From NCBI GenBank assembly GCA_016187335.1, contig JACPJW010000001.1, positions 608,001 through 672,000 on the forward strand: a stretch of DNA of 64,000 nt. The letters run 5' to 3'. The notes below the pieces were generated by a model. It saw only the letters and a list, made by a program, of their open reading frames with translations. It searched no databases and was not told the DNA's origin. This document shows, one piece after another, positions 1 to 64,000 of the stretch. The position numbers were made by a program, and so were the translations under genes. Source of the DNA: Candidatus Aenigmatarchaeota archaeon. Its GTDB lineage: Archaea > Aenigmatarchaeota > Aenigmatarchaeia > GW2011-AR5. Within the stretch, counting starts at the first letter, position 1, and each line of letters begins with the position of its first letter.

Positions 1-552
1 AACCTTCTCCCTGTCAATCACGCGGAAGGAGAAGCCGTTGCTTTCTGATAATTCACGGACTTCCTTTTCGCCCGTGAGAGACGAGAAAACCATCATGACC
101 TTGCCGTTTTCATTCAAGTGATTTTTCAAGCCTGAAAGGAATTTCCCTATCATATCCCTTCCGCCGGCGCCGCCGCTCCATTGTTCCTTGCCCTTGATGC
201 CTGCTCCGTCGGGCAGATACGGCGGATTGAAGGCGATGAAGTCATACTTATCATCGATAGCCGAGAAAACGTCGGACACAACTGCCTTCAATTTTACTTC
301 ATTGCTCTCGGCATTCTTCCTCGTTATTTCCACAGCTTCGCCGTTTATGTCAGCAGCTGTTACTGCTCCCCCTTTTTTTGCCATGAGCACGGCAAGCAGC
401 CCGGATCCGCATCCCATGTCAAGGCATTTTTTCCCGCTCAGGGTTTTCATTTCCAAGTGTTTTGCAGCCAGCAGCGAATCTTCCCGGGGTTCGTATACGT
501 CTTCGGGGATTTCCAGGGAAATGTCATCATAAAAGAACGGAGAATTTTTCAT
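1..552 (-). CDS. HemK2/PrmC-type SAM-dependent N5-glutamine methyltransferase, 3' end outside window
   Basis: Not in ORF track. Manual translation MKNSPFFYDDISLEIPEDVYEPREDS...CLDMGCGSG...FNPPY; frame is open to the window edge. Confidence 0.85.
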   Translation of the reverse strand, partial: MKNSPFFYDDISLEIPEDVYEPREDSLLAAKHLEMKTLSGKKCLDMGCGSGLLAVLMAKKGGAVTAADINGEAVEITRKNAESNEVKLKAVVSDVFSAIDDKYDFIAFNPPYLPDGAGIKGKEQWSGGAGGRDMIGKFLSGLKNHLNENGKVMMVFSSLTGEKEVRELSESNGFSFRVIDREKV

Positions 553-719
553 GCATATTGCCCGGGTTTCCTCTCAATTTTGTATTCGTCCGCGGGCGGA
601 TTGCCGGAATTATTTCCACCCCTTCTGCAGGTCCAGTCTTTGATGAATACGTAGCTTACTGATGCGCCCACGGCGCCCAGTCCTAATATCATCGTTACAG
701 CATTGTCATCGAGTATCAT
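549..719 (-). CDS. 56-aa single-TM small protein
   Basis: MILDDNAVTMILGLGAVGASVSYVFIK...; GAGGT RBS; TGA overlaps the ATG of the methyltransferase. Confidence 0.55.
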   Translation of the reverse strand: MILDDNAVTMILGLGAVGASVSYVFIKDWTCRRGGNNSGNPPADEYKIERKPGQYA

Positions 720-749
720 GCAGGGCTTACCTCATGCTTAAAAAGAATC

Positions 750-2420
750 ATGTTAATACTTATAAAAATGACTGTTGATTCTGTGGATGCTTTAGTAAGG
801 AAGTACGTTCTCATAAACGCGACACAGCACGCGGGCGTAGCCCAAGCTAAAAGCGTTCTTGGCAGCCTTCTGGGCGACTACCCCGAACTGCGGGATAAGG
901 TCTTGGAGCTCCGCTACAAGGTGGAGCGCGCAGCGGAAGAAATCAACAATATGGGTCCCGAAAAGCAGAAAGCAGAGCTGCAAAAATTAGGCGGTTACGT
1001 CGAAACCGCCAAGCGCGTTGAAAGAAAAGGCCTGCCGGACCTTGAAAGGAAAGACAGCTTCGTTGTGCGTTTTGCGCCCAACCCAGACGGCGCGCTGCAC
1101 CTGGGGAACGCAAGGCCCGCGATATTGTGCGACGAGTACGCGAAGAGGTACAAAGGGCGCTTCATTTTGCGGTTTGATGATACCGACCCCAAAATCAAAA
1201 CCCCGGAAAAGGCTTTCTATAAATGGATAAGGGATGACTTGAAATGGCTCAAGGTGCGCGTGCACAAAGAGGCCATTGCGTCAAAACGCCTGCCGGTATA
1301 CTACAAATACGCCGAGCTTCTGGTGAAAGCCGGCGCCGCTTACGTATGCACGTGCGGCGATGATTGGAAGAAGCTCCGGGACAATTCAAAGGCATGCAAA
1401 TGCCGCAGCATAGATGCAAAAACGCAGCTGCGGCGCTGGAGGAGCATGCTTCAGCACAAATATAAGGAAGGAGAAGCGGTCCTGCGCATAAAGACGGACC
1501 TTGACGCGAAAAATCCTGCCGTGCGCGACTGGGCGGCCATGCGCATTGTCGACAAGCCGAGCCATCCTTTTTCCGGCAAGAAGTTATGGCCGCTTTACAA
1601 TTTCGCCTCAGCCATTGACGACAAACTGCTGGGAACAACGCACATTTTCCGCGGGCAGGAGCACAGCACAAACGAGGTGAAGCAGCGCTATTTGTACGAG
1701 CACTTCAAGTGGGAATATCCTGTTGTCGTGACACTGGGTCGCTTTTCCCTGTCAGGCATGGTCCTGAGCAAGTCGCAGATAAGGGAAGGAATAGAAAAGC
1801 GGGTCTACAGGGGTTGGGACGACCTCAGGCTGGGGACGCTGCGGTCTTTAAAGAGAAGAGGCTTCCAGCCCGAAGCACTCAGGGAAATCATTGTTGAGGT
1901 CGGGCCGAAGCCCAGTGATATTACAATATCGCAGGAGAATTTAGCAGCGTACAACAGGAAGATCATAGACAGGACGGCGAATAGGTATTTTTTCATACCT
2001 AACCCGAAGAAAATCACGGTGAAAAACATCAAAATAAAATCAGCTAAACTGCCTTTGCATCCGGAAGCAAAGCGGGGCTGGCGCCTGTTCAAGGTCGGCA
2101 AGATTTTCTACATAGACCAGGAGGACTTCAACAGCTACAAGGGCCAGGACGTGCGGCTGAAGGAGTTGTGCAACATCAAGCTCGGCGATGTCAGCGAATA
2201 CGCAGGCAGCGAACTGAAATCAATACCGAAAATACAGTGGGTGCCTGAAAAGCACCTGCCTGTCCACGTCAAGTTCCCCGAGCGCGAAGTGAAAGGCTAT
2301 GGAGAAATGAACTTAACGAAAGCGAAAACAGGCGATATAGTCCAGTTTGAGCGCTTCGGCTTCGTCCGCTTGGAAAAAGTAGGGAAAAAATTAGTTGTCG
2401 CCGTCTGGTGCCATGAGTGA
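750..2420 (+). CDS. gltX: Glutamyl-tRNA synthetase, archaeal type
   Basis: RFAPNPDGALHLGN (HIGH-like), LRFDDTDP, LSKS (KMSKS-like); real start may be ATG at 768. Confidence 0.95.
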   Translation: MLILIKMTVDSVDALVRKYVLINATQHAGVAQAKSVLGSLLGDYPELRDKVLELRYKVERAAEEINNMGPEKQKAELQKLGGYVETAKRVERKGLPDLERKDSFVVRFAPNPDGALHLGNARPAILCDEYAKRYKGRFILRFDDTDPKIKTPEKAFYKWIRDDLKWLKVRVHKEAIASKRLPVYYKYAELLVKAGAAYVCTCGDDWKKLRDNSKACKCRSIDAKTQLRRWRSMLQHKYKEGEAVLRIKTDLDAKNPAVRDWAAMRIVDKPSHPFSGKKLWPLYNFASAIDDKLLGTTHIFRGQEHSTNEVKQRYLYEHFKWEYPVVVTLGRFSLSGMVLSKSQIREGIEKRVYRGWDDLRLGTLRSLKRRGFQPEALREIIVEVGPKPSDITISQENLAAYNRKIIDRTANRYFFIPNPKKITVKNIKIKSAKLPLHPEAKRGWRLFKVGKIFYIDQEDFNSYKGQDVRLKELCNIKLGDVSEYAGSELKSIPKIQWVPEKHLPVHVKFPEREVKGYGEMNLTKAKTGDIVQFERFGFVRLEKVGKKLVVAVWCHE

Positions 2421-2434
2421 AGAATTAAAGATAT

Positions 2435-3196
2435 TCAGTGATATGGAGCTTCTTTTCTTGCCAGATCAACAAGGGATTTTCTTAAATCTGCTATAGTATC
2501 TTTTATAGGGCGGCTTGGGCCATCCTTTATAACATCTGGATTCACTGCTGACCGAACGTGTTGTCCGTAATGCTGCGTGAGCATAGCGTATATTTCATCA
2601 TTCCTGTATGGAGGAAAGCGGAAAATCCGGTAATCTCTGGGCCATTCGTTTTGTACGACCTCAAATCCTTCCGGACTTACAAAATATATTTCATTGATCG
2701 CCATAGAAAGTGCAGGGTCCTGGGCACCTCTACCGGTCTTTACATCCCTCATCGTATTTACAGCTATGCGGACTTCTGATTCGTATTCAGCCCAGGATGT
2801 ATAAACCAAGGGGGAGGACATGTCTATCAATGGCGCCACAGATACGCGATTTTTTTGCAGTTCCTTTAAAATTTCATCTAGAGATCTCCACTTGTCTTGA
2901 TGAAGTATTTTTTTCGCTAATTTCCTTCTTTGGGGCTCTTCTAAGCCAATATAGCTTAGTAGAAAATTCGCAAATCCCATTAGTGTGGTGCAACCCTGAC
3001 CTTTCTCGATGAGGACAGCAGTGCATGGCGCATCTGCACGCAGAATTTGCTCTATTATATTTTCGCGCGATGAATCCGCATAAAATTTAAGGTCGAATTC
3101 ATCACCTTTGATAGGAGGCAAATAAGGAAATTCGTCAGGAAGCCCCCTCATTCTTTTCCATCGGTGAAAACTTTTTTCCTCCGGGTTCGGTTCCAT
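2435..3196 (-). CDS. Hypothetical protein, degenerate AAA+/Cdc6-like
   Basis: 253-aa ORF; IEKGQGCTT (eroded Walker A), PLIDM, FPPYRNDEIYAML. Confidence 0.55.
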   Translation of the reverse strand: MEPNPEEKSFHRWKRMRGLPDEFPYLPPIKGDEFDLKFYADSSRENIIEQILRADAPCTAVLIEKGQGCTTLMGFANFLLSYIGLEEPQRRKLAKKILHQDKWRSLDEILKELQKNRVSVAPLIDMSSPLVYTSWAEYESEVRIAVNTMRDVKTGRGAQDPALSMAINEIYFVSPEGFEVVQNEWPRDYRIFRFPPYRNDEIYAMLTQHYGQHVRSAVNPDVIKDGPSRPIKDTIADLRKSLVDLARKEAPYH

Positions 3197-3197
3197 A

Positions 3198-3716
3198 CTA
3201 CAAACTCCTGTTTTGCAAATATTCTTCCCTTGTTAGCCTCGCAGCATCAAACATCCTATTAGGCGGGTTTAGAAAAGTAACATAATCTGTGTTGCCTTTC
3301 ACGACTGTTCCGACAGGCCTGTTTATTATCTCGGTTTCTGCCATGGCACCGCGTCCGTCATAGGTTCTAACCGGCACAACGACAGGTTCGTACCAAATCG
3401 GGCATATTTCCCATGCCTTAACCAGATATCTTTCTTCTCTTGTTATGTTCCAAAGACGGCCTCTGACAGCGGAACCTTTCTTTGGTCTTATTCCGTAACT
3501 TCTGAAATCACGGTCCCAGGTTTGCGCGAGTATTTTCCTGACTTCAGGAGGTATATCGCCCCATTCCTGAACAACAAGCTCGTAATCGTGCAAGACAGCA
3601 AGAATCCCTGATGGTCTCTCGCCTACGATAGCTTTCATCATTCTCGGCGATTTGTTCGCCCCGTAACCGAAATACTTGACCATTTTGATAGTCAAAGCAG
3701 ATAACCTTAAATGCAT
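3198..3716 (-). CDS. Gamma-glutamylcyclotransferase (GGCT/AIG2-like) family protein
   Basis: YFGYGAN motif, GRLWNI, WEICPIWY. Confidence 0.7.
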   Translation of the reverse strand: MHLRLSALTIKMVKYFGYGANKSPRMMKAIVGERPSGILAVLHDYELVVQEWGDIPPEVRKILAQTWDRDFRSYGIRPKKGSAVRGRLWNITREERYLVKAWEICPIWYEPVVVPVRTYDGRGAMAETEIINRPVGTVVKGNTDYVTFLNPPNRMFDAARLTREEYLQNRSL

Positions 3717-3767
3717 TTCAAACTTCAGCCAAATCTATTTATTCCGCTCTGACGATTTAATTATTCG

Positions 3768-4058
3768 GTGATTTTTATGCCTGAAACTAAAGACGAATTA
3801 ATCGAGTTCTACGGCACGGAATGCCCGCACTGCAGGGACATGGAGCCGTTAATGGCGCGGCTGGAAAAGGAAACCGGAAAGAAGGTGAAGCGCTTTGAGG
3901 TGTGGCACAACGCAGAGAACGCGAAGCTGATGCAGAAATACGACCCCAGCGGCATCAGATGCGGCGGAGTGCCGTTCTTCTTCAACAAAAAGAGCGGAAA
4001 ATGGATCTGCGGCTCGACCGGCTGGGAAAAGTTCAGGGCCTGGGCAGAGGGGAAATAA
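3768..4058 (+). CDS. Thioredoxin/glutaredoxin-fold protein
   Basis: CPHC active site, GVPFF cis-Pro motif. Confidence 0.85.
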   Translation: MIFMPETKDELIEFYGTECPHCRDMEPLMARLEKETGKKVKRFEVWHNAENAKLMQKYDPSGIRCGGVPFFFNKKSGKWICGSTGWEKFRAWAEGK

Positions 4059-4125
4059 CGGCTTTGAGGCGCAGTTTGATTGGTTTAAATTACTATTGTG
4101 GCGACAATAAAATTAGTGTAACAAT

Positions 4126-4419
4126 ATGCGCGGGAAGAATATCGCCGGATCAGTCGCGGCATGGCTCGTGGTTTCGGCGCCATTTATGATGCTGATTCCG
4201 GTAGTTTTGGCATCCGGCTGCACCTCCGGTCAGGCGATAAACATAAAGATTTTCTGCGAGCCATCGTGGGAGAAGCAGGGCATATTCGTTCTGGACGACG
4301 CTCAGGGCTGGGAAAACTGCAGGTCTTACTGCGTTAACAAGTACGGCACGAGAGGCCACAAGGTCGTAAGGGAAGGAGTCGGCGCCAGCTGCTTCTGCGA
4401 CGCCAATAAATGCTCCTGA
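4126..4419 (+). CDS. Small Cys-rich putative lipoprotein
   Basis: Hydrophobic N-terminus ending VLASGC; six Cys including CxxxC and CxC. Confidence 0.65.
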   Translation: MRGKNIAGSVAAWLVVSAPFMMLIPVVLASGCTSGQAINIKIFCEPSWEKQGIFVLDDAQGWENCRSYCVNKYGTRGHKVVREGVGASCFCDANKCS

Positions 4420-4495
4420 TCTTCATGCACATATTTGATTCTTGTTTCCTTTCTTGTTCTCTTGCGCATCAGGGAATGAGTTTTTCTTTCTTCAG

Positions 4496-5488
4496 TCAGA
4501 TAATCCCCGGCACGAACATGTAGCGGACTTTGTTCTTGTATTCAACGTAGTCAGGATCCGTTGACAAATGCCTTTCCTCGGTCCATGCACGGAGATAGTA
4601 GATGACTGTCCAGAAAGCCATGCCGGCAAAAACGCCGGTGCTCATCACAGGCACGGAAAGAATCCACCAGGAAATGACCTTGGACGCGTATGCGGGGTGC
4701 CTGATGTGCCTGTACGGCCACCTTGACACTATTCCCCTGTTTGTCAGGTTGCTGGATTTCGCTCCCAGGGCAAGCGTGGCGGAAAGATAAACAAGTAGAA
4801 TGAACAATACAAATAACCTTACGAAAAGCGTCGCGTAAGCCGAGCCGAAATATGCGTAGTCATTGGCGCCCCACTGGAAAAACTGCCCGGCCACGGAGTT
4901 GAAAGGCGGATAGCTTGCCAGTGCCGCGAACCACCCGAGAAAAGTCGGTTCAACGGATTTCACGTTGTTGCCGAGCGCCGAGGACTCGACGGCATACCCG
5001 AAAGCAAAATACATGGTGTCTATGAAAAATATCAGCACCAGCAGGAAAGGATAAATCCGGTCGTTGAACTTGAGTATGATGTCTTCTTCCAGAAACATGC
5101 TTCCGGACCTTTCCAGGACAGCGGAGAAATTGCCGAAGGCAAAGTTTATCATTATCGGGAGAAAAAAGAATTTTACAACCAGAAAAAGCAAAGATACTTT
5201 TTCATCTTTCAGCAAAGAAAACTTTCTGGATTTTACCGTTCTTTCCAGAAAGCCGAAAATTATGATGCCCTTTGACTTGTGTTCCTTTGGAGCGAAGAAA
5301 AGAAAGTAAGGCAGGCCGAATACCGCGTATGCCAGCGCCAGCAGAAGCAGGACATGCTGGGTATCGTCCCTCAGGAAGTTCACGTAGTATTCATACGTCC
5401 TGTAAATAAACAGCGCGGCCAGGATCAGGGCAAGGTCGGCAGCGTAATTTGTCACGCCGTTTCTGAAACGTCCAGCCAATTCAGTCAT
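4496..5488 (-). CDS. Isoprenylcysteine carboxyl methyltransferase/PEMT family membrane protein
   Basis: Multiple TM helices; C-terminal PYRHIRHPAYAS and EERHL..DPDYVEY motifs. Confidence 0.8.
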   Translation of the reverse strand: MTELAGRFRNGVTNYAADLALILAALFIYRTYEYYVNFLRDDTQHVLLLLALAYAVFGLPYFLFFAPKEHKSKGIIIFGFLERTVKSRKFSLLKDEKVSLLFLVVKFFFLPIMINFAFGNFSAVLERSGSMFLEEDIILKFNDRIYPFLLVLIFFIDTMYFAFGYAVESSALGNNVKSVEPTFLGWFAALASYPPFNSVAGQFFQWGANDYAYFGSAYATLFVRLFVLFILLVYLSATLALGAKSSNLTNRGIVSRWPYRHIRHPAYASKVISWWILSVPVMSTGVFAGMAFWTVIYYLRAWTEERHLSTDPDYVEYKNKVRYMFVPGII

Positions 5489-5494
5489 GTAGCC

Positions 5495-6565
5495 TCACTT
5501 CACCGCAGAAGCGAATATCCAGTACTCGCAGAAGGACGGTATGAAGACTTCTTTGAATTTGACGTCCCTGAAATGCCTTGGCAGTATTTTCTTTATCCGC
5601 TGGAAAGTTTCTTTGTCAAATGACGAGCAGCACTGCATGCTTATAACGCCGTCCCTGTTCAGGCTTCTGCCTATTCTGAAGAATATTTTTTCAAGGAATT
5701 CATCGCGGCCTGTTTTTGCGATTAATTCAGGATGCAGTGTCAGGTCATATATGATAGCGTCAAAGCCGCTGTTTGTTTCTAAAAACTTGTTCGCATCTTC
5801 TATAACGACCCTGGTCCTCTTGTCGTTGAAAGAGCTTTTGCATACGGATTGGAGAAATTTTCTGGATGCTTCAACAACTTCTCTGTCTATGTCCACCAGA
5901 AAGACATTTTCAGGGTTGTGCTTCAAAAGCTCGCAAAGAACGCCGCCGTCGCCGCCGCCGAGAATCGCGGCTTTGCCGGGCTTCCCTGACCCAATAACCG
6001 GATTTACAAGGGCTCTGTTGTACACGTCAGCGTCCTTTTCCGTTACCTGTATGTCCCTGTCAAGAAACAGCATCCTGCCGAAATTCTCGTTTTCTATGAT
6101 GTCTATCTGCTGGTACTTGGATTTCTTGCTGAAGATATGCTTTTTTGCATGGTACTTTACGTCAAAAAACCTTCCTGCCGGCGTGAACGCAGCCATAATG
6201 TTTTTTTCACCGGCTTCAATTGTATTTCCCCTCCGGATTTCCATGGACTTTACAGTTTTAGGCTTCAGCTTTCCTTTCAGGAAGGACAGCAGTCTTTTCT
6301 GGGCTTCGTGGCCGGAGCAGGTGAATATGTCGACGGATGCGTGGCGTGCCTCGGGGTAGGTGTGAATCAATATATGGGACTCCCCGATAATCGCCGCTAC
6401 CGTGACTCCCAGCGGGCTGAACTGGTGGCTGTTTATGCTTTTCAGGCTCATCCCGCACTTTTTTATCCCGTCTTTAAGGGTTTTTTCCAGCATTTTTTCG
6501 TCGTTCAGGATGCCTGCTGAGCAGCCAAGAAACTCCGAAATCAGATGTATTCCCAGAGGCTTCAT
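5495..6565 (-). CDS. speD-speE: Fusion of pyruvoyl AdoMet decarboxylase (SpeD/SpeH-type) and aminopropyltransferase (SpeE)
   Basis: N-terminal ESHILIHTYPE and DIFTC; C-terminal SKYQQI, LFLD, GGGDGG. Confidence 0.85.
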   Translation of the reverse strand: MKPLGIHLISEFLGCSAGILNDEKMLEKTLKDGIKKCGMSLKSINSHQFSPLGVTVAAIIGESHILIHTYPEARHASVDIFTCSGHEAQKRLLSFLKGKLKPKTVKSMEIRRGNTIEAGEKNIMAAFTPAGRFFDVKYHAKKHIFSKKSKYQQIDIIENENFGRMLFLDRDIQVTEKDADVYNRALVNPVIGSGKPGKAAILGGGDGGVLCELLKHNPENVFLVDIDREVVEASRKFLQSVCKSSFNDKRTRVVIEDANKFLETNSGFDAIIYDLTLHPELIAKTGRDEFLEKIFFRIGRSLNRDGVISMQCCSSFDKETFQRIKKILPRHFRDVKFKEVFIPSFCEYWIFASAVK

Positions 6566-6593
6566 GGATGATAGTTTGGCTAATGTTTATAAA

Positions 6594-6770
6594 AATCAAT
6601 CCACCATCTAAAGATAGTGGTATTTCAGAGAAATACCATATATTTTATAGTGGATTGATTTTATACAGCATAAACCGAAGGTTTATGCGTACATGAGAAG
6701 CAAAGCTTCTCATTGTACAGGAGAATACCATCATAATACCACTGTTTAAAAATAGTGGTATTCTCCATGT
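6594..6770. mobile_element. Orphan IS200/IS605- or HEARO-like multi-hairpin element, copy A
   Basis: AATCAATCCAC(6594)/GTGGATTGATT(6650) stem encloses CCACCATCTAAAGATAGTGG and TGGTATTTC-AGA-GAAATACCA; more hairpins follow; homologous to 9041-9212. Confidence 0.6.
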
Positions 6771-6883
6771 ATAAAAAACTTCTTCAGTAAGTTCTGTAAA
6801 ATTTTTAATAGAAGAATGAGTAATAAATTATAAGATTCCTGATAAGGGATGAGAATAAAAGGGGAGAAAAGGAGGCGAAAAAT

Positions 6884-7024
6884 ATGGGTGTTTACGAATT
6901 CCTGTACATTATGCCGTTTGTTGTCGTATTCTACCTGATTCTTGTCATTTTCACACCGCTCTCGTTCGACTGGCTGTGGTTTGCTTTGGCGTGGATATTC
7001 GATCTGATTGATTACGTGATATAA
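6884..7024 (+). CDS. 46-aa membrane microprotein
   Basis: GGAGG RBS; MGVYEFLYIMPFVVVFYLILVIFTPLSFDWLWFALAWIFDLIDYVI. Confidence 0.6.
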   Translation: MGVYEFLYIMPFVVVFYLILVIFTPLSFDWLWFALAWIFDLIDYVI

Positions 7025-7033
7025 GGCGTATAA

Positions 7034-7618
7034 TTATCTGAGAGCCTTGAGAATTTCCTTCTCTCTAACAGGTCCTCTGCGCAGCACTTTTTTTCTTGCA
7101 ACATCGTAAATAGTGCTGGGCTTTTTTCTTGGCAAATCACCCGCGTCAATTATCAAATCAACGGAGCCGCCGAAAATACGCAAAACGTCCTTTACCTTAT
7201 ACAGAGGCGGCTTGCCGCTTATATTGGCAGATGTTGCTGTTATTGGCTTCCTGTATTGTTTTGCCAGAGAAAGGGCAAAGGGGCGGGAAGGAATCCGGAA
7301 TGCAATCGTTCCGCCTTTCCTTGCCGGCACAACAAGCGTCAGCGGCCCTGGCATGAATTTTCTTATCAGGGCGGAAGCATTTTTGTCGATTACAGCGTAT
7401 TTTCTGATTGCTGCAATGCTGCCGAATATTACTGGCAATTTTCTGCCTTTGGTTCTGCCCTTTATTCGGAAAATCCTTCTGACTGCTTTTTCATTGCCAA
7501 AGTCGGCGCCGATGCCGTAGCTGCTTTCCGTCGGATAGATTATCAAGCCGCCTTGCCTCATGACCCGCAAAGCGTATTTCACGGCGTTCCTGTTGCCTGC
7601 CTTGATTAACATTGCCAT
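7034..7618 (-). CDS. sua5: L-threonylcarbamoyladenylate synthase (TsaC/Sua5, single domain)
   Basis: YPTESSYG, IKGR, PGPLT, TSANISG. Confidence 0.93.
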   Translation of the reverse strand: MAMLIKAGNRNAVKYALRVMRQGGLIIYPTESSYGIGADFGNEKAVRRIFRIKGRTKGRKLPVIFGSIAAIRKYAVIDKNASALIRKFMPGPLTLVVPARKGGTIAFRIPSRPFALSLAKQYRKPITATSANISGKPPLYKVKDVLRIFGGSVDLIIDAGDLPRKKPSTIYDVARKKVLRRGPVREKEILKALR

Positions 7619-7625
7619 GAACAGC

Positions 7626-8006
7626 TCATCCTGTGATTATTTCCTGCTGCTTCGCAAGCCTGCCGTTAACGAAGACCTTTACCGTGTAGGTGCCGTTGCC
7701 GGATTTAAAGGAAGAATAGAAGTCATGCCCGCCTACGCACTGTATGCATACGCCGCCTTTTGAAACAGTCTCGATTTTTATCACGGCTTCGTTGCCGGAT
7801 TTCTCGCCGCTGACTTTCAGGTCATAGCACGGCGTTGGTGTGGTAATGATGCCAGAAACAATTACTTCCGAGATGTTCCCTTCTATTTCAATATTTTCCT
7901 CGCCTGCAGCGCATCCGCTTTTTGAAGCGAAGGCGAAATCTTCGAGCGGCTGGACGCAGCCTGATACCAGGACTGCAGCCAGCAGGATTGCAGAAAGGTT
8001 TTTCAT
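7626..8006 (-). CDS. Putative lipoprotein
   Basis: MKNLSAILLAAVLVSGC lipobox; start moved to ATG 8006. Confidence 0.65.
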   Translation of the reverse strand: MKNLSAILLAAVLVSGCVQPLEDFAFASKSGCAAGEENIEIEGNISEVIVSGIITTPTPCYDLKVSGEKSGNEAVIKIETVSKGGVCIQCVGGHDFYSSFKSGNGTYTVKVFVNGRLAKQQEIITG

Positions 8007-8032
8007 GAGAATTAATTGGATGGAAAAAGGTT

Positions 8033-9007
8033 TTATCCTTCCATCCACATTATCTCCGCCTCGTCAACGCGCCATTTTGAATCAAAATCAAGTTTCTTCG
8101 TCCTATGCCCGCTCCTGTAAGCAAGGAATCCTGCGACAGCTATCATTATGCCGTTATCGCCCGAGTATTCCTTCGGGCACAAAAATGCTGACGCATTCCT
8201 TTCTTTGCACATTATTGAAATCATTTCCTGAAGCCGCTCGGAAGCAGCTACGCCGCCGGTGAGCAGGACTTCTTTTTTTTCTGAATGCGCAAGCGCGCGC
8301 TCTGTTACTTCCGTAAGCATCGCATAGCAAGTTTCCTGGAATGAGAAGCACAGGTCAGAGATGTCAGCGCCGCGCTTGTATTTTTCCATGGCAGCCGTCA
8401 GAATGCCCGAGAACGACAGGTCCATACCCTTGACAACGTAAGGCAGTTCTATGTAATTCCTGCCTTTACTTGCCAGATGCTCCATTGCAGGGCCGCCGGG
8501 ATATCCGCCGACTGTTTCCCTGATAAATGTGTCAATGGCGTTGCCCACGGCTATGTCCTGCGTCTCGCCAAAGACGCGGTAACGCCCTGATGCGTAGCCG
8601 ATTACCTGCGTGTTGCCGCCGCTCGTGTACAGAACAACCGGGTCCTTTGCTTTTGTCAGCATTTTCGCTATTTCAATGTGTGCGACTGGGTGATTCACGG
8701 CAACGACAGGCTTCTTCGTTTCGCGCCGCAGTTTCTTGACGAAATCCAGCCCGACCCGAAGGCACGGCGGCAGCCCGGGTCCCGCCGCATATGCAAGCAA
8801 ATCCAAATCGGAAAGTCCAATCCCTGCTTCATTCAGCGCTTTAGCGAGAATTTCTTCCTTTGCATTTTCGTGGTGCTTCGCGGCTTCTGCTGGGTGAATG
8901 CCGCCCTTCAGCGGTTTGTAAACGCTGCGTGCATCGGCAAGAATTTTGCCGTCAAATATGCCGATGCCGAAAGTGTGCGCCGTGCTTTCAATCCCGAGGA
9001 TTAGCAT
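8033..9007 (-). CDS. kae1: KEOPS N6-threonylcarbamoyltransferase Kae1
   Basis: GIESTAHT, GGIHP, GPG, NHPVAH, SGGNT, DNGIMIA. Confidence 0.95.
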   Translation of the reverse strand: MLILGIESTAHTFGIGIFDGKILADARSVYKPLKGGIHPAEAAKHHENAKEEILAKALNEAGIGLSDLDLLAYAAGPGLPPCLRVGLDFVKKLRRETKKPVVAVNHPVAHIEIAKMLTKAKDPVVLYTSGGNTQVIGYASGRYRVFGETQDIAVGNAIDTFIRETVGGYPGGPAMEHLASKGRNYIELPYVVKGMDLSFSGILTAAMEKYKRGADISDLCFSFQETCYAMLTEVTERALAHSEKKEVLLTGGVAASERLQEMISIMCKERNASAFLCPKEYSGDNGIMIAVAGFLAYRSGHRTKKLDFDSKWRVDEAEIMWMEG

Positions 9008-9040
9008 ATCTTAATCACCGTTTTGATACGAGAACATACT

Positions 9041-9212
9041 ACCTATCTTCAGATTCATGGTTAGCAAAGCTAACCTGAATCTCCAAGATAACTCTGTTAT
9101 CTTAGGAGATGGTGGTATTAAAGTGGTATGTTCTGTATAACATAATCCACAAATAAAATATGTGGTATTTCTCCGAAATACCACCGACTTTAGTCGGTGG
9201 ATTATGTTTATA
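9041..9212. mobile_element. Orphan IS200/IS605- or HEARO-like multi-hairpin element, copy B (inverted relative to A)
   Basis: CCACCGACTTTAGTCGGTGG at 9181, GTGGTATTTC/GAAATACCAC, outer CATAATCCAC/GTGGATTATG stem. Confidence 0.6.
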
Positions 9213-9230
9213 GAACTTTTCTGAAAAGTT

Positions 9231-10022
9231 CTAATCCTTAAGAAATTCAAGAATCCTGCTGTGCAGATTCCGGTTGGACGCCACGAGACCTGAATCAAGC
9301 GATTTTAAATCCCATAGGGAACCGCCGAACGTGGTCAGCAGACCGCCGGCTTCCTCTAAAATCAGCCCGGCGGCTGCAATATCCCACGGGTTTGTTCTCA
9401 TCACGAGGCAGGCTTCAATCCTTCCGCAGGCAACGCTGCATGCATCCAGTGCAAGGGCGTTGAAGACTTTAGTCCCCTGGGAGAGAGTCGCAAACTTGCC
9501 TGCAATCTGGGCTAATCTCATTATTTCTTCGTTGCCGCCGCCGAAGCAGTAACACATAAGCGCTTCATCCATTTTGTTTGTTTTTGAAACAGAAATTTTT
9601 CCTTTTATTCCATGCTTCCTGTTTTCAAGGAAAGCGCCCTCCCCACGCTCGGCATAAAACAAGTCTTCGTTGTAAGGATCATAAACAACACCTGTTAAAG
9701 GCTTGTTTTTGTGAAAAAGCGCCATGGACACGCAGAAGTACGGGAAGCCGTGGGCAAAGTTCATGGTGCCGTCCAAAGGGTCTATATACCATATAAAATC
9801 CGAAGCTCCGCTGGATCCCGACTCTTCGGCAATTACAGCATGGCCGGGAAATCTTTTCCTGATCCGGGCTATTATGAATTTCTCCGATTCCATGTCGGCT
9901 TTCGTCAGAAGCGAGCGCTTGTCCTTTAGACTATAACTTACTTTTCCAAAATGCTTCATCAGAATAGCGCCGGCTTTCTTTGCGGTTTGTATTGCAAAAG
10001 AAAGTTCCCCGCTTTGGCGCAT
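9231..10022 (-). CDS. suhB: Inositol monophosphatase/FBPase family protein
   Basis: WYIDPLDGTMNF and WDIAAAGLILEEAGG. Confidence 0.9.
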   Translation of the reverse strand: MRQSGELSFAIQTAKKAGAILMKHFGKVSYSLKDKRSLLTKADMESEKFIIARIRKRFPGHAVIAEESGSSGASDFIWYIDPLDGTMNFAHGFPYFCVSMALFHKNKPLTGVVYDPYNEDLFYAERGEGAFLENRKHGIKGKISVSKTNKMDEALMCYCFGGGNEEIMRLAQIAGKFATLSQGTKVFNALALDACSVACGRIEACLVMRTNPWDIAAAGLILEEAGGLLTTFGGSLWDLKSLDSGLVASNRNLHSRILEFLKD

Positions 10023-10209
10023 GAGTTAAATTGAATTAGAATGCTTAAAAAATAAAAAATCCGTCACGCGGAACGATTATAAAATCACATCGCCCATCAG
10101 GAAAATTTTTTGCGCCAGCATCCAGGCGCTCTACCAGAAAGAAAAGCCGAAAAAGCACGAAACGAAAACTTTGTTTTCGTTTCAGTCTCAGCTTAGTGCT
10201 GAAGTACTA

Positions 10210-10242
10210 TTACTTTCTCTTAGCTTTTCTTTTCTTTGCCAT
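10210..10242 (-). CDS. 10-aa basic micropeptide MAKKRKAKRK
   Basis: GAGGTGA RBS, upstream TTTAAAAAGTATAA box, downstream hairpins. Confidence 0.5.
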   Translation of the reverse strand: MAKKRKAKRK

Positions 10243-10387
10243 TTAATTTCACCTCTTTCGCATAGGCACGTCTAAGCTCTTACCATGAAAGCAAGAGAAA
10301 AAACAACCTACGCTGTTACTATGATATAGTGATTATACTTTTTAAAGTTATCGCTTTGACCTTCATTGCCCAAGCTCAGGCAATTTT

Positions 10388-10416
10388 TGATCAAACTTTT
10401 TCTAAAAGTTTGATCA
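10388..10416. repeat. Dispersed palindrome TGATCAAACTTTT-TCT-AAAAGTTTGATCA
   Basis: Perfect 13-bp arms; related copies at 9213, 10521, 12796, 12825, 45421 and 53092. Confidence 0.8.
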
Positions 10417-10443
10417 TTTAGCTTTTCTTCGTCTTCTTGCCAT
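10414..10443 (-). CDS. 9-aa basic micropeptide MARRRRKAK
   Basis: GAGGTGA RBS, upstream CTTTTATATT box, stop codon inside palindrome. Confidence 0.5.
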   Translation of the reverse strand: MARRRRKAK

Positions 10444-10534
10444 CTGGATTCACCTCTTTGTTTTTTATAATAAATTTATGCAATTGCCTCAATATAAAAG
10501 TTATGTTTTTCAGAATTAGCAGAACTTTCTGAAA

Positions 10535-10804
10535 TTATTTTTTGTAAATGTTCTCGAGCCAAAATTTCTTGAAAAAAGGCAGCGTCAGCGTTGAAAGCAT
10601 GAAAGCGATAGAAGGAATGACTGCGTTAAGCCATGGATTAGGAATTCCTATAGAAGAAAGGTAAAAACCTACGGCGAGATAAGTGAAAATTGTAAGCAGC
10701 AGCCTTCTGCTGTAAGAAGTTTCCCAGGCCTTGTCCCCTTCGACACGCTTGTTTCTTTCATTGATTTTTTCTATTTCGTGTTGCAACTCGGATATCTTTG
10801 TCAT
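10535..10804 (-). CDS. Conserved hypothetical 2-TM membrane protein
   Basis: 89 aa; N-terminal coil, KRVEGDKAWETS, two hydrophobic segments. Confidence 0.75.
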   Translation of the reverse strand: MTKISELQHEIEKINERNKRVEGDKAWETSYSRRLLLTIFTYLAVGFYLSSIGIPNPWLNAVIPSIAFMLSTLTLPFFKKFWLENIYKK

Positions 10805-11013
10805 CTGCTTACCTTCTTTCTCAGAAACGGCTTGAAAAAAGTATCGAAAATTCCAAGCATAACTATCAGGGCTATTATGAAATTGACTGTTTCAGAAAGC
10901 GGCGACACTAAATTAAGAATATAAAATCCGGCTGCAATCGACGCAAATAAAACTAATGATGTGATGAACAGATAAATTAAATTTTGATATTTGCTCTGCG
11001 ATATCTTCGGCAT
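10801..11013 (-). CDS. 70-aa 2-TM membrane protein, paralog of cassette 5 gene
   Basis: MPKISQ... start; shares NLVSP.SETVNFIIALI...GIFDTF.KPFLRKK with 25804-26013. Confidence 0.75.
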   Translation of the reverse strand: MPKISQSKYQNLIYLFITSLVLFASIAAGFYILNLVSPLSETVNFIIALIVMLGIFDTFFKPFLRKKVSR

Positions 11014-11015
11014 GA

Positions 11016-11276
11016 TTATTGCGCCTTCTCCGCCATGATCTGGCTCCAGCCGCACTTGCCGCAGTATTTCCTGTTCTTGTAGCTGGCGAGGAAAGTCCCG
11101 GCGCCGCATCGCGGGCATGTCTCGCGCTTCCGCGCAAGCTCGCCGCCCTTAACCTCGTACAGCTTCCATATCTTCACCTTGGCGTGCTTTTTCTTGCTGT
11201 GAGGCCTTTCTTTTTGCGATTTCTTCTCTTTCTTCGGCTTCTTCTCTTCCACGGGAGCTTCTTCTGGTCTTGCCAC
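11016..11276 (-). CDS. rps27ae: 30S ribosomal protein S27ae
   Basis: CPRCGAGTFLA...YCGKCG zinc ribbon; position after rps24e. Confidence 0.93.
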   Translation of the reverse strand: MARPEEAPVEEKKPKKEKKSQKERPHSKKKHAKVKIWKLYEVKGGELARKRETCPRCGAGTFLASYKNRKYCGKCGWSQIMAEKAQ

Positions 11277-11307
11277 TTTTCATCACTTCTAAATCGGAAT
11301 GAAATCA

Positions 11308-11646
11308 TCATGCTTCTGCTTTCTTTTCAGCCTTTGCCTCTTCTGCTTGTGCCTTCGTCTTTGTTTCCGTTTTCTGCTCCTCTTTGGCTTCGCCTTTCTT
11401 TTCCTTCGCTGCTTTTTTCGGCGGCTCTTCCCACACGAAAATTTTTGACAGTGAGAGCGGACGGCCTCTGTCTGAATAAACCGTTCTTACATCAACCCTT
11501 TCCGCAGGTTCGCTGAATTGTTTCGCGACAAGCTCCTGCAGCGCAGCCTTTGACGGCGTAGCTTCGTTGCTATGGTCTACGGCAACCTGCATTTCCTTTC
11601 TTTTCAGGAAGATGTTCTGCTTCTCGCTCAGTATCTCAAGTTTCAT
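11308..11646 (-). CDS. rps24e: 30S ribosomal protein S24e
   Basis: MKLEILSEKQNIFLKRKE, ATPSK; start moved to ATG 11646. Confidence 0.88.
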   Translation of the reverse strand: MKLEILSEKQNIFLKRKEMQVAVDHSNEATPSKAALQELVAKQFSEPAERVDVRTVYSDRGRPLSLSKIFVWEEPPKKAAKEKKGEAKEEQKTETKTKAQAEEAKAEKKAEA

Positions 11647-11730
11647 GTCAATCGCCTGTGCCGATTCCATTATGAACGAATCTGTACCTCTATCATTTTC
11701 TAAAATCTCATGTATCACATGTTCTGATAT

Positions 11731-11829
11731 AACCCACACCTAAAGGTGTGGGTTTGCTGTGAACATGGGATCCAGATGAACATTATATTTCATCACGCGA
11801 CTAAAGTCGTGTGTTTTCAATGTTCATCT
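11731..11829. mobile_element. Orphan IS200/IS605-like palindromic end remnant
   Basis: AACCCACACC-TAAA-GGTGTGGGTT (11731-54) and CACGCGACTAAAGTCGTGTG (11794-813), the latter enclosed by AGATGAACATT/AATGTTCATCT. Confidence 0.6.
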
Positions 11830-11859
11830 TAGATAACAAAGTTTTAAAGCAGAACGCAG

Positions 11860-12330
11860 CTAGGCTTTGCTTCTTTCTGTGGGCTTTTCAATGGCTACCC
11901 CGATAATCGCCGGCTTGCCGTTGAAATCCGCCTGCGTGCCGTGGACTTCCGCCTCTATGACGGAGCCGTCTTTCCTCATGACTCTTAATGAATACTGGGT
12001 GCTCTTGACGCTTCCAAAGAGGCGCTTCATTAAATTCTCGGCAACGAAAAGCCGGTCGCTTTCCACGACTATGTCGAGGACGGAATCAAGCGCCATCAGC
12101 TCTTCAGGCGTATAACCAAGCGCGTTGGCGAACTTTGAGTTGACGTATTTGAACCTGCCGTCCTGGACAATATAGATGCCGGCGACGTTCTGGTCCACGA
12201 TGCAGCGCAGTTTTTCTTCGGCATCAAGCACAGCTCTTTTTAGGCGTTTCTTTTCCTGCATCTCCCTGACTAGCACATCCTTTATGTCCTCCGGGACATC
12301 TCTGCGATGCAGGAATTCTTCAATATCCAT
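11860..12330 (-). CDS. Stand-alone PAS-domain protein
   Basis: GIYIVQDGRFKYVN..FANALGY...EL, RKDGSVIEAEV. Confidence 0.85.
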   Translation of the reverse strand: MDIEEFLHRRDVPEDIKDVLVREMQEKKRLKRAVLDAEEKLRCIVDQNVAGIYIVQDGRFKYVNSKFANALGYTPEELMALDSVLDIVVESDRLFVAENLMKRLFGSVKSTQYSLRVMRKDGSVIEAEVHGTQADFNGKPAIIGVAIEKPTERSKA

Positions 12331-12540
12331 ATGACCACAATAACATTTAGCGGCAAGACTTTAATTTTTAATGCTAGAAAACGCACGGAGCGAAAATGGA
12401 ATATTATTCAGGAATATTGCGTAAAAATGAATATGATAGGTATACTGACTACTTTGCATAAACATATGATAAAAATCAGGGCTGAATTGGAGCTTTTGTT
12501 TCCGGCTTTATTGCATGAAATGCAGCCAATGCTACGGCTT

Positions 12541-12732
12541 TTATACTCTTATTGCGTATTTGCCCGGAGCGGTGATGCCCAGCTTCTTGGCGATAGCTGA
12601 TTCCGTGTCAAGAATCAGCACAACGCCCTGGAAGCTCGTTGTCGTTTCGTTTACCTGGCAAACGGGACACGTGGTCTTGTCAATGATTCTCTTGCAAATC
12701 TTGCACGCGCGTTTTACCATGTTCAAAATCAC
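12541..12732 (-). CDS. spt4: Transcription elongation factor Spt4 (RpoE2)
   Basis: ACKICKRI...CPVC, PGKYAIRV; follows rpoE1. Confidence 0.92.
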   Translation of the reverse strand: MILNMVKRACKICKRIIDKTTCPVCQVNETTTSFQGVVLILDTESAIAKKLGITAPGKYAIRV

Positions 12733-12795
12733 TCCGACGATTTTAACATCTCAAATGCCTTTGGCATTTGCAGATAATCAGCACCACATTGTTTT

Positions 12796-12895
12796 TGATC
12801 AAACTTTTTCTAAAAGTTTGTTTTTGATCAAACTTTTCTGAAATCTGCAGAAAGTAAAGCTTTCTGAGATCCCAAAGAACTTTCGTTCTTTGAGG
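12796..12895. repeat. Two palindrome copies plus further hairpins between rpoE1 and spt4
   Basis: TGATCAAACTTTTTCTAAAAGTTTG, TGATCAAACTTTTCTGAAA, CAGAAAGT-AAA-GCTTTCTG, CAAAGAAC-TTTC-GTTCTTTG. Confidence 0.7.
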
Positions 12896-12900
12896 AAGTT

Positions 12901-13467
12901 CTACTTCTTCTCCCTTCTCCTTTTCTTGTCTTTTTCAATCCAGTCCAAAGCGCCTAAAGTCGGCTGGCGCATCGTGAGCATTATCTTGCTGCGCCCTTTG
13001 CCTAAGGATACTCCCACAACGCGCGCGCGGACAATATCGCCTTCTTTCAGCTTGTATCCGGTTTTCTTGCCCGTGAAAACGGAGTTCTTCACGTCGTAAG
13101 CGACTTTGTCGTCCATGATCTGCGACACGTGAATCAGCGCGTCTAATGGTCCTATCCTCGTAAAGGCGCCGAATTCCGTTATGTCAACAACCTCCCCTAT
13201 TACTATCTCGTTCATGTCGGGCCTGTATATCAGGGCCTTGTATTCAACAGGATAATAAACGGCGCCGTCTTCCGGTATTATTTTTCCCTCGCCGATTTTA
13301 GTTACGGCGGTGACGGAAAGAAAGACGCCTATGTCAGGATTTATTTTTCCTTCTATGCTTTCCTCCAGCGCCTGCTTTACGGCCTCTTCCAACTCAAGGT
13401 CAAATTTTGTCGGGGGGACCCTTACCTCGTTCTTCACTTCGACTGTCTTGAACATAGCATCAACCAA
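12901..13467 (-). CDS. rpoE1: DNA-directed RNA polymerase subunit E' (Rpo7)
   Basis: VRVPP, GKIIPEDGAVYY, S1 domain, LTMRQPTLG. Confidence 0.95.
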   Translation of the reverse strand: MVDAMFKTVEVKNEVRVPPTKFDLELEEAVKQALEESIEGKINPDIGVFLSVTAVTKIGEGKIIPEDGAVYYPVEYKALIYRPDMNEIVIGEVVDITEFGAFTRIGPLDALIHVSQIMDDKVAYDVKNSVFTGKKTGYKLKEGDIVRARVVGVSLGKGRSKIMLTMRQPTLGALDWIEKDKKRRREKK

Positions 13468-13543
13468 TATTTTCCATACGATTTAAAACCGATTTAAGAT
13501 TATCCCGTCAAAGCAGAAGTCATCCGCAGACCTGTATTCTTTA

Positions 13544-15553
13544 TTATAAAAACAGCGGTATGAAAATCAGCGACAGCGTGTTCAGCAGCTTCACCAAAAC
13601 GTGCAGGGACGGCCCTGCCGTGTCTTTCAGGGGATCGCCTACAGTGTCGCCTACCACCGCTGCCTTGTGGGCTTCGCTGCCTTTCTTGCCGGCTATCTCG
13701 AATGTTTTCTTCGCGTTGTCCCATGCGCCCCCGCCGTTGTTCATCATCATCGCGAGCAGCACGCCGCTTATCGTTGCGCCTATCAGGAACGCGCCGGCGG
13801 CTTCCGCTTTCAGGAGCATGCCGACAGCAACCGGCGCTGCTACAACTAGCAGGCTCGGCAGAACCATCTCTTTCAGGGACGAACGTACGCTTATGTCAAC
13901 GCACTTTGCGTAATCGGGCTTTGTTTTGCCCTGCATCAGGCCGGGAATTGTCCTGAACTGCCTGCGCACCTCTTTTACCATCTCAAAAGCCGTATTGCCG
14001 ACCGCTCTGATTGCTAAAGAGGAAAACGCGAAAGGAAGCAGCGCGCCCAGGAACGCGCCGACGAAGACAGACGGCTTTGCGACGTCTATGACAGCAAGAT
14101 TAGCCACCTCGAAATATGCTGAAAACAGCAGAAACGCCGAAAGCGCCGCGACGCCCATTGCATACCCCTTTGTGAGCGCCTTCGTTGTATTGCCCGTTGA
14201 ATCCAGGATGTCCGTCCTCTTTCTTGTTGCCTTTTCCAGGTTGCTCATTTCAGCGATGCCGCCGGCGTTGTCCGTTATCGGCCCGAAGCCGTCCATTGCC
14301 AGGACGAAGCCGGTCGTTGCGAGCATGCCCATCGTTGCGACGGCAGTCCCGTAAAGCCCGCCGGTGATATAAGCAACAAGGATCGCGACGGATATCACGA
14401 TTATGGGAAGCACTGCTGATTCCATGCCTACGGAAATTCCCGTTATAATATTTGTGGCAGGTCCTGTCTCGCTTGATTTTGCTATGCTTTCCACAGGCCT
14501 GTAGCCGCGCGACGTGTAGTATTCGGTGATGTATCCAATGAGCAGGGCGGCAACGAGCCCTGCGAGCGCCGAGTAGTAAAGGTTGAAAGTGAGCATGTTC
14601 GTGACAAGGAAATAAAACGCGACAGCAGCAACAATTGTTGTGACAGCAAGGCCCGTCCTCATCGCCTTCATCGGGTCCTCGTTCTCCTTGACATTGACAA
14701 AAAATATGCCGACGATGGTCGCGTAAATTCCTGCGGACCTCGCAAGAAGCGGGAATAAAACGCCGTTTATCCCGAATTGCGGGAAGAAAGCAAGGCCGAG
14801 TATCATGGCGCCTATGTTCTCGGCAGTTATCGATTCGAAAAGGTCAGCGCCCCTTCCTGCCTCGTCCCCGACGTTGTCACCGACAAGGTCTGCAATAACA
14901 GCTGGATTTCTGGGATCGTCCTCGGGAATATTCTTCTCAACCTTCCCCACAAGGTCAGCGCCGACATCCGCGCCCTTCGTGTAAATGCCGCCGCCCAGCT
15001 GCGCAAAGAGCGCGGCGAAGCTTGCGCCGAAACCGAAGCCGACAATCAGCTTGGGGTCGCCGAACCAGATATAGAGCAGGGAAATGCCAAGAAGCGACAG
15101 ACCCATGACGGCGAGTCCCATGGCCATGCCGCCCAGGAAAGAAATGCGCAGCGACTTGTTCAGGCCTTTCCGCGCGGCGTTAGCAGTTCTAATGTTTGCG
15201 CGCGTCGCAACGTCCATGCCGATGAATCCGGCTATGAGCGATGCAATCACGCCGAGAACGAATGACACGCCTGTGTGCCACCCGAATACATAATACAAAA
15301 GCGCCGCGACAACCAGCGCTATCGCGGCTATTGTCGTATACTGCCTTTTCAGGAAAGCGTAAGCGCCAGTTCTTATGGCGTCCGCTATTTCGTTCATTTT
15401 CGGGCTTCCTTTCGGCTGCCTGTTGACGTGCCATGCCAAGAACAAGGATGCAAGAATCGATATTATTCCCGTTGCAATCGCAATTTCAATCATCGTTTCA
15501 CCGTTTAGTGGGTCATCCTGCTCGTGAAAAATCATTGCTATGAATTGGGTCAA
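13544..15553 (-). CDS. hppA: Membrane H+-translocating pyrophosphatase, K+-independent signature
   Basis: GGGIYTKGADVGADLVGKVE, EDDPRN, GNTTKA (Lys form), GDTVGDPLKD. Confidence 0.95.
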   Translation of the reverse strand: MTQFIAMIFHEQDDPLNGETMIEIAIATGIISILASLFLAWHVNRQPKGSPKMNEIADAIRTGAYAFLKRQYTTIAAIALVVAALLYYVFGWHTGVSFVLGVIASLIAGFIGMDVATRANIRTANAARKGLNKSLRISFLGGMAMGLAVMGLSLLGISLLYIWFGDPKLIVGFGFGASFAALFAQLGGGIYTKGADVGADLVGKVEKNIPEDDPRNPAVIADLVGDNVGDEAGRGADLFESITAENIGAMILGLAFFPQFGINGVLFPLLARSAGIYATIVGIFFVNVKENEDPMKAMRTGLAVTTIVAAVAFYFLVTNMLTFNLYYSALAGLVAALLIGYITEYYTSRGYRPVESIAKSSETGPATNIITGISVGMESAVLPIIVISVAILVAYITGGLYGTAVATMGMLATTGFVLAMDGFGPITDNAGGIAEMSNLEKATRKRTDILDSTGNTTKALTKGYAMGVAALSAFLLFSAYFEVANLAVIDVAKPSVFVGAFLGALLPFAFSSLAIRAVGNTAFEMVKEVRRQFRTIPGLMQGKTKPDYAKCVDISVRSSLKEMVLPSLLVVAAPVAVGMLLKAEAAGAFLIGATISGVLLAMMMNNGGGAWDNAKKTFEIAGKKGSEAHKAAVVGDTVGDPLKDTAGPSLHVLVKLLNTLSLIFIPLFL

Positions 15554-15557
15554 ATGT

Positions 15558-15929
15558 TCAGGCTTCAGTCAGTTTTTTCTTTTCGCGAAGCCTTATAATC
15601 CTTATCCCATTCTTTTTTAAGCTTTTAATCAGCGCGCGGTCGTTTGTCGCGACGGCAAAGTCACTTTGTTTTTCGCGCAGGGCATGCCTGAGAATTGCCG
15701 CATCCGCGTTTTTCTCCGCGCTCCTGACTATTATTACGCCCTTTGCACGCGCCATTATCAGGGCGATTCTCGCTGCTTCGCCCGCCTTTCCGCGTTTCTT
15801 GCCCAGCTTTTCCAGCTCATTGAAGCAGCTGCTGAGCGTTATCAGCTCGTGGCCGTGCAGCTGCGCAGAAAAATCAACCCTGTACTTGGTGCAGTCAAGC
15901 AGCATGTTCGTGTCCAGAAGGATTTTCAT
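15558..15929 (-). CDS. PIN-domain protein (Fcf1/Utp23-like)
   Basis: ILLDTN, ADAAIL, VATNDRAL. Confidence 0.85.
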   Translation of the reverse strand: MKILLDTNMLLDCTKYRVDFSAQLHGHELITLSSCFNELEKLGKKRGKAGEAARIALIMARAKGVIIVRSAEKNADAAILRHALREKQSDFAVATNDRALIKSLKKNGIRIIRLREKKKLTEA

Positions 15930-15974
15930 GAAGAAAGAATTGCAGAGGAACGGACTTAAAATACAATTCAGTCG

Positions 15975-16472
15975 TCATACCAGAATTATCCTATCCGCTT
16001 CATAAGGTGGTTTCAAAAGAAGCCTTTCTATCAAATCAACAGGCTGGGGTCTATGAAATGCCGCATAATACGCATCAGGAAATATTCTTTTAACATAATC
16101 GGCATGTCCTCTTCCAATTGCCACTGCCTCTGGATTTTGTTCTTTGATTGATTCAACAAATCCTCTATCCCGGCTATGAAATAAAAATGAATCAAATAAA
16201 GTTTTTAGATCACCGTGATAATTTGTTAAAACAAACGGTCCTTTTCTTACGAACCGTTGTCTTATATCCCCGTCTATAATCCTAGTGCCTCTCCTTGAAT
16301 ATCTTTCTGCGAGCTGAGAGAAAAAATTGGGCTTGAAGAGATGATAAAAATCTCTATAATTAATAGGCAACTCAAGTAACAAAGATTTAGGAACACCGTT
16401 ACAGGTCTCGTAAATTGATCTATCTGCTATGTCCAGTAAATTAGAACTATGCAAGACTCCGATTAATTTCAT
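15975..16472 (-). CDS. Hypothetical AT-rich protein
   Basis: Probable start MKLIGVLH at 16472; the ORF-track 5' extension overlaps the TRAM gene. Confidence 0.55.
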   Translation of the reverse strand: MKLIGVLHSSNLLDIADRSIYETCNGVPKSLLLELPINYRDFYHLFKPNFFSQLAERYSRRGTRIIDGDIRQRFVRKGPFVLTNYHGDLKTLFDSFLFHSRDRGFVESIKEQNPEAVAIGRGHADYVKRIFPDAYYAAFHRPQPVDLIERLLLKPPYEADRIILV

Positions 16473-16560
16473 ATTCACTACTAAAAAGTTAATCTTTAAA
16501 TTGTCTAGAAAATGAAAGGAAAATAAAAACAAAATATTCCTTCTTTCAGCAGCAAGAAGC

Positions 16561-16965
16561 TTATTCTTCTTCTTTGCTTTCTGAAGATTCGTCCCAGTCA
16601 GAATCCTGCGGCTCTTCAGGCTCCGACGGCTCTTCCGATCCCTCTTCGCCGCCGGCTGATTCGCCGATTTTTTCGCCGACTGCAAAGCGCTGGGAAACCT
16701 GCTTTATTCTTATGCGCACCTCATCGCCTTTCTTCGTTCCAGGAACGAAAACGATGAAGTTTTCTATCTTTGTTATCCCGTCGCCTTTCGCGCCGACATC
16801 GGTTATCTTGACTGTGTACTCTTCTCCTTCCTTGATCGGCTTGGGCTTGTCCCCGAATCCGCCGCTGTCTCGGTCTCTGAATCCGCCGCCTCCGCCTCCG
16901 CCTCCGCGGCCAAATCCGCCGCCTCCGCGTGGAGGACCTCTCCCGAAGCCTCGTCTTTCTCTCAT
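16561..16965 (-). CDS. Single TRAM-domain RNA-binding protein with RGG/Gly-rich N-terminus and acidic tail
   Basis: [45 protein letters not shown]. Confidence 0.9.
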
Positions 16966-17285
16966 TTTTGCACCTTCTTTTCAAGGCACGAAAGCCATGA
17001 GCTTTTGTGCCAGTCTAACTAAGTTGCAGGAATCATATCGCTTGAAGTTCGGAACAGCTTGAAGCCTTAGGCTTCGGTCTGCTCAAAACTTCGTTTTGTT
17101 TTCGCTTTTGCTATTCTTCCTTTCCCTTAGCAAAGCAATTAACAAAGCCCTTCAGAACAAGCATAACCGTCCTAAGAAAATTTGATTTTCCGTCCGATTA
17201 ACCGTCCTTCCGAAGCCCGTCTTTTTGCTTCATAAATAACTACAACAGAAAGGAATTTAAAGGCGATAAAGATAGCTACTACCAA

Positions 17286-17807
17286 ATGGTGAAACAAGTG
17301 GATAAGAATCAGGGAAACAACGAGGAACTGGAGCGCATTCTCGAGGGACTTTCCGATAACGCAAGAGCGGCAATAAGAAAAGCCATAGGAGAGCAGACGT
17401 CTAGAGCCGCAAGGGCAGAAAAAAAGTTAGTGATGTACGAAAACAGTGGTAGAGAAATTTTGGATACTCTAGTTTCGGAAGAACTGGTTTATGTCCTTTC
17501 ATCCATGATTCTCGACAGGCAAAGGGAAATCAGACGCCTTCGAGGAAGATATGGAGATTTGGCTAGAGAAAAGGCAGGGCTGGATGAGCAGGTTGCCGTC
17601 CTTAGAGGACTTCTGGAAGCAAAAACAGGCACCGAGCAAACTGCACAAAGAGTTAAGGCGTACTTGCTAGTGGATGAATACATCGCTGGGATATACCCTT
17701 TTGTTGATAGGATAAAAATATATGAGGTCAGGTCTCTTGGATTTGCCGGAGCCGTGAAGGTTTACGCCGCCAGCGCACGAGCATTTTTCAAAGAATTATT
17801 CAGATAG
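17286..17807 (+). CDS. Hypothetical coiled-coil protein
   Basis: 173-aa ORF, charged heptad pattern, upstream TATA-like box. Confidence 0.6.
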   Translation: MVKQVDKNQGNNEELERILEGLSDNARAAIRKAIGEQTSRAARAEKKLVMYENSGREILDTLVSEELVYVLSSMILDRQREIRRLRGRYGDLAREKAGLDEQVAVLRGLLEAKTGTEQTAQRVKAYLLVDEYIAGIYPFVDRIKIYEVRSLGFAGAVKVYAASARAFFKELFR

Positions 17808-18516
17808 CTTCCTGTTCCAGCACGAACTCCAGCCTGCGGTTGCTTTTCCCCTTGTTTTCCATCTTGGTTATTTTCAATCTGCCAATCTCTTTCGTGTTCG
17901 CGACATGGCACCCGCCGTCCGCCTGGATGTCAACGCCGACGACTTCAACAATCCGCAGCGTTTCAAGGTTAGGCGGCATGGCTGCAGCAAGCTTCACCAA
18001 TCCTTCTATTTTCATGGCCTCGTCGCGCGGAAGATAGTATATTTTCACGTCATGCCCCTCTGCTATAACGCTGTTCGCCTTGCCAACTATTTTTTCAATC
18101 AAGGCCCGGTCGAAGTTCTCTATATTAACATCAACCCGCGAGCGGTCCGGATATATCTGGTTGCCTGTGACTAGGGCTCCGGTGTCCTTGAACATTATCT
18201 GTATGAGGCAATGCATGGCCGTATGCATCCTCATGACCTTGTAGCGCCGTTCCCAGTCAAGGATGCAATGCACGGAATCGCCGCTCTGCAGCCCGGCGCG
18301 GTCAAGCACATGAACAATCCTGCCTTCGCGCTTCTTCACTTCGTTCACGCTATATTCAATTCCGTCCTTGATTATTTTTCCCTGGTCGCAGGGGTTCCCG
18401 CCGCCTTCGGGGAAGAAAGCAGTCTGGTCGAGTTCTATTTCATTGTTCAGCGCCGTGGTGACTGTTGAAGACCATTCCTTCAGGTAGCAGTCGTCGAACC
18501 AGAGGGGGTTTGTCAT
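17800..18516 (-). CDS. alaXM: AlaX-M free-standing alanyl-tRNA editing protein
   Basis: TAFFPEGGGNPCD, RMHTAMH, QADGGCHV. Confidence 0.88.
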   Translation of the reverse strand: MTNPLWFDDCYLKEWSSTVTTALNNEIELDQTAFFPEGGGNPCDQGKIIKDGIEYSVNEVKKREGRIVHVLDRAGLQSGDSVHCILDWERRYKVMRMHTAMHCLIQIMFKDTGALVTGNQIYPDRSRVDVNIENFDRALIEKIVGKANSVIAEGHDVKIYYLPRDEAMKIEGLVKLAAAMPPNLETLRIVEVVGVDIQADGGCHVANTKEIGRLKITKMENKGKSNRRLEFVLEQEAI

Positions 18517-18557
18517 GTAGCCAGAATTGTCCGGAATTTTTAAAAAGCGTGAGCCAG

Positions 18558-19067
18558 CTACTTCACGGCCCTCTTCGCGAATCTCGCGCCTGCAAATTCC
18601 TTCAATCCTTCCCTGACGCCGCGGAATGCCACGTTGCGCGGCAATGAGCTTTTATGAAACCACCTTATCTCTGAAGCATCGTCGCCTGCTTTTTCTTTGC
18701 CGCCGAGAATTTTGCACAGAAAAAAGCAACCGAGAACGCGCTGGTCGTCGTATTCGTCGTTCTTGAAACCGAGGAATTTCACAGGTTTGACAACAAGCCC
18801 GGTTTCTTCCTTCGCTTCCCTTATCATGCACCGCTCCGGCGTTTCCTTTTCGTCCAGAAAGCCGCCCGGCAGGTCCCACCAGCCCTTGTAAGGCTCCTTG
18901 TTTCTTCTGACGAGCATGATTTTATTGCCCTTCATAATCACGCCGGCTGTAGTGGGTTTTGGGTTCTTGTACATGACGTAGCCGCATTCAACACAGACGA
19001 ATTTGCCTTTGCTTTTCTTAACCCTGCCGCCGCATTTCATGCAGAAGTTGTATTTCATATTTATCAC
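18558..19067 (-). CDS. Nudix hydrolase with N-terminal zinc ribbon
   Basis: FCMKCG..CVECG; Nudix box GGFLDEKETPERCMIREAKEETG. Confidence 0.9.
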   Translation of the reverse strand: MINMKYNFCMKCGGRVKKSKGKFVCVECGYVMYKNPKPTTAGVIMKGNKIMLVRRNKEPYKGWWDLPGGFLDEKETPERCMIREAKEETGLVVKPVKFLGFKNDEYDDQRVLGCFFLCKILGGKEKAGDDASEIRWFHKSSLPRNVAFRGVREGLKEFAGARFAKRAVK

Positions 19068-19345
19068 AATTCAAATCCCAATTTTTCCCTGATCAGTTTC
19101 TTTATTTCCTGCGATTTCTTGGGGTTTAGTGACACCTGTAGTCCGTAGTGAGCGGGCTTCTTTATTATGAGTCCTTCCTTCACCAATTCATCTGCAATAT
19201 TCTCTACGTTTTTCAGCCCGGCTTTGCCAAGAGATTCTGATTTGAATTGCCTGAACATGTTTTCATATGCAGTATGACTCTCTCCCCATTTTCTTTTTCT
19301 TGCCAAAGAGAAAAGCAGTCTAGCGCGAATTTCCTCATTATCCAT
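19064..19345 (-). CDS. Conserved archaeal hypothetical protein, possibly toxin-like
   Basis: 93 aa basic; KWGESHT...LIIKKPAHYGLQVSLNP. Confidence 0.65.
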   Translation of the reverse strand: MDNEEIRARLLFSLARKRKWGESHTAYENMFRQFKSESLGKAGLKNVENIADELVKEGLIIKKPAHYGLQVSLNPKKSQEIKKLIREKLGFEL

Positions 19346-19481
19346 AAATTTACATGAATGTAAAGTTTTAAATAACTAAAAACTCATTAAAACATTATTG
19401 CGGCGATATAGATGCAATTTAATCTCCATAAGATTGCAATAATGCCTTTATAATGCAAAAATATGACACAATGGGATATTT

Positions 19482-19808
19482 ATGGAAGAAAAATCAATCC
19501 TGCTTGAGGTTATCGGCGACACGATGGAAAACAGAATAATAGATTTCTTGATAGAAGGCGTTGGCATTGATTATACAAAAAAAGATATCGCGGGCGGCTG
19601 CGATATTTCAAGGCCGACATTGTACAAGATTTTGCCAAAACTGATAAAGCAAGGCATAATAAAGCCTACGAGAAAGATCGGCAGGGTACAGATGTATTCC
19701 CTTAATGCTGAAAACGAGAAAGTAAAAGCTTTGATAAAACTCGAAGAGTTCCTGCTCAAGAAATCTTTTGACGAAGTTGAGAAACAGAAAGTAAAAATAA
19801 GAGTCTGA
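19482..19808 (+). CDS. Winged-helix HTH transcription regulator
   Basis: YTKKDIAGGCDISRPTLYKILPKL...TRKIGRVQMY. Confidence 0.85.
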   Translation: MEEKSILLEVIGDTMENRIIDFLIEGVGIDYTKKDIAGGCDISRPTLYKILPKLIKQGIIKPTRKIGRVQMYSLNAENEKVKALIKLEEFLLKKSFDEVEKQKVKIRV

Positions 19809-19812
19809 TATG

Positions 19813-20466
19813 TCATTTGAATATCTCGCCCGTCTCCTCACTCCAAAAAAGCAGGTCAAGATGGGCAAAAGGTATTCCGCTTCGCTCAGCAAATTCCTTC
19901 ATCTTCTCCTCGATTTCCATGTACTTTTTTGGTGTCAGCGATTTCGGTATTTCCACTATGGCGCCGTATTTCAGCAGGTTCTTCAGGATATGCCTGTCCA
20001 GAATCGCCACGTCCTCGTAAAAGCCGACATTCCTGAGGAAGTGTGATGCCTCCTTGTATCCGAAGCCCTTTACATTCTTAACCAGCCATTCGCGCGCCTT
20101 CTTTGAGTCTACTTTTCCATGCAAATTATTGAACTGCTCTATCTTGTCCTTCACGGAAATCCTGCTGCTGTTGGAGAACAACTCCCTCGCCTTTATTACA
20201 TGCTTAGCCTTCTCGTTGTAGAACCGGACGCCGGCAAGCCATGCCTTAATTTGCTGCTCGTCGCCGCTGTATAAAAGCCCCGACTCTTTCAGCTTCGTTA
20301 TTGCGCGCCAGCATGTTTTCGCCTTGCTCTGCGGCGTGAGCAGGCAGAAAGCCAGCTCGGCGAAAATGAACTCGTCGCTTTCTTGCCACGCTGACTTGAA
20401 CTCGGAAAGGCGTCTTTCTATGTCAGCGCGCTTTTGATGGTATTTTTCAATAAATTCTTCTGTCAC
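19813..20466 (-). CDS. ogg: 8-oxoguanine DNA glycosylase/AP lyase (archaeal Ogg)
   Basis: ELAFCLLTPQS, GFGYKEASHFLRNVG, AILDRHIL, LDLLFW. Confidence 0.93.
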   Translation of the reverse strand: MTEEFIEKYHQKRADIERRLSEFKSAWQESDEFIFAELAFCLLTPQSKAKTCWRAITKLKESGLLYSGDEQQIKAWLAGVRFYNEKAKHVIKARELFSNSSRISVKDKIEQFNNLHGKVDSKKAREWLVKNVKGFGYKEASHFLRNVGFYEDVAILDRHILKNLLKYGAIVEIPKSLTPKKYMEIEEKMKEFAERSGIPFAHLDLLFWSEETGEIFK

Positions 20467-20484
20467 ATGATCACGTCAATTGAA

Positions 20485-20670
20485 TTAAACAGTATCCAGA
20501 GGGCTCTTATCAATGAACCTCTTTATGCAGAATACATAGGTTTTGGCTGTTTTTTCGCTGTACCTTCTTCTTTTGCATTCCCTTATGACAGCTTGTTCAA
20601 TGTCTACTGGAACGTAAGACATGTTTATCATTGCGTCATAAAGCATTAAAATTTGTAAAGGCGTTCTCAA
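20485..20670 (-). pseudogene. Truncated tyrosine recombinase (IntI/Xer-type N-terminal SAM-like domain only)
   Basis: ECKRRRYSEKTAKTYVFCIKRF resembles the integrase N-terminal motif; stops after about 45 codons with no catalytic domain; divergent from the cassette array. Confidence 0.7.
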
Positions 20671-20689
20671 AAAAACGCCCTTTCAGGTC

Positions 20690-20736
20690 GTTTTAAGTGA
20701 AAATCTTCAGATTTTCGCTAAAAGTCTGTTATACGA
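20690..20736 (+). other. attI-like recombination site
   Basis: ...CGCTAAAAGTCT|GTTATAC; GTT core at 20728; resembles attI1 CCCTAAAACAAAGTT; lies between integrase remnant and first cassette. Confidence 0.55.
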
Positions 20737-20794
20737 AATAATGCTCGAGACTCAGAAAGATAAATTTATAAAGAATTAATTATTAATTAGACGT

Positions 20795-21049
20795 ATGGAT
20801 ATATTTACAATTATAGGGTTAGTTGCGGCAACATGTACAACTATTTCGTTTGTACCTCAAGCAATTAGAATCATAAAAACCAAACAGACAAAAGATTTGT
20901 CATTAGCGATGTATTCAATATTCACAACCGGAATATTTTTATGGTTAGTTTATGGAATTCTTGTTAAAGATTTACCTTTAATAATTGCAAACGCAATAAC
21001 ACTATTATTTACTTCTACTATTCTAATTTTAAAAATTAAATATAAGTAA
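20795..21049 (+). CDS. SemiSWEET/PQ-loop sugar transporter (cassette 1)
   Basis: 84 aa, 3 TM, SFVPQA, TKDLS, WLVYG. Confidence 0.88.
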   Translation: MDIFTIIGLVAATCTTISFVPQAIRIIKTKQTKDLSLAMYSIFTTGIFLWLVYGILVKDLPLIIANAITLLFTSTILILKIKYK

Positions 21050-21106
21050 CCGTCTCGAGCATTACTCAAGGGGACGCTGCGCTTTCGTCGCTATCGCTCC
21101 CCACCC

Positions 21107-21127
21107 TCGTATAACAAGGGTTAGCAG
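21107..21127 (+). other. Collapsed attC-like junction between cassettes 1 and 2
   Basis: TCGTATAAC-AAGG-GTTAGCAG; both R cores present, inner stem absent. Confidence 0.6.
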
Positions 21128-21179
21128 AAATGCTTGCAAGCCGCAAATGTTATTAATGTTTTTTCTTCAAATATAAGAC

Positions 21180-21839
21180 ATGTTAAAAGGCATAATATTT
21201 GATTTAGATGGTGTACTAGTTGATACGGAATCATATCAATGGCTTGGCTGGGTTGAAGTATTGAAACCATATGGTATTACTTTGCATAAACAAGAATACA
21301 TTTTGAAATATGCCGGCAAAACCGGAACTATTATCGAAAGTGAATTGTTAAAAAGATATGGACTAGATGCTGTGGATGGAGCGCTATTGCACAAAAAAGA
21401 AAAATTACTACTTAAATGGTTTAGTGAAAGACAAATTGATTTGATGCCTTATGCAAGAGAATCCGTAGAATTTTTCCATGATAAACGTTTGAAAACCGGA
21501 ATAGTTTCTGGGGGGCCTAGAGATGAAGTTGAATTGAAATTAAAAAGAACTGGACTCCATCCACTATTTCAAACTATAGTATCAAGAAGCGAAGTTGAAA
21601 GAGGAAAACCAAACCCAGATATTTATTTACTTGGTTTAGAAAAACTTGGCTTAGAATCTGCAGATTGCGTTGTTTTTGAAGATACCCAATATGGCGTTGA
21701 AGCTGCTGTAGCGGCAGGTATTACATGTCTGGCTATTCCAAATGAATTTTCCAGAAATCAAGATTTTTCAAAGGCAGATAAAATGTCCAATAACTTAAGA
21801 GAAGCTGTAAATTGGGTAAAGCAAACATATAATCTTTAA
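21180..21839 (+). CDS. HAD-family phosphatase (beta-PGM-like subfamily; cassette 2)
   Basis: FDLDGVLVDTE, GKPNPDIY, VFEDTQYG. Confidence 0.9.
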   Translation: MLKGIIFDLDGVLVDTESYQWLGWVEVLKPYGITLHKQEYILKYAGKTGTIIESELLKRYGLDAVDGALLHKKEKLLLKWFSERQIDLMPYARESVEFFHDKRLKTGIVSGGPRDEVELKLKRTGLHPLFQTIVSRSEVERGKPNPDIYLLGLEKLGLESADCVVFEDTQYGVEAAVAAGITCLAIPNEFSRNQDFSKADKMSNNLREAVNWVKQTYNL

Positions 21840-21891
21840 TGAGGCGGCTCGCTCGCACTCAAAATTGCTTTGCAATTTTGCCCTTTGGGCC

Positions 21892-21971
21892 TGCTAACAG
21901 CCGTTTTACGGAAAATCTCTGGATTTCCCCAAATTCCCTTCGGGAACTTCGTAAAACGGCATACGTTAAGC
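21892..21971 (+). other. attC-like site 2
   Basis: TGCTAAC-A-GCCGTTTTACG...CGTAAAACGGC-ATAC-GTTAAGC, perfect 11-bp inner stem. Confidence 0.75.
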
Positions 21972-22033
21972 GACATATTACTCGGGCGGCGGCTAACGGA
22001 AAGTTTATAAAAATCAATGTAATATTCAATCAT

Positions 22034-22594
22034 ATGAAGAACGCTTTCATATTTCATGGAACTGAGGGATACCCTGAAGAGAATTGGTTTCCTTGGTTAA
22101 AACAAGAATTAGAGAAGTTAGATTACCAAGTCTACGTGCCACATTTTCCATCTCCTCCAAAAATTCCAGCAAAAATATCTGAGTGGTTTGATGTTCTCAA
22201 AAAATATGAGAAATACATAAACGAAGATACAATCCTTATTGGTCATAGTCTTGGTGGAATTTTTACTCTTCGTTTATTGGAGAAATTGGAACATCCTGTT
22301 AAAGCTGGAATTTTTGTTGGTACTCCTATAGGTGTTCGCCCTATTTTAAATTATGATAGGGACAATGGTTTTAGTGGTTTTGATTTTGATTGGAACAATA
22401 TCACAAATAAAGCAAAACATTTTTTGGTGTTCCAATCTGATGATGATCCCTATGTTTCTCCTGGTAATGGCGAACACCTTGCAAAGAATCTAAATGTGGC
22501 ACTAAATTTTGTTCCAAATGCAGGACATTTCAATAAAAGAGCGGGTTACACAAAATTTGACTTGCTACTTGAAAAACTAAAACCAATTCTCTAA
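22034..22594 (+). CDS. RBBP9/YdeN family alpha/beta serine hydrolase (cassette 3)
   Basis: FIFHG...NWFPWL, GHSLG, SDDDPYV, AGHFN; start moved to ATG 22034. Confidence 0.9.
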   Translation: MKNAFIFHGTEGYPEENWFPWLKQELEKLDYQVYVPHFPSPPKIPAKISEWFDVLKKYEKYINEDTILIGHSLGGIFTLRLLEKLEHPVKAGIFVGTPIGVRPILNYDRDNGFSGFDFDWNNITNKAKHFLVFQSDDDPYVSPGNGEHLAKNLNVALNFVPNAGHFNKRAGYTKFDLLLEKLKPIL

Positions 22595-22681
22595 CGCCGC
22601 CGCCCTGCGTCATACGCCTTCGCTCCTTTCAGTCGCTCGGGGGACGCTGCGCTTTCGCTTCACTTCGTTCCGCTCACCCTC

Positions 22682-22781
22682 GCTTAACAAGGGATATACG
22701 GTTCGGGGCTCGGCTCGCCCCTCACCCAAATTTTTCTTCCACTTCGTTCCAGAAAAACTTCGTATATCCCTGACGTTAAAC
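22682..22781 (+). other. attC-like site 3
   Basis: GCTTAAC-A-AGGGATATACG...CGTATATCCCT-GAC-GTTAAAC. Confidence 0.75.
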
Positions 22782-22861
22782 TCAATTGCGAGTCTGCCTC
22801 TTTGAGGTTGCCACCGAAAATAAATCAAAAGATATATTAACACTAAAGCAATATTATCATC

Positions 22862-25531
22862 ATGAAAGGGTTTTTTATTATCTTACTTGTGGCTCTTGTG
22901 TCTGTAAATACGGCTATGGCTGATGATTTGCACATAGAAAGAACAAGCGGGCCTTCGGCAGGCGCGATAAAATTTGGCATGGGTTTTGCAGCTAATGACC
23001 CAGATACCATCTATGTTGACAGGTATAAATCAGTTGATGGTGGAACAACATGGAAAGAAATTGTGCTTCCGCAGGATAATGCTGTTGTAAATCTGGCTGT
23101 TGATCCAAAAGATTCAAAGAAGGTGTATCTTGCCTTCAACAATCAGCTTTACAAAAGTTCTGATGGCGGGACCACATGGCAAAAGCTGGATTCTCTGGGG
23201 CCAGATCCTGAAAGTGAAATGTGGCACGGTGAGGCCATAACTTCCATAGCTATTAGTCCTGACAATGGCGATATTATGCTAGGAGGAACTACGCATGGCG
23301 GATTATACAAATCAACTGACGCCGGAAAAACATGGAAAAATATACCGCTTGGAATCGCAACTCCTGTCAGCAAAATAGCATTCAATCCAAAAAATACACA
23401 AGAAATATATGTTTCAACAGGGCTTTGGTACTGGGATTCTTTGATTGGGAGAAAAGATAAAAAAGGCGATGGTCTATTCAAATCAATTGACGGTGGAGAG
23501 ACATTCTCAAAATTACAGAATGAGTTTGCATCATTTTTAGTGCAGGATGTTGATGTCGTAGGAAATACAATATATGTATCAACGGATTATGCTCCGGACA
23601 GCGAAGAAGAGTGGTATGGTGTTTACAAGTCTGAAGACAGCAGTGCAACATGGCAGAAGATGTGGGACTCGCGCAATAGTGAGGTTGCAAGGATAACTCA
23701 CGTCGCAGTTGATCCTTCAGACAAAAACCATATTATTGTTTCCGGAAGTAATGACAAGCCGTTTTTTCTTTCATATGATGGAGGCACGACATGGAAATAC
23801 CTAGGCCTTGAAGAATCAGAACCGATACAATATACCCACGCCCTGGAATTCACAAATGACGGGAGGGTATATGCTACAACCTATTACAGGCCATTTATGA
23901 AATCTGTTGATGACGGAGAAACATGGAAATGGTTTGCGGAAGGAATAGACAGGAGCACCATTACCTCCCTTGAGCTGCACCCTGCCAATAGAAATGCCGT
24001 TATTGCAGGAACAAAAGACGGGGCTTTGCATATAACTTACGATGGAGGAAAAGTATGGAACAGGTTTTTCGGTGACGAATTTGAAGGCTCCTACATTGCA
24101 GCAATCAAATTCGATCCTTCCAATTCCGGGAAGCTTTATATCGGCGTTTCCGGACCAATGGATGTAAAGACAGGAAGGTACTATGGTGCTCCGTGGCGCG
24201 ATACAGGATTCTATGTCTCAAATGAAGACAATAAATGGACAAAGGCTGTGGGACTGAACCACCCTCAGGAAAAGGATTTCCAATTGGAAATATACGACAT
24301 TCTTATTCTGCCAGAAAATCCAAGGATTATCCTTGTTGCAACGTCTTCAGAAGGTGTTTACAGGAGCGAAGATGGAGGCAAGGCCTGGAAAGAAGCAAAT
24401 GATGGTATACCAAAAGAAGGATTTTATTGGCAATTAAATTTATTGCCTGAGGGGTATACGCCTAGGGAAGAGTGCGAGGAAAGATACAAAAGGTATCAAC
24501 GGGGAGAAAATGTTTTGCCTGGCTGCTTTTATTATGCGACACACACATCAATGAGCCTTTTTGTCAATCCGCACAATGAAAACGAGATTTGGTACACAAC
24601 ATTGGAAGGCATTTTCGTTTCTGAGGACTCTGGCAAGACTTGGAGATGGCTGTCTGATGATTTAAGGAACATCCATGCCCATTACATGGCTTTTGATCCC
24701 GAAGATCCCAATACAATTTATGTAGGCACCCATCAGGGAGCAATAGACGATAATGGCAATGTCATCAACTCTTCCCGGGGATTGCTGATTTCCCGCGATA
24801 GGGGAAAGACCTGGATACAGGTGACCAATGGACCTGGAGAAGGATATGACGTCAGGGCAATAGCAGTAAGCCCCAAAAATCCAAATCTTGTCGTTGTCGG
24901 CACCAATGATCCTTTGTTTATCAGTGAGGATAAAGGTCTAACATGGAAACAAGTGACTGTGGAAGGCAATTTACTGAAAGAGGCAGATAAAATAAAAATA
25001 GACAGCACGGCGAATGTTATTTATTTGGGCACTGGCGACACAGGAGTTTGGAGGGGTATCATAGACTACAATTCTGCCAGCCCTGCTTTGCTTGAGATAA
25101 CAGGGGTTCGTCTGCCCCAGAGAATTGAGAAAGGCATATCATTTGATGTAGTTGTATCGGTTGACAATATTGGAGCCAAAAGCGATTCTATGTCATTAAC
25201 TGTGAAGATTGGGCGAAAAGAAATTTCAAAAGAAATTACGCTTGCGCCAACCGAACAGACTGCTTTGAAATTCTCCTTGAATATGGATGAAGCAGGGATT
25301 TATGACATAATTGTGAATGGTTTAAACTATGGACAAATAAGCATTTCTGAAGAACCTGCTGATACTGGAGCATCGGAAACGGACAACACTACTGGCAATA
25401 TAGGGAAAGAGGGCAAGCAAAATATCTTTTTTGACATTTTTGATAAAGTTTTTTGGCCTGTTTTTATTATTATTTTAGTTATAGTTACGTTTTTTGTGTC
25501 CAGAAAAATATATAAGGCCATTAAGAAATAA
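22862..25531 (+). CDS. Secreted BNR/Asp-box beta-propeller (Vps10/sialidase-like) surface protein with CARDB-like domain and C-terminal TM anchor (cassette 4)
   Basis: Signal peptide, about 13 S.DGG.TW-type repeats, VSVDNIG Ig-like segment, TM plus KK tail. Confidence 0.85.
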   Translation: MKGFFIILLVALVSVNTAMADDLHIERTSGPSAGAIKFGMGFAANDPDTIYVDRYKSVDGGTTWKEIVLPQDNAVVNLAVDPKDSKKVYLAFNNQLYKSSDGGTTWQKLDSLGPDPESEMWHGEAITSIAISPDNGDIMLGGTTHGGLYKSTDAGKTWKNIPLGIATPVSKIAFNPKNTQEIYVSTGLWYWDSLIGRKDKKGDGLFKSIDGGETFSKLQNEFASFLVQDVDVVGNTIYVSTDYAPDSEEEWYGVYKSEDSSATWQKMWDSRNSEVARITHVAVDPSDKNHIIVSGSNDKPFFLSYDGGTTWKYLGLEESEPIQYTHALEFTNDGRVYATTYYRPFMKSVDDGETWKWFAEGIDRSTITSLELHPANRNAVIAGTKDGALHITYDGGKVWNRFFGDEFEGSYIAAIKFDPSNSGKLYIGVSGPMDVKTGRYYGAPWRDTGFYVSNEDNKWTKAVGLNHPQEKDFQLEIYDILILPENPRIILVATSSEGVYRSEDGGKAWKEANDGIPKEGFYWQLNLLPEGYTPREECEERYKRYQRGENVLPGCFYYATHTSMSLFVNPHNENEIWYTTLEGIFVSEDSGKTWRWLSDDLRNIHAHYMAFDPEDPNTIYVGTHQGAIDDNGNVINSSRGLLISRDRGKTWIQVTNGPGEGYDVRAIAVSPKNPNLVVVGTNDPLFISEDKGLTWKQVTVEGNLLKEADKIKIDSTANVIYLGTGDTGVWRGIIDYNSASPALLEITGVRLPQRIEKGISFDVVVSVDNIGAKSDSMSLTVKIGRKEISKEITLAPTEQTALKFSLNMDEAGIYDIIVNGLNYGQISISEEPADTGASETDNTTGNIGKEGKQNIFFDIFDKVFWPVFIIILVIVTFFVSRKIYKAIKK

Positions 25532-25668
25532 GACACTGCATTTTAATGAGTGTGGCAATTCCTTAAAGAAAAAACTACGGCAACAACGAATTTTCGGCGG
25601 ACTCGCAACTCGAAATTTTTCCCTTCGGGAACGTTGCACTAAAATTTCGTCCTCCCTTCGGTCAGAGA

Positions 25669-25756
25669 GCATAACAGGCATTAACCGACTACGCTCGGTT
25701 GCACCTCGCTCCGTCCAAATCGCCTTCGGCGACTTCGGTTAATGCCGATGTTAAAT
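25669..25756 (+). other. attC-like site 4
   Basis: GCATAAC-A-GGCATTAACCG...CGGTTAATGCC-GAT-GTTAAAT. Confidence 0.75.
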
Positions 25757-25803
25757 GAAATGGAAAGGCAAAGCTTAAAAAATGTGTTTACTTAATTAAC
25801 TGT

Positions 25804-26013
25804 ATGGCACAAAAATCCCAACAGAGTTATGGAAGATTAGGCTACTTAATATTAGGAATATTGATATTGTTTGGTGGCATTGCATTTGGAACTTATATTA
25901 TCAACTTAGTATCTCCTTTTTCAGAAACTGTGAATTTTATCATAGCTTTAATTACAATGGTTGGGATTTTTGATACATTTGTTAAACCTTTTTTGAGGAA
26001 AAAATTTCAGTGA
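25804..26013 (+). CDS. 69-aa 2-TM membrane protein (cassette 5)
   Basis: Two hydrophobic helices; paralog of 10801-11013. Confidence 0.75.
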   Translation: MAQKSQQSYGRLGYLILGILILFGGIAFGTYIINLVSPFSETVNFIIALITMVGIFDTFVKPFLRKKFQ

Positions 26014-26271
26014 CGCTTTGCCTTTCCACTCTGCGCTCCCTTCGGTCGCTTGGGGACGTTGCACTTTCGCTTCGCTCACCTCATTTAACAGGAATTATGA
26101 GGAAAATCCCTTGCAGGAATCTTCCCAAATTTGCTCCGCAAACTTCGCCAAACTGCCGAGTTGAATTCAATTGCTCGGCAGAAATATTGCGAGGGGGTCG
26201 GCTCGGCAAAGAAAGGATAAAAGACAATAAAATGTCCGGGTTTATAAATTAATCAAGCCAATTAAATTATC

Positions 26272-26712
26272 GTGGAGAAGACAAAAATCCCCGCTGTTCT
26301 GCAGAAGCGCACGGGATTCATACTTCTGGGCGCGCTCCTTTTTCTTGATACTGTCTTTGATGTCATGAGGGGCACCCAGGGAAATCCTTTGTACAAGCCC
26401 GTTGAGAACGCATTCGGCATATGGGGTCTTCCGCTTCTGGTGCCGTTTGCCTTGGCATTCTTTTACCTCGTCGTGAAGGCAGCGGGCTGGCTGGTGGAAA
26501 AATTTGACAGGGTGCCTTACGGCGAAGAGATTATCCTGACAGCCCTCGTGCTGATTTTCGCGGTTCATGACTTATGGGTGTTTTCCGTGGATTACCTTGG
26601 CTTACGGATTGTCAGCAGCTATTACCAGATGATTCCCGTTTATGTCGCTGTCGGGCTGGCGTACGGTCTGTGGGCGGAACATGTTATAAAGCGCAAAGGG
26701 AAAACGGAATGA
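26272..26712 (+). CDS. Hypothetical 4-TM membrane protein
   Basis: 146-aa hydrophobic ORF. Confidence 0.7.
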   Translation: MEKTKIPAVLQKRTGFILLGALLFLDTVFDVMRGTQGNPLYKPVENAFGIWGLPLLVPFALAFFYLVVKAAGWLVEKFDRVPYGEEIILTALVLIFAVHDLWVFSVDYLGLRIVSSYYQMIPVYVAVGLAYGLWAEHVIKRKGKTE

Positions 26713-26747
26713 TTCAGAAGAAAGGATAAAGAACAGTGTTAGGCATC

Positions 26748-27116
26748 TCAAGGAGAATATAGCGAATTCACTACTAATACAGGACCGACAATTTCCGTTA
26801 ATATCCTGCGGCGTGCTTCCATTGAAAGCCCTCTTTCGCACGCATATTCCATCGCGAAACATAATTCTGTATGGTATGTTGGTGTATCCATTCTATTAAA
26901 TTTATACAGCAGACCGCCATTAACAAATCTCATAAACCCTTGTGGATCCGGATTAGCGTTCAGCCCTTCGTTTTCCAGCGCTTCCAAAATTAACGCATAA
27001 GTATGGCCCAAAGGCGTTTCAATGCCCGGAGGATCCCTTCGTTTTCTTCTGACAGTCCGTTCAAAAATTTTCTCGGGATCTCTGCGCAAGTCTTCCAGCT
27101 GGGAATGGTTTTTCAT
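26748..27116 (-). CDS. Hypothetical protein
   Basis: 122-aa AT-rich ORF, no recognised motif. Confidence 0.5.
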   Translation of the reverse strand: MKNHSQLEDLRRDPEKIFERTVRRKRRDPPGIETPLGHTYALILEALENEGLNANPDPQGFMRFVNGGLLYKFNRMDTPTYHTELCFAMEYACERGLSMEARRRILTEIVGPVLVVNSLYSP

Positions 27117-27160
27117 AGCAGTAGAAACAGATTCTAGTTATTTAAAGTTAATTTTGTCTG

Positions 27161-27928
27161 TCACTCCATCTCGTATTTCTTCAGGACGCGCTTCTCGCCT
27201 ATCTCTGCGACGACGGATATGTATTTTTCCAGGCCCGTCCCGGCGATTTTTCTCTTCAGCAATTCATCTACCTGGAATATGCCTGCCTCGTTGTGCAGCT
27301 TTATCTGGATGACTACAGGCTTCTCCTTGCCCGCTGATATGCTGACGTCGCTTATGGACATGGCTGAGATTGAGTATATATCGACCTTTCCCTGTTCAAA
27401 AGGAATCCTTGCGCGCCCCTCTTCCATGTCAAGGGCGTCGGCAACGCGGACGATGCCCGCTTCCAGGGTCAGTATTCTTAGTCCCGCCTCGTGCGAGTAT
27501 ATGGCGTTCAGAACCTCGCTTGCAACTATCGTTCTTTCCCTTTCATCGTAAATGCCTTTGAGAAGCTCCGGCAGGACCTGCGACGCGAGCGGCACGCTGA
27601 AAATGTAGTGGTTGTCCCTGTGAACCGAAATCCCCAGGTCATGCAGGACGGATGCAAGAAACACGACAACCTCGGCGTCTTCCTTGCCCATGCCGTGGTC
27701 CTTGACGATGCTGGGCTCTATGCCTTTTTCCGTGAGCAGCCTGAGCATCTTCAGCGCTATGTTAGAAACAATGGCAAAGTGCGTCTTTCCGTGGTCAGTC
27801 ATCTTCATGCGCTTTACGGAATTGACGTTGCAGCACTCCCATATCGTGTTTATCCCTGTGCTGTTGTTGACGCGTTTCAGCACTTCCTCCAGCTTCTTGT
27901 TGCCTTTTGCCGGGACGTTTATGGACAT
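27161..27928 (-). CDS. HD-superfamily phosphohydrolase
   Basis: TDHGKTH, LHDLG, IYSHE, RVADALD. Confidence 0.88.
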   Translation of the reverse strand: MSINVPAKGNKKLEEVLKRVNNSTGINTIWECCNVNSVKRMKMTDHGKTHFAIVSNIALKMLRLLTEKGIEPSIVKDHGMGKEDAEVVVFLASVLHDLGISVHRDNHYIFSVPLASQVLPELLKGIYDERERTIVASEVLNAIYSHEAGLRILTLEAGIVRVADALDMEEGRARIPFEQGKVDIYSISAMSISDVSISAGKEKPVVIQIKLHNEAGIFQVDELLKRKIAGTGLEKYISVVAEIGEKRVLKKYEME

Positions 27929-28111
27929 AACGAGGATTATTGCAAAGCAGGAATATAAATATGCTTTCCGACCGATCCTGAAAACAAGCCCTTGGTATTC
28001 TCAGCTTAATCTTTCGTAAGCCGAACACGCGGCTCAAAACAGAAGACTGGCGTAAAGAAGCGATAAATTTCCGCAAAAAGCTCAGAAAGAACAAGAAGAT
28101 TGATTTGCCGA

Positions 28112-28642
28112 TTAAGAATAAAAAGGGATTTCAACAACTGAAATGGAATTGAATCTCTTAGACCCGCTCAGAACTTCTTTCGTTCGTTCTACATAATTAG
28201 AACGAGAAATGATCCTTAATGCTCTGCTTAGGGGTATTCTTTTTATACCTTCAACGGTTTCGAATTCTCCGATTAAGTTGACTCTTATCCAATTTTCGGG
28301 CAAATGAAGTTCAAAAATAACATGCGAAGGGTACGGACTTCTATGACGTGCCGTCCAGGGATCGTCAGCGAAATAGATATTTGTTGGACCTCCAACCCTA
28401 TAAAAAATCTTTGGATCATTTGATAATCTTCTTGCGGTTTCCATTAATTCTCTAAAACTTCCGGCATGCCTAATTTCTGGCAACTCTCTCCAGTCAACTT
28501 CTCTTGACGTTCTTATTGCACAACTACTCACTATTTGTCTAAAGGCATCAAAATGCGTAGAGTGATAAAGCACCAATTCATCGCCATATCTGTCAACATA
28601 ACCATATTTCATAGTTTCCGAAGGAAGTTTGAATCTCGCCAT
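28112..28642 (-). CDS. Putative ADP-ribosyltransferase-fold protein
   Basis: LYHSTH, NIYFADD, VIFEL, GEFE; start moved to ATG 28642. Confidence 0.5.
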   Translation of the reverse strand: MARFKLPSETMKYGYVDRYGDELVLYHSTHFDAFRQIVSSCAIRTSREVDWRELPEIRHAGSFRELMETARRLSNDPKIFYRVGGPTNIYFADDPWTARHRSPYPSHVIFELHLPENWIRVNLIGEFETVEGIKRIPLSRALRIISRSNYVERTKEVLSGSKRFNSISVVEIPFYS

Positions 28643-28709
28643 CAATAGTAACCAAGCAGGAAAGTTTATAAGGATTAATTTTGTAACTACTTTAAAGAAA
28701 TAACTAATT

Positions 28710-29258
28710 TTACTTCTCCCAGTATTCTTCCTCAACGCCCTCCCGCTTGTTCTCGATGCGCGCAAGGACAAAAAGCAGGTCGGAAAGCCTGTTTAAATAC
28801 CTGATTACTTCCTCGTTCACGGCTTCCTCCTTCTTCAGCGCGACAGCAGAGCGCTCCGCGCGCCGGCAGATGGTTCTGCAGATATGCAGCAAAGATGCCG
28901 CCGGCGAGCCCGAGGGCAGTATGAACTGGTTTATGGGCTCCAGTTGCTCAAGGAATTCTTCCATTGTTCTGTCAACGTATTTCACGTTTTCTTCCGTAAC
29001 GCGCATGGCGTCGCTTTTCAGCCCGATGGGCGTTGCAAGGTCAGCGCCCACAACGAAAAGGTCATTCTGTATTTTTTTCAGTATTTCGTTAATCTTTTCA
29101 TTTTCCGTTCTTGCCCTGACAAGGCCGATGAAGGAATTTAATTCGTCAACCTCGCCGTATGCCGTGACCCTGAGGGAGTCCTTGCTGACTCTCGGCCCTA
29201 CGTGCAATGAAGTTTCTCCGCGGTCGCCGCCGTGCTGCTTCTTGAAAGTCCATGGCAT
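28710..29258 (-). CDS. pduO: ATP:cob(I)alamin adenosyltransferase, PduO type
   Basis: GDRGETSL, RVTAYGEVDELNS, RTICRRAER, YLNRLSDLLF. Confidence 0.92.
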   Translation of the reverse strand: MPWTFKKQHGGDRGETSLHVGPRVSKDSLRVTAYGEVDELNSFIGLVRARTENEKINEILKKIQNDLFVVGADLATPIGLKSDAMRVTEENVKYVDRTMEEFLEQLEPINQFILPSGSPAASLLHICRTICRRAERSAVALKKEEAVNEEVIRYLNRLSDLLFVLARIENKREGVEEEYWEK

Positions 29259-29750
29259 GGATAAAGTAAGACAGAGAAGCTTTTAATTTCATGCCTTATA
29301 AAAATACCTTAGGGGATTTCATGCAAAAATCGATGTTTGGAAAGGTAAAACTGAAGCGATATTCAAGGAAAAAAGATAGAATGAAGGATAGAAATTACTG
29401 AAATTTCTGATTGACTACAGACCCGCATTTCAGGGGACTGGAAGATGTGGAGTTTGTGGAGTAAGGGAAGCAGAAGGCAATAACTGGATGCCAATTAAAG
29501 CGTTTCGGAAAAGAGAATTGATATGCACAGACTCCCTGACCGATTGGCAGAAGACCCGTGCGAAGCGGCATATCATTTAAGATTGATTGAGTATTTGAGA
29601 GACCTTTTTGGAAAACGCAGAAGAAAACCTCCTTACCCTGGTCCTGAACCTTCTGCATCGCAACCATATGAATTAACACCAGAAGATAGGGAAGCTCTTG
29701 ATATTTTTACCCGAGAAGACAGATGAAAAATTAAAAAGAAAATTTTCTTT

Positions 29751-32700
29751 CTACGACTCGCACAGCCCGAACCCGCACTGCCCGCACTCAAAGCAGCCTT
29801 CCTTTGCCGTCAGCGGGATGTCGCAGTTGGGGCACTGCTTTGCAGCGGAACTGTGCGTCTGCGTCATGGTTTCTGTCTTGCCCGTTGTCAGCGTTGTCAG
29901 GACAGAAACAGCCTTTGGCTTCTCTTCCTTCTTTTCCTTGACAAGATGAAGGACTTCTGTTTCCCTGCTTCCGCTGCGGTATACTGTCAAAGATTTGCAC
30001 CCGAGCTGCCATCCCAGCAGGTACGCCTTGAGCACATCCTCCTTCGTCGCGCTGTTCGGGAAATTGCACGTCTTGCTGATGCTGTTGTCGGTACGCTTCT
30101 GGAACGCCGCCTGGGTTCTGACATGGTCCTCTGCCATTATGTCCATGGACGTGACGAAGACACGCCTGATGTCCTCGGGTATTTCCGGTATGCCCTGCAC
30201 CGTGCCTTCCGCGACAATCCTTTGCATCATCTCCTCGGAATACAAGCCCCTTTCTTTCAATTCATCCTCAAAAATGCTGTTTACGTAGAACAGCGACTGG
30301 CTGCCCATGACCTGCGACTTCTGGTAAACCAAAGCGAAATAAGGCTCGATGCCCGATGACACGTCGCATATCATGCTGATGGTGCCCGTAGGCGCAATTG
30401 ATGTTAATGCTGCATTGCGCATCCTCACGCCGCTCTTTGCAAACACACTTCTGTGCCAGTTAGGAAATACCCCTTTCTCTTCGGCTAGCTCCCTGCTCAT
30501 TTCATGCGCCGCATCATTGATGAAAGCCATGACTTTTTCCGCCATGGCGAAGCCCTCCGGAGAATTGTACGGCACGCGCAATTTCAGCAGCATGTCTGCG
30601 AATCCCATGACGCCCAGACCAACGCGCCGGTTCGCGCGCATAGTTACCGCTACGCGCTCAACAGGGAAATCCGTGATGTCAACGACGTTGTCGAGCATCC
30701 TCACGGAAAGCCTTGTGACCTCGCGCAGGCGCTCCCAGTCAATTCCTGCGTCAGCAGTAACAAATCTGTCAAGGTTTATTGAGCCAAGGTTGCAGACGTC
30801 GCCGTCGTGAAGCATTTGCTCGCCACAATTTGATACTACAAATCCGTTGGCAATGAAAGAATGCGTCGCCGGCTCCGTAAGGTCATAAACGTCTTTTTTG
30901 CCTGCATATTCAATTGTTTTTATTTTGTCTGTGAATTTCTCCACGCGGAGTTTTTTCTGCAGAATCCGCTGCATTTTTTCTTTGTGTTTGTTGCAGAGGA
31001 AGCCGATCTCCCTGGAGAATTTTTCTATGCTTTTGCCGTGTATGTTCACTTCGAAGAGGACACCGTCAGTTTCATAAGTTCTCAGCAAACCGGCCTTTGT
31101 TGTGTAGGAGAACTGTTTTCTGCTTTCCCTGCTACTGTCATATACTTGCGACAATATTCCCAAATTAAGCAGGAGAAGCTGCACCTGCTTCGCAAGTTTT
31201 ATGGATTTTGTTGTAAGACGCACGTAGTAATTGCCCTTTTTCTCATCCAGCATTACGGTGCCGTCTGATGAGAACAATCCCTGCAAAAATCCGGAAACCG
31301 CTTCCTTAGGCGCGGCAAAAATCGCTTCCGGAATTTCCTTTTCGCCTGCCTTTGATGTTTTCACGCCAATTCTTTTTAAATACTCAACAAAATGTTTCGA
31401 GCCGTAGTTCAGGTGGTAGGTGTTTCTCTGCCTTTCGATTTCCTTCATGCTGCGGCCGTAAATTTTGTTCCCGATTGTTTTGATATGCCCAAGTATTTCT
31501 TTGTCGTCTTTGCCGAAAGTTAAGCCAACCATCCATTCTTTTTCCTTGTCCCTTATCCAGCCGTCGCCGACAAGCCAGCCGAGGAACTGCCCGAGTTCCC
31601 TTGTCCATTCATCAGGGAAGTTGTATCTATACGTTCTGCCGTTATTGCCGACGAACACGTTCTGGACATCGAAAGGCAGTTTCGGGTTTACGCTGAACCT
31701 GCCCTCGCCGCCCTGTATCAGGATTTCCTCGTCGTGAAGATCTTCAGCCTTAACCCATCCTTTCGTTGTCATGATTTTGTGGTCGGATGTGACTTCCAAT
31801 TCATAACCCGAATCAGTCTCTATTTTCCATATGTCTTTGTGCCCGGTTTTCCATGCATTTGAAATGCTGTTGAGATGCGTGCCCACCGTTTCCTTGTATA
31901 TCAGAGTTTTTGTGCCGTCGGCATTCAGCAGTTCCACGGGCATCCTGTTGTCGCATACAACGGATAACCCGCCTTCGCTGTATTTTTCAGCCAGCGTTTC
32001 CATTTTTACAAATCCGTGCTCAGTGCTCACCAGCGAATCGCCCGTTACGCACGGATTGCACGCCTCTATCCTTCCAACGCCCGGCAGCGGGTTCGTGTCG
32101 TTGACATGGTCAATGAAAATCACGCCGGGCTCTCCGTTGCGCCACGCGGCATTAACGATTTCTTCCATCAGCTCGCGCGGCGTTATGGTTTCTTCCTTTA
32201 TGTCTAATATCGTGTCGTACTGGTCGCGCTCAATTCTTCTCGGCTTCATCTTCATGCCGTTCCATTCGCAGAGCCAGGGCTCGCTGTCGCCGCTGAGCAC
32301 TTTTTCCATGAAATCGTCGGTTACAGCCACGGAAATGTTGAAGTTGCGGATGTCGCCTTCTCGCGCCTTGCAGTGGATGAATTCCAGGATGTCCGGGTGA
32401 TCCACCCTCATCACGGCCATGTTCGCGCCGTGACGTCCCTGCTGCTTTATCACGCCGAAAGCCTTGTCGTAAACCCTGAGGAAAGATACGGGGCCTGATG
32501 CCACGCCCCTGCTTTTTTTTGCCATCGTGCCTGCAGGCCTGAGAAGGTGGAAAGGAAAGCCCAGTCCGCTGCCTGCCTGCTGCAGCAGCGAAGCATCCTT
32601 CAGCGTCTGGAATATTCCGTCCATGCTGTCCTCCATGTGCAGGACAATGCAGTTGGCAACAACCCGCGTGGGCGCGCCGGCGTTGGCTAGCGTGCGCCCG

Positions 32701-33248
32701 GCCGGCAGGAATTCCATGTTTGTCATTATGCCGTAAAATTCTTCCTTGAACTTTCTTGCTTCGTTGTCGTTCTTGCCATATTTCCTTTCCACGTCAGCCA
32801 GCGTCCTTGAAACGCGCTCGAACATCTGCTCCGGCGTCTCCATTATCTGGCCGTTCTCGTCCCTTGCCAAATAGCGGCCGGCGATGATTTTTATCGCGTT
32901 CAGACTCAGCTTCTTGTGCAGCCTTGTGTCCTTTCCGTTGAGCAGTCTTTTGATTTCCTCGCGTATCCCGGCGCGCTCCTGCCTGTATAAAATATAAGTT
33001 TTGGCAGTTTTCGCGTGCCCTTCTTCTATGAGCGTTTTTTCAACAGCGTCCTGTACCTCTTCGATATTGGGTATATGCCCGTCCGCGCACTGCTTTTCCA
33101 GCTGCGCGACGACCTTGTCAGCCAAGCTGTTGGCGAGGGAGCGGTCCGTGCCGCCCACGGACAAAGCCGCCTTGAAAATGGCGTCAGCTATCTTTGTCTT
33201 GTCAAAAGGAGCAATTCTGCCGTCTCTCTTCTTTATCTTCGTCAGCAT
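29751..33248 (-). CDS. nrdJ: Class II (AdoCbl) ribonucleotide reductase with N-terminal ATP cone and intein
   Basis: KIKKRDGR ATP cone, FLPAGRTL, ANCIV, NP|C-intein-N|CGEQ, CNLGS, IAPTG, C-terminal Cys pairs. Confidence 0.95.
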   Translation of the reverse strand: MLTKIKKRDGRIAPFDKTKIADAIFKAALSVGGTDRSLANSLADKVVAQLEKQCADGHIPNIEEVQDAVEKTLIEEGHAKTAKTYILYRQERAGIREEIKRLLNGKDTRLHKKLSLNAIKIIAGRYLARDENGQIMETPEQMFERVSRTLADVERKYGKNDNEARKFKEEFYGIMTNMEFLPAGRTLANAGAPTRVVANCIVLHMEDSMDGIFQTLKDASLLQQAGSGLGFPFHLLRPAGTMAKKSRGVASGPVSFLRVYDKAFGVIKQQGRHGANMAVMRVDHPDILEFIHCKAREGDIRNFNISVAVTDDFMEKVLSGDSEPWLCEWNGMKMKPRRIERDQYDTILDIKEETITPRELMEEIVNAAWRNGEPGVIFIDHVNDTNPLPGVGRIEACNPCVTGDSLVSTEHGFVKMETLAEKYSEGGLSVVCDNRMPVELLNADGTKTLIYKETVGTHLNSISNAWKTGHKDIWKIETDSGYELEVTSDHKIMTTKGWVKAEDLHDEEILIQGGEGRFSVNPKLPFDVQNVFVGNNGRTYRYNFPDEWTRELGQFLGWLVGDGWIRDKEKEWMVGLTFGKDDKEILGHIKTIGNKIYGRSMKEIERQRNTYHLNYGSKHFVEYLKRIGVKTSKAGEKEIPEAIFAAPKEAVSGFLQGLFSSDGTVMLDEKKGNYYVRLTTKSIKLAKQVQLLLLNLGILSQVYDSSRESRKQFSYTTKAGLLRTYETDGVLFEVNIHGKSIEKFSREIGFLCNKHKEKMQRILQKKLRVEKFTDKIKTIEYAGKKDVYDLTEPATHSFIANGFVVSNCGEQMLHDGDVCNLGSINLDRFVTADAGIDWERLREVTRLSVRMLDNVVDITDFPVERVAVTMRANRRVGLGVMGFADMLLKLRVPYNSPEGFAMAEKVMAFINDAAHEMSRELAEEKGVFPNWHRSVFAKSGVRMRNAALTSIAPTGTISMICDVSSGIEPYFALVYQKSQVMGSQSLFYVNSIFEDELKERGLYSEEMMQRIVAEGTVQGIPEIPEDIRRVFVTSMDIMAEDHVRTQAAFQKRTDNSISKTCNFPNSATKEDVLKAYLLGWQLGCKSLTVYRSGSRETEVLHLVKEKKEEKPKAVSVLTTLTTGKTETMTQTHSSAAKQCPNCDIPLTAKEGCFECGQCGFGLCES
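30828..32051 (-). mobile_element. LAGLIDADG intein (408 aa) in the NrdJ active-site loop
   Basis: Starts CVTGDSLV, ends HSFIANGFVVSN followed by Cys; blocks FLGWLVGDGW and FLQGLFSSDG. Confidence 0.93.
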
Positions 33249-33305
33249 GTTAACACCTCATCAAAGCCGGAAGTCACCCAGCTTTTCTTTATTGCATGAA
33301 ATGCA

Positions 33306-33385
33306 GTCAATACTACGGCTTTTAAGCCGTTTATAATAATTCTGCATTTCTGCAAAAATACTACGGGCTTTAGCCCGTAGATATT
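33306..33385. mobile_element. Orphan IS200/IS605-like twin palindrome upstream of nrdJ
   Basis: GTCAATACTACGGCTTTTAAGCCGT and CTACGGGC-TTTA-GCCCGTAG. Confidence 0.5.
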
Positions 33386-33471
33386 TATTTTCCCATCCGC
33401 TCCGTTTTTACTGTTTATTCCAGAAACAACACGAAACATTCCAATGTTCTTTTCCATTCTCCCACACCCCA

Positions 33472-33924
33472 CTATCTTGCAGCTTTGAGCATTTTCAGCT
33501 CGTTTTCAAATTCCGTTATGTCGGAAAATTCCCTGTATACAGAAGCAAAGCGGATATAAGCAACCTTGTCTATCTTCTTCAGCTTGTTCATTACCAGTTC
33601 GCCAATATCCCTTGAAGATACTTCCCGGCCGTATGCCCGCAGTTCCGCTTCTACGTCATCCACGACCTTTTCCATGGTTTCCTGGCTTATCGGCCGCTTC
33701 TCGCACGCTTTCAGCAGCCCTGACATTAATTTCTGCCTGTCATACCGCTCCCTGCGGCCGTCTTTCTTAACCACGATAAGGTTCATCTCCGCCCTTTCAT
33801 GCGTTGTGAAGCGCTTGTTACACTTCAGGCACTGGCGGCGCCGGCGCGTGCTGTCGTCATGGTCGCGCTTGTCCATGACCTTCGTGTCATCAAAGGAGCA
33901 GTAAGGGCACCTCGTGAAAATCAC
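33472..33924 (-). CDS. nrdR: Transcriptional repressor NrdR
   Basis: CPYC...RRRRQCLKCNKRFTT.E zinc ribbon plus ATP cone, VAYIRFASVYREF. Confidence 0.95.
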   Translation of the reverse strand: MIFTRCPYCSFDDTKVMDKRDHDDSTRRRRQCLKCNKRFTTHERAEMNLIVVKKDGRRERYDRQKLMSGLLKACEKRPISQETMEKVVDDVEAELRAYGREVSSRDIGELVMNKLKKIDKVAYIRFASVYREFSDITEFENELKMLKAAR

Positions 33925-33938
33925 CTATCAACTGAAAA

Positions 33939-33986
33939 TAACAGCCGCTTGTGGTTTAATAACCTTAAAACCACAACATCTTGTTA
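33939..33986. promoter_or_regulatory. Putative tandem NrdR boxes
   Basis: CCACAACATCTTGTTA (33971) fits the acaCwAtATaTwGtgt-type consensus; weaker TAACAGCCGCTTGTGG lies 32 bp away. Confidence 0.5.
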
Positions 33987-34354
33987 CCGTCTCTTATTTA
34001 GCACTTCGCTTTAAAAATGCTTTTCTGTCCTGCAGAGGCGATATGACTGGCGAGTGGTGAGAACGAAGCTTTTTTGAAAGATTTCGTTAAGACAAGGATT
34101 TGTTACACTACTTTAACCTACGGATAACAAGAAGAAGTTACAAAATTACAGATAAAGAAACAAATAAGAATTTCATCATTAGAATTTAGGATGCTGTTTG
34201 AATGGTACAGGTTTCCATTGCTCTGCATCATAGTACCGCTGATAAAGTTCCAATTCTTTTAAACTACGTTTTAAGCAGTTCTTCGCATCTTCAACCAAAC
34301 CTATATATACCGCCGCCGCGATAACTAAGGAATTAGCGGTTTGAGGTGGTCGTA

Positions 34355-34411
34355 ATGAAAGACAAGAAAAAGCACAAGCATGGCGGGAAGCACGTCTGCG
34401 AATATTGTTAG
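34355..34411 (+). CDS. 18-aa micropeptide MKDKKKHKHGGKHVCEYC
   Basis: GAGGTG RBS, upstream CTATATATA box; similar to 56349-56405. Confidence 0.55.
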   Translation: MKDKKKHKHGGKHVCEYC

Positions 34412-34434
34412 CGCAGGCGGCTTTTTTCTTTTTC

Positions 34435-34755
34435 TTAATCTAACTTCTTCCACAGCAGGTAAAGGGCAAGAAAAATAATTGCTCCGCCAATGGCAAACGC
34501 CTCTTCCGAAATGCCAAGCCAGTGCACGAAGCCCTGAAGTAGCGGGGGGTTCTCTTCTTCATGAGCAAAAACAAGCTGCGCTAAAAGCAGCAGCGGAAGG
34601 ATTTTGGATTTCATTTTTATTACAGCATTATGGAGTTGTTTCATGGTCAATATTCCTTCTTTACAATTTTTGCATTTGAAGTATTTGTAAGTTACGCCTT
34701 TTGTTTCGGTCGTCGTTTCCTTCATTTTTCCTTGGCACTCGGTGCATTTTCTCAT
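34435..34755 (-). CDS. Zinc-ribbon fragment joined to a small membrane protein (possible chimera)
   Basis: CTEC..CKNC then signal-like MKSKILPLLLLAQLVFAHEE and a TM helix. Confidence 0.5.
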   Translation of the reverse strand: MRKCTECQGKMKETTTETKGVTYKYFKCKNCKEGILTMKQLHNAVIKMKSKILPLLLLAQLVFAHEEENPPLLQGFVHWLGISEEAFAIGGAIIFLALYLLWKKLD

Positions 34756-35216
34756 AATTCCATTAAATAAGAACCGTTCCTTAAATTGATTCTTATCTCG
34801 AAATTTTCCAGAATATCCTTAAAGCCCATTATGAGCGGAATATCATCAGCAGGAGCCAAAAAAGCCCTGATTTTAATGGGTTTGCTGAAATTTCCCTTCC
34901 TGTCAAGCAATACGCATTGTAACAAGCCTACCTTTACAGGCATCCGGTTTTCCGGTACTATACCCTTAACGTAATGTTCCCCTATAGTTTCGTGTTCCAC
35001 GCCTTTCCAGATACTATGAGGGATGACGCTTGTGTGTGCACCTGTGTCCACGATTCCCTGATATGCTTGCGACCAGTTTTCTGATGTCTTGAATTTTACA
35101 AAGCACAATATCCTTAATAATTCTCCATAATCAGGCAATTTTTCAGAAAGCTCGGGATCAAGAATTCTTTTTGCGGTAAGCTCAATCATAGTAGATATGA
35201 GAACCACACTCCACAA
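34752..35216 (-). CDS. Retropepsin-like (clan AA) aspartyl protease
   Basis: IVDTGAHTSVIP, LIMGFKDIL. Confidence 0.8.
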   Translation of the reverse strand: MWSVVLISTMIELTAKRILDPELSEKLPDYGELLRILCFVKFKTSENWSQAYQGIVDTGAHTSVIPHSIWKGVEHETIGEHYVKGIVPENRMPVKVGLLQCVLLDRKGNFSKPIKIRAFLAPADDIPLIMGFKDILENFEIRINLRNGSYLMEL

Positions 35217-35415
35217 AAACGAGTGCCACTTCCTTTCTTCCTGTTTTTTTTATTGCCTCTTCCTTAACATTTTCAAGGTTTTTCCCGCAACTGACAACTT
35301 TTCTGTCGACTACTGCAATCCACTGGTCGCTGTATTTTTTACGCAGCTCGAGGTAATTCTTGTCAGCCCATTCGATATCATCAAAGAAATCCTTTGATTC
35401 GAGCTTTATTGTCAT
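35182..35415 (-). CDS. DUF5678-like small protein
   Basis: ELRKKYSDQWIAVVDRKVVSCG. Confidence 0.75.
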   Translation of the reverse strand: MTIKLESKDFFDDIEWADKNYLELRKKYSDQWIAVVDRKVVSCGKNLENVKEEAIKKTGRKEVALVFVECGSHIYYD

Positions 35416-35474
35416 ATTGACCGATAATAATTAAGAATCAGAGAATTTAAAAGAAATAGCTTTCTTCGCTTTGA

Positions 35475-36116
35475 TTACCCGACACCCAACACAGGCCACT
35501 CTATCCTTGCATCCCTGAGAAACTCCGCGGTTTCCTGGCCGCTTCGCTCGTCGAAAGCAATGTAAATTATATCGCGGTCGCTCCAGACGTAATTACGGTC
35601 TGCTGTTCCCCACGGCGTCCCTTTCTCCCAGTATTTCTCAGTGTTTGCAAAAACCTTCAGCGTGCCCGGCTTGCCGTTGCACAAATCTCCGCTGCATTTG
35701 TCCATAAAGCATGTGTCAGTAAAGCGGACGTTGATGCCATCGAAAAACGTCCCCAGTTTCAGCGGCGTTTTGTCGATAATCTCGCCGCTGCTCTTGTCAT
35801 AAGGCAGGCTGGCGTGGAAATGTATGGTGTTTTTTTCCTCGTGGGTGTGCGTTTCTTCCAATTCATTGACCTCTATCGGCAGTTTCTCTTCAACGCCGCA
35901 GACCACAGGCACTATGTAGGCATGTATGTGCGCCTGCCACACGCAGCTGCCGTCTTCACCGCACACGATAATGCCCTGCTCAGCCGCGCCGCTCTGGTAA
36001 TAGACGTACAAGGAATATCCCAGAACAGCGATGATAAGAACAGCAAGAACCGCGGCGACGTACTTCAGGGAAGAAGGTTTTTTTGCTTTCCTGGATTTTT
36101 TTGGCATGATACTCAC
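35475..36116 (-). CDS. Membrane-anchored His-motif protein
   Basis: N-terminal TM; HIH, HTHE, IHFH and Cys pairs. Confidence 0.7.
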   Translation of the reverse strand: MSIMPKKSRKAKKPSSLKYVAAVLAVLIIAVLGYSLYVYYQSGAAEQGIIVCGEDGSCVWQAHIHAYIVPVVCGVEEKLPIEVNELEETHTHEEKNTIHFHASLPYDKSSGEIIDKTPLKLGTFFDGINVRFTDTCFMDKCSGDLCNGKPGTLKVFANTEKYWEKGTPWGTADRNYVWSDRDIIYIAFDERSGQETAEFLRDARIEWPVLGVG

Positions 36117-36406
36117 ATGTAGCGGTACAATATATAAGCCTTCGCCGCTTTCGGGAGCTTGTTCTTCACGAGGACGAACTCCAACGTTTCTTTTATTGCT
36201 TCGACGGGAACCGGCTTGCCCCTGTATTTCCTGGCTATCAGCGCTTGCGCCTGCTTCGCCAGCTTCTCGGCAAGTCCCGGCCTGCTCTCGTGAGCATGCG
36301 CCAGGGCTTTCCTGATGCTGCCAAGAATTTTCCTGGGCTGGAACTTTTCCGTGCGCCCGTCGCGCTTTATGACTTTCATGGTTTTTCTTGGGGAGATTTT
36401 AGGCAT
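36113..36406 (-). CDS. Stand-alone ATP-cone protein
   Basis: VIKRDGRTEKFQPRKI...AKAYILYR. Confidence 0.88.
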   Translation of the reverse strand: MPKISPRKTMKVIKRDGRTEKFQPRKILGSIRKALAHAHESRPGLAEKLAKQAQALIARKYRGKPVPVEAIKETLEFVLVKNKLPKAAKAYILYRYM

Positions 36407-36431
36407 AATTATTATTCACCGCCAGGATTTA

Positions 36432-37226
36432 TTAATCGTGTCCTTCCCTGTGCCAGCCGCTTTTCCACAGCACGAACATCGCAGCCAAAATTAACAATTC
36501 AACAGCAATGACATAATGAATGATGCTGAAATAAATTATCGATATGATCCACGTCCCGAGCGCGAGCAGGAACAGCCCGACGGCCAAGCGCATCTTGCCG
36601 CGGTGCTCTCTTCTCCATAACTCCATTTTCTTCAGGCCCGTTCCCGTGTAAGCAAGGTAAATTATCGCGATAAGCGGCACCACGAAAACAAGGTTGTACA
36701 AGAGCAGATAAATCAGTGCAATGCTAAAATCTATCTGCGACATCAGCGCCAGGACAGCCAGGTAAGGAGCGCCTGTGCATGGAAGCTCGACCAAGGTCAC
36801 CAGGACGCCGAACATGAACGCGCCCCAAAGGCTCGCGTGCGTTCTATGGACGTTGCGCTCGACGTGCCTGACGAATCGCGCCGGTATTGCCAGGGAAAAC
36901 CAGTGGCCGTACCAGAAGAAGTCCTTGACCTCGAGGAAGCCTGCAAGAAGAACAAAGGTTCCTATGACTCCGTAAAGTACCTGGCTCAGGAACTGCACCT
37001 CGCGCACGGCGTTGAAGATGTGGAGCAGCGTCAGGCCGCCGAGGAGGTACGTGAAATATACGCCCGCGACATACACGGCGCCGATTTTCAGTATGTTATT
37101 TCTTTTCTTGGCCTTCACCAGGATGGTAATCATCAGAAGAAGGACGCCGATGACGCAGGGATTTATCGAGTCAATGAGCGCTCCCCCGATTATTATCGGC
37201 AGCGTGATTTCCGGAGCAAGGACCAT
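36432..37226 (-). CDS. CcdA/DsbD-transmembrane-domain protein
   Basis: DSINPCVI and ELPCTGAPY Cys pair in TM helices. Confidence 0.8.
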   Translation of the reverse strand: MVLAPEITLPIIIGGALIDSINPCVIGVLLLMITILVKAKKRNNILKIGAVYVAGVYFTYLLGGLTLLHIFNAVREVQFLSQVLYGVIGTFVLLAGFLEVKDFFWYGHWFSLAIPARFVRHVERNVHRTHASLWGAFMFGVLVTLVELPCTGAPYLAVLALMSQIDFSIALIYLLLYNLVFVVPLIAIIYLAYTGTGLKKMELWRREHRGKMRLAVGLFLLALGTWIISIIYFSIIHYVIAVELLILAAMFVLWKSGWHREGHD

Positions 37227-37281
37227 AACCTATCTTAGGCGCGTTACCGAATAAATAGTTTGCACAGCATTTATTTTAACT

Positions 37282-38433
37282 ATGGTCGGCGAGCAAATAA
37301 CAACATTAGTTCTTTACGAAATCTCGGTTATGCTTATTTTTGCTGTTCTAGGATACATGCTTTCTAAGAAAACCGGCCAGCCGGTCAGCGTCGGCATAAT
37401 ATTTATCGGCGTTCTTCTCGGTCCCAGCGTTTTCGGTCTGCTGAGTTATAATGAAACTATCGCTATTATAGCAAGGATCGGAAGCATAATTCTGCTTTTT
37501 CTTGCCGGCCTTAGCGTAGACTATTCATCAATATACAACAAAAAAGCCCTTCTTGTTGGGATTGTAGGAGGACTTCTGCCTTTTGCGGGAGGCGCTGTTA
37601 TAACAGCTGCGTTCGGCTTTGATTTAATAACTTCCATTTTTGTTGGCGCGACCCTCACAGCAACATGCCTTGGCATAACATCCGCACTGCTACGTGAAAT
37701 GGGTAAGATGAACACAGAAACAGCGAAGCTGATGCTCGGCGCTGCCGTTGTTGACGACGTCGTCGGGCTTCTAGTCCTTTCTGTCGTGAGCGCAGCGCCT
37801 TCATTTGCATTCATGCCCCTGATTACGAAAATATCGCTTGCGATTATTTTCTTGGTGACAATTTCATTTTTCGGGATAAAGCTTGTCCCCAGGATTGTTG
37901 ACGTCTTCGACAAGAATTTTGGTATTGTTTCAGGCCACCTGACATTCACGTTCGGTATGGGGATTGTTTTCGGCTTCAGCTACATTGCTGAAGCAATAGG
38001 TCTCGCAGCCATACTTGGAGCGTTCCTTGCCGGCGTCTGCCTTTCCAATACGCTCTACTCGCGCTTTTTCCACCACGGCGGCGAGTATCTGGAGGCTGTT
38101 TTCACTTCCATGTTTTTCATTGCTATCGGGATAGTTGTAGAGCTGACTGCAATAGTAACATCTTTCTGGTTGATAGTAGCTCTTTCTGCAGTTGCCATTG
38201 CAACCAAGCTTTTCGGGTGCGGGTTTGCTGCCAGGAAATGCGGCATGAACAGAAAAGACTCGCTTATCGTCGGCGTTGGGATGGCTCCTCGCGGAGAAGT
38301 CGCCTTTATCATAGCTCTTTTCGGACTTTCTATTGGCGTGATTTCCAGAGAAATTTATTCCTCAATAGTCTTCGTCTCGTTCATAACAACAGTAATAACG
38401 CTTGTAGCCCTGAAAAGGCTTTACGGCAAGTAA
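37282..38433 (+). CDS. Cation:proton antiporter (CPA2 family)
   Basis: Polytopic; AAVVDDVVG, ILGAFLAG, GMAPRGEV. Confidence 0.9.
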   Translation: MVGEQITTLVLYEISVMLIFAVLGYMLSKKTGQPVSVGIIFIGVLLGPSVFGLLSYNETIAIIARIGSIILLFLAGLSVDYSSIYNKKALLVGIVGGLLPFAGGAVITAAFGFDLITSIFVGATLTATCLGITSALLREMGKMNTETAKLMLGAAVVDDVVGLLVLSVVSAAPSFAFMPLITKISLAIIFLVTISFFGIKLVPRIVDVFDKNFGIVSGHLTFTFGMGIVFGFSYIAEAIGLAAILGAFLAGVCLSNTLYSRFFHHGGEYLEAVFTSMFFIAIGIVVELTAIVTSFWLIVALSAVAIATKLFGCGFAARKCGMNRKDSLIVGVGMAPRGEVAFIIALFGLSIGVISREIYSSIVFVSFITTVITLVALKRLYGK

Positions 38434-38443
38434 TTAGAACTTG

Positions 38444-38625
38444 TCAATTACCCGCCGCTAAAGCGGCGGGCGTGTGTTAAGGTTGAATAGATATGGCTTC
38501 GTTACGTAATTCAGATTCATGCTTTCGGAACGTATGGTTAGAGTTTAAGGTCGAAATTCAGAACAGCCTGAAGTTGCAAAGCAACTTCCATTCTCTTTGG
38601 CTGAATCCATAGGCGTTCTTTCGAC
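38444..38625 (+). ncRNA. Orphan omegaRNA/HEARO-like structured RNA or IS200/IS605 end
   Basis: GTCAATTA-CCCGCCGCTAAAGCGGCGGG-...GGTTGAATAG; nested GTCGAAA/TTTCGAC, GAAC/GTTC, GCCT/AGGC, GAAGTTGC/GCAACTTC. Confidence 0.5.
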
Positions 38626-39480
38626 TTACTTCTTTACAAATTTCTTCAGAACATTTTTTATCTCATCAGCAACGTCACTGGCAAGAGTAGACTCGATATG
38701 CTTCTTCGCCGCAAGGTCGCCGGCGGCGCCGTTTATGAAGGCGGAAGCGCACGCAGCGTCAAAAGCATCAACGTTGCGGGCCAGCAGCGCGCCGCATATG
38801 CCCGCCAGCGTATCGCCGGTCCCGCCTTTTGTCATGTAGGGATTTCCTGTCCGGTTCACTGCAACGCGTTTTCCGTCGCTGATGACGTCTGCATAGCCCT
38901 TGAGCAGGATAACGCAGTTAAGCTTCGCGGCGGCTTTCTTTGTTTCGTTAATTCTGCTGTAAACATCCGCGCGCACGCGCGTTCCAGTTACGACAAAAAA
39001 TTCCTGCGAATGCGGCGTGAGGGCGAAGTTTTTGGCAAGATGGAAGCCTTTCAGCGCGTGCAATGCATCGGCGTCAACAACGCAGGGATTTCCAGATTTT
39101 TTGATGTAACGAAGAATATTCTTTACCGCTTCAATTGTTTTCTTTTCCCTGCCCAAGCCGCCGCCGATTACAACGGCATCATGATTGTCTATGAGCGGCG
39201 TTATTTCCTTGATATGCTTGTCAGTCAGGCAGTCGCCTTCCAGCGGAATGGTTATCATGTCCGGCAGGAATTTCGCAACAATGTCAGCGGCGCGTTTCGG
39301 TGCTGCTATAGTCACCAAGTCACAGCCCGCGCGGTACGCGGCTATGGCATTGAACGTCGGAGAGCCGCTGTAGATTTTGGAGCCGCCTATCACGAGCAGC
39401 TTTCCGTACATGCCCTTGTGTGACCACTTCGCACGCGGCTTGTAGATTTTTTTCAGCAGCTTCGCGGAAACGTAGTGCAT
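38626..39480 (-). CDS. nnrD: ADP-dependent NAD(P)H-hydrate dehydratase
   Basis: SHKGMYG, IGGS..YSG, VVDADAL, LTPH, GGTGDTLAG. Confidence 0.92.
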   Translation of the reverse strand: MHYVSAKLLKKIYKPRAKWSHKGMYGKLLVIGGSKIYSGSPTFNAIAAYRAGCDLVTIAAPKRAADIVAKFLPDMITIPLEGDCLTDKHIKEITPLIDNHDAVVIGGGLGREKKTIEAVKNILRYIKKSGNPCVVDADALHALKGFHLAKNFALTPHSQEFFVVTGTRVRADVYSRINETKKAAAKLNCVILLKGYADVISDGKRVAVNRTGNPYMTKGGTGDTLAGICGALLARNVDAFDAACASAFINGAAGDLAAKKHIESTLASDVADEIKNVLKKFVKK

Positions 39481-39565
39481 GAGAAATAATTAGGCGCGGT
39501 AATTTTTAAGCTCCGAAAGCCTGTAAGGCAGATGGTTTTGGATGAGAATTTCTTTCATAAATTTC

Positions 39566-40597
39566 TCAAACGACGCTCAATTTGGGCGGCGCGTGGAGAA
39601 GCTCGAAAAGCAGTTTTATTGCGTTGTTTATGTCGTTCATGCTCGCAATGCCTATGGTGGAATGCAAGTTGCGGATCGGTATGCCGACAATTGTTGACGG
39701 GACGCCTTCCCTTGTAAACGATATGCTCAGGGCATCCGTCGAGCCTTTCTCGTTGACGTCATACTGCAGTGGTATTTTGTGTTTTTTTGCCGTTTCCGCC
39801 AGCCAACCGTTTATCGTGCTGTTTGTTATCATCCCGCTGTCTTTCAGCGTGATGGCCGGGCCTTTGCCGATAACATTCATTTTAATGCTTGCCTTGTCTT
39901 CAGCCCCTGTTGCATCAACGGCTATTGCCCAGTTCGGCTGTATCTTGTATGCGGAGATCTTCGCGCCGTATAATCCTATCTCTTCCTGCACGGTGAAGAC
40001 ATAATAAATGTCAGCCTCGGTTTTCTGCAGCTTCTTTGCCAGTTCTATCAGGATATAGCAGCCCACACGGTCGTCCAGGGCCTTGCCGTATACGAGATCG
40101 CCGTCTTTCAGGTAGCCGAATTCCTGGTACAGAACAATAAAATCCCCCGGGTTGACGCCTTTCTTTTCCAGTTCCTCCTTTGTATGGCCCGTATCGATGA
40201 AAAGGTCTGAAGCTTCCGGAAGTTTGGTGACAAAATCAGAGTTGCTGATTTCCTTTGTTGTTATGACGCCGTCAACGAAATGATTGTAAGAGGATTTTAT
40301 TTTCACCCTTTGTCCTATCAGCGTCAAAGGTTCTATGCCCCCTATGCGCGAAAAATAAACATTGCCTTCGTCATCTGTGCCTTTAACCATAAGGCCGACT
40401 TCATCCGTGTGGGCGGCCAGCATCACCTTTGACCCCTTTCCTTTCTTGTGGGCAATAAGGTTGCCCACGGAATCAACACTGGTTTCGTCGACGTATTTCA
40501 GTATCTCCTTGTTGATAACAGCCCGTATTTCCGCTTCGTTGCCGCTTATGCCGCCCGCGTCAACCAGTCTTTTCAGAAGTTCAGTCATGATTATCAT
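39566..40597 (-). CDS. M42 family aminopeptidase (TET-like)
   Basis: AAHTDEVG, ALDDRVG, TVQEEIG, STD, NLHS. Confidence 0.92.
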   Translation of the reverse strand: MIIMTELLKRLVDAGGISGNEAEIRAVINKEILKYVDETSVDSVGNLIAHKKGKGSKVMLAAHTDEVGLMVKGTDDEGNVYFSRIGGIEPLTLIGQRVKIKSSYNHFVDGVITTKEISNSDFVTKLPEASDLFIDTGHTKEELEKKGVNPGDFIVLYQEFGYLKDGDLVYGKALDDRVGCYILIELAKKLQKTEADIYYVFTVQEEIGLYGAKISAYKIQPNWAIAVDATGAEDKASIKMNVIGKGPAITLKDSGMITNSTINGWLAETAKKHKIPLQYDVNEKGSTDALSISFTREGVPSTIVGIPIRNLHSTIGIASMNDINNAIKLLFELLHAPPKLSVV

Positions 40598-40631
40598 CTG
40601 CTAAGGCAAAGCGCTTCAGTGTCAACCGCTT

Positions 40632-41942
40632 TTAACCTGTCACTTCCTTCACAGCGTCCTCGAAAATATCCAGGCCTTGATCAGCCTGTTTTTTGCTGAT
40701 AATTAATGGCGGGCAGACCCTTATTACGCTTTCGCCTGCCGGCAGAAGTATAAGTCCTTTCTCGCTGGCCTTGCAAAGAATCTGCGCCCGCTCTTTTTCA
40801 GCAATTTTCCTGCTTTTCTTGTCCTTCACGATCTCAACGCCTATCATTAAACCCAAACCGCGCACGTCGCCGACGATTTCATAGTCGTCCCTGATTTCCC
40901 CGAGCCTTTTCATCATATAACTGCCCACGCTTTTTGCGTTTTGTCCTAATTTCTTTTTCCTCATGTAATTCAGCGCTGAAATTCCTGCAGCGCACGCAAT
41001 CAGGTTTCCGCCGAACGTGTTTGCATGGCTCCCCGGAACCCAGTCCATTATCCTGCTGCTTGCCACCGTAGCGCCCAAAGGAAGCCCGCCTCCTATTGCC
41101 TTGCTGAGCGAAACAATGTCAGGGAGCACGCCGAAGTTTTCTATTGCAAGGAAAGTCCCGGTGCGGTAGCATCCTGCCTGCACCTCGTCGTCGCATAGCA
41201 GCGCGCCGTGTTCATTGCACAGCTTTCTCACGCCGCGGACAAAGCTTTTCGGCGGCACGACGTAGCCGCCTTCGCCCTGTATTGGTTCCATGAACACAGC
41301 AGCAAGATTGCCATGAAGTTGTTTCATCGTCTTTTCCAGCGCGTTCAAACAATGCTGGCTGCATTCTTCCGGCTCCATTTTCATTCTATAGTAGTATGGA
41401 AATGGAACGTGCTTTACAGGCAGGAAAGGCGAAAACCGCTCACGCTGCACGGGCTTTGAATTCGTCATCGACAGCGAGCCCATTGTACGTCCGTGAAAAC
41501 AGCCCTTAAAAGCAATGACCCATTTCTTGTTTGTATGCCATCGCGCCAGCTTGTACGCAGCCTCGATGCTCTCGGTTCCGCTGTTTGAAAGGAAGCATTT
41601 GTCAAATTGCTTTGGAAGAAATGTCAGCAGCGTCTCTGTGAATTTCACCGGCAATTCGGCGTAGAAATCGTAAAAGCCCGCGTGAGCGGCAATCTTCGCC
41701 TGCCTGGCCATTGCTTTCATCACTTCAGGGTTTGTATGCCCGACGTTCATGACAGCGATGCCTGCGGCAAAATCCAGGTAGCGCCGGCCGTCAGCATCGT
41801 AGACATAGCAGCCCCTGGCACTCTTGAAGACAAAAGAGTATTCGCGCGTCGCCGAGGAAGAAACAGCTTTGCCGTCCCTTCTGATGATGGCAACGCTTTT
41901 CGGCCCGGGCTTGCGGCAGATGAATTTAATTTGCCTGTTCAT
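40632..41942 (-). CDS. Class III aminotransferase (ornithine/4-aminobutyrate type)
   Basis: SGTESIEAA, FHGRT, EPIQGEGG, DEVQAG, SKAIGGG. Confidence 0.92.
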   Translation of the reverse strand: MNRQIKFICRKPGPKSVAIIRRDGKAVSSSATREYSFVFKSARGCYVYDADGRRYLDFAAGIAVMNVGHTNPEVMKAMARQAKIAAHAGFYDFYAELPVKFTETLLTFLPKQFDKCFLSNSGTESIEAAYKLARWHTNKKWVIAFKGCFHGRTMGSLSMTNSKPVQRERFSPFLPVKHVPFPYYYRMKMEPEECSQHCLNALEKTMKQLHGNLAAVFMEPIQGEGGYVVPPKSFVRGVRKLCNEHGALLCDDEVQAGCYRTGTFLAIENFGVLPDIVSLSKAIGGGLPLGATVASSRIMDWVPGSHANTFGGNLIACAAGISALNYMRKKKLGQNAKSVGSYMMKRLGEIRDDYEIVGDVRGLGLMIGVEIVKDKKSRKIAEKERAQILCKASEKGLILLPAGESVIRVCPPLIISKKQADQGLDIFEDAVKEVTG

Positions 41943-41995
41943 GCTAAATTAAATCTTTCTATAGCTTTATATAATTTATATGATAAAATTATCAT

Positions 41996-42310
41996 ATGAA
42001 AACTATTCCTTACAGGCTGTTTTTCAAGGCATTTTCAAATGAAACACGGCTAGGGATTATAAACACTTTAAGAAACGGCCATCAAAAAAATGTTACCGAG
42101 ATATGCAATGAATTAGACTTTGAACAATCGCGTGTTTCTCATAATCTTTCTTGCCTGATAGATTGCGGCTTCGTTGAAGTAAAGAGAAACGGAAAGGAAA
42201 GGATATATTCGCTCAATAAAGACACAATAAAGCCTATGATAAACCTGATAGACAGGCACATCAAAAAATATAGTAAGCATCTGCACAGATGCGGCGTCCT
42301 GAAGAGGTGA
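41996..42310 (+). CDS. ArsR/SmtB family regulator
   Basis: AFSNETRLGI, QSRVSHNL..L..CG, C-terminal HRC. Confidence 0.9.
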   Translation: MKTIPYRLFFKAFSNETRLGIINTLRNGHQKNVTEICNELDFEQSRVSHNLSCLIDCGFVEVKRNGKERIYSLNKDTIKPMINLIDRHIKKYSKHLHRCGVLKR

Positions 42311-42314
42311 TTTC

Positions 42315-43727
42315 ATGGATTATGATTTGGTAATTCTTGGTCAGGGTTCAGCGGCATTTGCAGCGGCAATAAAGGCGAATGATTTGGGCATTAAAACAGC
42401 GATGATCGGCGGAAATGCAACTCCCGGAACACTTATTGGAGGCACTTGCGTAAATGTCGGGTGCATGCCCAGCAAGAATTTGATAACTGTTGCAAACGCT
42501 TTCTATCATGCTGCGAACAATTCTTTCGAAGGCATAAAGTACGACAAAGGGAAACTGAATTTCAAAAAGATAATAGAGCAGAAGGATAAACTCGTTGCAA
42601 AATTCAGGAAAGAGAAATACGCCGACGTTGTAAAAAACCTTGATAACGTTACTTACATTGAAGGTAAAGGCAGATTCGTTTCCAGGAATGAAGCTGTTGT
42701 CAATGGAAAAAAGATAAGAGGGAAAAAATTTGTAATCGCTACCGGGGCAAGATCAAATATTATTCCTGTTAAAGGCTTGGAAAATATCGATTATCTCACA
42801 AACGAGGAAGCTCTGAGCCTGAAAGAGCTGCCTGAATCCTTATGCGTGATAGGCGGCCGTGCGCTAGGATTGGAATTCGCGCAGATGTATGCCCACTTTG
42901 GCACAAAGGTTATAGTTCTGCAAAGAAGCGACCGGATAATCCCGGAAGAGGAACCTGAGATTTCTGATGCGTTAAAGCGGTACTTGGAAGAAGAAGGCAT
43001 CGAAATTTACACCGGCATGAATATTAATTTTGTAAAGAAATCCGGCATCAAGAAAATTGTCAATTTCTCCGCCAAAGGCAGGGCAAAGGAGATAGAAGTC
43101 AGCCACATTTTATTCGCGACAGGCAGAAGACCAAATACAGACGGCATGAATTTAGAGAAGGCAGGAGTAAAGCTTGACGACAAAGGCTTTGTAAAAGTCG
43201 ACAGCGGAATGCAGACTTCTGCGCCGCATGTTTTTGCAGCCGGCGACGTGATTGGAGAGCCTATGCTGGAAACAATAGCAGCGAAGGAAGGCGCTGTTGC
43301 TGTTGAAAACGCGTTTGCAAAGCAAAAGAAGAAAATCAATTTCAACGAAGTTCCTAGAGCTGTTTTCACTTATCCGGAGGTTGCAAGCGTTGGCCTGACG
43401 GATGAAGTAGCTAACGGCAAAGGAATAAGGTGCAGGTGCGGCGTTCTTCCACTAGATTACGTGCCGAAAGCTCATGTTATCGGCGATACGCGCGGATTGG
43501 TCAAAATTGTTGCCAATAACAAGACGAAACAGATTGTTGGTGTCCATATACTCGCGCCTCATGCAGCTGATCTAATTCATGAAGGCACGATTGCCGTAAA
43601 ATTTGGATTGACTGTTGATGACATTATAGATACTGTTCATGTCTTCCCGACGCTTTCAGAAGCAATCAAATTGGCAGCCCAGTCATTTTACAAGGATGTA
43701 AGCAAACTGAGCTGCTGCACAGAGTGA
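42315..43727 (+). CDS. merA: Mercuric reductase lacking the NmerA domain
   Basis: GGTCVNVGCMPSK redox disulfide, C-terminal SKLSCC pair. Confidence 0.88.
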   Translation: MDYDLVILGQGSAAFAAAIKANDLGIKTAMIGGNATPGTLIGGTCVNVGCMPSKNLITVANAFYHAANNSFEGIKYDKGKLNFKKIIEQKDKLVAKFRKEKYADVVKNLDNVTYIEGKGRFVSRNEAVVNGKKIRGKKFVIATGARSNIIPVKGLENIDYLTNEEALSLKELPESLCVIGGRALGLEFAQMYAHFGTKVIVLQRSDRIIPEEEPEISDALKRYLEEEGIEIYTGMNINFVKKSGIKKIVNFSAKGRAKEIEVSHILFATGRRPNTDGMNLEKAGVKLDDKGFVKVDSGMQTSAPHVFAAGDVIGEPMLETIAAKEGAVAVENAFAKQKKKINFNEVPRAVFTYPEVASVGLTDEVANGKGIRCRCGVLPLDYVPKAHVIGDTRGLVKIVANNKTKQIVGVHILAPHAADLIHEGTIAVKFGLTVDDIIDTVHVFPTLSEAIKLAAQSFYKDVSKLSCCTE

Positions 43728-43739
43728 TTTTATTAGTTT

Positions 43740-45203
43740 TTACCGCTCGATGTCAATCTGTGCCCTCTGCAGCTTGCCGCTATAATCAATATACACGGCT
43801 TTGATTTCGCTGAATTCCTCGATGCCTGTTATTCCGGCTTCCCTCGTGCCATTGCCTGTTTGTTTCACGCCGCCGAACGGCAGATGCACCTCAGCGCCGA
43901 TTGTCGACGCGTTGACGTAAGTTATGCCCGCCTCTATGTTTTCTATAGCCTGAAACGCGTTCTTTATGTTGTTCGTGTATATGGACGAGCTAAGGCCGTA
44001 ATCAACAGCATTCATGTATTCCACGGCTTCTTCCAGCTTTCTGAAAGATATTATAGAAAGCACCGGCCCGAATATTTCCTCTTTAGCGATGCGCATGTCA
44101 ATGCTGACTTCCGTAAACACGGTTGGTTTGTAGAAGAATCCGCGCGTGCCATGCTTCTCTCCGCCGCACAGAAGTTTTGCTCCTTCTTTCTTTCCTATTT
44201 CAACATAGCGCTGGGATTTCTCCACGGCTGCTTTGTTCACGAGCGGACCTACATCCGTTTTGGAGTCAAGGCCTGACCCAAGGCGCAGCTTCCTGGCACG
44301 GTTTACCAGGGCATTCTCGAACTTCTTTTTTATTTTCTCATGAACAATCACGCGCGATGCCGCCGTGCATCTCTGCCCTGTCGTGCCGAACGCGCCCCAT
44401 ATAACGCCGTCCAGGGCTAAATCAATGTCCGCGTCATCCATTATTATTATGCCGTTCTTGCCGCCTAATTCCAGGCCTACTTTTTTTATCCCTGCGTTCT
44501 GGGTTATCCACAGGCCCGTGTCGCGGCTTCCTGTAAATGAGATGCCGCGCATTTTCTTGTGCCTGACAATTGCTGTGCCGGCCGGGTCGCCGGGTCCTGT
44601 CACAAGGTTTACAACGCCCTTCGGCACGCCGGCTTTTTCGATGAGCTTTGTAAGCTCCACAGCGCACAGCGGGGTGTCGCTGCTCGGCTTCCAGACAACA
44701 GCGTTGCCGCATACAAGCGCAGGCATAAGTTTCCACGCTGGTATGGCTATGGGAAAGTTCCACGGAGTTATTATGCCTACGACGCCTACAGGCATCCGCA
44801 CTGTCATGCAGAACTTGTTGCGCAGTTCTGACGGGGTTGTATTTCCGAAAAGCCTTCTTCCTTCTCCGGCCATGTACTCCGCTATGTCAACAGCTTCCTG
44901 AACGTCGCCGCGGGCTTCTGTAAGAACTTTGCCCATCTCCGTTGTCTCCAATCTTGCCAGCCTTTCCTTTTCCTTGCGCAGCAGCTGGGCAATGCTGAGC
45001 AAAATTTCTCCGCGGCGCGGCGCAGGAATATTAGACCATTTTTTCTGCGCATCTTCCGCGGCATCGACAGCCTTGCTAACGTCAGAAGCCGCGCTTTTCT
45101 GGAAATAGCCTATTGCCTTCTCTGTTGACGGATTAATGCTGGAGAAAACTCCGCCTGAAGAAGGAACCCAGTTGCCGCCAATATAGTTTTTGTAAACAGC
45201 CAT
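43740..45203 (-). CDS. NAD(P)-dependent aldehyde dehydrogenase (candidate glutamate-semialdehyde dehydrogenase)
   Basis: PWNFP, FTGS, LELGGKN, GQRCTA, EEIFGP. Confidence 0.92.
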   Translation of the reverse strand: MAVYKNYIGGNWVPSSGGVFSSINPSTEKAIGYFQKSAASDVSKAVDAAEDAQKKWSNIPAPRRGEILLSIAQLLRKEKERLARLETTEMGKVLTEARGDVQEAVDIAEYMAGEGRRLFGNTTPSELRNKFCMTVRMPVGVVGIITPWNFPIAIPAWKLMPALVCGNAVVWKPSSDTPLCAVELTKLIEKAGVPKGVVNLVTGPGDPAGTAIVRHKKMRGISFTGSRDTGLWITQNAGIKKVGLELGGKNGIIIMDDADIDLALDGVIWGAFGTTGQRCTAASRVIVHEKIKKKFENALVNRARKLRLGSGLDSKTDVGPLVNKAAVEKSQRYVEIGKKEGAKLLCGGEKHGTRGFFYKPTVFTEVSIDMRIAKEEIFGPVLSIISFRKLEEAVEYMNAVDYGLSSSIYTNNIKNAFQAIENIEAGITYVNASTIGAEVHLPFGGVKQTGNGTREAGITGIEEFSEIKAVYIDYSGKLQRAQIDIER

Positions 45204-45394
45204 GGCTTAGTTATGCTCCGGCCGCTTAATAAAATTTTGCTTGAAGACAAATGTAAAACGGAAGGTGATTTGCCGCTTCTTTCCATGGTAAGAGCGCTGA
45301 ATTTGTGCTTTCTTTTCTAGACAAAATGATTTCTTCCGCTTATTGACCTCTGAGAAGGTCTTTCGTTTCCTTGCAGAACGAAGTTCTGCGGGGT

Positions 45395-45446
45395 TCTGAA
45401 GAAGCAAAGCTTCTTCCGAATGATTGAACTTTTCTGAAAAGTTCAA
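45395..45446. repeat. Hairpin cluster including a palindrome-family copy
   Basis: GAAGAAGC-AAA-GCTTCTTC and TTGAACTTTTC-T-GAAAAGTTCAA; GCAGAAC-GAA-GTTCTGC just upstream. Confidence 0.7.
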
Positions 45447-45545
45447 ACGTTTCACGAATGTTTCACGGCGGTTTCTCGTATCCGAAACGGACTATATATA
45501 CATTAGCGATGAGCGGCGCCGGGCCGCGAGCAATCGTCTCTAAAA

Positions 45546-46649
45546 ATGAACGGAGGTGTTCGCATGAGATGGATCGCAGGGCTGCTGATGGCTTTGCTCA
45601 TTGCAATGCCGCTGGCAGTCGCTGACGAATTGGACGGACAGGCAACTGTCAAAGGAAACGCCGCTTCTGCCATGGACCTCAGGTTCAGGCAGATGGGCGA
45701 AGGATTCGGCGACTTTGTCTTTCACGTCAAGGCATTTCTGACGTTCGACGAGAAGGCAAAGGTTGAGCTGATGAAGGAAAGGAACGCGGATCTGCAGGCA
45801 AGGCAGGAGGCATGGCTTGAGACAAAAGCAGATGCGCTTGCCAGGTTCAGGTCAGAGAATCTGACAGCCGAGCAGAAACAGGAAGTCATCGGCGTCATCC
45901 AGGCCGAGCACGAGGCCATAATAAAGGAGCATCTGAAAACGACCGAGGAAATCAGGGAGATGCAGCTGAAGGCCAAGGCACGCGGCGACGCTGAGCTTGA
46001 AAGCAGGGCAGAAGCGGCTGCCAGATCAGCTGAGGCATCCCGTCTTTCCGTTGGGCTGAAATTAGTCGGCGACGGAGCATCTGACGGCATGCTCAAGCTC
46101 AAGGTGAAGATGGTCGCAGACGGGGACGGCGAAGCCAGTGCAGTGACAGCCGAGGAAGCCCAGGCCATGGTCGAGAATGAGTTCGACATCGGGGCGACGA
46201 CCGTTACAACAGTGACTGAAGGCGGCAGGACGGTCTTTGTCGTGACAGGCAGTGAAACGGAAACCGAAGGCAGGTTTGTCATGACAAAGGAAATAACAGC
46301 AAAAGTCGACGCGGAAACAGGAGCCGTGACTTCGGTTGACTTCGATGCCCACTTCCAGACCACGGCTGAAGGGAATGCAAGCGTGAACAGCTCTGGATGC
46401 AGAGGATTCCTCTGCCTGGGAATAGGCATTTCCAGCGAAGCCGAAGCTGAGTCTGAAGCTGAATCAAGCGGTAGTGCCCAAGCTGGCGGCGGAGCTTCGT
46501 CAGAGGAAAGCGCCCAAGCTAGCGGTGGCGCGCATGCTTCGGCTAACGCAGGAGTCAGCGGCGGCTCCAGCATAGGAGGCCAGAGCAACGGCGCTTCTGC
46601 AGGCGGAAGCGGCAATGCCGGCAGCAGAATCAGCGTAAGAATCGGCTGA
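45546..46649 (+). CDS. Secreted coiled-coil protein with PepSY-like segment and Gly/Ser/Ala-rich tail
   Basis: Signal peptide MRWIAGLLMALLIAMPLAVA, AFLTFDEKAK (DUF5667-like, tentative), low-complexity C-terminus. Confidence 0.8.
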   Translation: MNGGVRMRWIAGLLMALLIAMPLAVADELDGQATVKGNAASAMDLRFRQMGEGFGDFVFHVKAFLTFDEKAKVELMKERNADLQARQEAWLETKADALARFRSENLTAEQKQEVIGVIQAEHEAIIKEHLKTTEEIREMQLKAKARGDAELESRAEAAARSAEASRLSVGLKLVGDGASDGMLKLKVKMVADGDGEASAVTAEEAQAMVENEFDIGATTVTTVTEGGRTVFVVTGSETETEGRFVMTKEITAKVDAETGAVTSVDFDAHFQTTAEGNASVNSSGCRGFLCLGIGISSEAEAESEAESSGSAQAGGGASSEESAQASGGAHASANAGVSGGSSIGGQSNGASAGGSGNAGSRISVRIG

Positions 46650-46728
46650 GAAATTTATCTTTTCTTTTTTCATTTTTCTTTTTTAATGAAAATAAAAGAA
46701 AAAAACAAAGAATAAACATAAACAGAAT

Positions 46729-46764
46729 TTATCTTTTTTCTCTTCTTGCTGCTTTTCGTGCCAT
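46729..46764 (-). CDS. 11-aa basic micropeptide MARKAARREKR
   Basis: GAGGTGA RBS, upstream CTTTATAAA box. Confidence 0.45.
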   Translation of the reverse strand: MARKAARREKR

Positions 46765-46857
46765 TTAAATCACCTCTTGGTTAATTGAGAGAATTAATGA
46801 TAACCAAAGGCAGTTTATAAAGTATTCTGTGATGCAGAATAGATTTTCTCGGAAAAG

Positions 46858-47793
46858 TTATCTGATTTTTCCCGCCAGCCGCAGCATCAGCGCCTTCTGC
46901 GCGTGCATGCGGTTCTCCGCCTGGTCAAAGACGATGCTCTGCCTGCTGTCCATCACGTCGTCGGTGACTTCCTGGCCGCGCTTGGCAGGGAGGCAGTGCA
47001 TGAACAGGGCGTTCTTTTTGGCATGCTTCATTAGCGGCACGTTAACCTTATAGGGCCTGAAAATCCTTTCGCGCTCCTTTTCCTGTTCAGCCGGGATGTG
47101 ATAGCTCATCCAGCTGTCCGTATACACTACGTCAGCGCTTTCGACGGCTTCCTTCGCATCATTTGTAATCAGGATTTTACTGCCGGATTTTGCAGCAAGC
47201 CTTTTCGCTTCGGCAACGATTTTCTTGTCAGGCTCGTAGTCTTTTCCTTTCGGCGAAGCCACTGCTATGTTCATGCCGGCAATGGAGCAGCCCAAAAGCA
47301 ATGAATGCGTTGTGTTATTAAGTCCGTCACCTAGGTAAGCTAATTTTCCCTTCAGGGCGCCTTTCTTTTCCTGTATTGTCATCAGGTCGCTAAGGATCTG
47401 GCAGGGATGCTCGCGGTTGCTCATCGCGTTTATCACAGGTATGCTGGCGTTGGCAGCCATTTCTTCTATCTGCCTGTGGTCGTAAAGCCTTGCCATGATC
47501 ATGTCGCAATAGCGTTCCGTGGTTTTTGTGAAGTCCTTTACTGACTCTTTCTTGCCCAGTGTTGACTGGGCAATGTCGTAATATATCGCATGCCCGCCCA
47601 GCTGGGTCATGCCTGCCTCGAAAGAAACCCTTGTCCTGAGGGACGGCGCCTCGAAGAGCATGAAAAGCGTCTTGTTCCTGAGATTTTGCGAATATTTTTC
47701 CGGGTTCTTTTTTATTTCCAGCGCCTTCTTTATCAGGAACTCTATTTCCTTCTTTGACAAATCCGCTATGGACAGGAAATGCCGCGTTTTCAT
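46858..47793 (-). CDS. arcB: Ornithine carbamoyltransferase, probably catabolic
   Basis: PSLRTR, HPCQ, YTDSWMSY, MHCLP; in operon with arcC and arcE. Confidence 0.9.
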   Translation of the reverse strand: MKTRHFLSIADLSKKEIEFLIKKALEIKKNPEKYSQNLRNKTLFMLFEAPSLRTRVSFEAGMTQLGGHAIYYDIAQSTLGKKESVKDFTKTTERYCDMIMARLYDHRQIEEMAANASIPVINAMSNREHPCQILSDLMTIQEKKGALKGKLAYLGDGLNNTTHSLLLGCSIAGMNIAVASPKGKDYEPDKKIVAEAKRLAAKSGSKILITNDAKEAVESADVVYTDSWMSYHIPAEQEKERERIFRPYKVNVPLMKHAKKNALFMHCLPAKRGQEVTDDVMDSRQSIVFDQAENRMHAQKALMLRLAGKIR

Positions 47794-49118
47794 CGTTTAA
47801 CCTTCCTTGCAAAGGCGTCTAAAATCCTGTCAAATTCTTTTGGCGCGTCGAGCTCATACTCCACGCTGATGACGGGCTTGTTTATCCTGATCAGTTTTGC
47901 CAGGTTTATCGGCGTTGCTTCCACGACAAAATCGCATTTCGCGCGGTTTATTGTTTTTTCCAGCTCGCCTATCTGCTTTCTGCTGTAGCCCATGGCGGGA
48001 AGAATTTTTTTCAGGTGAGGATATTTTTGGTAAACTTTCTTTATGGAGCCGGCGGCATGCCGGGAAGCGTCTATGATTTTCGCCCCGTGCCTTTCCGCGA
48101 CTATGGCTCCTGCGCCGAACGCCATCCCGCCGTGGGTGAGCGTGGGGCCGTCCTCCACTACAAGGACTTTCTTGCCCCTTATGGCTTCCGCTTTGTCGGC
48201 TGTAAGCTTCATGTCCGTTTTGATTATCCTTGCCTTGGGGTTCGCTTTCTCCGAGTTTTCAATGACAAGGCGGATGTTTTTCTTCGGCGCCGTTCCCGTC
48301 TTGCTTATCAGTATGACATCAGCCGCGCGCAGGTTCGCCTCGCCGGGATGGTAGCTTATCTCGTGCCCAGCCCTGTGCGGGTCCGCTATTGTTATGTGCA
48401 GGTCCGGCTTGAAAAAAGGCAGGTCGTTGTTTCCGCCGTCCCACAGGATGACGTCCGCCTCCTTCTCGGCAATACGCAGTATTTTCTCGTAATCAACGCC
48501 TGCGAAAACGACCACGCCTCTCCGGATGTAAGGCTCGTATTCCTCCCTTTCCTCTATGGTGCATTTGTGCTTCTGGAAATCCTCGTATTTTTCGAACCGC
48601 TGCACTTCTTCCTCAGCAAGATTCCCGTAAGGCATCGGATGGCGCACTGCCACGACCCTGACCTTTTTCTCCAGCAGGTAGTTCACCACGTACCTGCTTG
48701 TCGGGCTTTTGCCGGCGCCTGTCCGGACAGCGCAGACAGCGATGACAGGCTTGCTGGACTTGAGGGCTGTCGAGCCCATCCCAAGAAGGATGAAGTCCGC
48801 TCCGTTTGCCAGCGCAATGGACGCCCTGTGCATAACCTCCTCGTGACTGATGTCAGAATAAGAAAAAACAACCTTGTCAACCTTGTGCTTCCTTATCAGC
48901 GCTGCGAGATCGCTTTCAGGATAAATGGGAATTCCCTTCGGATATAACCGCCCTGAAATCTTCGGCGGGTAGATCCTGCCTTCTATATCCGGTATCTGGG
49001 CGGCGGTAAATGCAACAACCTTGTAATACCTGTTATTGCGGAAATAAGTGTTGAAGTTGTGGAAGTCCCGGCCCGCCGCGCCCATTATGATAACTCTTTT
49101 CTGTTTCATGACTGTCAT
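47790..49118 (-). CDS. arcE: Arginine synthetase ArcE-like P-loop protein (COG2403 family)
   Basis: IMGAAGRDFHNFN, AQIPDIEGR, RTGAGKS, RHPMPYG, DGGNND; lies between arcC and arcB. Confidence 0.85.
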   Translation of the reverse strand: MTVMKQKRVIIMGAAGRDFHNFNTYFRNNRYYKVVAFTAAQIPDIEGRIYPPKISGRLYPKGIPIYPESDLAALIRKHKVDKVVFSYSDISHEEVMHRASIALANGADFILLGMGSTALKSSKPVIAVCAVRTGAGKSPTSRYVVNYLLEKKVRVVAVRHPMPYGNLAEEEVQRFEKYEDFQKHKCTIEEREEYEPYIRRGVVVFAGVDYEKILRIAEKEADVILWDGGNNDLPFFKPDLHITIADPHRAGHEISYHPGEANLRAADVILISKTGTAPKKNIRLVIENSEKANPKARIIKTDMKLTADKAEAIRGKKVLVVEDGPTLTHGGMAFGAGAIVAERHGAKIIDASRHAAGSIKKVYQKYPHLKKILPAMGYSRKQIGELEKTINRAKCDFVVEATPINLAKLIRINKPVISVEYELDAPKEFDRILDAFARKVKR

Positions 49119-50041
49119 CTCATTATCGTCGTCCCGGCGGCGCCTTTCAATGCTTTTTCGGCAAGCTCCGGTTTCGTTATGATAACCTTCTTGCCGCCTG
49201 ACGACAAAAAGTTTATGGCAGCAGAGATTTTAGGTCCCATGCTTCCGGCAGGGAAATGTCCTTCTTCCATATACTGCCGTGCTTTTTTTGCTGTTATTTT
49301 GTTCAGGAATCTTTGCCCGGGTTTTCCGTAATTAATGGCGACTTTCGGAACGTCCGTGAGGATCATCATAATGTCAGCTGATATCTGTTTTGCAAGCAGA
49401 GCGGACGCAAGGTCTTTATCAATGACGGCATCAATGCCCTTCAGTTCATTGCCGGGCCTGTAAACAGGGATGCCTCCGCCGCCGCATGCTATGGCAATCA
49501 CGCCGCTTTTTACAAGCTTGTTTATGGCAGAAGCTTCCACAATTTCTTTCGGCCGCGGCGATGCGACAACGCGCCGGTATCCGCCATGAACGTCCTTTGC
49601 AATAACAAAGCCCTTTCCGCGCAGCAGCATTGCCTGCAGCCGCGTGTAGTAAGGTCCTACAGGCTTTGTCGGGTTCCTGAAAGCCGGGTCGTTTTTGCTG
49701 ACAACGACCTGCGTCAGGACTGTTGAGACACTCTTTCTTATCCCTTTCCTGCGCAGCTCGTTTTCAAGGCACTGCTGTATCATGTACCCCATCTCGCCCT
49801 GCGACTGCGCGACGGCTGAGTGCAGGGGCAGTTCGTAAGCCTGCTTTTTGGCAGCTTCGCTTCGCAAGAGAATGGCGCCTACCTGCGGTCCGTTGCCGTG
49901 AGTTATAACAAGAGAAAACTTCTTTGCCAGAGGCGTGATGTGCCTCATCGCGCGCGCAGTATTTCTGAATTGCGTAGCTATATCAGGCTTGTCCTTCTTC
50001 CGCAGGATTGCATTGCCGCCCAGTGCGATGACTAAGAGCAT
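49115..50041 (-). CDS. arcC: Carbamate kinase
   Basis: IALGGNA, THGNGPQVG, CGGGGIPV, VIDKD, GSMGPK. Confidence 0.95.
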   Translation of the reverse strand: MLLVIALGGNAILRKKDKPDIATQFRNTARAMRHITPLAKKFSLVITHGNGPQVGAILLRSEAAKKQAYELPLHSAVAQSQGEMGYMIQQCLENELRRKGIRKSVSTVLTQVVVSKNDPAFRNPTKPVGPYYTRLQAMLLRGKGFVIAKDVHGGYRRVVASPRPKEIVEASAINKLVKSGVIAIACGGGGIPVYRPGNELKGIDAVIDKDLASALLAKQISADIMMILTDVPKVAINYGKPGQRFLNKITAKKARQYMEEGHFPAGSMGPKISAAINFLSSGGKKVIITKPELAEKALKGAAGTTIMR

Positions 50042-50205
50042 AAGCTATATTTTTAAGGGCGGTATAAATAAGGTTTTAAGAGAAATTAAAAGAGTAAAAA
50101 GATGAACATCTATATTGAAGTGATCGTGATGCCCCGCCAATTTATAATTCTCCGAGCGAAACAAATTCTAGATTATTCTACGGCAGCGTCTGTTCCAGAG
50201 AAGAT

Positions 50206-50625
50206 TTGATAGAGGATCATATTAGTAGGCATAAATTAGATTTGACGGCTTCGCAGTATCTGGAAATAGCTGATCTTGCGGTTAGAAACGGACTTAACGG
50301 TCCAGTATCGGTTGTGCATTACAATGGCAGGAATTACAGGGTAGTCATAAATGGATTCATTGAACACGACGGCCATGAATACAGAATTGTGCGCAGCATA
50401 GTAAATGTTGGGGCTAAAGCTGATCCCTATCCGGGTTATGAGATAAACATAAGAGTAGTTCAGGGCCCTAGATTCGTAAAACCTGATTTTCCTGAATGGA
50501 GTAAGGAATCAATTAAACAACTCGTTCAGCAACTCGAAGCTGAATATAGCAAAAATAATAGGAAAAAAGCAACTTACGAATTTTGCTGGCCCGTCCATTA
50601 TTTTGTTAGAATCCGGAAAAAGTGA
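50206..50625 (+). CDS. Hypothetical protein
   Basis: 139-aa AT-rich ORF with TTG start. Confidence 0.45.
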   Translation: MIEDHISRHKLDLTASQYLEIADLAVRNGLNGPVSVVHYNGRNYRVVINGFIEHDGHEYRIVRSIVNVGAKADPYPGYEINIRVVQGPRFVKPDFPEWSKESIKQLVQQLEAEYSKNNRKKATYEFCWPVHYFVRIRKK

Positions 50626-50630
50626 AAAAG

Positions 50631-50867
50631 CTACGCCTTCACCTTCAGCGCCTTCTCCAGCGCAGGGCGATCAAAGCCAACAATAATCTTGCCGTCCACG
50701 TCGATTACGGGGACGCCCATCTGGCCGCTTTTCTCAATCATTTCTTCGGCGGCTTTCTCGTCCAGCTCGACGTTCACTTCCTCGTATTTCACGCTGTTCT
50801 TCTTGAAGAAGTCTTTAGCCATGTTACAGTAAGGGCAGTGGGTCGTCGTGTAGATTTTTACGTGCAT
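50631..50867 (-). CDS. Glutaredoxin/NrdH-like redoxin
   Basis: CPYC, GQMGVPVI. Confidence 0.92.
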   Translation of the reverse strand: MHVKIYTTTHCPYCNMAKDFFKKNSVKYEEVNVELDEKAAEEMIEKSGQMGVPVIDVDGKIIVGFDRPALEKALKVKA

Positions 50868-50953
50868 GAAAACACCTGATTCTCTTGTATAACAACTTTT
50901 ATTTAAAGTTTTTATTTAAGCCGTCTGCAAGCAGCAAAGCATATAAGAATTCT

Positions 50954-51883
50954 ATGGCTATTCATAATGGTCTGATGCTGAAAAACAAAGACATTATTTC
51001 TGTCCGCGACATGAGAAAAGAAGACATAGAGCTTGTTCTTGAAAAAGCAGAGGAAACGGAAAGAACCGGCAAAAGCGGCATTATGAAAGGAAAAATCCTC
51101 GCTTCCCTGTTTTTTGAGCCAAGCACGCGAACAAGGCTTTCTTTCTCTTCGGCGATGCATAGCCTTGGCGGAAACGTCATCGGCTTTGAAAGCACTGAAG
51201 GAACTTCAGTCGCCAAAGGTGAGAATCTTGCCGACACGATAAGAATGGCGAACGGCTACAGCGATCTGATTGTGATAAGGCACCCGAAAGAGGGCGCGGC
51301 GCGGTTTGCTGCTGAGCTTTCGGAAAAGCCTGTAATAAACGCGGGCGATGGCGCGAACCAGCATCCGACGCAGACGCTGCTTGATTTATACTCAATAAAG
51401 AAATTCGCCGGGGCCATAGAGGGAACTAATGTAACGCTTCTGGGCGATTTGAAGTATGGCAGGGTGATGAAATCTTTATTCTACGCGTTGTCAATGTTCG
51501 GCGCAAATATTCACCTGAGTTCGCCGAAAGGATTGGAAATGCCGCAAAGCATCGTTGAGGAAGCCAGGCAGAAGTTCGGCGCGGATATCATGCAGTCCAA
51601 TGAAATTCTGGAAGGAATAAAGGGCGCTGATGTTGTTTACGCGTGCAGGATACAGAAAGAGCGTTTTGCCGACCCTTACGAAGCCGAAAAGATGCAAAGG
51701 GAATTTCGTTTAACGCTGGAAATTCTTGAAAAGGGGAAGGATGATGTTATAATACTTCACGCCCTGCCCAAGGTGACAGAAATAGAGCCTTCTATTGACA
51801 ATACGAGGCATGCGAAATATTTTGAGCAGGCGGCGCTGGGCGTGCCCGTGAGGATGGCTCTGATAAGTTTACTGGTCGGATGA
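50954..51883 (+). CDS. pyrB: Aspartate carbamoyltransferase catalytic subunit
   Basis: FFEPSTRTR, HPTQTLLD, GDLKYGR, ILHALP. Confidence 0.95.
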   Translation: MAIHNGLMLKNKDIISVRDMRKEDIELVLEKAEETERTGKSGIMKGKILASLFFEPSTRTRLSFSSAMHSLGGNVIGFESTEGTSVAKGENLADTIRMANGYSDLIVIRHPKEGAARFAAELSEKPVINAGDGANQHPTQTLLDLYSIKKFAGAIEGTNVTLLGDLKYGRVMKSLFYALSMFGANIHLSSPKGLEMPQSIVEEARQKFGADIMQSNEILEGIKGADVVYACRIQKERFADPYEAEKMQREFRLTLEILEKGKDDVIILHALPKVTEIEPSIDNTRHAKYFEQAALGVPVRMALISLLVG

Positions 51884-51889
51884 TGCCTT

Positions 51890-52339
51890 ATGGAAAAAGA
51901 ATTTCTTGTCAGGAAAATAGAGAACGGCACGGTTATTGACCATATACCTGCTGGGAGCGGGCTGAAAGTCGCGTATATTCTGGACCTTAACGAAAATGAC
52001 AGCTGTTTTGTTGTGCTTGCAAATGTGCTGAGCAGCAAAATGGGCAAGAAGGATATTGTGAAAATAGAGAACAAAGAGCTGGATAAGAGAGAGGCGGACA
52101 GGATATCCCTGATGGCTGCCGGTGCCACTCTGAACACCATAAGGGAATCGGCTGTTGTGGAAAAAAGGGAATTATCCTTGCCCGAAATGCTTGAGGAAAT
52201 AATAAGCTGCCCGAACACGAACTGCATCACGAACTGCGAGCACGCCATGAGCAGGTTTTCTGTGGAAAGCAGGCAGCCGCTGAAGATCCGCTGCCATTAC
52301 TGCGAGCGCGTTTTCGGTTCTGGCGAAATTTCTGTGTAA
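51890..52339 (+). CDS. pyrI: Aspartate carbamoyltransferase regulatory subunit
   Basis: IENGTVIDHI, CPNTNCIT, CHYCE. Confidence 0.95.
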   Translation: MEKEFLVRKIENGTVIDHIPAGSGLKVAYILDLNENDSCFVVLANVLSSKMGKKDIVKIENKELDKREADRISLMAAGATLNTIRESAVVEKRELSLPEMLEEIISCPNTNCITNCEHAMSRFSVESRQPLKIRCHYCERVFGSGEISV

Positions 52340-52375
52340 CTGACAATTAATAATTTGCAGTTGCATTATAATTTT

Positions 52376-53062
52376 ATGAAAAGCCCCAAAATATGGGTAG
52401 AATCTGTCCACAATAAATCAGCAATAGCGGAAAAAATAAGGAAAGCGGGATTCAGGATAGACAGGAAAAACCCTGATTTCGTTCTTACTTACGGCGGCGA
52501 CGGGGCCATCCTTGCAGCAGAATGGAAATATCCCGGCGTGCCCAAGATTCCTGTCAGGAAAAGCATGATATGCAGCAAGTGCGACTACTACGATGTCGCT
52601 GATCTGGGCACTGTGCTGAGGAAATTGAAAAAGGGCAGCTTTAGGATATCAGCAACCCCGAAAGTCGAGGCAATTTTCAGGAAAAAATCTGTCATAGGCC
52701 TTAACGAAGTGCAGGTGCGCAACAAGGACCCGCGCCGTGCGCTTCGTTTTCTTCTGAACGTGGACGGAAAATCCATGCAGTTCATAGCTGACGGCATTGT
52801 AGCGGCAACCCCTTACGGCTCTACCGCTTATTACAAGTCGCTTGGCTACGAGCCCTTTGGCAGCGGCATAAGAATAGGCCTGAACAATCCTGCAGGGCTT
52901 CGCCGGTATTTTGTTGTAAAGAAAACAGCGAAGATAAGGATATCGCGCGAGCGTGCGCTGCTTGCAGCTGATAACCAGAGCAGGATTCATGGGCTGAAAG
53001 AAGGCGACACTGTTCTTGTCAGGGAATCCAAACAAAGGGCACGATTTGTAAGGTTTTTGTGA
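52376..53062 (+). CDS. nadK: NAD kinase
   Basis: GGDG, LNEV, DGIVAATPYGSTAY. Confidence 0.88.
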   Translation: MKSPKIWVESVHNKSAIAEKIRKAGFRIDRKNPDFVLTYGGDGAILAAEWKYPGVPKIPVRKSMICSKCDYYDVADLGTVLRKLKKGSFRISATPKVEAIFRKKSVIGLNEVQVRNKDPRRALRFLLNVDGKSMQFIADGIVAATPYGSTAYYKSLGYEPFGSGIRIGLNNPAGLRRYFVVKKTAKIRISRERALLAADNQSRIHGLKEGDTVLVRESKQRARFVRFL

Positions 53063-53066
53063 TAAA

Positions 53067-54296
53067 TTAAGCTTGGGAAGACCCACCGTTTTGATTGAAC
53101 TTTTCTGAAAAGTTCAGTCTTTCCTTTTCCGCCTCATCCATAGAGGTTTCCTCTTCCGGCATATCTGATTTTTTCTGGCGTTTTTCCATGGCTTTTCTCA
53201 CGCGTTTCATTGCCAGTTCCATTGCAGCCTCGCGTGGCGCCATCCTGATCTTCTTCGCGTGCTTCAGGACTTTTTTTGTGTTCGCAGTTATCTTTTCCTT
53301 TACAAGGTCAAACATGTTCTGGGGATTCAGGCCTTTGTATTCCGCATAGCTTGATATCACGCCTCCGGCGTTAGCGACAAAATCAGGCACAACAAGGATG
53401 CCCTTTTCGTGAAGTTTTGCCTCGATTTCAGGCGTCATGGGTATGTTGGCTCCTTCCACAACGAGCTTTGCCTTTATCCCGTCAACGTTCTTTTCGTTTA
53501 TGACATCCGGAAGCGCCGCGGGTATCAGTATATCAACATCGAGCAGAAACAGTTCCTCGTTCTTCAAAACCTGGCCGGGCCTGTAATTTACCACGGATCC
53601 TGTCTGCTGCTTCACTTCGGAAAGCTCTTCGATGCCAAGGCCCTGGTCGTTGTATATGCAGCCTTTTGAATCCGATGTTGCTACAATCCTCGCGCCCATC
53701 TCGGAAAAGTGCTTTGCCGCGAACGAGCCGACGTTGCCAAATCCCTCTATTGCTATTTTCGCCCCCTTAAGGTCTATTTTTGCGAAGCCGGCTGCTACCG
53801 CTGTTGCGTGGGCAACACCGAATCCCGTGGAGCCGTATTCATGGGGTATGCCGCATTTCTCGCCGGGCTTCACGCACATGTTTGCCGGTTTTCCCGTGCA
53901 GGATTTCCACGAGCCGTTTGCTTCCGCGTACCAGCGCATTTCTTCCTCGGCAATGTTCACATCAGGCGCAGCTATGTATTGCCTGGGCGAAAGAGGTTTG
54001 AGCGCAATTGCAAAGGCTTCGACAACCGCTTTTTTCTGCTCTTTGCTCATATTTTTCGGGTCGGCGATAATGCCGGATTTCGCCCCGCCGAAAGGAAGCC
54101 CTGCTAACGAGCACTTCCACGTCATCGTTCGCGCAAGCCTGAAGACCTCATCCTTGTCCACAGTAGGCGTCATCCTTATGCCGCCTTTTCCGGGACCTAA
54201 AGCGGTGTTGTCTATAACAAGAACGCCGCGCATCTTAGTTTTGGGGTCGTAGACCTCCACGATCTTTTCCGGCCCGAATTCGTCGTGTAGAATCAT
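53067..54296 (-). CDS. gdhA: Glu/Leu/Phe/Val dehydrogenase, probably glutamate dehydrogenase
   Basis: GPGKGGIR, MTWK, GGAKSG, APDV, EGFGNVG, EGAN, VANAGGV. Confidence 0.9.
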   Translation of the reverse strand: MILHDEFGPEKIVEVYDPKTKMRGVLVIDNTALGPGKGGIRMTPTVDKDEVFRLARTMTWKCSLAGLPFGGAKSGIIADPKNMSKEQKKAVVEAFAIALKPLSPRQYIAAPDVNIAEEEMRWYAEANGSWKSCTGKPANMCVKPGEKCGIPHEYGSTGFGVAHATAVAAGFAKIDLKGAKIAIEGFGNVGSFAAKHFSEMGARIVATSDSKGCIYNDQGLGIEELSEVKQQTGSVVNYRPGQVLKNEELFLLDVDILIPAALPDVINEKNVDGIKAKLVVEGANIPMTPEIEAKLHEKGILVVPDFVANAGGVISSYAEYKGLNPQNMFDLVKEKITANTKKVLKHAKKIRMAPREAAMELAMKRVRKAMEKRQKKSDMPEEETSMDEAEKERLNFSEKFNQNGGSSQA

Positions 54297-54379
54297 ATCA
54301 TCACGAGTAATTATTGCTCAGGCGATTAATAAGTTTGCCTGCGGATGCCTTGCAATAAAAAATTAAAAGAAATCGGTTA

Positions 54380-54463
54380 TCAGTGGTTTTCCTTGTTGTG
54401 CTTGTCCAGCTCCTTCCTGTCTTTGAAAGACATGCCGCACATCCTGCACTCAGCCATAGCCAT
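54380..54463 (-). CDS. 27-aa stand-alone C2H2 zinc-finger microprotein
   Basis: MAMAECRMCGMSFKDRKELDKHNKENH = C-x2-C-x3-F-x5-L-x2-H-x4-H; AGGTGA RBS. Confidence 0.75.
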   Translation of the reverse strand: MAMAECRMCGMSFKDRKELDKHNKENH

Positions 54464-54549
54464 GTTATCACCTAATTAGTTGAGGCGGGCAGAACTTTAT
54501 AAGATTCTTTACGCCGAACAAAAATCCGGTTTCTTGGATAAAATTCTGC

Positions 54550-54627
54550 TTACATCTTGCCGCAGCAGTCTTTGTACTTCTTGCCTGAGCCGCAGACGCA
54601 TCTGGCATTAGGGTCCATTTTCTTCAT
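54550..54627 (-). CDS. 25-aa stand-alone SEC-C motif microprotein
   Basis: MKKMDPNARCVCGSGKKYKDCCGKM; GGGGTG RBS. Confidence 0.8.
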   Translation of the reverse strand: MKKMDPNARCVCGSGKKYKDCCGKM

Positions 54628-54629
54628 GA

Positions 54630-54818
54630 TTACACCCCCTGTTTCTTGTTTAATCTTGATCTGAAGTAAGGCAAAATATACGCAAGAAAAATCAGAAAAA
54701 CTCCTGTTGTCTTGAATATTTCAGCTTGCTGGAAAGCAAGCACAAAACCCGCAACCAATAGGATAAACCCCTCCTTTGTGTGAGTCGGGCAAGCAATGCA
54801 GACGTTTTTTCTTGGCAT
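54630..54818 (-). CDS. Small 2-TM protein with CxxC-H N-terminus
   Basis: MPRKNVCIACPTH followed by two hydrophobic helices. Confidence 0.55.
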   Translation of the reverse strand: MPRKNVCIACPTHTKEGFILLVAGFVLAFQQAEIFKTTGVFLIFLAYILPYFRSRLNKKQGV

Positions 54819-54893
54819 CAGCTATAGATTTTTCTTTATAGAAAAAGCCGCATTCGCTGCATTGAAAAAGCTTGTTTTGCATTTGAAATCACT

Positions 54894-55883
54894 TCATTTT
54901 TTAATATTCTCAGTAACGAGTACCTCGTCGTTGCAAGGGCATACGAACTCGTTTTCGTTCACATACCTGTACGCGGAATAAACCCCGACTACTGATTCTC
55001 CCACGCCTGTGATTGCCTGCTTGAATTCCGTGTCGCCGACATCGCCGGCTGCAAAGACCCCTGGCAAGTTCGTCTGCGCTTTCCTGTCTATAATTATTTC
55101 GCCTTTCGAGTTTGTTTTTATGCCGATTGATTGTGCAAGCTGGTTGTTGGGCAACATACCTATCTCCACGAAGACGGCGTCCGTAACGAATTTTTTGCTG
55201 CCTTTGTATTCCTTGTCCAGCGTCAGATATTCAACTTTTCCTGCACCGTGAATTTCTTTCACATTAGTATTGTTGATTATTTCTATTTTACCTTCGGCGA
55301 TTTTCTGCTCCACACGCTTCATGTTCACGGGCTCCGCCCTTATCTTCTCGCCGCGGTAGATTATGTAAACTTTCTTTGCATATTGGGTTAGCAGAAGAGA
55401 TTCCTTCGCAGCGCTGTCACTCCCGCCCACAACGGCAACAATTTTATTCTTATAAATCGGCCCGTCGCACAAGGCGCAGGAATGCACGCCTTTGTTGGAA
55501 AGTTCTTTTTCGCCCGGCACCCCAAGCTCGCGGTGCTTCGCGCCCGTAGCAAACAATATAGTCTTTGTATGGAAACTTTGGTTTTCCGTAAAAACATTGT
55601 AACAAGTTTCGCTGCATTTCTTTACGCTTATGGCCTTTTCTTCCACAAGCTTTATTTCGTACTCCATTGCGTGCTCCTGGATTCTGTCCGCAAGTTCCTG
55701 TCCCGTAAGCCTCTTGAACCCTGGATAATTCTCTACAACATCGGTAAGTATGATTGTGCCGCCGTTCGTTTCCGACAGAACCAAGGTTTTCATGCCAAGC
55801 CTGCCTGCGTACATAGCTCCGGCGAATCCTACAACACCGCCGCCTATGATTATTATGTCGTACGTTATGTGTTCGTGTTCCAT
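54894..55883 (-). CDS. trxB: Thioredoxin reductase
   Basis: GGGVVG, CALCDG, GGSDSA, FAAGD. Confidence 0.93.
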   Translation of the reverse strand: MEHEHITYDIIIIGGGVVGFAGAMYAGRLGMKTLVLSETNGGTIILTDVVENYPGFKRLTGQELADRIQEHAMEYEIKLVEEKAISVKKCSETCYNVFTENQSFHTKTILFATGAKHRELGVPGEKELSNKGVHSCALCDGPIYKNKIVAVVGGSDSAAKESLLLTQYAKKVYIIYRGEKIRAEPVNMKRVEQKIAEGKIEIINNTNVKEIHGAGKVEYLTLDKEYKGSKKFVTDAVFVEIGMLPNNQLAQSIGIKTNSKGEIIIDRKAQTNLPGVFAAGDVGDTEFKQAITGVGESVVGVYSAYRYVNENEFVCPCNDEVLVTENIKK

Positions 55884-55909
55884 GGAATCCCTTCTTCAAT
55901 TTTTTGGCT

Positions 55910-56164
55910 TTACGAAGCTTTTACCATGCTTTTAAGTGCCTTTTCCAGCGCAGGCCTGTCAAAGCCGACAATTATTTTCCCGTCAATATCAATGACAGGG
56001 ACGCCCATCTGTCCTGATTTCTTGGTCATTTCCTCGGCGGCTTTCTCGTCATTTTCCACGTTAATTTCTTCATACTTCACATTATTCTTCTTGAAGAAGT
56101 CTTTTGCCATCTTGCAGTAAGGGCAGTATGTAGTTGTGTAGATTTTTACTGTCATCTTTATCAC
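55910..56164 (-). CDS. Glutaredoxin/NrdH-like redoxin, second copy
   Basis: CPYC; near-identical to 50631-50867. Confidence 0.92.
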   Translation of the reverse strand: MIKMTVKIYTTTYCPYCKMAKDFFKKNNVKYEEINVENDEKAAEEMTKKSGQMGVPVIDIDGKIIVGFDRPALEKALKSMVKAS

Positions 56165-56348
56165 CTAATTAAAATCATTTGAAGGGATTATAAAACCTAT
56201 ATTTTATTATTAAATCTTGAATTTAACTATATTTTGCAGGCTATTCTAGAATCAAAAAATCCGTTAGAAGGAAATAGAAAGACTTAACAATCAAGTACGA
56301 AGGAGTAAAATAAAAAAGAAAAAATTCCGCTTAACAATATAGGCATAC

Positions 56349-56405
56349 TTAACAGTATGCGCAATGCTGCGTTGATTTGGTTTCCTGCTTGGTTTTCTTT
56401 TTCAT
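56349..56405 (-). CDS. 18-aa micropeptide MKKKTKQETKSTQHCAYC
   Basis: GCGGTGA RBS; same length and C-terminal CxYC as 34355-34411. Confidence 0.55.
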   Translation of the reverse strand: MKKKTKQETKSTQHCAYC

Positions 56406-56623
56406 TCTTATCACCGCATACATTTTGTATTATCACTCAAATGAAGACTATATTGATGTGTAAAAACTTGGTTTTAATTGGAAAATCTTTATCGCAGCGA
56501 ACCGATTCCAGTTTTCCGGAATTTTTCATTGAATAAATACAGGAATTAAATAGTTAAATCTAAAATTTAATTATTCAATAGAATTTTAAAGTAGTATTCT
56601 GGCCAATTCTACTTGGTGATTTT

Positions 56624-57112
56624 ATGAAAAGGATTCTTGTAACAGGTGCGGCTGGACAGATAGGCTCGGAGCTTATACCTGCTCTAAGGGAAAGGTACGG
56701 GAATGAAAGTGTTGTGGCCAGCGTATATGAAAAAGATTTGGGATCTCTCTTAAGGTCCTATGAAATTGATCCTGAAGAGTATCGTGCATTCAGGGATGTG
56801 CTAGAAACGTCACCCCTTGAAGATTTAGATCTTACTTTGGTTGATCGCAATGAGCATTTGGGTTATGCTGATCCTGGTTTCGGAGACGCACCGAATATAA
56901 GATTCAGAGCAAGATATCCAAGGGAACTGGGAGATATAACAACTGTGGTAGAATTACTTAACAAAAGAACAGGGCTAACTTTTGTAAATCCAACTATATG
57001 GCCTAATCGAGACGGAATAGGAACTGTAGATTATCGTTTTCGTGATGGAAGGAATACGGCCAGACTGATTTTAATTCCGTATTCTGCTGAAAATTCTGAT
57101 GAAACGAGGTGA
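56624..57112 (+). CDS. Chimeric protein: SDR threonine dehydrogenase N-terminus plus unknown domain
   Basis: ILVTGAAGQIGSELIPALRERYG..VVAS, then unrelated sequence. Confidence 0.55.
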   Translation: MKRILVTGAAGQIGSELIPALRERYGNESVVASVYEKDLGSLLRSYEIDPEEYRAFRDVLETSPLEDLDLTLVDRNEHLGYADPGFGDAPNIRFRARYPRELGDITTVVELLNKRTGLTFVNPTIWPNRDGIGTVDYRFRDGRNTARLILIPYSAENSDETR

Positions 57113-58050
57113 GAAAAATGAGAAGAATTCTTGTAACCGGTGCAGCTGGTGCGATTGGTCGTAATTTATTACGGGGCCTTTATGCATTTCATAGGCCTCA
57201 AGATGTTGTTGCAGGTTATAACAAAACCCCATTAACTGGACTTCCAGAAGATGGTTTATCAGTCCAGGTTGATGTAACTGATAAAGAAAGACTGGGATTA
57301 GTTGTTGAGAAGTACGATGTAGGTGATGTGTACCATCTTTCTGCACTTTTATCAATTGCAGCTGAAAAGAATCCGGAACTCGCTAGACGCGTGAACATGG
57401 GCGGCCTAACAAATGTTCTTGATTTAGCTAAAGACTATGATTTGAGGGTATTTTGGCCCAGCTCTATTGCAGTCTTTGGCTCAACTGCGCCAAAATATAA
57501 CACTCCGCAGGATGCCCCGCTTGATCCGGAATTCGAATATGGCAGGAATAAGGTAGCAGGGGAGAGGCTTCTTCAACAATATTTTAATGAATTTGGAGTG
57601 GACGCAAGAAGCGTACGATACGGAGGGCTTCTGGGACCCGGAAAACCAGGACCCGGAACAACTGAGTATGCAATAGAAATGATTTATGCGGCGGTTAAGG
57701 GAGAACCATATGCATCTCCTTTAGGACCTGGTACTGCACTGCCAATGACGGATATGCGTGATGCAGTAAGGGCTGCAATAGAAATCATGGCAGCACCAAA
57801 GGAAAGAATAAAGATAAGGACAAGCTACAATCTTTCAGCAATGAGTTTTACACCAGAACAGTTAGCAGATGAAATTAGAAAATATATTCCTGGGTTTGAG
57901 TTGCGATTCAAAATAGACGAACTAAAACAAAGGGTTGCTAATTCATGGCCATATACTATTGGTGATTCTTTTGCACGCGAGCACTGGGGTTGGGTGCATA
58001 GCTATGGATTGCCAGAAACGGTCGGATACATGATTAATGAAATAAGATAA
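57109..58050 (+). CDS. tdh: NAD-dependent epimerase-type (SDR) L-threonine 3-dehydrogenase-like protein
   Basis: TGAAGAIG, YHLSALLS, PSSIAVFG, YGRNK, GTTEYA. Confidence 0.75.
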   Translation: MRKMRRILVTGAAGAIGRNLLRGLYAFHRPQDVVAGYNKTPLTGLPEDGLSVQVDVTDKERLGLVVEKYDVGDVYHLSALLSIAAEKNPELARRVNMGGLTNVLDLAKDYDLRVFWPSSIAVFGSTAPKYNTPQDAPLDPEFEYGRNKVAGERLLQQYFNEFGVDARSVRYGGLLGPGKPGPGTTEYAIEMIYAAVKGEPYASPLGPGTALPMTDMRDAVRAAIEIMAAPKERIKIRTSYNLSAMSFTPEQLADEIRKYIPGFELRFKIDELKQRVANSWPYTIGDSFAREHWGWVHSYGLPETVGYMINEIR

Positions 58051-58065
58051 GAGACTGCTATTTGA

Positions 58066-58155
58066 ACTTTCAAAAATATAGCAAGAAAAGATTGGGGATG
58101 GAAACCGGATTGGAATAGAGAGAAAATGTCGGACGATATATGCTGGAAAATCTAG
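58066..58155 (+). pseudogene. Orphan C-terminal fragment of an SDR Tdh paralog
   Basis: ARKDWGWKPDWNREKMSDDI, no start codon; parallels AREHWGW in the preceding gene. Confidence 0.55.
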
Positions 58156-58201
58156 GCAGAAAGCCCGCGAAAATTGAGATGGGAACAAAGAGGTGATGGC
58201 A

Positions 58202-58330
58202 ATGGCAAAAGTATGTCCTATGGAAGGCTGCAAAGAGCACGAAGGGATGTGCATTCATGACAAGATGATGGTTGCTGTAGGAGTAATTATAGTGTTATTG
58301 ATAATTGCAAGGTTCTCTGGATTGCTATAA
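58202..58330 (+). CDS. 42-aa Cys/His microprotein with C-terminal TM
   Basis: GAGGTGA RBS; MAKVCPMEGCKEHEGMCIHDKMM... Confidence 0.65.
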   Translation: MAKVCPMEGCKEHEGMCIHDKMMVAVGVIIVLLIIARFSGLL

Positions 58331-58418
58331 TTATCCGGATAATAAATTGTAATTACAATTACAGTCGGTTTTACTCTTAAACACTAGTTATAAACACTGC
58401 ATTAGTGAAAAAATTTTT

Positions 58419-58544
58419 ATGAACTGCATTATTTGCGGAAATGCATCTAATCTGCTAGGAACAAAAGGCGGGATAACGGTTTCTTATTGCTCTCGCCATG
58501 CAATAGAATGTGTAAAAGCAGAAGCATCATGCATATGTAGGTAA
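58419..58544 (+). CDS. 41-aa Cys-rich zinc-ribbon-like microprotein
   Basis: MNCIICG...YCSRH..EC...SCIC; TTATAAA upstream. Confidence 0.55.
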   Translation: MNCIICGNASNLLGTKGGITVSYCSRHAIECVKAEASCICR

Positions 58545-58593
58545 AATCGGATTTAAACCCTAATTATAAAAACTTCTAAAAGAAAACAAAATT

Positions 58594-59136
58594 ATGCTAG
58601 TTAATGCGAAATATGTCCTGCTACTTGTTTTTGTCATTTCAGCTTCGGCTTGTGTTTCTCCGTCGCAGGAACAAGTTTCTACCCAAGGTCAGGCGCAGCA
58701 GACCGACTGGCGCAACGTATCGCTGAAAGACATAAGAAACGGCTCGTCTTTCATGCTGGGCGATTTCCGCGGAAAAGTTGTGGTGATGGAATCAATGGCT
58801 GTCTGGTGCCCGCTTTGCGCTGAACAACAAAGAGAAATCCAAAAAGCCGAGCAACAGCTGAGCAATGAAGATGTCGTTTCAGTGAGCATTGACATAGACC
58901 CCAACGAAGACGAAGCAAAACTGCTTTCGTATGTGCAAAAATCAGGCTTTTCATGGCGCTTTGCCGTCGCGCCTCGCGAATTTTCGCAATCATTGAGCAA
59001 ACAGTACGGGGCGCTTGTGCTGAACCCTCCTTCGACACCTGTAATTATTATTGACAAGAACAGCGAGCCACATCCGCTGCGGTACGGGATAAAGAAGTCT
59101 GACGAGCTTGTTAATGAGATAAAGAAATACATGTAA
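58594..59136 (+). CDS. TlpA/ResA-like redoxin lipoprotein
   Basis: SASAC lipobox, WCPLC, STP. Confidence 0.88.
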   Translation: MLVNAKYVLLLVFVISASACVSPSQEQVSTQGQAQQTDWRNVSLKDIRNGSSFMLGDFRGKVVVMESMAVWCPLCAEQQREIQKAEQQLSNEDVVSVSIDIDPNEDEAKLLSYVQKSGFSWRFAVAPREFSQSLSKQYGALVLNPPSTPVIIIDKNSEPHPLRYGIKKSDELVNEIKKYM

Positions 59137-59165
59137 TAGCGGGAAGGAAGCAGCAGGTTGTCTTT

Positions 59166-59828
59166 ATGGCTTCAGAAATCATTACGGCCTTTTTCCTAGG
59201 CATGCTTGCCACGGCCGCTCCGTGCGTCCTGCCGCTTTATCCAGGCTTCCTTGCTTACCTGAGCGCAAGCGGTGGCGGAAAAGTTAAGGTGCAATATCTT
59301 GGCTTCCTCGTTTTTCTCGGCGTGCTTACGATGATGATAGTTCTTGGCTTAATTATTTCATTGCTGAGTGTTGCTGTTGGCAGCGTGATAAGCATAATCA
59401 CACCGCTTGCCGACATCATAATAATACTGATAGGAATTCTGCTTCTGATGAACAAAAATATCTTTGCATCTTTGCCGAAGACGAAAAACCCGCTGATGAA
59501 GAATCCTTATGCCAATGCTTATTCCTACGGGCTGTTATACGGCCCTGTCGCGCTGCCCTGCAGCGGCCCTTTTCTTGTAAGCATCTTCGCAATATCATTC
59601 ACAGCCGCAGATTTTTTCAGCGGCCTTTTACTGTTTTTTGTATTCGGCCTTGGATTCGGCGTGCCGCTTTTCCTTATTTCGCTGGTTGCCAAGGCCAGGC
59701 AGCAGTGGCTTATAGAAACTGTTACGAAGCATCAGGAAAAGATGAACAGGATTGCAGGATCGATTCTGATATTAGTTGGCGCTTATGATTTGTACATCAA
59801 CTGGCAGTTTCTGACGGTTTATTTATAA
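59166..59828 (+). CDS. ccdA: CcdA cytochrome c biogenesis/disulfide transporter
   Basis: APCVLPLYP, LPCSGP, FGLGFGVP. Confidence 0.9.
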   Translation: MASEIITAFFLGMLATAAPCVLPLYPGFLAYLSASGGGKVKVQYLGFLVFLGVLTMMIVLGLIISLLSVAVGSVISIITPLADIIIILIGILLLMNKNIFASLPKTKNPLMKNPYANAYSYGLLYGPVALPCSGPFLVSIFAISFTAADFFSGLLLFFVFGLGFGVPLFLISLVAKARQQWLIETVTKHQEKMNRIAGSILILVGAYDLYINWQFLTVYL

Positions 59829-60826
59829 AGCTCAGTTTCAGGATGCGCCGTGAGCCATGAAAACCAGTAAGAGCCAAAGCTGCTGATTCTTTCGCCGCTT
59901 TCATCGAATATTTTTACGCCGTTTATTTCCTTGTCCCACAAGACAGTAATTTTCATGCCGCCGACGTCGTCACTGATTTCCAATTTTTCCTTTGAGATAT
60001 TTTCAGGATAAGCTTTTGTTGTGTTGCCGACAATGACTCCATACACGATTTCTTTCGGCCCCAAACGCGTATCGCTGAAATCAACGCCGAATCCGACGAA
60101 ATCGCTTTTTGCAAAGTCAGCATACGGGTCAGCATCGTAATCTCTTCTTATTCCGGTATCTTTTGAAAGCACAAGGATGTCCGTGTGGGCTTTTTTCCAG
60201 TCCTTCCACTTCACCGCTTCCAAGTGTATTGGCTCAAGTTTTGTGCCCGCCAAAGGACCGATTATAGCCTGCCCTATGACTTGCGACCAGTACGTGTCCG
60301 TTTTGTCATCGTACATAACGAGGTTTGCGTTCCATAACTTGCCTGAAGTTCCGAAATTGTATGTAACGCCATCTATGGTTCTTTTGAACGCAATGCCCGT
60401 CCTGCAGAGCGGGCAGTACGTTATCAGAACAGGCTCTCCATTCACGTCGTCGTTTGCTATTTCATGCCAGTTTAGGATCCTGAACGGGTAAGCCTTTACG
60501 GCCCCGTTATATTCAAGCCCCAGAACCATATCGTCGTCGGAAAGCCAATCAGCTTCGCCGGCACTTGTGAATTTCGGGTTAAGCAATGCAGGTATGCCCC
60601 TGTCAAAGCCGATGCCGCCTTTCGCCGGCCCGCCTGCCAGAAGTTCTGACGGATGCACAATGTATTTCGTGCCGTCGGGCAATGTTTTCACCTCTCCGAA
60701 ATCTTGTATCGTTGCTGTTCTTGCTGCTTGCGGCGATAAAAAGCCGCCTGCCAGAAGCAAAATAATCACTAAAACAATAATCAGAGCCGCTCCTACGGAC
60801 AAATTCTGAGGCAGTTTCCTTTTCAT
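59819..60826 (-). CDS. DUF3179-family membrane-anchored protein
   Basis: IPALLNP, AYPFRILNWHEIAND, TYCPLC, FGTSGKLWNANLVMYD. Confidence 0.88.
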   Translation of the reverse strand: MKRKLPQNLSVGAALIIVLVIILLLAGGFLSPQAARTATIQDFGEVKTLPDGTKYIVHPSELLAGGPAKGGIGFDRGIPALLNPKFTSAGEADWLSDDDMVLGLEYNGAVKAYPFRILNWHEIANDDVNGEPVLITYCPLCRTGIAFKRTIDGVTYNFGTSGKLWNANLVMYDDKTDTYWSQVIGQAIIGPLAGTKLEPIHLEAVKWKDWKKAHTDILVLSKDTGIRRDYDADPYADFAKSDFVGFGVDFSDTRLGPKEIVYGVIVGNTTKAYPENISKEKLEISDDVGGMKITVLWDKEINGVKIFDESGERISSFGSYWFSWLTAHPETELYK

Positions 60827-60958
60827 TTTCTCTAAAAATAATCGGACTTATGATATTTATTGGTCATGTTTAACCCTGAAGAAGTGACTTAAATCAAAAT
60901 TTTAATAAATAAAATAGATATTTAAGCATTGCGGTCGTAATTATTATTGGTATTCGAA

Positions 60959-61591
60959 ATGAAAAACATAATTGTCGCGCCTGTAGGCAGGAACCTGGAT
61001 GCATTGTTCACCGGTCTTCGCGAATTCCCCACGGAAAAGGTTATTCTGATTGCCACTGAAAATAATCTGGAGCAGGCGAAAAAGGCAAAGCGCGAGCTGG
61101 AGCGGTTTAAGGTACCTTCATCCATAATAGAAATACGCGGCGATTTGTGGGAAGAAACGTTCAAGTTAATAGCGGACATGAAAAAAAGCACGAACAAAGA
61201 AATAATTGTAAATGTTTCGACGGGCGACGAGATCGCTCAGTGCGTTGCGCTGTCTGCCGCTTTCGTCAACGGCCTGAAGGCTTTCGGCGTGAACAAGAAC
61301 GAGGTAATGATGCTGCCCGTGCTGAAGTTTTCTTATTACCGGCTTATACCGGAAAAAAAGATGAAGATACTGCACTTCCTCAGCAATAACCGTGACTGCT
61401 GCTCGTCGTTTGAGGAAATGTCAAAGAAACTAGGCATGAGCCTGCCGCTGCTTTCTTACCACATAAACGGGAATATCAAGAGCGAAGGCCTCAAGCAGAT
61501 GGGTTTGGTTGATACACATAGCAGGAAAGGCCGGCTTGAAGTGAAATTAACAAAACTTGCAGAACTGCTTCTAAAGGGATACATCGCGTAA
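60959..61591 (+). CDS. Rossmann/CARF-like plus wHTH regulator (DUF6293/Csa3-like)
   Basis: IIVAPVG..EKVILI..VNVSTG followed by an HTH (MSLPLLSYH). Confidence 0.7.
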   Translation: MKNIIVAPVGRNLDALFTGLREFPTEKVILIATENNLEQAKKAKRELERFKVPSSIIEIRGDLWEETFKLIADMKKSTNKEIIVNVSTGDEIAQCVALSAAFVNGLKAFGVNKNEVMMLPVLKFSYYRLIPEKKMKILHFLSNNRDCCSSFEEMSKKLGMSLPLLSYHINGNIKSEGLKQMGLVDTHSRKGRLEVKLTKLAELLLKGYIA

Positions 61592-62317
61592 TTAGCTGAA
61601 ATTCTCAAAAAGCCACCTGACTATGACTTTGTCCACGTTCGTTATAGTTAGCATGTCGGTCCCGTGCGCATTGCCGTTGAAGAGCGATAATGCCTTCTTA
61701 CCGGGCGCATAGAAGTACATGTATTTGGATGAATCCGCAGAATACGCATCGCCTTCCGTTGTTATGAACAGTACGGGCGATGTGTAGTTTTTTATCGTCT
61801 CCTGCGCGTCAACCCCCCTGTAATTGAATCCCGGAGAAAGAAGAATCACGGTTCTTATATCGTCATCGCCGGCGGAGTAGTTCAGAGCAATATTCGCCCC
61901 GATGCTTGCCCCGATTACTGCAAATCTTGTCTTTCCCCTGCTTTCAAGGAATGCCTTTGCCGCGGCTACGTCTTTTTTCATGGATGCGAAATCATCCTCG
62001 GAAAAATCATTCCATGTTATTTTTGCGCCGTTCTGAACAACGCTTTCTCCATGCCCGCGCATGTCTACCGCAAGAACCGTGTAGTTCAGCTTTGACAATG
62101 CCGGGACAAGACCGTTCCAGCTTTCCTTGCTGCTGCCGAGCATATGAAGCAGGATTAAGCCCTTCTCGCTGCCCTCGTAATAATTCCCGTGGATGGCAAA
62201 GCCGTCGCCGGTGGTGAAAGAAACCGCTTCCGCTTTCTGCTGCTGGACGCAGCCCAGTGTTATCAATGAGATGAGCAATAAAAGAAATATTTTTTTCATG
62301 AAAAGGTTTGTCGGCAA
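61592..62317 (-). CDS. Alpha/beta hydrolase lipoprotein
   Basis: TLGC lipobox, LLHMLG, DMRGHG, GASIG, AHG. Confidence 0.88.
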   Translation of the reverse strand: MPTNLFMKKIFLLLLISLITLGCVQQQKAEAVSFTTGDGFAIHGNYYEGSEKGLILLHMLGSSKESWNGLVPALSKLNYTVLAVDMRGHGESVVQNGAKITWNDFSEDDFASMKKDVAAAKAFLESRGKTRFAVIGASIGANIALNYSAGDDDIRTVILLSPGFNYRGVDAQETIKNYTSPVLFITTEGDAYSADSSKYMYFYAPGKKALSLFNGNAHGTDMLTITNVDKVIVRWLFENFS

Positions 62318-62327
62318 AAGATTTTAA

Positions 62328-62783
62328 ATGCTTGGGTTCAGAGATTATAACATGAATAAAAATATCAGAAATGTTTTTTTGGTTCTTTTTGCAGCCGTCC
62401 TTGTTCTGGGATGTGTCCAGCAGAGCCAAACGCAGCAGCCTCAGGCACAGCCGAACGAGACACATGCGCCTCAGACAAGGCAGTTCAGCATGGTTATAAG
62501 CCACACGTTTTACAATCCGTCAGTGCTAACAGTCAATAAAGGCGATACTGTCGTCATTAAAGCCGTGGCAGCGCCCGGAACTGCTTCGCACCTTCACGGC
62601 ATAACCATAGACGAGTTTGATGTCAACGAGGCTGTCACCTCAGAAGACCCCAACAATCCTGTGGTAATCCAGTTTGTCGCGGACAAGGAAGGGACATTCA
62701 CTATATACTGCCAGACATGCTGGAGCGGGCCTTTCGGCCAGGGTCACCCGCCCATCAAGGCGTTTCTTGAAGTGAAGCCGTGA
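62328..62783 (+). CDS. Cupredoxin-domain lipoprotein
   Basis: VLGC lipobox, HLHG, YCQTC...GHP. Confidence 0.82.
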   Translation: MLGFRDYNMNKNIRNVFLVLFAAVLVLGCVQQSQTQQPQAQPNETHAPQTRQFSMVISHTFYNPSVLTVNKGDTVVIKAVAAPGTASHLHGITIDEFDVNEAVTSEDPNNPVVIQFVADKEGTFTIYCQTCWSGPFGQGHPPIKAFLEVKP

Positions 62784-62793
62784 AGGCGGTTCA

Positions 62794-63498
62794 ATGGAAT
62801 TCCAATTAAAACTTGATGAATACCATTACATGATTATTTTTCTTCTTGTTTCAACGGCTGTCGCAATGTACCAGGCCGGCCAATTTTATCCGCAGGTAAT
62901 CGTAATCCCTGTTATTGCTGCTGTTGCCGACTTTGCAGTGAATTATTACAAGAACAAAAGAAAAGATATCCCGTTTTCAGCCATCATATCCGGACTGATT
63001 ATTGCATCAATAATGCCGCAGCTGTCATTGCCGGTTCAGGTTATAGCCGCGCTTCTTGCCGTTGTGCAGAAGCACGTCATACGCTGGAAAGGTTCTCACA
63101 TCTTCAATCCCGCCGCCTTTTCTGTTCTGATAACATCGCTTTTGTTTTCAACAGCGCCATCATGGTGGATTGCGGTTTCCCCGGTGGTGCTGGTATTCCT
63201 CCTGACTGCGAACATGGTCCGAAGGCTCCCGATAGCAGTATCATTCTATGCGTTTCATGTCCTCCTGTCCGGCGCTTCAATCGCCGCGATGCTTGACTAC
63301 ACCGCGATATTCTTCGCGCTTGTCATGGCTGTGGAGCCTAAGACAACGCCGCTGTCGCAGAAAGGCATGGTGGTATTCGGCGCGTGGATCGCCGTTCTTT
63401 CTGCTGTCGTCCACTACACAGGCTTGAGCATTGACCCGTTCATTATCGCGCTCCTTGTCATGAACATTTTCAGGAGATACCTGAATACTATAAAGTAA
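62794..63498 (+). CDS. Short RnfD/NqrB-like membrane protein
   Basis: Polytopic; HIFNPAA and EPKTTP motifs. Confidence 0.75.
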   Translation: MEFQLKLDEYHYMIIFLLVSTAVAMYQAGQFYPQVIVIPVIAAVADFAVNYYKNKRKDIPFSAIISGLIIASIMPQLSLPVQVIAALLAVVQKHVIRWKGSHIFNPAAFSVLITSLLFSTAPSWWIAVSPVVLVFLLTANMVRRLPIAVSFYAFHVLLSGASIAAMLDYTAIFFALVMAVEPKTTPLSQKGMVVFGAWIAVLSAVVHYTGLSIDPFIIALLVMNIFRRYLNTIK

Positions 63499-64000
63499 TC
63501 AGAAAAGCTGGAAGCCTGCAATGGCCAGGACAGCAAGCAGAGACGGTATATGAATCATGTATATTGCCAGCGAGTTTCTTCCGAGGAAAGCAACAAAGGA
63601 AAGGAAGGGGTTTTTTGTCTCGCTTACCCTGAAATTCCTTTTCCCGTTTTTGTATAATGCCCCGCTGAAAGTTATGCCAATCAGAAAGAACCCGAACCAC
63701 GGCAGCATCGGGAAATAATCAAGCGTTGCGAAGTTATGCGGCTGCAGCCCGAGCCACAGCAGCCACGGGGAATCAAAGGAAAAGCTGCTTAGGTAAATGC
63801 CCGCAGCAATGAAGGCAAGACCCAAAAGGATGTTCCATTTTCCAAACCGAAGGAAGAAGGGGGATATGACAACAGAAATTCCTATCAGATGCAGGATTCC
63901 GAACCAGACAGTCTGGCCCGGGACAAAAATCCATGTAACAAGGGTTATCGCCATTCCGAGCAGGAAAATTTTCATGCCCCGCATCTCACCTCTATGATGA
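63499..64000 (-). CDS. DUF1624/HGSNAT-like acyltransferase membrane protein, possibly 5'-partial
   Basis: WFGILHLIG, DYFPMLPW, GRNSLAIYMIH; frame stays open to the window end. Confidence 0.8.
   Translation of the reverse strand, partial: HHRGEMRGMKIFLLGMAITLVTWIFVPGQTVWFGILHLIGISVVISPFFLRFGKWNILLGLAFIAAGIYLSSFSFDSPWLLWLGLQPHNFATLDYFPMLPWFGFFLIGITFSGALYKNGKRNFRVSETKNPFLSFVAFLGRNSLAIYMIHIPSLLAVLAIAGFQLF

Follow-up and report, generated by a model that had tools for sequence, protein, structure and literature searches.

Does the row of five genes beside a broken tyrosine recombinase gene in this archaeon represent an integron, another system for gene capture, or an island that merely stays in place? 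Integrons use an integrase, IntI, with an additional I2 domain around patch III, and attC sites with a left spacer of 5 nt and an extrahelical base in the L box. Their recombination proceeds through a single-stranded bottom strand with replicative resolution, the cassettes form circles, and a Pc promoter drives the promoterless cassette genes. The pdif modules and IMEX are moved by the host XerC/XerD and not by an element-linked enzyme. The window, the 64,000-nucleotide stretch analysed here, belongs to the 1.01-Mb genome of a tiny groundwater archaeon, and its array is composed of five co-oriented, plus-strand single-gene cassettes. A first-pass annotation had described an integrase remnant, an attI-like site and five genes, all of which were recovered where it had placed them, as were the heptamer pairs that open and close the five units, including that of unit 4 with its two mismatches. 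The features are as follows:

20485 to 20622, minus strand: recombinase remnant of 45 aa, from alignment with the intact relatives P0001 and P0002.
20712 to 20739, plus strand: attI-like docking site of 11/6/11 layout, crossover 20728 to 20729, from its conservation in other arrays.
20729 to 21120, plus strand: cassette 1, encoding a SemiSWEET/PQ-loop protein (20795-21049), with its private inverted repeat at 20739-20751 / 21052-21064 and a short dif-like terminal junction at 21108-21120.
21121 to 21965, plus strand: cassette 2, encoding a HAD hydrolase (21180-21839), with an inverted repeat, imperfect, at 21131-21144 / 21844-21857 and a long hairpin site starting at 21892.
21966 to 22775, plus strand: cassette 3, encoding a serine hydrolase of RBBP9/YdeN type (22034-22594), with an inverted repeat, imperfect, at 21976-21993 / 22596-22614 and a long hairpin site starting at 22682.
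22776 to 25750, plus strand: cassette 4, encoding a secreted beta-propeller protein, BNR/sortilin-like (22862-25531), with its inverted repeat at 22786-22798 / 25596-25608 and a long hairpin site starting at 25669.
25751 to 26160, plus strand: cassette 5, gene for a 69-aa membrane protein (25804-26013), perfect inverted repeat 25761-25774 / 26015-26028, long site at 26082-26160, decayed or chimeric with mismatched arms (fold z -1.5).
26161 to 26171, plus strand: end of the array, with a right arm that fits the right-arm pattern and belongs to what appears to be a truncated sixth cassette.

We consider it likely that this array represents, in a frozen copy, a chromosomal platform for gene capture that functions in an integron-like manner but relies on dif-like sites and on a tyrosine recombinase of ~278 aa without I2, through exchange of one strand pair and replicative resolution. 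It is not a canonical integron. A literature search, with many subscription journals outside its coverage, found no published description of such a system.

The remnant, with its ATG at 20622 and stop at 20485, matches Phage_int_SAM_4 (E 2e-5), congruent with the tyrosine-recombinase N-terminus reported in the first-pass annotation. It is however not a plain truncation, as the first ~38 residues are joined in frame to the last 7 by an internal deletion of ~230 codons that removed the catalytic domain. An assembly artefact was considered and rejected, since contigs of three runs, drawn from two studies, span the deletion with zero differences. An intact copy of the enzyme was not found in the window genome, nor was a XerC/D-like gene, and the sole other tyrosine recombinase there is a tRNA-linked integrase. 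With the gene internally deleted and no intact copy recovered, the array is probably static.

The intact relatives, of 275-280 aa, stem from Aenigmarchaeota and Woesearchaeota. Their alignment with VchIntIA falls into two blocks with ~39 residues missing, the gap between the blocks being 16 residues in the enzyme versus 55 in IntI; hence the I2 insertion that defines IntI is absent. As the window remnant has lost the I2 region, this judgement comes from relatives that share 72-77% identity with it across the N-terminal match. Moreover, they score 208-223 bits against the IntI profile TIGR02249, below its cut-off of 265, and 227-231 bits against the XerA profile NF040815, above its cut-off of 220, and the intact enzyme sits in a 100/99 clade apart from IntI. 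Among PDB entries VchIntIA matches it best, in sequence as well as in fold, and the sequence is slightly nearer IntI than the solved XerA. Aggregated, the enzyme is Xer/IntI-related without I2, and its identification as an IntI of the kind described by Ghaly et al. 2022 was not supported.

The attI-like site is kept in 12 other arrays (13 with the window), in those just upstream of the intact recombinase gene; as in integrons, an attI with a G|TT insertion point adjoins the recombinase gene. Comparison of locus L239 with L238 revealed an insertion exactly at this crossover point, and loci with an identical enzyme (P0080) differ by an 860-bp insertion exactly at attI and a 673-bp insertion at an internal junction, all read from metagenome assemblies with repeats. 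Gain and loss of whole cassettes thus take place precisely at R|TT, each cassette retaining its own 6-nt spacer at the 3' end, and new cassettes enter on the side of the recombinase gene. This agrees with the earlier proposal that the locus shuffles cassettes and that its host is a DPANN archaeon; genomes of the same class have proteins named Aenigmarchaeota. The same cassette occurs beside different genes: a copy of cassette 3 (93% nt identity) in locus L267 starts at the crossover and has other neighbours. Further homologues of cassette 3, with 77% nt identity and the same end motifs, reside in an array labelled Patescibacteria, which hints, at the level of sequence, at a cassette pool common to archaeal and Patescibacteria-labelled arrays. 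The genes flanking the array vary among relatives. A search of genome contigs returned generic recombinases, with no close relatives among the matches listed. In assembled contigs, the material covered, no circle or excision joint was seen. The joints listed there have sides of at most 31 nt and probably derive from other organisms sharing the site sequence.

The cassette ends are complementary to each other and not to those of the neighbour, as for R'' and R' of tandem integron cassettes. Across 62 distinct cassettes an end matches its own far end at 3.94 of 5 positions, compared to 2.34 with the physically adjacent end, and permutations give 2.12±0.13, with 0/10,000 reaching the observed value, a figure that overstates independence as the set includes related and repeated cassettes. 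Every window cassette furthermore carries a second, private inverted repeat of 13-19 bp flanking its gene, absent from the first-pass annotation; such an inner repeat matches at 11/12 or better in 40% of 45 gene cassettes, versus 0.4% when paired with the heads of other cassettes. A TATA-like box was detected in 20 of 28 cassettes against a lenient null of coding sequence, and with most cassette genes having their own box, a promoter of the array would not be needed.

Three long hairpins were confirmed, measuring 80, 100 and 88 nt and having perfect stems of 11-12 bp, and folding of their bottom strands gave z values of -4.1 to -4.3 (0/200 shuffles fold as well). Rather than being scattered, this geometry occurs three times in the 1.01-Mb genome, in all cases in the array and on one strand (0/300 shuffles). 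An unrelated dispersed palindrome family is also present in the window genome. The long sites fold alike, with double changes in 14 of 24 pairs. Their assignment as attC sites of the known kind was nevertheless not supported: the scores on the canonical grammar (R''-5-L'' with the extra base) are 2-4 of 7 for 14 long sites and 6-7 of 7 for 13 real attCs, and most junctions of the relatives lack a long hairpin. Instead, the left spacer is 4 nt, there is no extrahelical base, and the opposite arm has a bulge of 2-3 nt, a grammar that the sites fit by construction as they were chosen by an ungapped stem. When 15 canonical attCs were made into a covariance model, this lacked base pairs and was uninformative, finding one near-training site and none in the window, and an Rfam search returned nothing relevant. 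A further possibility is that the long hairpin moves on its own, as a mini-cassette, since cassette 3 ends in a short site in L267; however, that end also matches the end of window cassette 1 over 19 nt, so that homologous exchange could account for the short site.

Short sites, with the 11-6-11 layout of dif, constitute 59 of 73 junctions. Junction 1 of the window is of this type and junction 5 is a decayed long site, both missed in the first-pass annotation; a reading of junction 1 as a damaged attC was dropped, given that relatives normally have short sites. The consensus of 40 short sites agrees with E. coli dif at 8/11 positions in each arm, and A|TT is as frequent as G|TT at the crossover. 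The spacers have only 0.75 of 6 bases in common with those of attI, so that an ordinary two-strand exchange is disfavoured. A loose short-site pattern gives ~67 chance matches in the genome and is modestly above control in 371 genomes, so that single matches are not evidence.

For the preferred gene-capture platform, the adjacent enzyme, named as catalyst through guilt by association, would make its cut at AA|Y in the bottom strand alone. The exchange of one strand pair may then take place between attI in double-stranded form and a circular cassette, the junction of which would be self-paired, as a folded single strand or a palindromic duplex. Replication would resolve the resulting junction, by analogy to CTXφ and IntI; in CTXφ, a folded dif-like site undergoes a single exchange and replication resolves the junction (PMC4792948). 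The long hairpins may mimic a duplex dif-like site with the 2-3-nt bulge in place of extrahelical bases, and the private inverted repeats probably help to join the cassette ends in space, the least certain step. Counting against this scheme, the short site folds into one stem with a 6-nt loop only, bearing on its use in a tetramer, and some close enzyme relatives (L205, L207) have no array upstream of the enzyme gene.

The known systems each match in part. Integrons, including the archaeal ones of Ghaly et al. 2022 (PMC9668308), likewise have a divergent tyrosine recombinase with an adjacent docking site, tandem co-oriented cassettes with a G|TT crossover and complementary ends, and long sites built of two inverted simple sites. 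The present system however differs in the ~278-aa enzyme without the I2 insertion, in the 4-nt left spacer and opposite bulge, in junctions that are mostly short, A|TT and G|TT being equally common, and in cassettes with private inverted repeats and their own TATA-like boxes. CTXφ and VGJφ (IMEX, XerCD at dif; PMC4792948, PMC5357621) share the 11-6-11 sites, an enzyme without I2, a folded site lacking extrahelical bases that mimics duplex DNA and an inferred single exchange, whereas the platform has a recombinase gene of its own next to the docking site and stacks non-replicating single genes in tandem. The Acinetobacter pdif modules (PMC6449649, PMC9455709) similarly place accessory genes between dif-like sites in varied contexts, but in the platform the array is chromosomal and has one dedicated enzyme, the sites are all in direct orientation, and end complementarity is cassette-specific.

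Could the junctions all be used as duplex dif, with hairpins and inverted repeats as by-products of cassette making? Parallels exist in XerCD acting on pdif modules or VGJφ, the latter integrating as a duplex despite partial spacer mismatch (PMC5357621), and the dif layout of attI and the prevalent short sites, together with the enzyme exceeding the XerA cut-off, fit such use. Nevertheless, duplex recognition needs neither complementary ends per cassette nor compensatory changes in the long stems, and the spacers are almost wholly non-homologous to attI, rendering this rather unlikely. That the enzyme is the housekeeping XerA of the host, attI the chromosomal dif, and the cassettes IMEX-like hitch-hikers stacked there, is very unlikely. 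Archaeal XerA (NF040815; PDB 4A8E, 5HXY) is alike in length, domain content and profile match, and a dif-like site adjoins the gene in some archaea, as for xerS/difSL (PMC5357621). The platform gene is however not a conserved single-copy housekeeping gene as in XerA/dif dimer resolution: a gene above the NF040815 cut-off was found in only 4 of 44 genomes of the host family (incomplete MAGs), making it patchy and dispensable in the lineage, the gene is broken in the window and the genome's only other tyrosine recombinase is a tRNA-linked integrase, genome G109 has two Xer-type genes of ~275 aa, the flanking genes are not constant, and multiple variant sites bound the cassettes.

A canonical integron with decayed intI and ordinary attC sites, as in Ghaly 2022, appears exceedingly unlikely: layout, G|TT crossover and the VchIntIA match are as expected, and IntI1 can still recombine attC mutants without extrahelical bases (PMC5027507), but this reading has already failed on two defining features, the enzyme lacking I2, scoring below TIGR02249 and lying outside the IntI clade, and the long sites failing the canonical grammar. 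To a static island whose hairpins are terminators or MITE/REP-like repeats we assign next to no chance. The hairpins do lie 3' of stop codons, and a dispersed palindrome family exists, yet the long sites are confined to the array, a cassette is common to other arrays, 0 of 19 relatives have the enzyme or an array within 1.5 kb of ogg, and the precise cassette indels in substance refute it.

A gene-capture platform of this type would give tiny symbiotic archaea a modular route to new genes, and, as integron surveys require the extra IntI domain and the canonical attC model, it would be missed or called integrase-less. More tentatively, and somewhat short of an even chance, it may constitute a second, I2-independent integron-like system in DPANN archaea and CPR bacteria, with folding of a cassette's own ends, cross-domain cassette exchange, and the position of a living Xer-to-integron intermediate that would remove the chicken-and-egg problem of I2 and attC. 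Escudero et al. 2016 (PMC4792948) posed the origin of I2 and extrahelical bases as such a problem, which an I2-less enzyme with sites lacking these bases makes directly testable with standard integron assays. As for the cargo, a phage search with the HAD gene of cassette 2 gave only matches at ~30%. The ORF beyond the array has a host-like GC content of 51%, and the cassette genes 26-42%.

All elements that the first-pass annotation had listed, a recombinase remnant, an attI-like site, five genes, hairpins and end motifs, are present in the sequence, with the following coding features.

20485-20622, minus strand: recombinase remnant, a 45-aa ORF
3' of the site ending at 20728, plus strand: cassette gene 1, SemiSWEET/PQ-loop protein
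3' of the same site, plus strand: cassette gene 2, HAD hydrolase
3' of the same site, plus strand: cassette gene 3, RBBP9-type serine hydrolase
3' of the same site, plus strand: cassette gene 4, BNR beta-propeller, 889 aa
3' of the same site, plus strand: cassette gene 5, membrane protein, 69 aa

The cassette genes have a GC content of 26-42%, compared with 47% for the genome, and the flanking genes are archaeal (Kae1, RpoE, GluRS). With arrays pooled, a TATA-like box lies 5' of the gene in 20 of 28 cassettes. The samples originate from groundwater, and genomes of the host's class encode proteins named Aenigmarchaeota.

The remnant comprises residues 1 to ~38 of a 276-279-aa protein, fused in frame to the last 7 residues, and the internal deletion is real, since contigs from two studies span the join with zero differences. 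The genome is 91% complete, and its sole other tyrosine recombinase is an integrase in a 461-aa frame (host locus L001, C2 737,809-738,315), located directly 3' of an intron-containing tRNA gene and carrying a C-terminal CxxC-CxxC motif, features typical of an integrated element. Intact relatives of the array enzyme form at least 120 clusters at 65% identity or above, named, where names are given, Aenigmarchaeota or Woesearchaeota. They score above the cut-off of the XerA profile NF040815 and below that of the IntI profile TIGR02249. Their alignment to VchIntIA falls into two blocks with 16 residues between them, versus 55 in VchIntIA; thus, the IntI-specific insertion I2 is missing. The predicted fold is about as similar to IntI as to XerA. 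In a 95-sequence tree, with midpoint root only and deep branching lacking resolution, the array enzymes form a 100/99 clade distinct from both IntI and a sister clade that lacks arrays. Archaeal IntIs were defined by the additional I2 domain in Ghaly et al. (PMC9668308). The closest same-order relative (L013:8124-9163, genome G045) has an apparent frameshift near its C-terminus, in a partly masked locus sequence.

Among the relatives, the same docking site precedes the enzyme gene by 117-236 nt; its layout is 11|6|11, and the crossover falls where the spacer meets the right arm. The genes downstream of the enzyme vary (Kae1, RNase P p29, RIO1, AP endonuclease, ogg) and the platform is within 1.5 kb of ogg in 0 of 19 relatives, which argues that the platform itself is patchy in distribution and relocatable. 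A same-family genome (G020, L253:1642-2196) holds a site-less homologue of the cassette-3 hydrolase, 48% identical and divergent beside ogg, either a coincidence or an old domesticated cassette.

Cassette mobility was assessed in assemblies with an identical enzyme, P0080 (L237, L238 and L239). In L239 an 860-bp cassette sits precisely at attI, in L237 an internal junction holds a cassette of 673 bp, and L238 lacks both; the flanks place the crossovers at R|TT or at most 4 nt away, and both cassettes retain their own spacer at the 3' end. Window cassette 3 matches a cassette of another array (L267) at 93% identity from the crossover through the far end, with different neighbours, and homologues at 77% nucleotide identity with similar end motifs occur in an array that bears the NCBI label Patescibacteria. 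Mini-cassettes that lack an ORF, 59-200 bp long and complementary at their ends, recur near attI in five loci (L237, L238, L125, L014, L204), some of them duplicated in tandem. Solo cassette-type junctions beside low-GC genes outside the array, at L010:5600-6900 (C1 43,613-44,800) and L011:6500-6700 (C2 ~763,600, minus strand), probably represent orphaned cassettes or small clusters without an integrase.

The 73 junctions comprise 59 short ones (AAC, 3-4 nt, R|TT) and 14 long ones, the latter consisting of a short-site-like left half and an inverted right half, with a common three-way fold and compensatory changes. The three long hairpins of the window fold with z about -4, and the 1.01-Mb genome contains this geometry (AAC, 1 nt, 11-bp stem, loop, stem, 3-4 nt, GTT) three times, always in the array, with 0 of 300 shuffles producing it. 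Long sites have a 4-nt left spacer, lack an extrahelical base and carry a 2-3-nt bulge on the opposite arm. Moreover, 40% of gene cassettes contain a near-perfect private inverted repeat, which opens 10 nt 3' of the crossover and closes shortly past the stop codon, with CTC usually next. Of the window's five cassettes, 1, 4 and 5 have a near-perfect copy of such a repeat, and 2 and 3 an imperfect one.

Cassette and attI spacers have 0.75 of 6 bases in common, and after insertion each partner retains its own. Judged by established tyrosine-recombinase chemistry, this pattern fits an exchange in which one strand pair would be swapped at the spacer's right edge, followed by replication. Cassette starts are complementary to their own far end at 3.94 of 5 positions (62 cassettes, whose kinship inflates the significance), versus 2.34 for the physically adjoining end and 2.12 in permutations; because the ends co-vary, the junction may be self-paired within a circular or folded cassette. 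We consider this combination, one-strand-pair exchange with replication at a self-paired junction, the probable mechanism. IntI performs such an exchange by means of I2 and extrahelical bases, and CTXφ without either, through a folded site that imitates a DNA duplex (PMC4792948).

E. coli dif matches the consensus of 40 short sites at 8 of 11 positions in each arm; set beside the co-varying ends, a purely duplex dif-module mechanism is nonetheless unlikely. That the housekeeping XerA of the host is responsible, with the cassettes as hitch-hikers, seems highly improbable, as its gene is present in only 4 of 44 family genomes. A canonical integron is, if anything, harder still to credit. The integron-like platform proposed in the first-pass annotation stands insofar as the system works like an integron, but it fails two defining tests, the IntI-specific insertion being absent and the long sites departing from the canonical attC grammar, to which real attCs conform; we therefore class it as an integron variant rather than a member. 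A literature search found no description of such a system. The present locus contributes short and long sites within one array, one cassette captured in two different settings, and a platform that is probably frozen.

Elsewhere, window 9107-9212 is a copy of a dispersed, intergenic, REP/MITE-like palindromic repeat family of ~100-160 bp, unrelated to the array, with more than 10 copies (C2 near 66,300, 128,200, 586,500, 606,700, 723,600, 745,300 and others), adjoined by a shorter palindrome (9213-9231) with tens of copies. Just beyond the array, an 11-bp direct repeat at 26211 and 26720, with 10 genome copies, flanks a host-like ORF (26272-26712). Judged by sequence alone, 29751-33248 encodes a class II ribonucleotide reductase that seems to contain an intein. 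ARAGORN without intron mode recovered only 4 tRNAs in the whole genome, suggesting that most tRNA genes contain introns.

Follow-up and report, generated by a model that had tools for sequence, protein, structure and literature searches.

Integron sites are the textbook case of recombination by shape rather than by sequence, and they are defined as ending at the R'' and R' boxes. The classical integrase, IntI, contacts extrahelical bases through an extra domain, and this domain is thought to have enabled single-strand recombination. In the CTX-type phage system, the attP(+) site is reportedly a folded single-stranded hairpin that XerCD recombines with dif by one strand exchange, resolved by replication; an extra domain is therefore not strictly required for such a reaction. 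Integrons and CALINs have also been documented in archaea (Ghaly et al., 2022; PMC9668308), and neither that study nor PMC8352920 describes pairing outside R''–R'. The literature searched here, including by motif strings, contained no description of arms outside R''–R' or of the site family analyzed below, in keeping with the suspicion of a sequence-only reading of this DNA that the arms may mark an undescribed cassette class.

The window, a 64,000-nucleotide stretch from a Candidatus Aenigmatarchaeota genome, contains an array of five cassettes whose site family resembles the classical attC in its R''–L''–loop–L'–R' order, its RYYYAAC/GTTRRRY cores, its G|TT crossover, and the complementarity of each cassette's own TTRRRY to its own R''. 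As in classical integrons, archaeal ones included, the arrays are one-directional and adjoin a divergent tyrosine recombinase and an attI-like site, and the bottom strand is predicted to fold better than the top. Unlike classical attC sites, however, members of this family have a 13–14 bp helix outside the R box, split by the crossover, and a conserved 40–75 nt branch between this outer helix and R''; the neighboring recombinase lacks the IntI-specific extra domain, and the cassettes appear to bring their own promoters. The Vibrio VCR sites are likewise a highly uniform family within a gene pool, but they have neither a separate outer arm nor a conserved branch outside R'', and their integrase is a classical IntI with the extra domain. 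The sequence-only reading had held that canonical attC sites pair only 6–7 nt past the crossover; this was right in that VCR sites have no outer arms, but slightly too strict, as cognate pairing in VCR cassettes runs 2–5 nt past the 7-nt core. The CTX system shares a Xer-type recombinase without the extra domain and a folded single-stranded hairpin as one partner—but there a phage genome is integrated at dif, with no cassette array, no split stem for each cassette, and no conserved side branch. The outer stem is thus a real and apparently undescribed extension of the integron-type site; in ultra-small archaea and bacteria, dozens of cassettes carry it.

The array and its platform in the window

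The sequence-only reading had proposed that each cassette gene is bracketed by its own pair of complementary arms lying outside the attC stem (R''–R'). A check against the window sequence recovered all five pairs exactly, as well as an additional distal pair in cassette 4 (Table 1). Each cassette's own R'' is the complement of its 5' TTRRRY, at 7/7 positions in cassettes 1, 2, 3, and 5 and at 5/7 in cassette 4; the crossover is thereby set at G|TT, and the arms fall outside the R box, as had been claimed. In four of the five cassettes, the 3' arm begins 1–4 nt past the stop codon. The motif GGG(G/A)ACG(C/T)TGC(G/A)CT, which had been assigned to the 3' arms of cassettes 1, 3, 4, and 5, is indeed present at four positions and nowhere else in the window (21070, 22640, 25627, and 26052, all on the + strand), but it lies 5–34 nt downstream of those arms, between arm and R'', as a separate conserved branch. 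An Rfam scan of positions 20400–26400 at E values up to 1 gave no match.

Table 1. Positions of the recombinase remnant, the attI-like site, and the cassette ends in the window.
Feature	Position	Strand	Basis or remark
61-aa remnant of platform recombinase (N-terminal SAM-like part)	20485–20670	-	divergent from array
attI-like site TTCGCTAAAAGTCT, then first crossover core GTTATAC (20728–20734)	20714–20734	+	equivalents in related loci
Cassette 1: connector GAAA, 5' arm TAATGCTCGAGAC (20739–20751)	20735–20751	+	13/13 complementary to 21052–21064
Cassette 1: 3' arm	21052–21064	+	starts 2 nt past stop codon; kept in homologues L256 and L259 (L259 with one compensatory change)
Cassette 1: connector CTCAA, conserved GGGGACG...CACCCTC branch, R'' GTATAAC (21109–21115), AAGG, next crossover core GTTAGCA (21120–21126)	21065–21126	+	fold; no L box
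Cassette 2: connector GAAA, 5' arm (21131–21144)	21127–21144	+	11/14 complementary to 21844–21857
Cassette 2: 3' arm (21844–21857), CTC, small hairpin (21861–21879), R'' TGCTAAC (21892), L'' (21901), L' (21950), R' GTTAAGC (21965–21971)	21844–21971	+	three-branch fold
Cassette 3: long connector GACATATTACTC, 5' arm GGGCGGCGGC (21984–21993)	21972–21993	+	10/10 complementary to 22596–22605
Cassette 3: 3' arm (22596–22605), connector TGCGTCATACGC, conserved branch (motif 22640), R'' GCTTAAC (22682), L'' (22693), L' (22761), R' GTTAAAC (22775–22781)	22596–22781	+	sequence and fold
Cassette 4: connector TCAA, 5' arm (22786–22798), second distal arm TTGCCAC (22808–22814)	22782–22814	+	12/13 to 25596–25608; 7/7 to 25552–25558
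Cassette 4: distal arm GTGGCAA (25552), 3' arm (25596–25608), variant branch (motif 25627), R'' GCATAAC (25669), L'' (25679), L' (25736), R' GTTAAAT (25750–25756)	25552–25756	+	sequence and fold
Cassette 5: connector GAAA, 5' arm (25761–25774)	25757–25774	+	14/14 complementary to 26015–26028
Cassette 5: 3' arm (1 nt past stop codon), connector hairpin CTCTGCGCTCC..GTCGCTT, conserved branch (motif 26052), R'' ATTTAAC (26083–26089), L'' start	26015–26102	+	L' and R' missing

The five sites, at 20.7–26.1 kb and without an IntI, make the array a CALIN (at least two attC sites within 4 kb and no IntI). Complete R''/L''/L'/R' sites with RYYYAAC/GTTRRRY cores are found in cassettes 2, 3, and 4; the array ends at cassette 5, as its site has no L' or R'. 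The recombinase remnant matches Pfam Phage_int_SAM_4 (E 2.3e-5; 25.1 bits, against a cut-off of 27) and positions 5–32 of TIGR02249 (E 0.01), and has the motif RYSxKTxKxYxF in common with the intact 275-aa recombinases of related loci. In seven of these loci (L070, L121, L068, L097, L082, L021, and L075), a semi-conserved TTCGCATAnAA...GTTRRRY lies 90–140 nt before the recombinase start. The sole complete tyrosine recombinase in the genome (L007) lies about 100 kb from the array; it was considered as the array integrase and rejected, being Xer-like with a zinc ribbon, not an IntI, and not adjoining the array. Judged from its sequence, the window platform is dead, with no part of it predicted to be active, because its recombinase is only a remnant, cassette 1 has no L box, and cassette 5 has neither L' nor R'.

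The arms of the window belong to a widespread site family whose arrays adjoin a XerA-type recombinase without the IntI extra domain. Such a recombinase, of about 275 aa, stands head-to-head with the array in at least 12 related loci. The intact proteins score 250 bits against NF040815 XerA (cut-off 220) and 193 against TIGR02249 (cut-off 265), and have 17 residues where IntI4 has 61 (residues 178–238), or about 44 fewer; the IntI-specific extra domain is absent. An integrase with that domain adjoining the array, which defines an integron, is found neither in the window nor in the related loci. A recombinase of this kind may recombine double-stranded DNA, as XerA-family enzymes do at a dif-like 28-bp site, and the stem would then call for a different explanation. 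The hairpin design of the sites argues for folded substrates.

Outer arms in related cassettes and in controls

Related loci were gathered with one exact 18-mer, a set in which divergent sites and arm-less relatives may be under-sampled; about a third of its 120 matches were chance occurrences in G+C-rich genomes, and were removed by requiring a CACC...NNNNAAC context. An exact 7/7 copy of the site's own core lies upstream of 46 of 87 related sites. An unbiased search of other genomes took the best inverted repeat in the 3.5 kb upstream of each site; for about 35 of roughly 80 real sites, it fell exactly behind the site's own R'-GAAA, R'-GACA, or R'-GACATATTACTC, with its partner abutting CTCAA, CGC.., or TGCGTCATACGC. 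A general repeat search of the array region in the window did not rank the arms, since chance A+T-rich pairs dominate there. Among 45 unique cassettes of this site family taken from other genomes, cognate ends have a median score of 13, with 39 of the 45 at 10 or above, versus a median of 6 for non-cognate ends, 2.2% of which reach 10. An anchored comparison of 35 related cassettes gave a cognate mean of 12.7 of 14, while about 1.3% of non-cognate pairs reach at least 11/14.

The place and length of the stem are fixed: it begins just after R'-GAAA/GACA and ends just before CTCAA/CGC. In the anchored set, stem positions 1–13 are 86–100% Watson–Crick, with all four pair types represented at positions 3–13; pairing drops to 63% at position 14 and to about 31–37% at positions 15–16. 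The connectors covary as well (GA[A]A with C[T]C, GA[C]A with C[G]C), and the connector class GACATATTACTC of cassette 3 is paired with different arms in L009, L030, L043, L060, and L096. In 28 of 39 cassettes, the flanking mismatches read A.C on the top strand and G.T, a wobble pair, on the bottom strand. A strong strand bias among mismatches within the arms, suggested by a first count of six bottom-strand wobbles, was downgraded to a trend by the anchored set, in which isolated mismatches comprise 11 bottom-strand wobbles, five top-strand wobbles, and 12 others; the arm mismatch of window cassette 4 is a top-strand wobble. The arms had been described as unique to each cassette. This holds insofar as each pairs only with its own partner, but some features are shared: nearly all arms have T:A at position 1, G and C predominate at the distal end, and cassettes 2 and 4 have arms that look alike.

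In two homologues of cassette 1, both bases of a pair have changed in a compensatory way: G:C to A:T in L259 and C:G to T:A in L263; in L256, the arms are unchanged. Complementarity is lost in the cassette 1 copies without a recombination site (L263, L257, and L260). Two other cassettes, L036 and L065, are identical in both 14-nt arms at 79% overall identity, an outcome expected by chance in about 0.1% of cases. The covariation proposed as a check by the sequence-only reading is therefore present both across cassettes and between homologues.

Arms of this kind had also been predicted to be less common around genes outside cassettes, and this is borne out: around 59 non-cassette genes of the window, the best inverted-repeat scores of the flanks are 5–9, none reaching 10. 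Nor were outer arms found in 90 Vibrio VCR cassettes, where none of 80 scored cassettes reaches 10 and cognate pairs score like non-cognate ones. Because these controls and the non-cognate pairings all remain at background, the arms are not chance; they are real, specific to their own cassette, fixed in register and length, covarying, and conserved.

A probable compound site and competing explanations

The arms are probably the outermost helix of a compound, three-branched attC-type site that is split by the crossover and is restored only when the cassette has been excised as a circle or is single-stranded throughout. Read along the top strand of a closed cassette, such a site would run 3' arm, CTC(AA) connector, GGGGACG...CACCCTC branch, R'', L'', variable loop, L', R' (G|TTRRRY), GA(A/C)A connector, and 5' arm. 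Because the crossover lies within R', insertion would split this site: the right arm would end up at the 5' end of the cassette it belongs to, and the left arm would remain just behind the stop codon. Within an array, each site would then neighbor an arm that belongs to the next cassette and does not match, and the 13–14 bp helix could re-form in only two states: in the circle, where the ends are joined, or in a cassette that is single-stranded along its whole length. It presumably forms in single-stranded (bottom-strand) DNA, where it may add about 8–14 kcal/mol to the folded site of the circle, and could mark the free cassette as an insertion substrate for attI, or stabilize it as one. It is also possible that helix and conserved branch together replace the extrahelical-base contacts of classical IntI.

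Folding is consistent with this compound site. As the sequence-only reading had anticipated for joined ends, minimum-free-energy folds of the circle junctions include the outer stem, in 4/4 window cassettes and 12 of 14 related ones. The fold is a three-way junction of outer stem, R/L-box hairpin, and conserved GGGGACG...CACCCTC branch, with two unpaired nucleotides separating the R box from the L box; relative to the array context, the circle junction gains 8–14 kcal/mol in stability. In all 18 folds (4/4 window and 14/14 related), the bottom strand comes out more stable than the top. RNAalifold, run on the conserved branch alone, returned no consensus structure for either strand.

A function of the arms as a recombination-site helix is inferred, and the same Watson–Crick complementarity would serve just as well in RNA or in a cruciform. 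If they acted in RNA, 5'/3' pairing in a read-through transcript would give a processing or stabilizing stem, and their close bracketing of the coding region, with 3' arms so near the stop codon, would suit this role. We nevertheless regard it as very improbable: the cassette's own TATA-like box (identified by eye) comes after the 5' arm, which the cassette's own transcript would therefore lack, two A.C mismatches interrupt the conserved connector on the sense strand, the stem register is fixed to the crossover core and not to start or stop codons, Rfam holds no match, and the cassette 1 copies that have lost the recombination site have also lost arm complementarity. That same decay, together with the constant 13–14 bp length, the T:A pair at position 1 and G+C-rich distal end, the compensatory double substitutions, and the identity of both arms in a pair of otherwise diverged cassettes, makes it very improbable that the arms are neutral scars of cassette making with no present function, as snap-back copying of one end might leave. 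Recent copying would account for the perfection of most arms (13/13, 14/14, up to 24/24) and for their variation from cassette to cassette; but constant length, conservation, and compensatory change indicate a selected helix rather than a scar of cassette formation, and the suggestion that the arms hint at the way cassettes arise is not supported. Chance matches and compositional artifacts might be suspected in cassette 3, whose arm is low-complexity G+C, and in cassette 2, whose arm matches at only 11/14, yet the controls refute this origin, which is left with almost no probability. The same applies to the ends of transposons or MITEs, rejected because terminal inverted repeats are conserved between copies, whereas cassette arms differ and match only their own partner; no direct repeats (target-site duplications) were seen.

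It is less improbable, although still unlikely, that the arms act within the array. Where the bottom strand becomes single-stranded across a cassette—during replication, or after uptake or transfer—they could zip together, loop out the gene, and juxtapose the two crossover cores on either side, leading to the excision of just one cassette. The arms do flank exactly one cassette and pair only with their own partner, the 7/7 match of own TTRRRY to own R'' would align a perfect R box, and many cassettes of the family are short (250–900 nt). However, good arms are also found on cassettes of 2.1–2.8 kb (window cassette 4, L036, L065, L030, and L060), where a 13-bp helix closing such a loop would be entropically weak. 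Zipping of this kind is compatible with the compound site that we favor.

More tentatively, the outer stem and GGGGACG branch could define a new class of structure-specific site, a three-way junction complete only in the free cassette and used by a Xer-like integrase without the IntI extra domain; the arrays of ultra-small archaea and bacteria now filed as CALINs might then form a separate sister system to integrons, possibly an ancestral one, that discriminates between circle and array in its own way. A cross-domain cassette family with an extra selected helix split by the crossover offers a testable idea—that free and integrated cassettes are different substrates—and its recombinase, lacking the extra domain, bears on how integrons arose. 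The family also bears on why most archaeal arrays seem to have no integrase, and on how IntegronFinder and HattCI delimit cassettes. Some contigs from other samples agree with the window across the conserved connectors and part from it at the arms (joints near 21985/22604 and 22788/25606), which is a hint only, as the matched sides are short (21–37 nt) and belong to other organisms. Contigs from a groundwater sample of a second study carry the same array in the same order, with SNPs.

Outer arms and their pairing

Outside the attC-type site that ends it, each of the five gene cassettes at 20.7-26.1 kb (a single direction, + strand) is bracketed by an inverted repeat of its own, with a 5' arm behind R' and a connector and a 3' arm just past the stop codon. 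Every arm pair lies where the sequence-only reading had placed it, with the complementarity that it claimed. attC sites are defined as running from R'' to R' (PMC9668308, PMC8352920), and the literature searched yielded no published description of arms outside this interval or of this site family. Together the arms make up a helix under selection, constant in length and in its register relative to the crossover core, and the crossover splits it. Neither chance nor a peculiarity of this one locus explains them.

Related loci were fetched through one exact 18-mer of a motif shared by the sites (at least 120 loci, from a one-genome-per-species collection), and about 80 real sites were found among them. 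Their MAGs are labeled as DPANN archaea, Patescibacteria, and various other groups, and the labels of short contigs may be unreliable. An unbiased search compared the 75 nt preceding each motif with as much as 3.5 kb of upstream sequence and kept the best inverted repeat; in about 35 cases this fell exactly behind the cassette's own R' and a short connector, and its partner abutted the start of the conserved region. A directed test of 45 unique cassettes gave a median own-end pairing score of 13 (10 or more in 39 of 45), against a median of 6 for mismatched ends (10 or more in 2.2%). In 35 cassettes anchored on their connectors, arm positions 1-13 are 86-100% Watson-Crick; position 14 is paired in 63%, and positions 15-16 are at background, which sets the helix length at 13-14 bp. 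The first pair is T:A in nearly every case, and G+C predominates at the distal end. The connectors covary as well: GA[A]A occurs with C[T]C, GA[C]A with C[G]C, and a third class, which includes cassette 3 of the window, pairs GACATATTACTC with TGCGTCATACGC.

The cassette 1 protein has close homologues (83-94% identity, L256-L263) in many MAGs, labeled Marinimicrobia, Bacteroidota, Methanocellales, Halobacteriota (a single-cell genome), Patescibacteria, and Woesearchaeota; a TATA-like stretch upstream of the gene is also conserved among these copies. Judged from sequence, this distribution points to cross-domain sharing of the cassette. Homologues that retain the site also retain the arms. In L256 these are identical to those of cassette 1; a single pair has changed in L259 (G:C to A:T) and in L263 (C:G to T:A). 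In the site-less copies (L263, L258, L257, and L260), arm complementarity is decayed or absent. Arm-to-arm covariation, which the sequence-only reading had proposed as a check, is seen both across related cassettes, with all four pair types present at positions 3-13, and between cassette 1 homologues. The homologous cassettes of L036 and L065 share 79% DNA identity and differ in their R and L boxes, yet both 14-nt arms are identical. The further suggestion that the arms record how cassettes are created found no support; they behave like a maintained structure. L036 and L065 (2.1-2.5 kb) also carry a second inverted repeat distal to the main arms (GGGACACTAAC / GTTAGTGCCCC in L036), which resembles TTGCCAC/GTGGCAA of window cassette 4.

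It had been allowed that such arms might be as common around non-cassette genes, but the flank repeats of 59 non-cassette genes in the window score 5-9, and none reaches 10. In 90 unique Vibrio cassettes with VCRs, the repeats of sedentary chromosomal integrons (L128-L247), own-end pairing runs on beyond the 7-nt core by just 2-5 nt; among mismatched pairs, two thirds show an extension of 0 nt. None of the 90 has a separate outer arm comparable to the helix described here; arm scores have a median of 6 for cognate and non-cognate ends alike, and 0 of 80 scored reach 10. Because arms are lacking both from non-cassette genes and from VCR cassettes, they are specific to this site family, and not a property of attC sites generally.

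The shared motif GGG(G/A)ACG(C/T)TGC(G/A)CT had been assigned to the 3' arms, but is instead located between the 3' arm and R''. The variable positions of GGGGACG[N]TGC[N]C covary (C..G 55, T..A 26, C..A 3, T..G 3; the site at 21070-21083 and 86 others), which suggests, at the level of sequence, either that they pair to close a TGC triloop or that they are recognized jointly.

Predicted folding of circle junctions

To mimic an excised circle, the 3' part of each cassette was joined to the 5' part of the same cassette, and both strands were folded with DNA parameters. As had been anticipated for circular junctions, the outer stem appears in the minimum free energy fold, in 4/4 window and 12/14 related junctions. 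In this fold the outer stem meets the R/L-box hairpin and the conserved region, which forms one or two small hairpins, at a three-way junction; the arm helix supplies one of the three branches of the site. Within the GAAA connector, GA is predicted to pair with the TC directly before R'', which lengthens the R box to 9-10 bp. On one strand the lengthened R box would run almost without a break into the outer stem, and the conserved region would branch off the other strand. In 18/18 predicted folds the bottom strand is more stable than the top, and the same site is predicted to be 8-14 kcal/mol more stable as a circle junction than in its array context. At two conserved connector positions the top strand has A.C mismatches where the bottom strand has G.T wobbles, and isolated arm mismatches lean modestly in the same direction.

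The arm helix would form in single-stranded bottom-strand DNA, and only with the two ends of the cassette together; it may therefore act on the free cassette, stabilizing its site or marking it for insertion. Instead, or in addition, it could zip together the ends of a single-stranded cassette, allowing precise excision. It is also possible that the helix and the conserved branch substitute for the contacts made by the extra domain of classical IntI.

Recombinase platform and array

The site family is widespread and tied to an Xer-like recombinase. At least 12 related loci have an intact gene, of about 275 aa, placed head-to-head with their array, and four further loci hold fragments; the window's own platform has decayed to an N-terminal remnant, with an Ogg glycosylase gene immediately after it. 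The intact recombinase scores above the NCBIfam cut-off for archaeal XerA and below that for integron integrase. In an alignment with the solved structure of IntI4, 17 residues of the recombinase stand opposite IntI4 positions 178-238, the integron-specific extra domain; unlike IntI4, this XerA-type enzyme is thus without that domain. By the usual software criteria, arrays of this family would be classed as integrase-less. In seven other loci, as in the window, a semi-conserved attI-like sequence precedes the first crossover core; in those loci it reads TTCGCATAnAA...GTTRRRY and lies at a distance of 90-140 nt from the start of the recombinase gene.

Features of the array, its platform, and related loci (window positions unless a locus is named)
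Feature	Position	Strand	Remark
Recombinase remnant	20485-20670	-	61-aa ORF; resembles tyrosine recombinase N-terminus
Putative attI-like sequence	20714-20734		TTCGCTAAAAGTCT; before first crossover core; by sequence likeness
Crossover cores GTTRRRY	20728, 21120, 21965, 22775, 25750	+	
Shared motif	21070, 22640, 25627, 26052		only occurrences in window
Cassette 1 site	21109-21126		L box absent
Cassette 5 site	from 26083		cut off after L''
Hairpin	26153-26181		8-bp stem, CTGCCGAG...CTCGGCAG
PQ-loop protein	cassette 1	+	84 aa
HAD hydrolase		+	
Serine hydrolase		+	
BNR/sortilin-type propeller protein		+	889 aa
Protein of unknown function		+	69 aa
Intact recombinase gene	L253:1480-2304		about 275 aa, XerA-type
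Loci with intact recombinase	L055, L070, L019, L032, L104, L121, L021, L068, L075, L097, L044, L082		
Solitary module	L001:1496-1541		own genome, contig C1, about 43.6 kb

The 5' TTRRRY of a cassette is complementary to its own R'' at 7/7 positions in four cassettes and 5/7 in cassette 4, which is the hallmark of integron-type exchange at G|TT. The full R''-L''-loop-L'-R' site is present in cassettes 2-4. In the cassette 1 site, R''-AAGG runs directly into the next core; because no L box intervenes, cassettes 1 and 2 look fused, as though by deletion between a secondary GTT and R'. The cassette 5 site is without L' and R', and the unrelated hairpin beyond it marks the array end.

The genome is 1.01 Mb in two contigs. 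On the contig other than that of the array, a solitary CTCAA-GGGGACG...ACTTAAC module, with no recognizable L'/R' or arm partner, lies upstream of an ORF of about 280 aa. DNA of this genome is present in groundwater metagenomes. In two groundwater metagenomes that other studies produced, contig depth summed over the site regions 22567-22763 and 25522-25718 is 10-40x that of neighboring genes, and sites of the arm-bearing family are abundant there, in many organisms.
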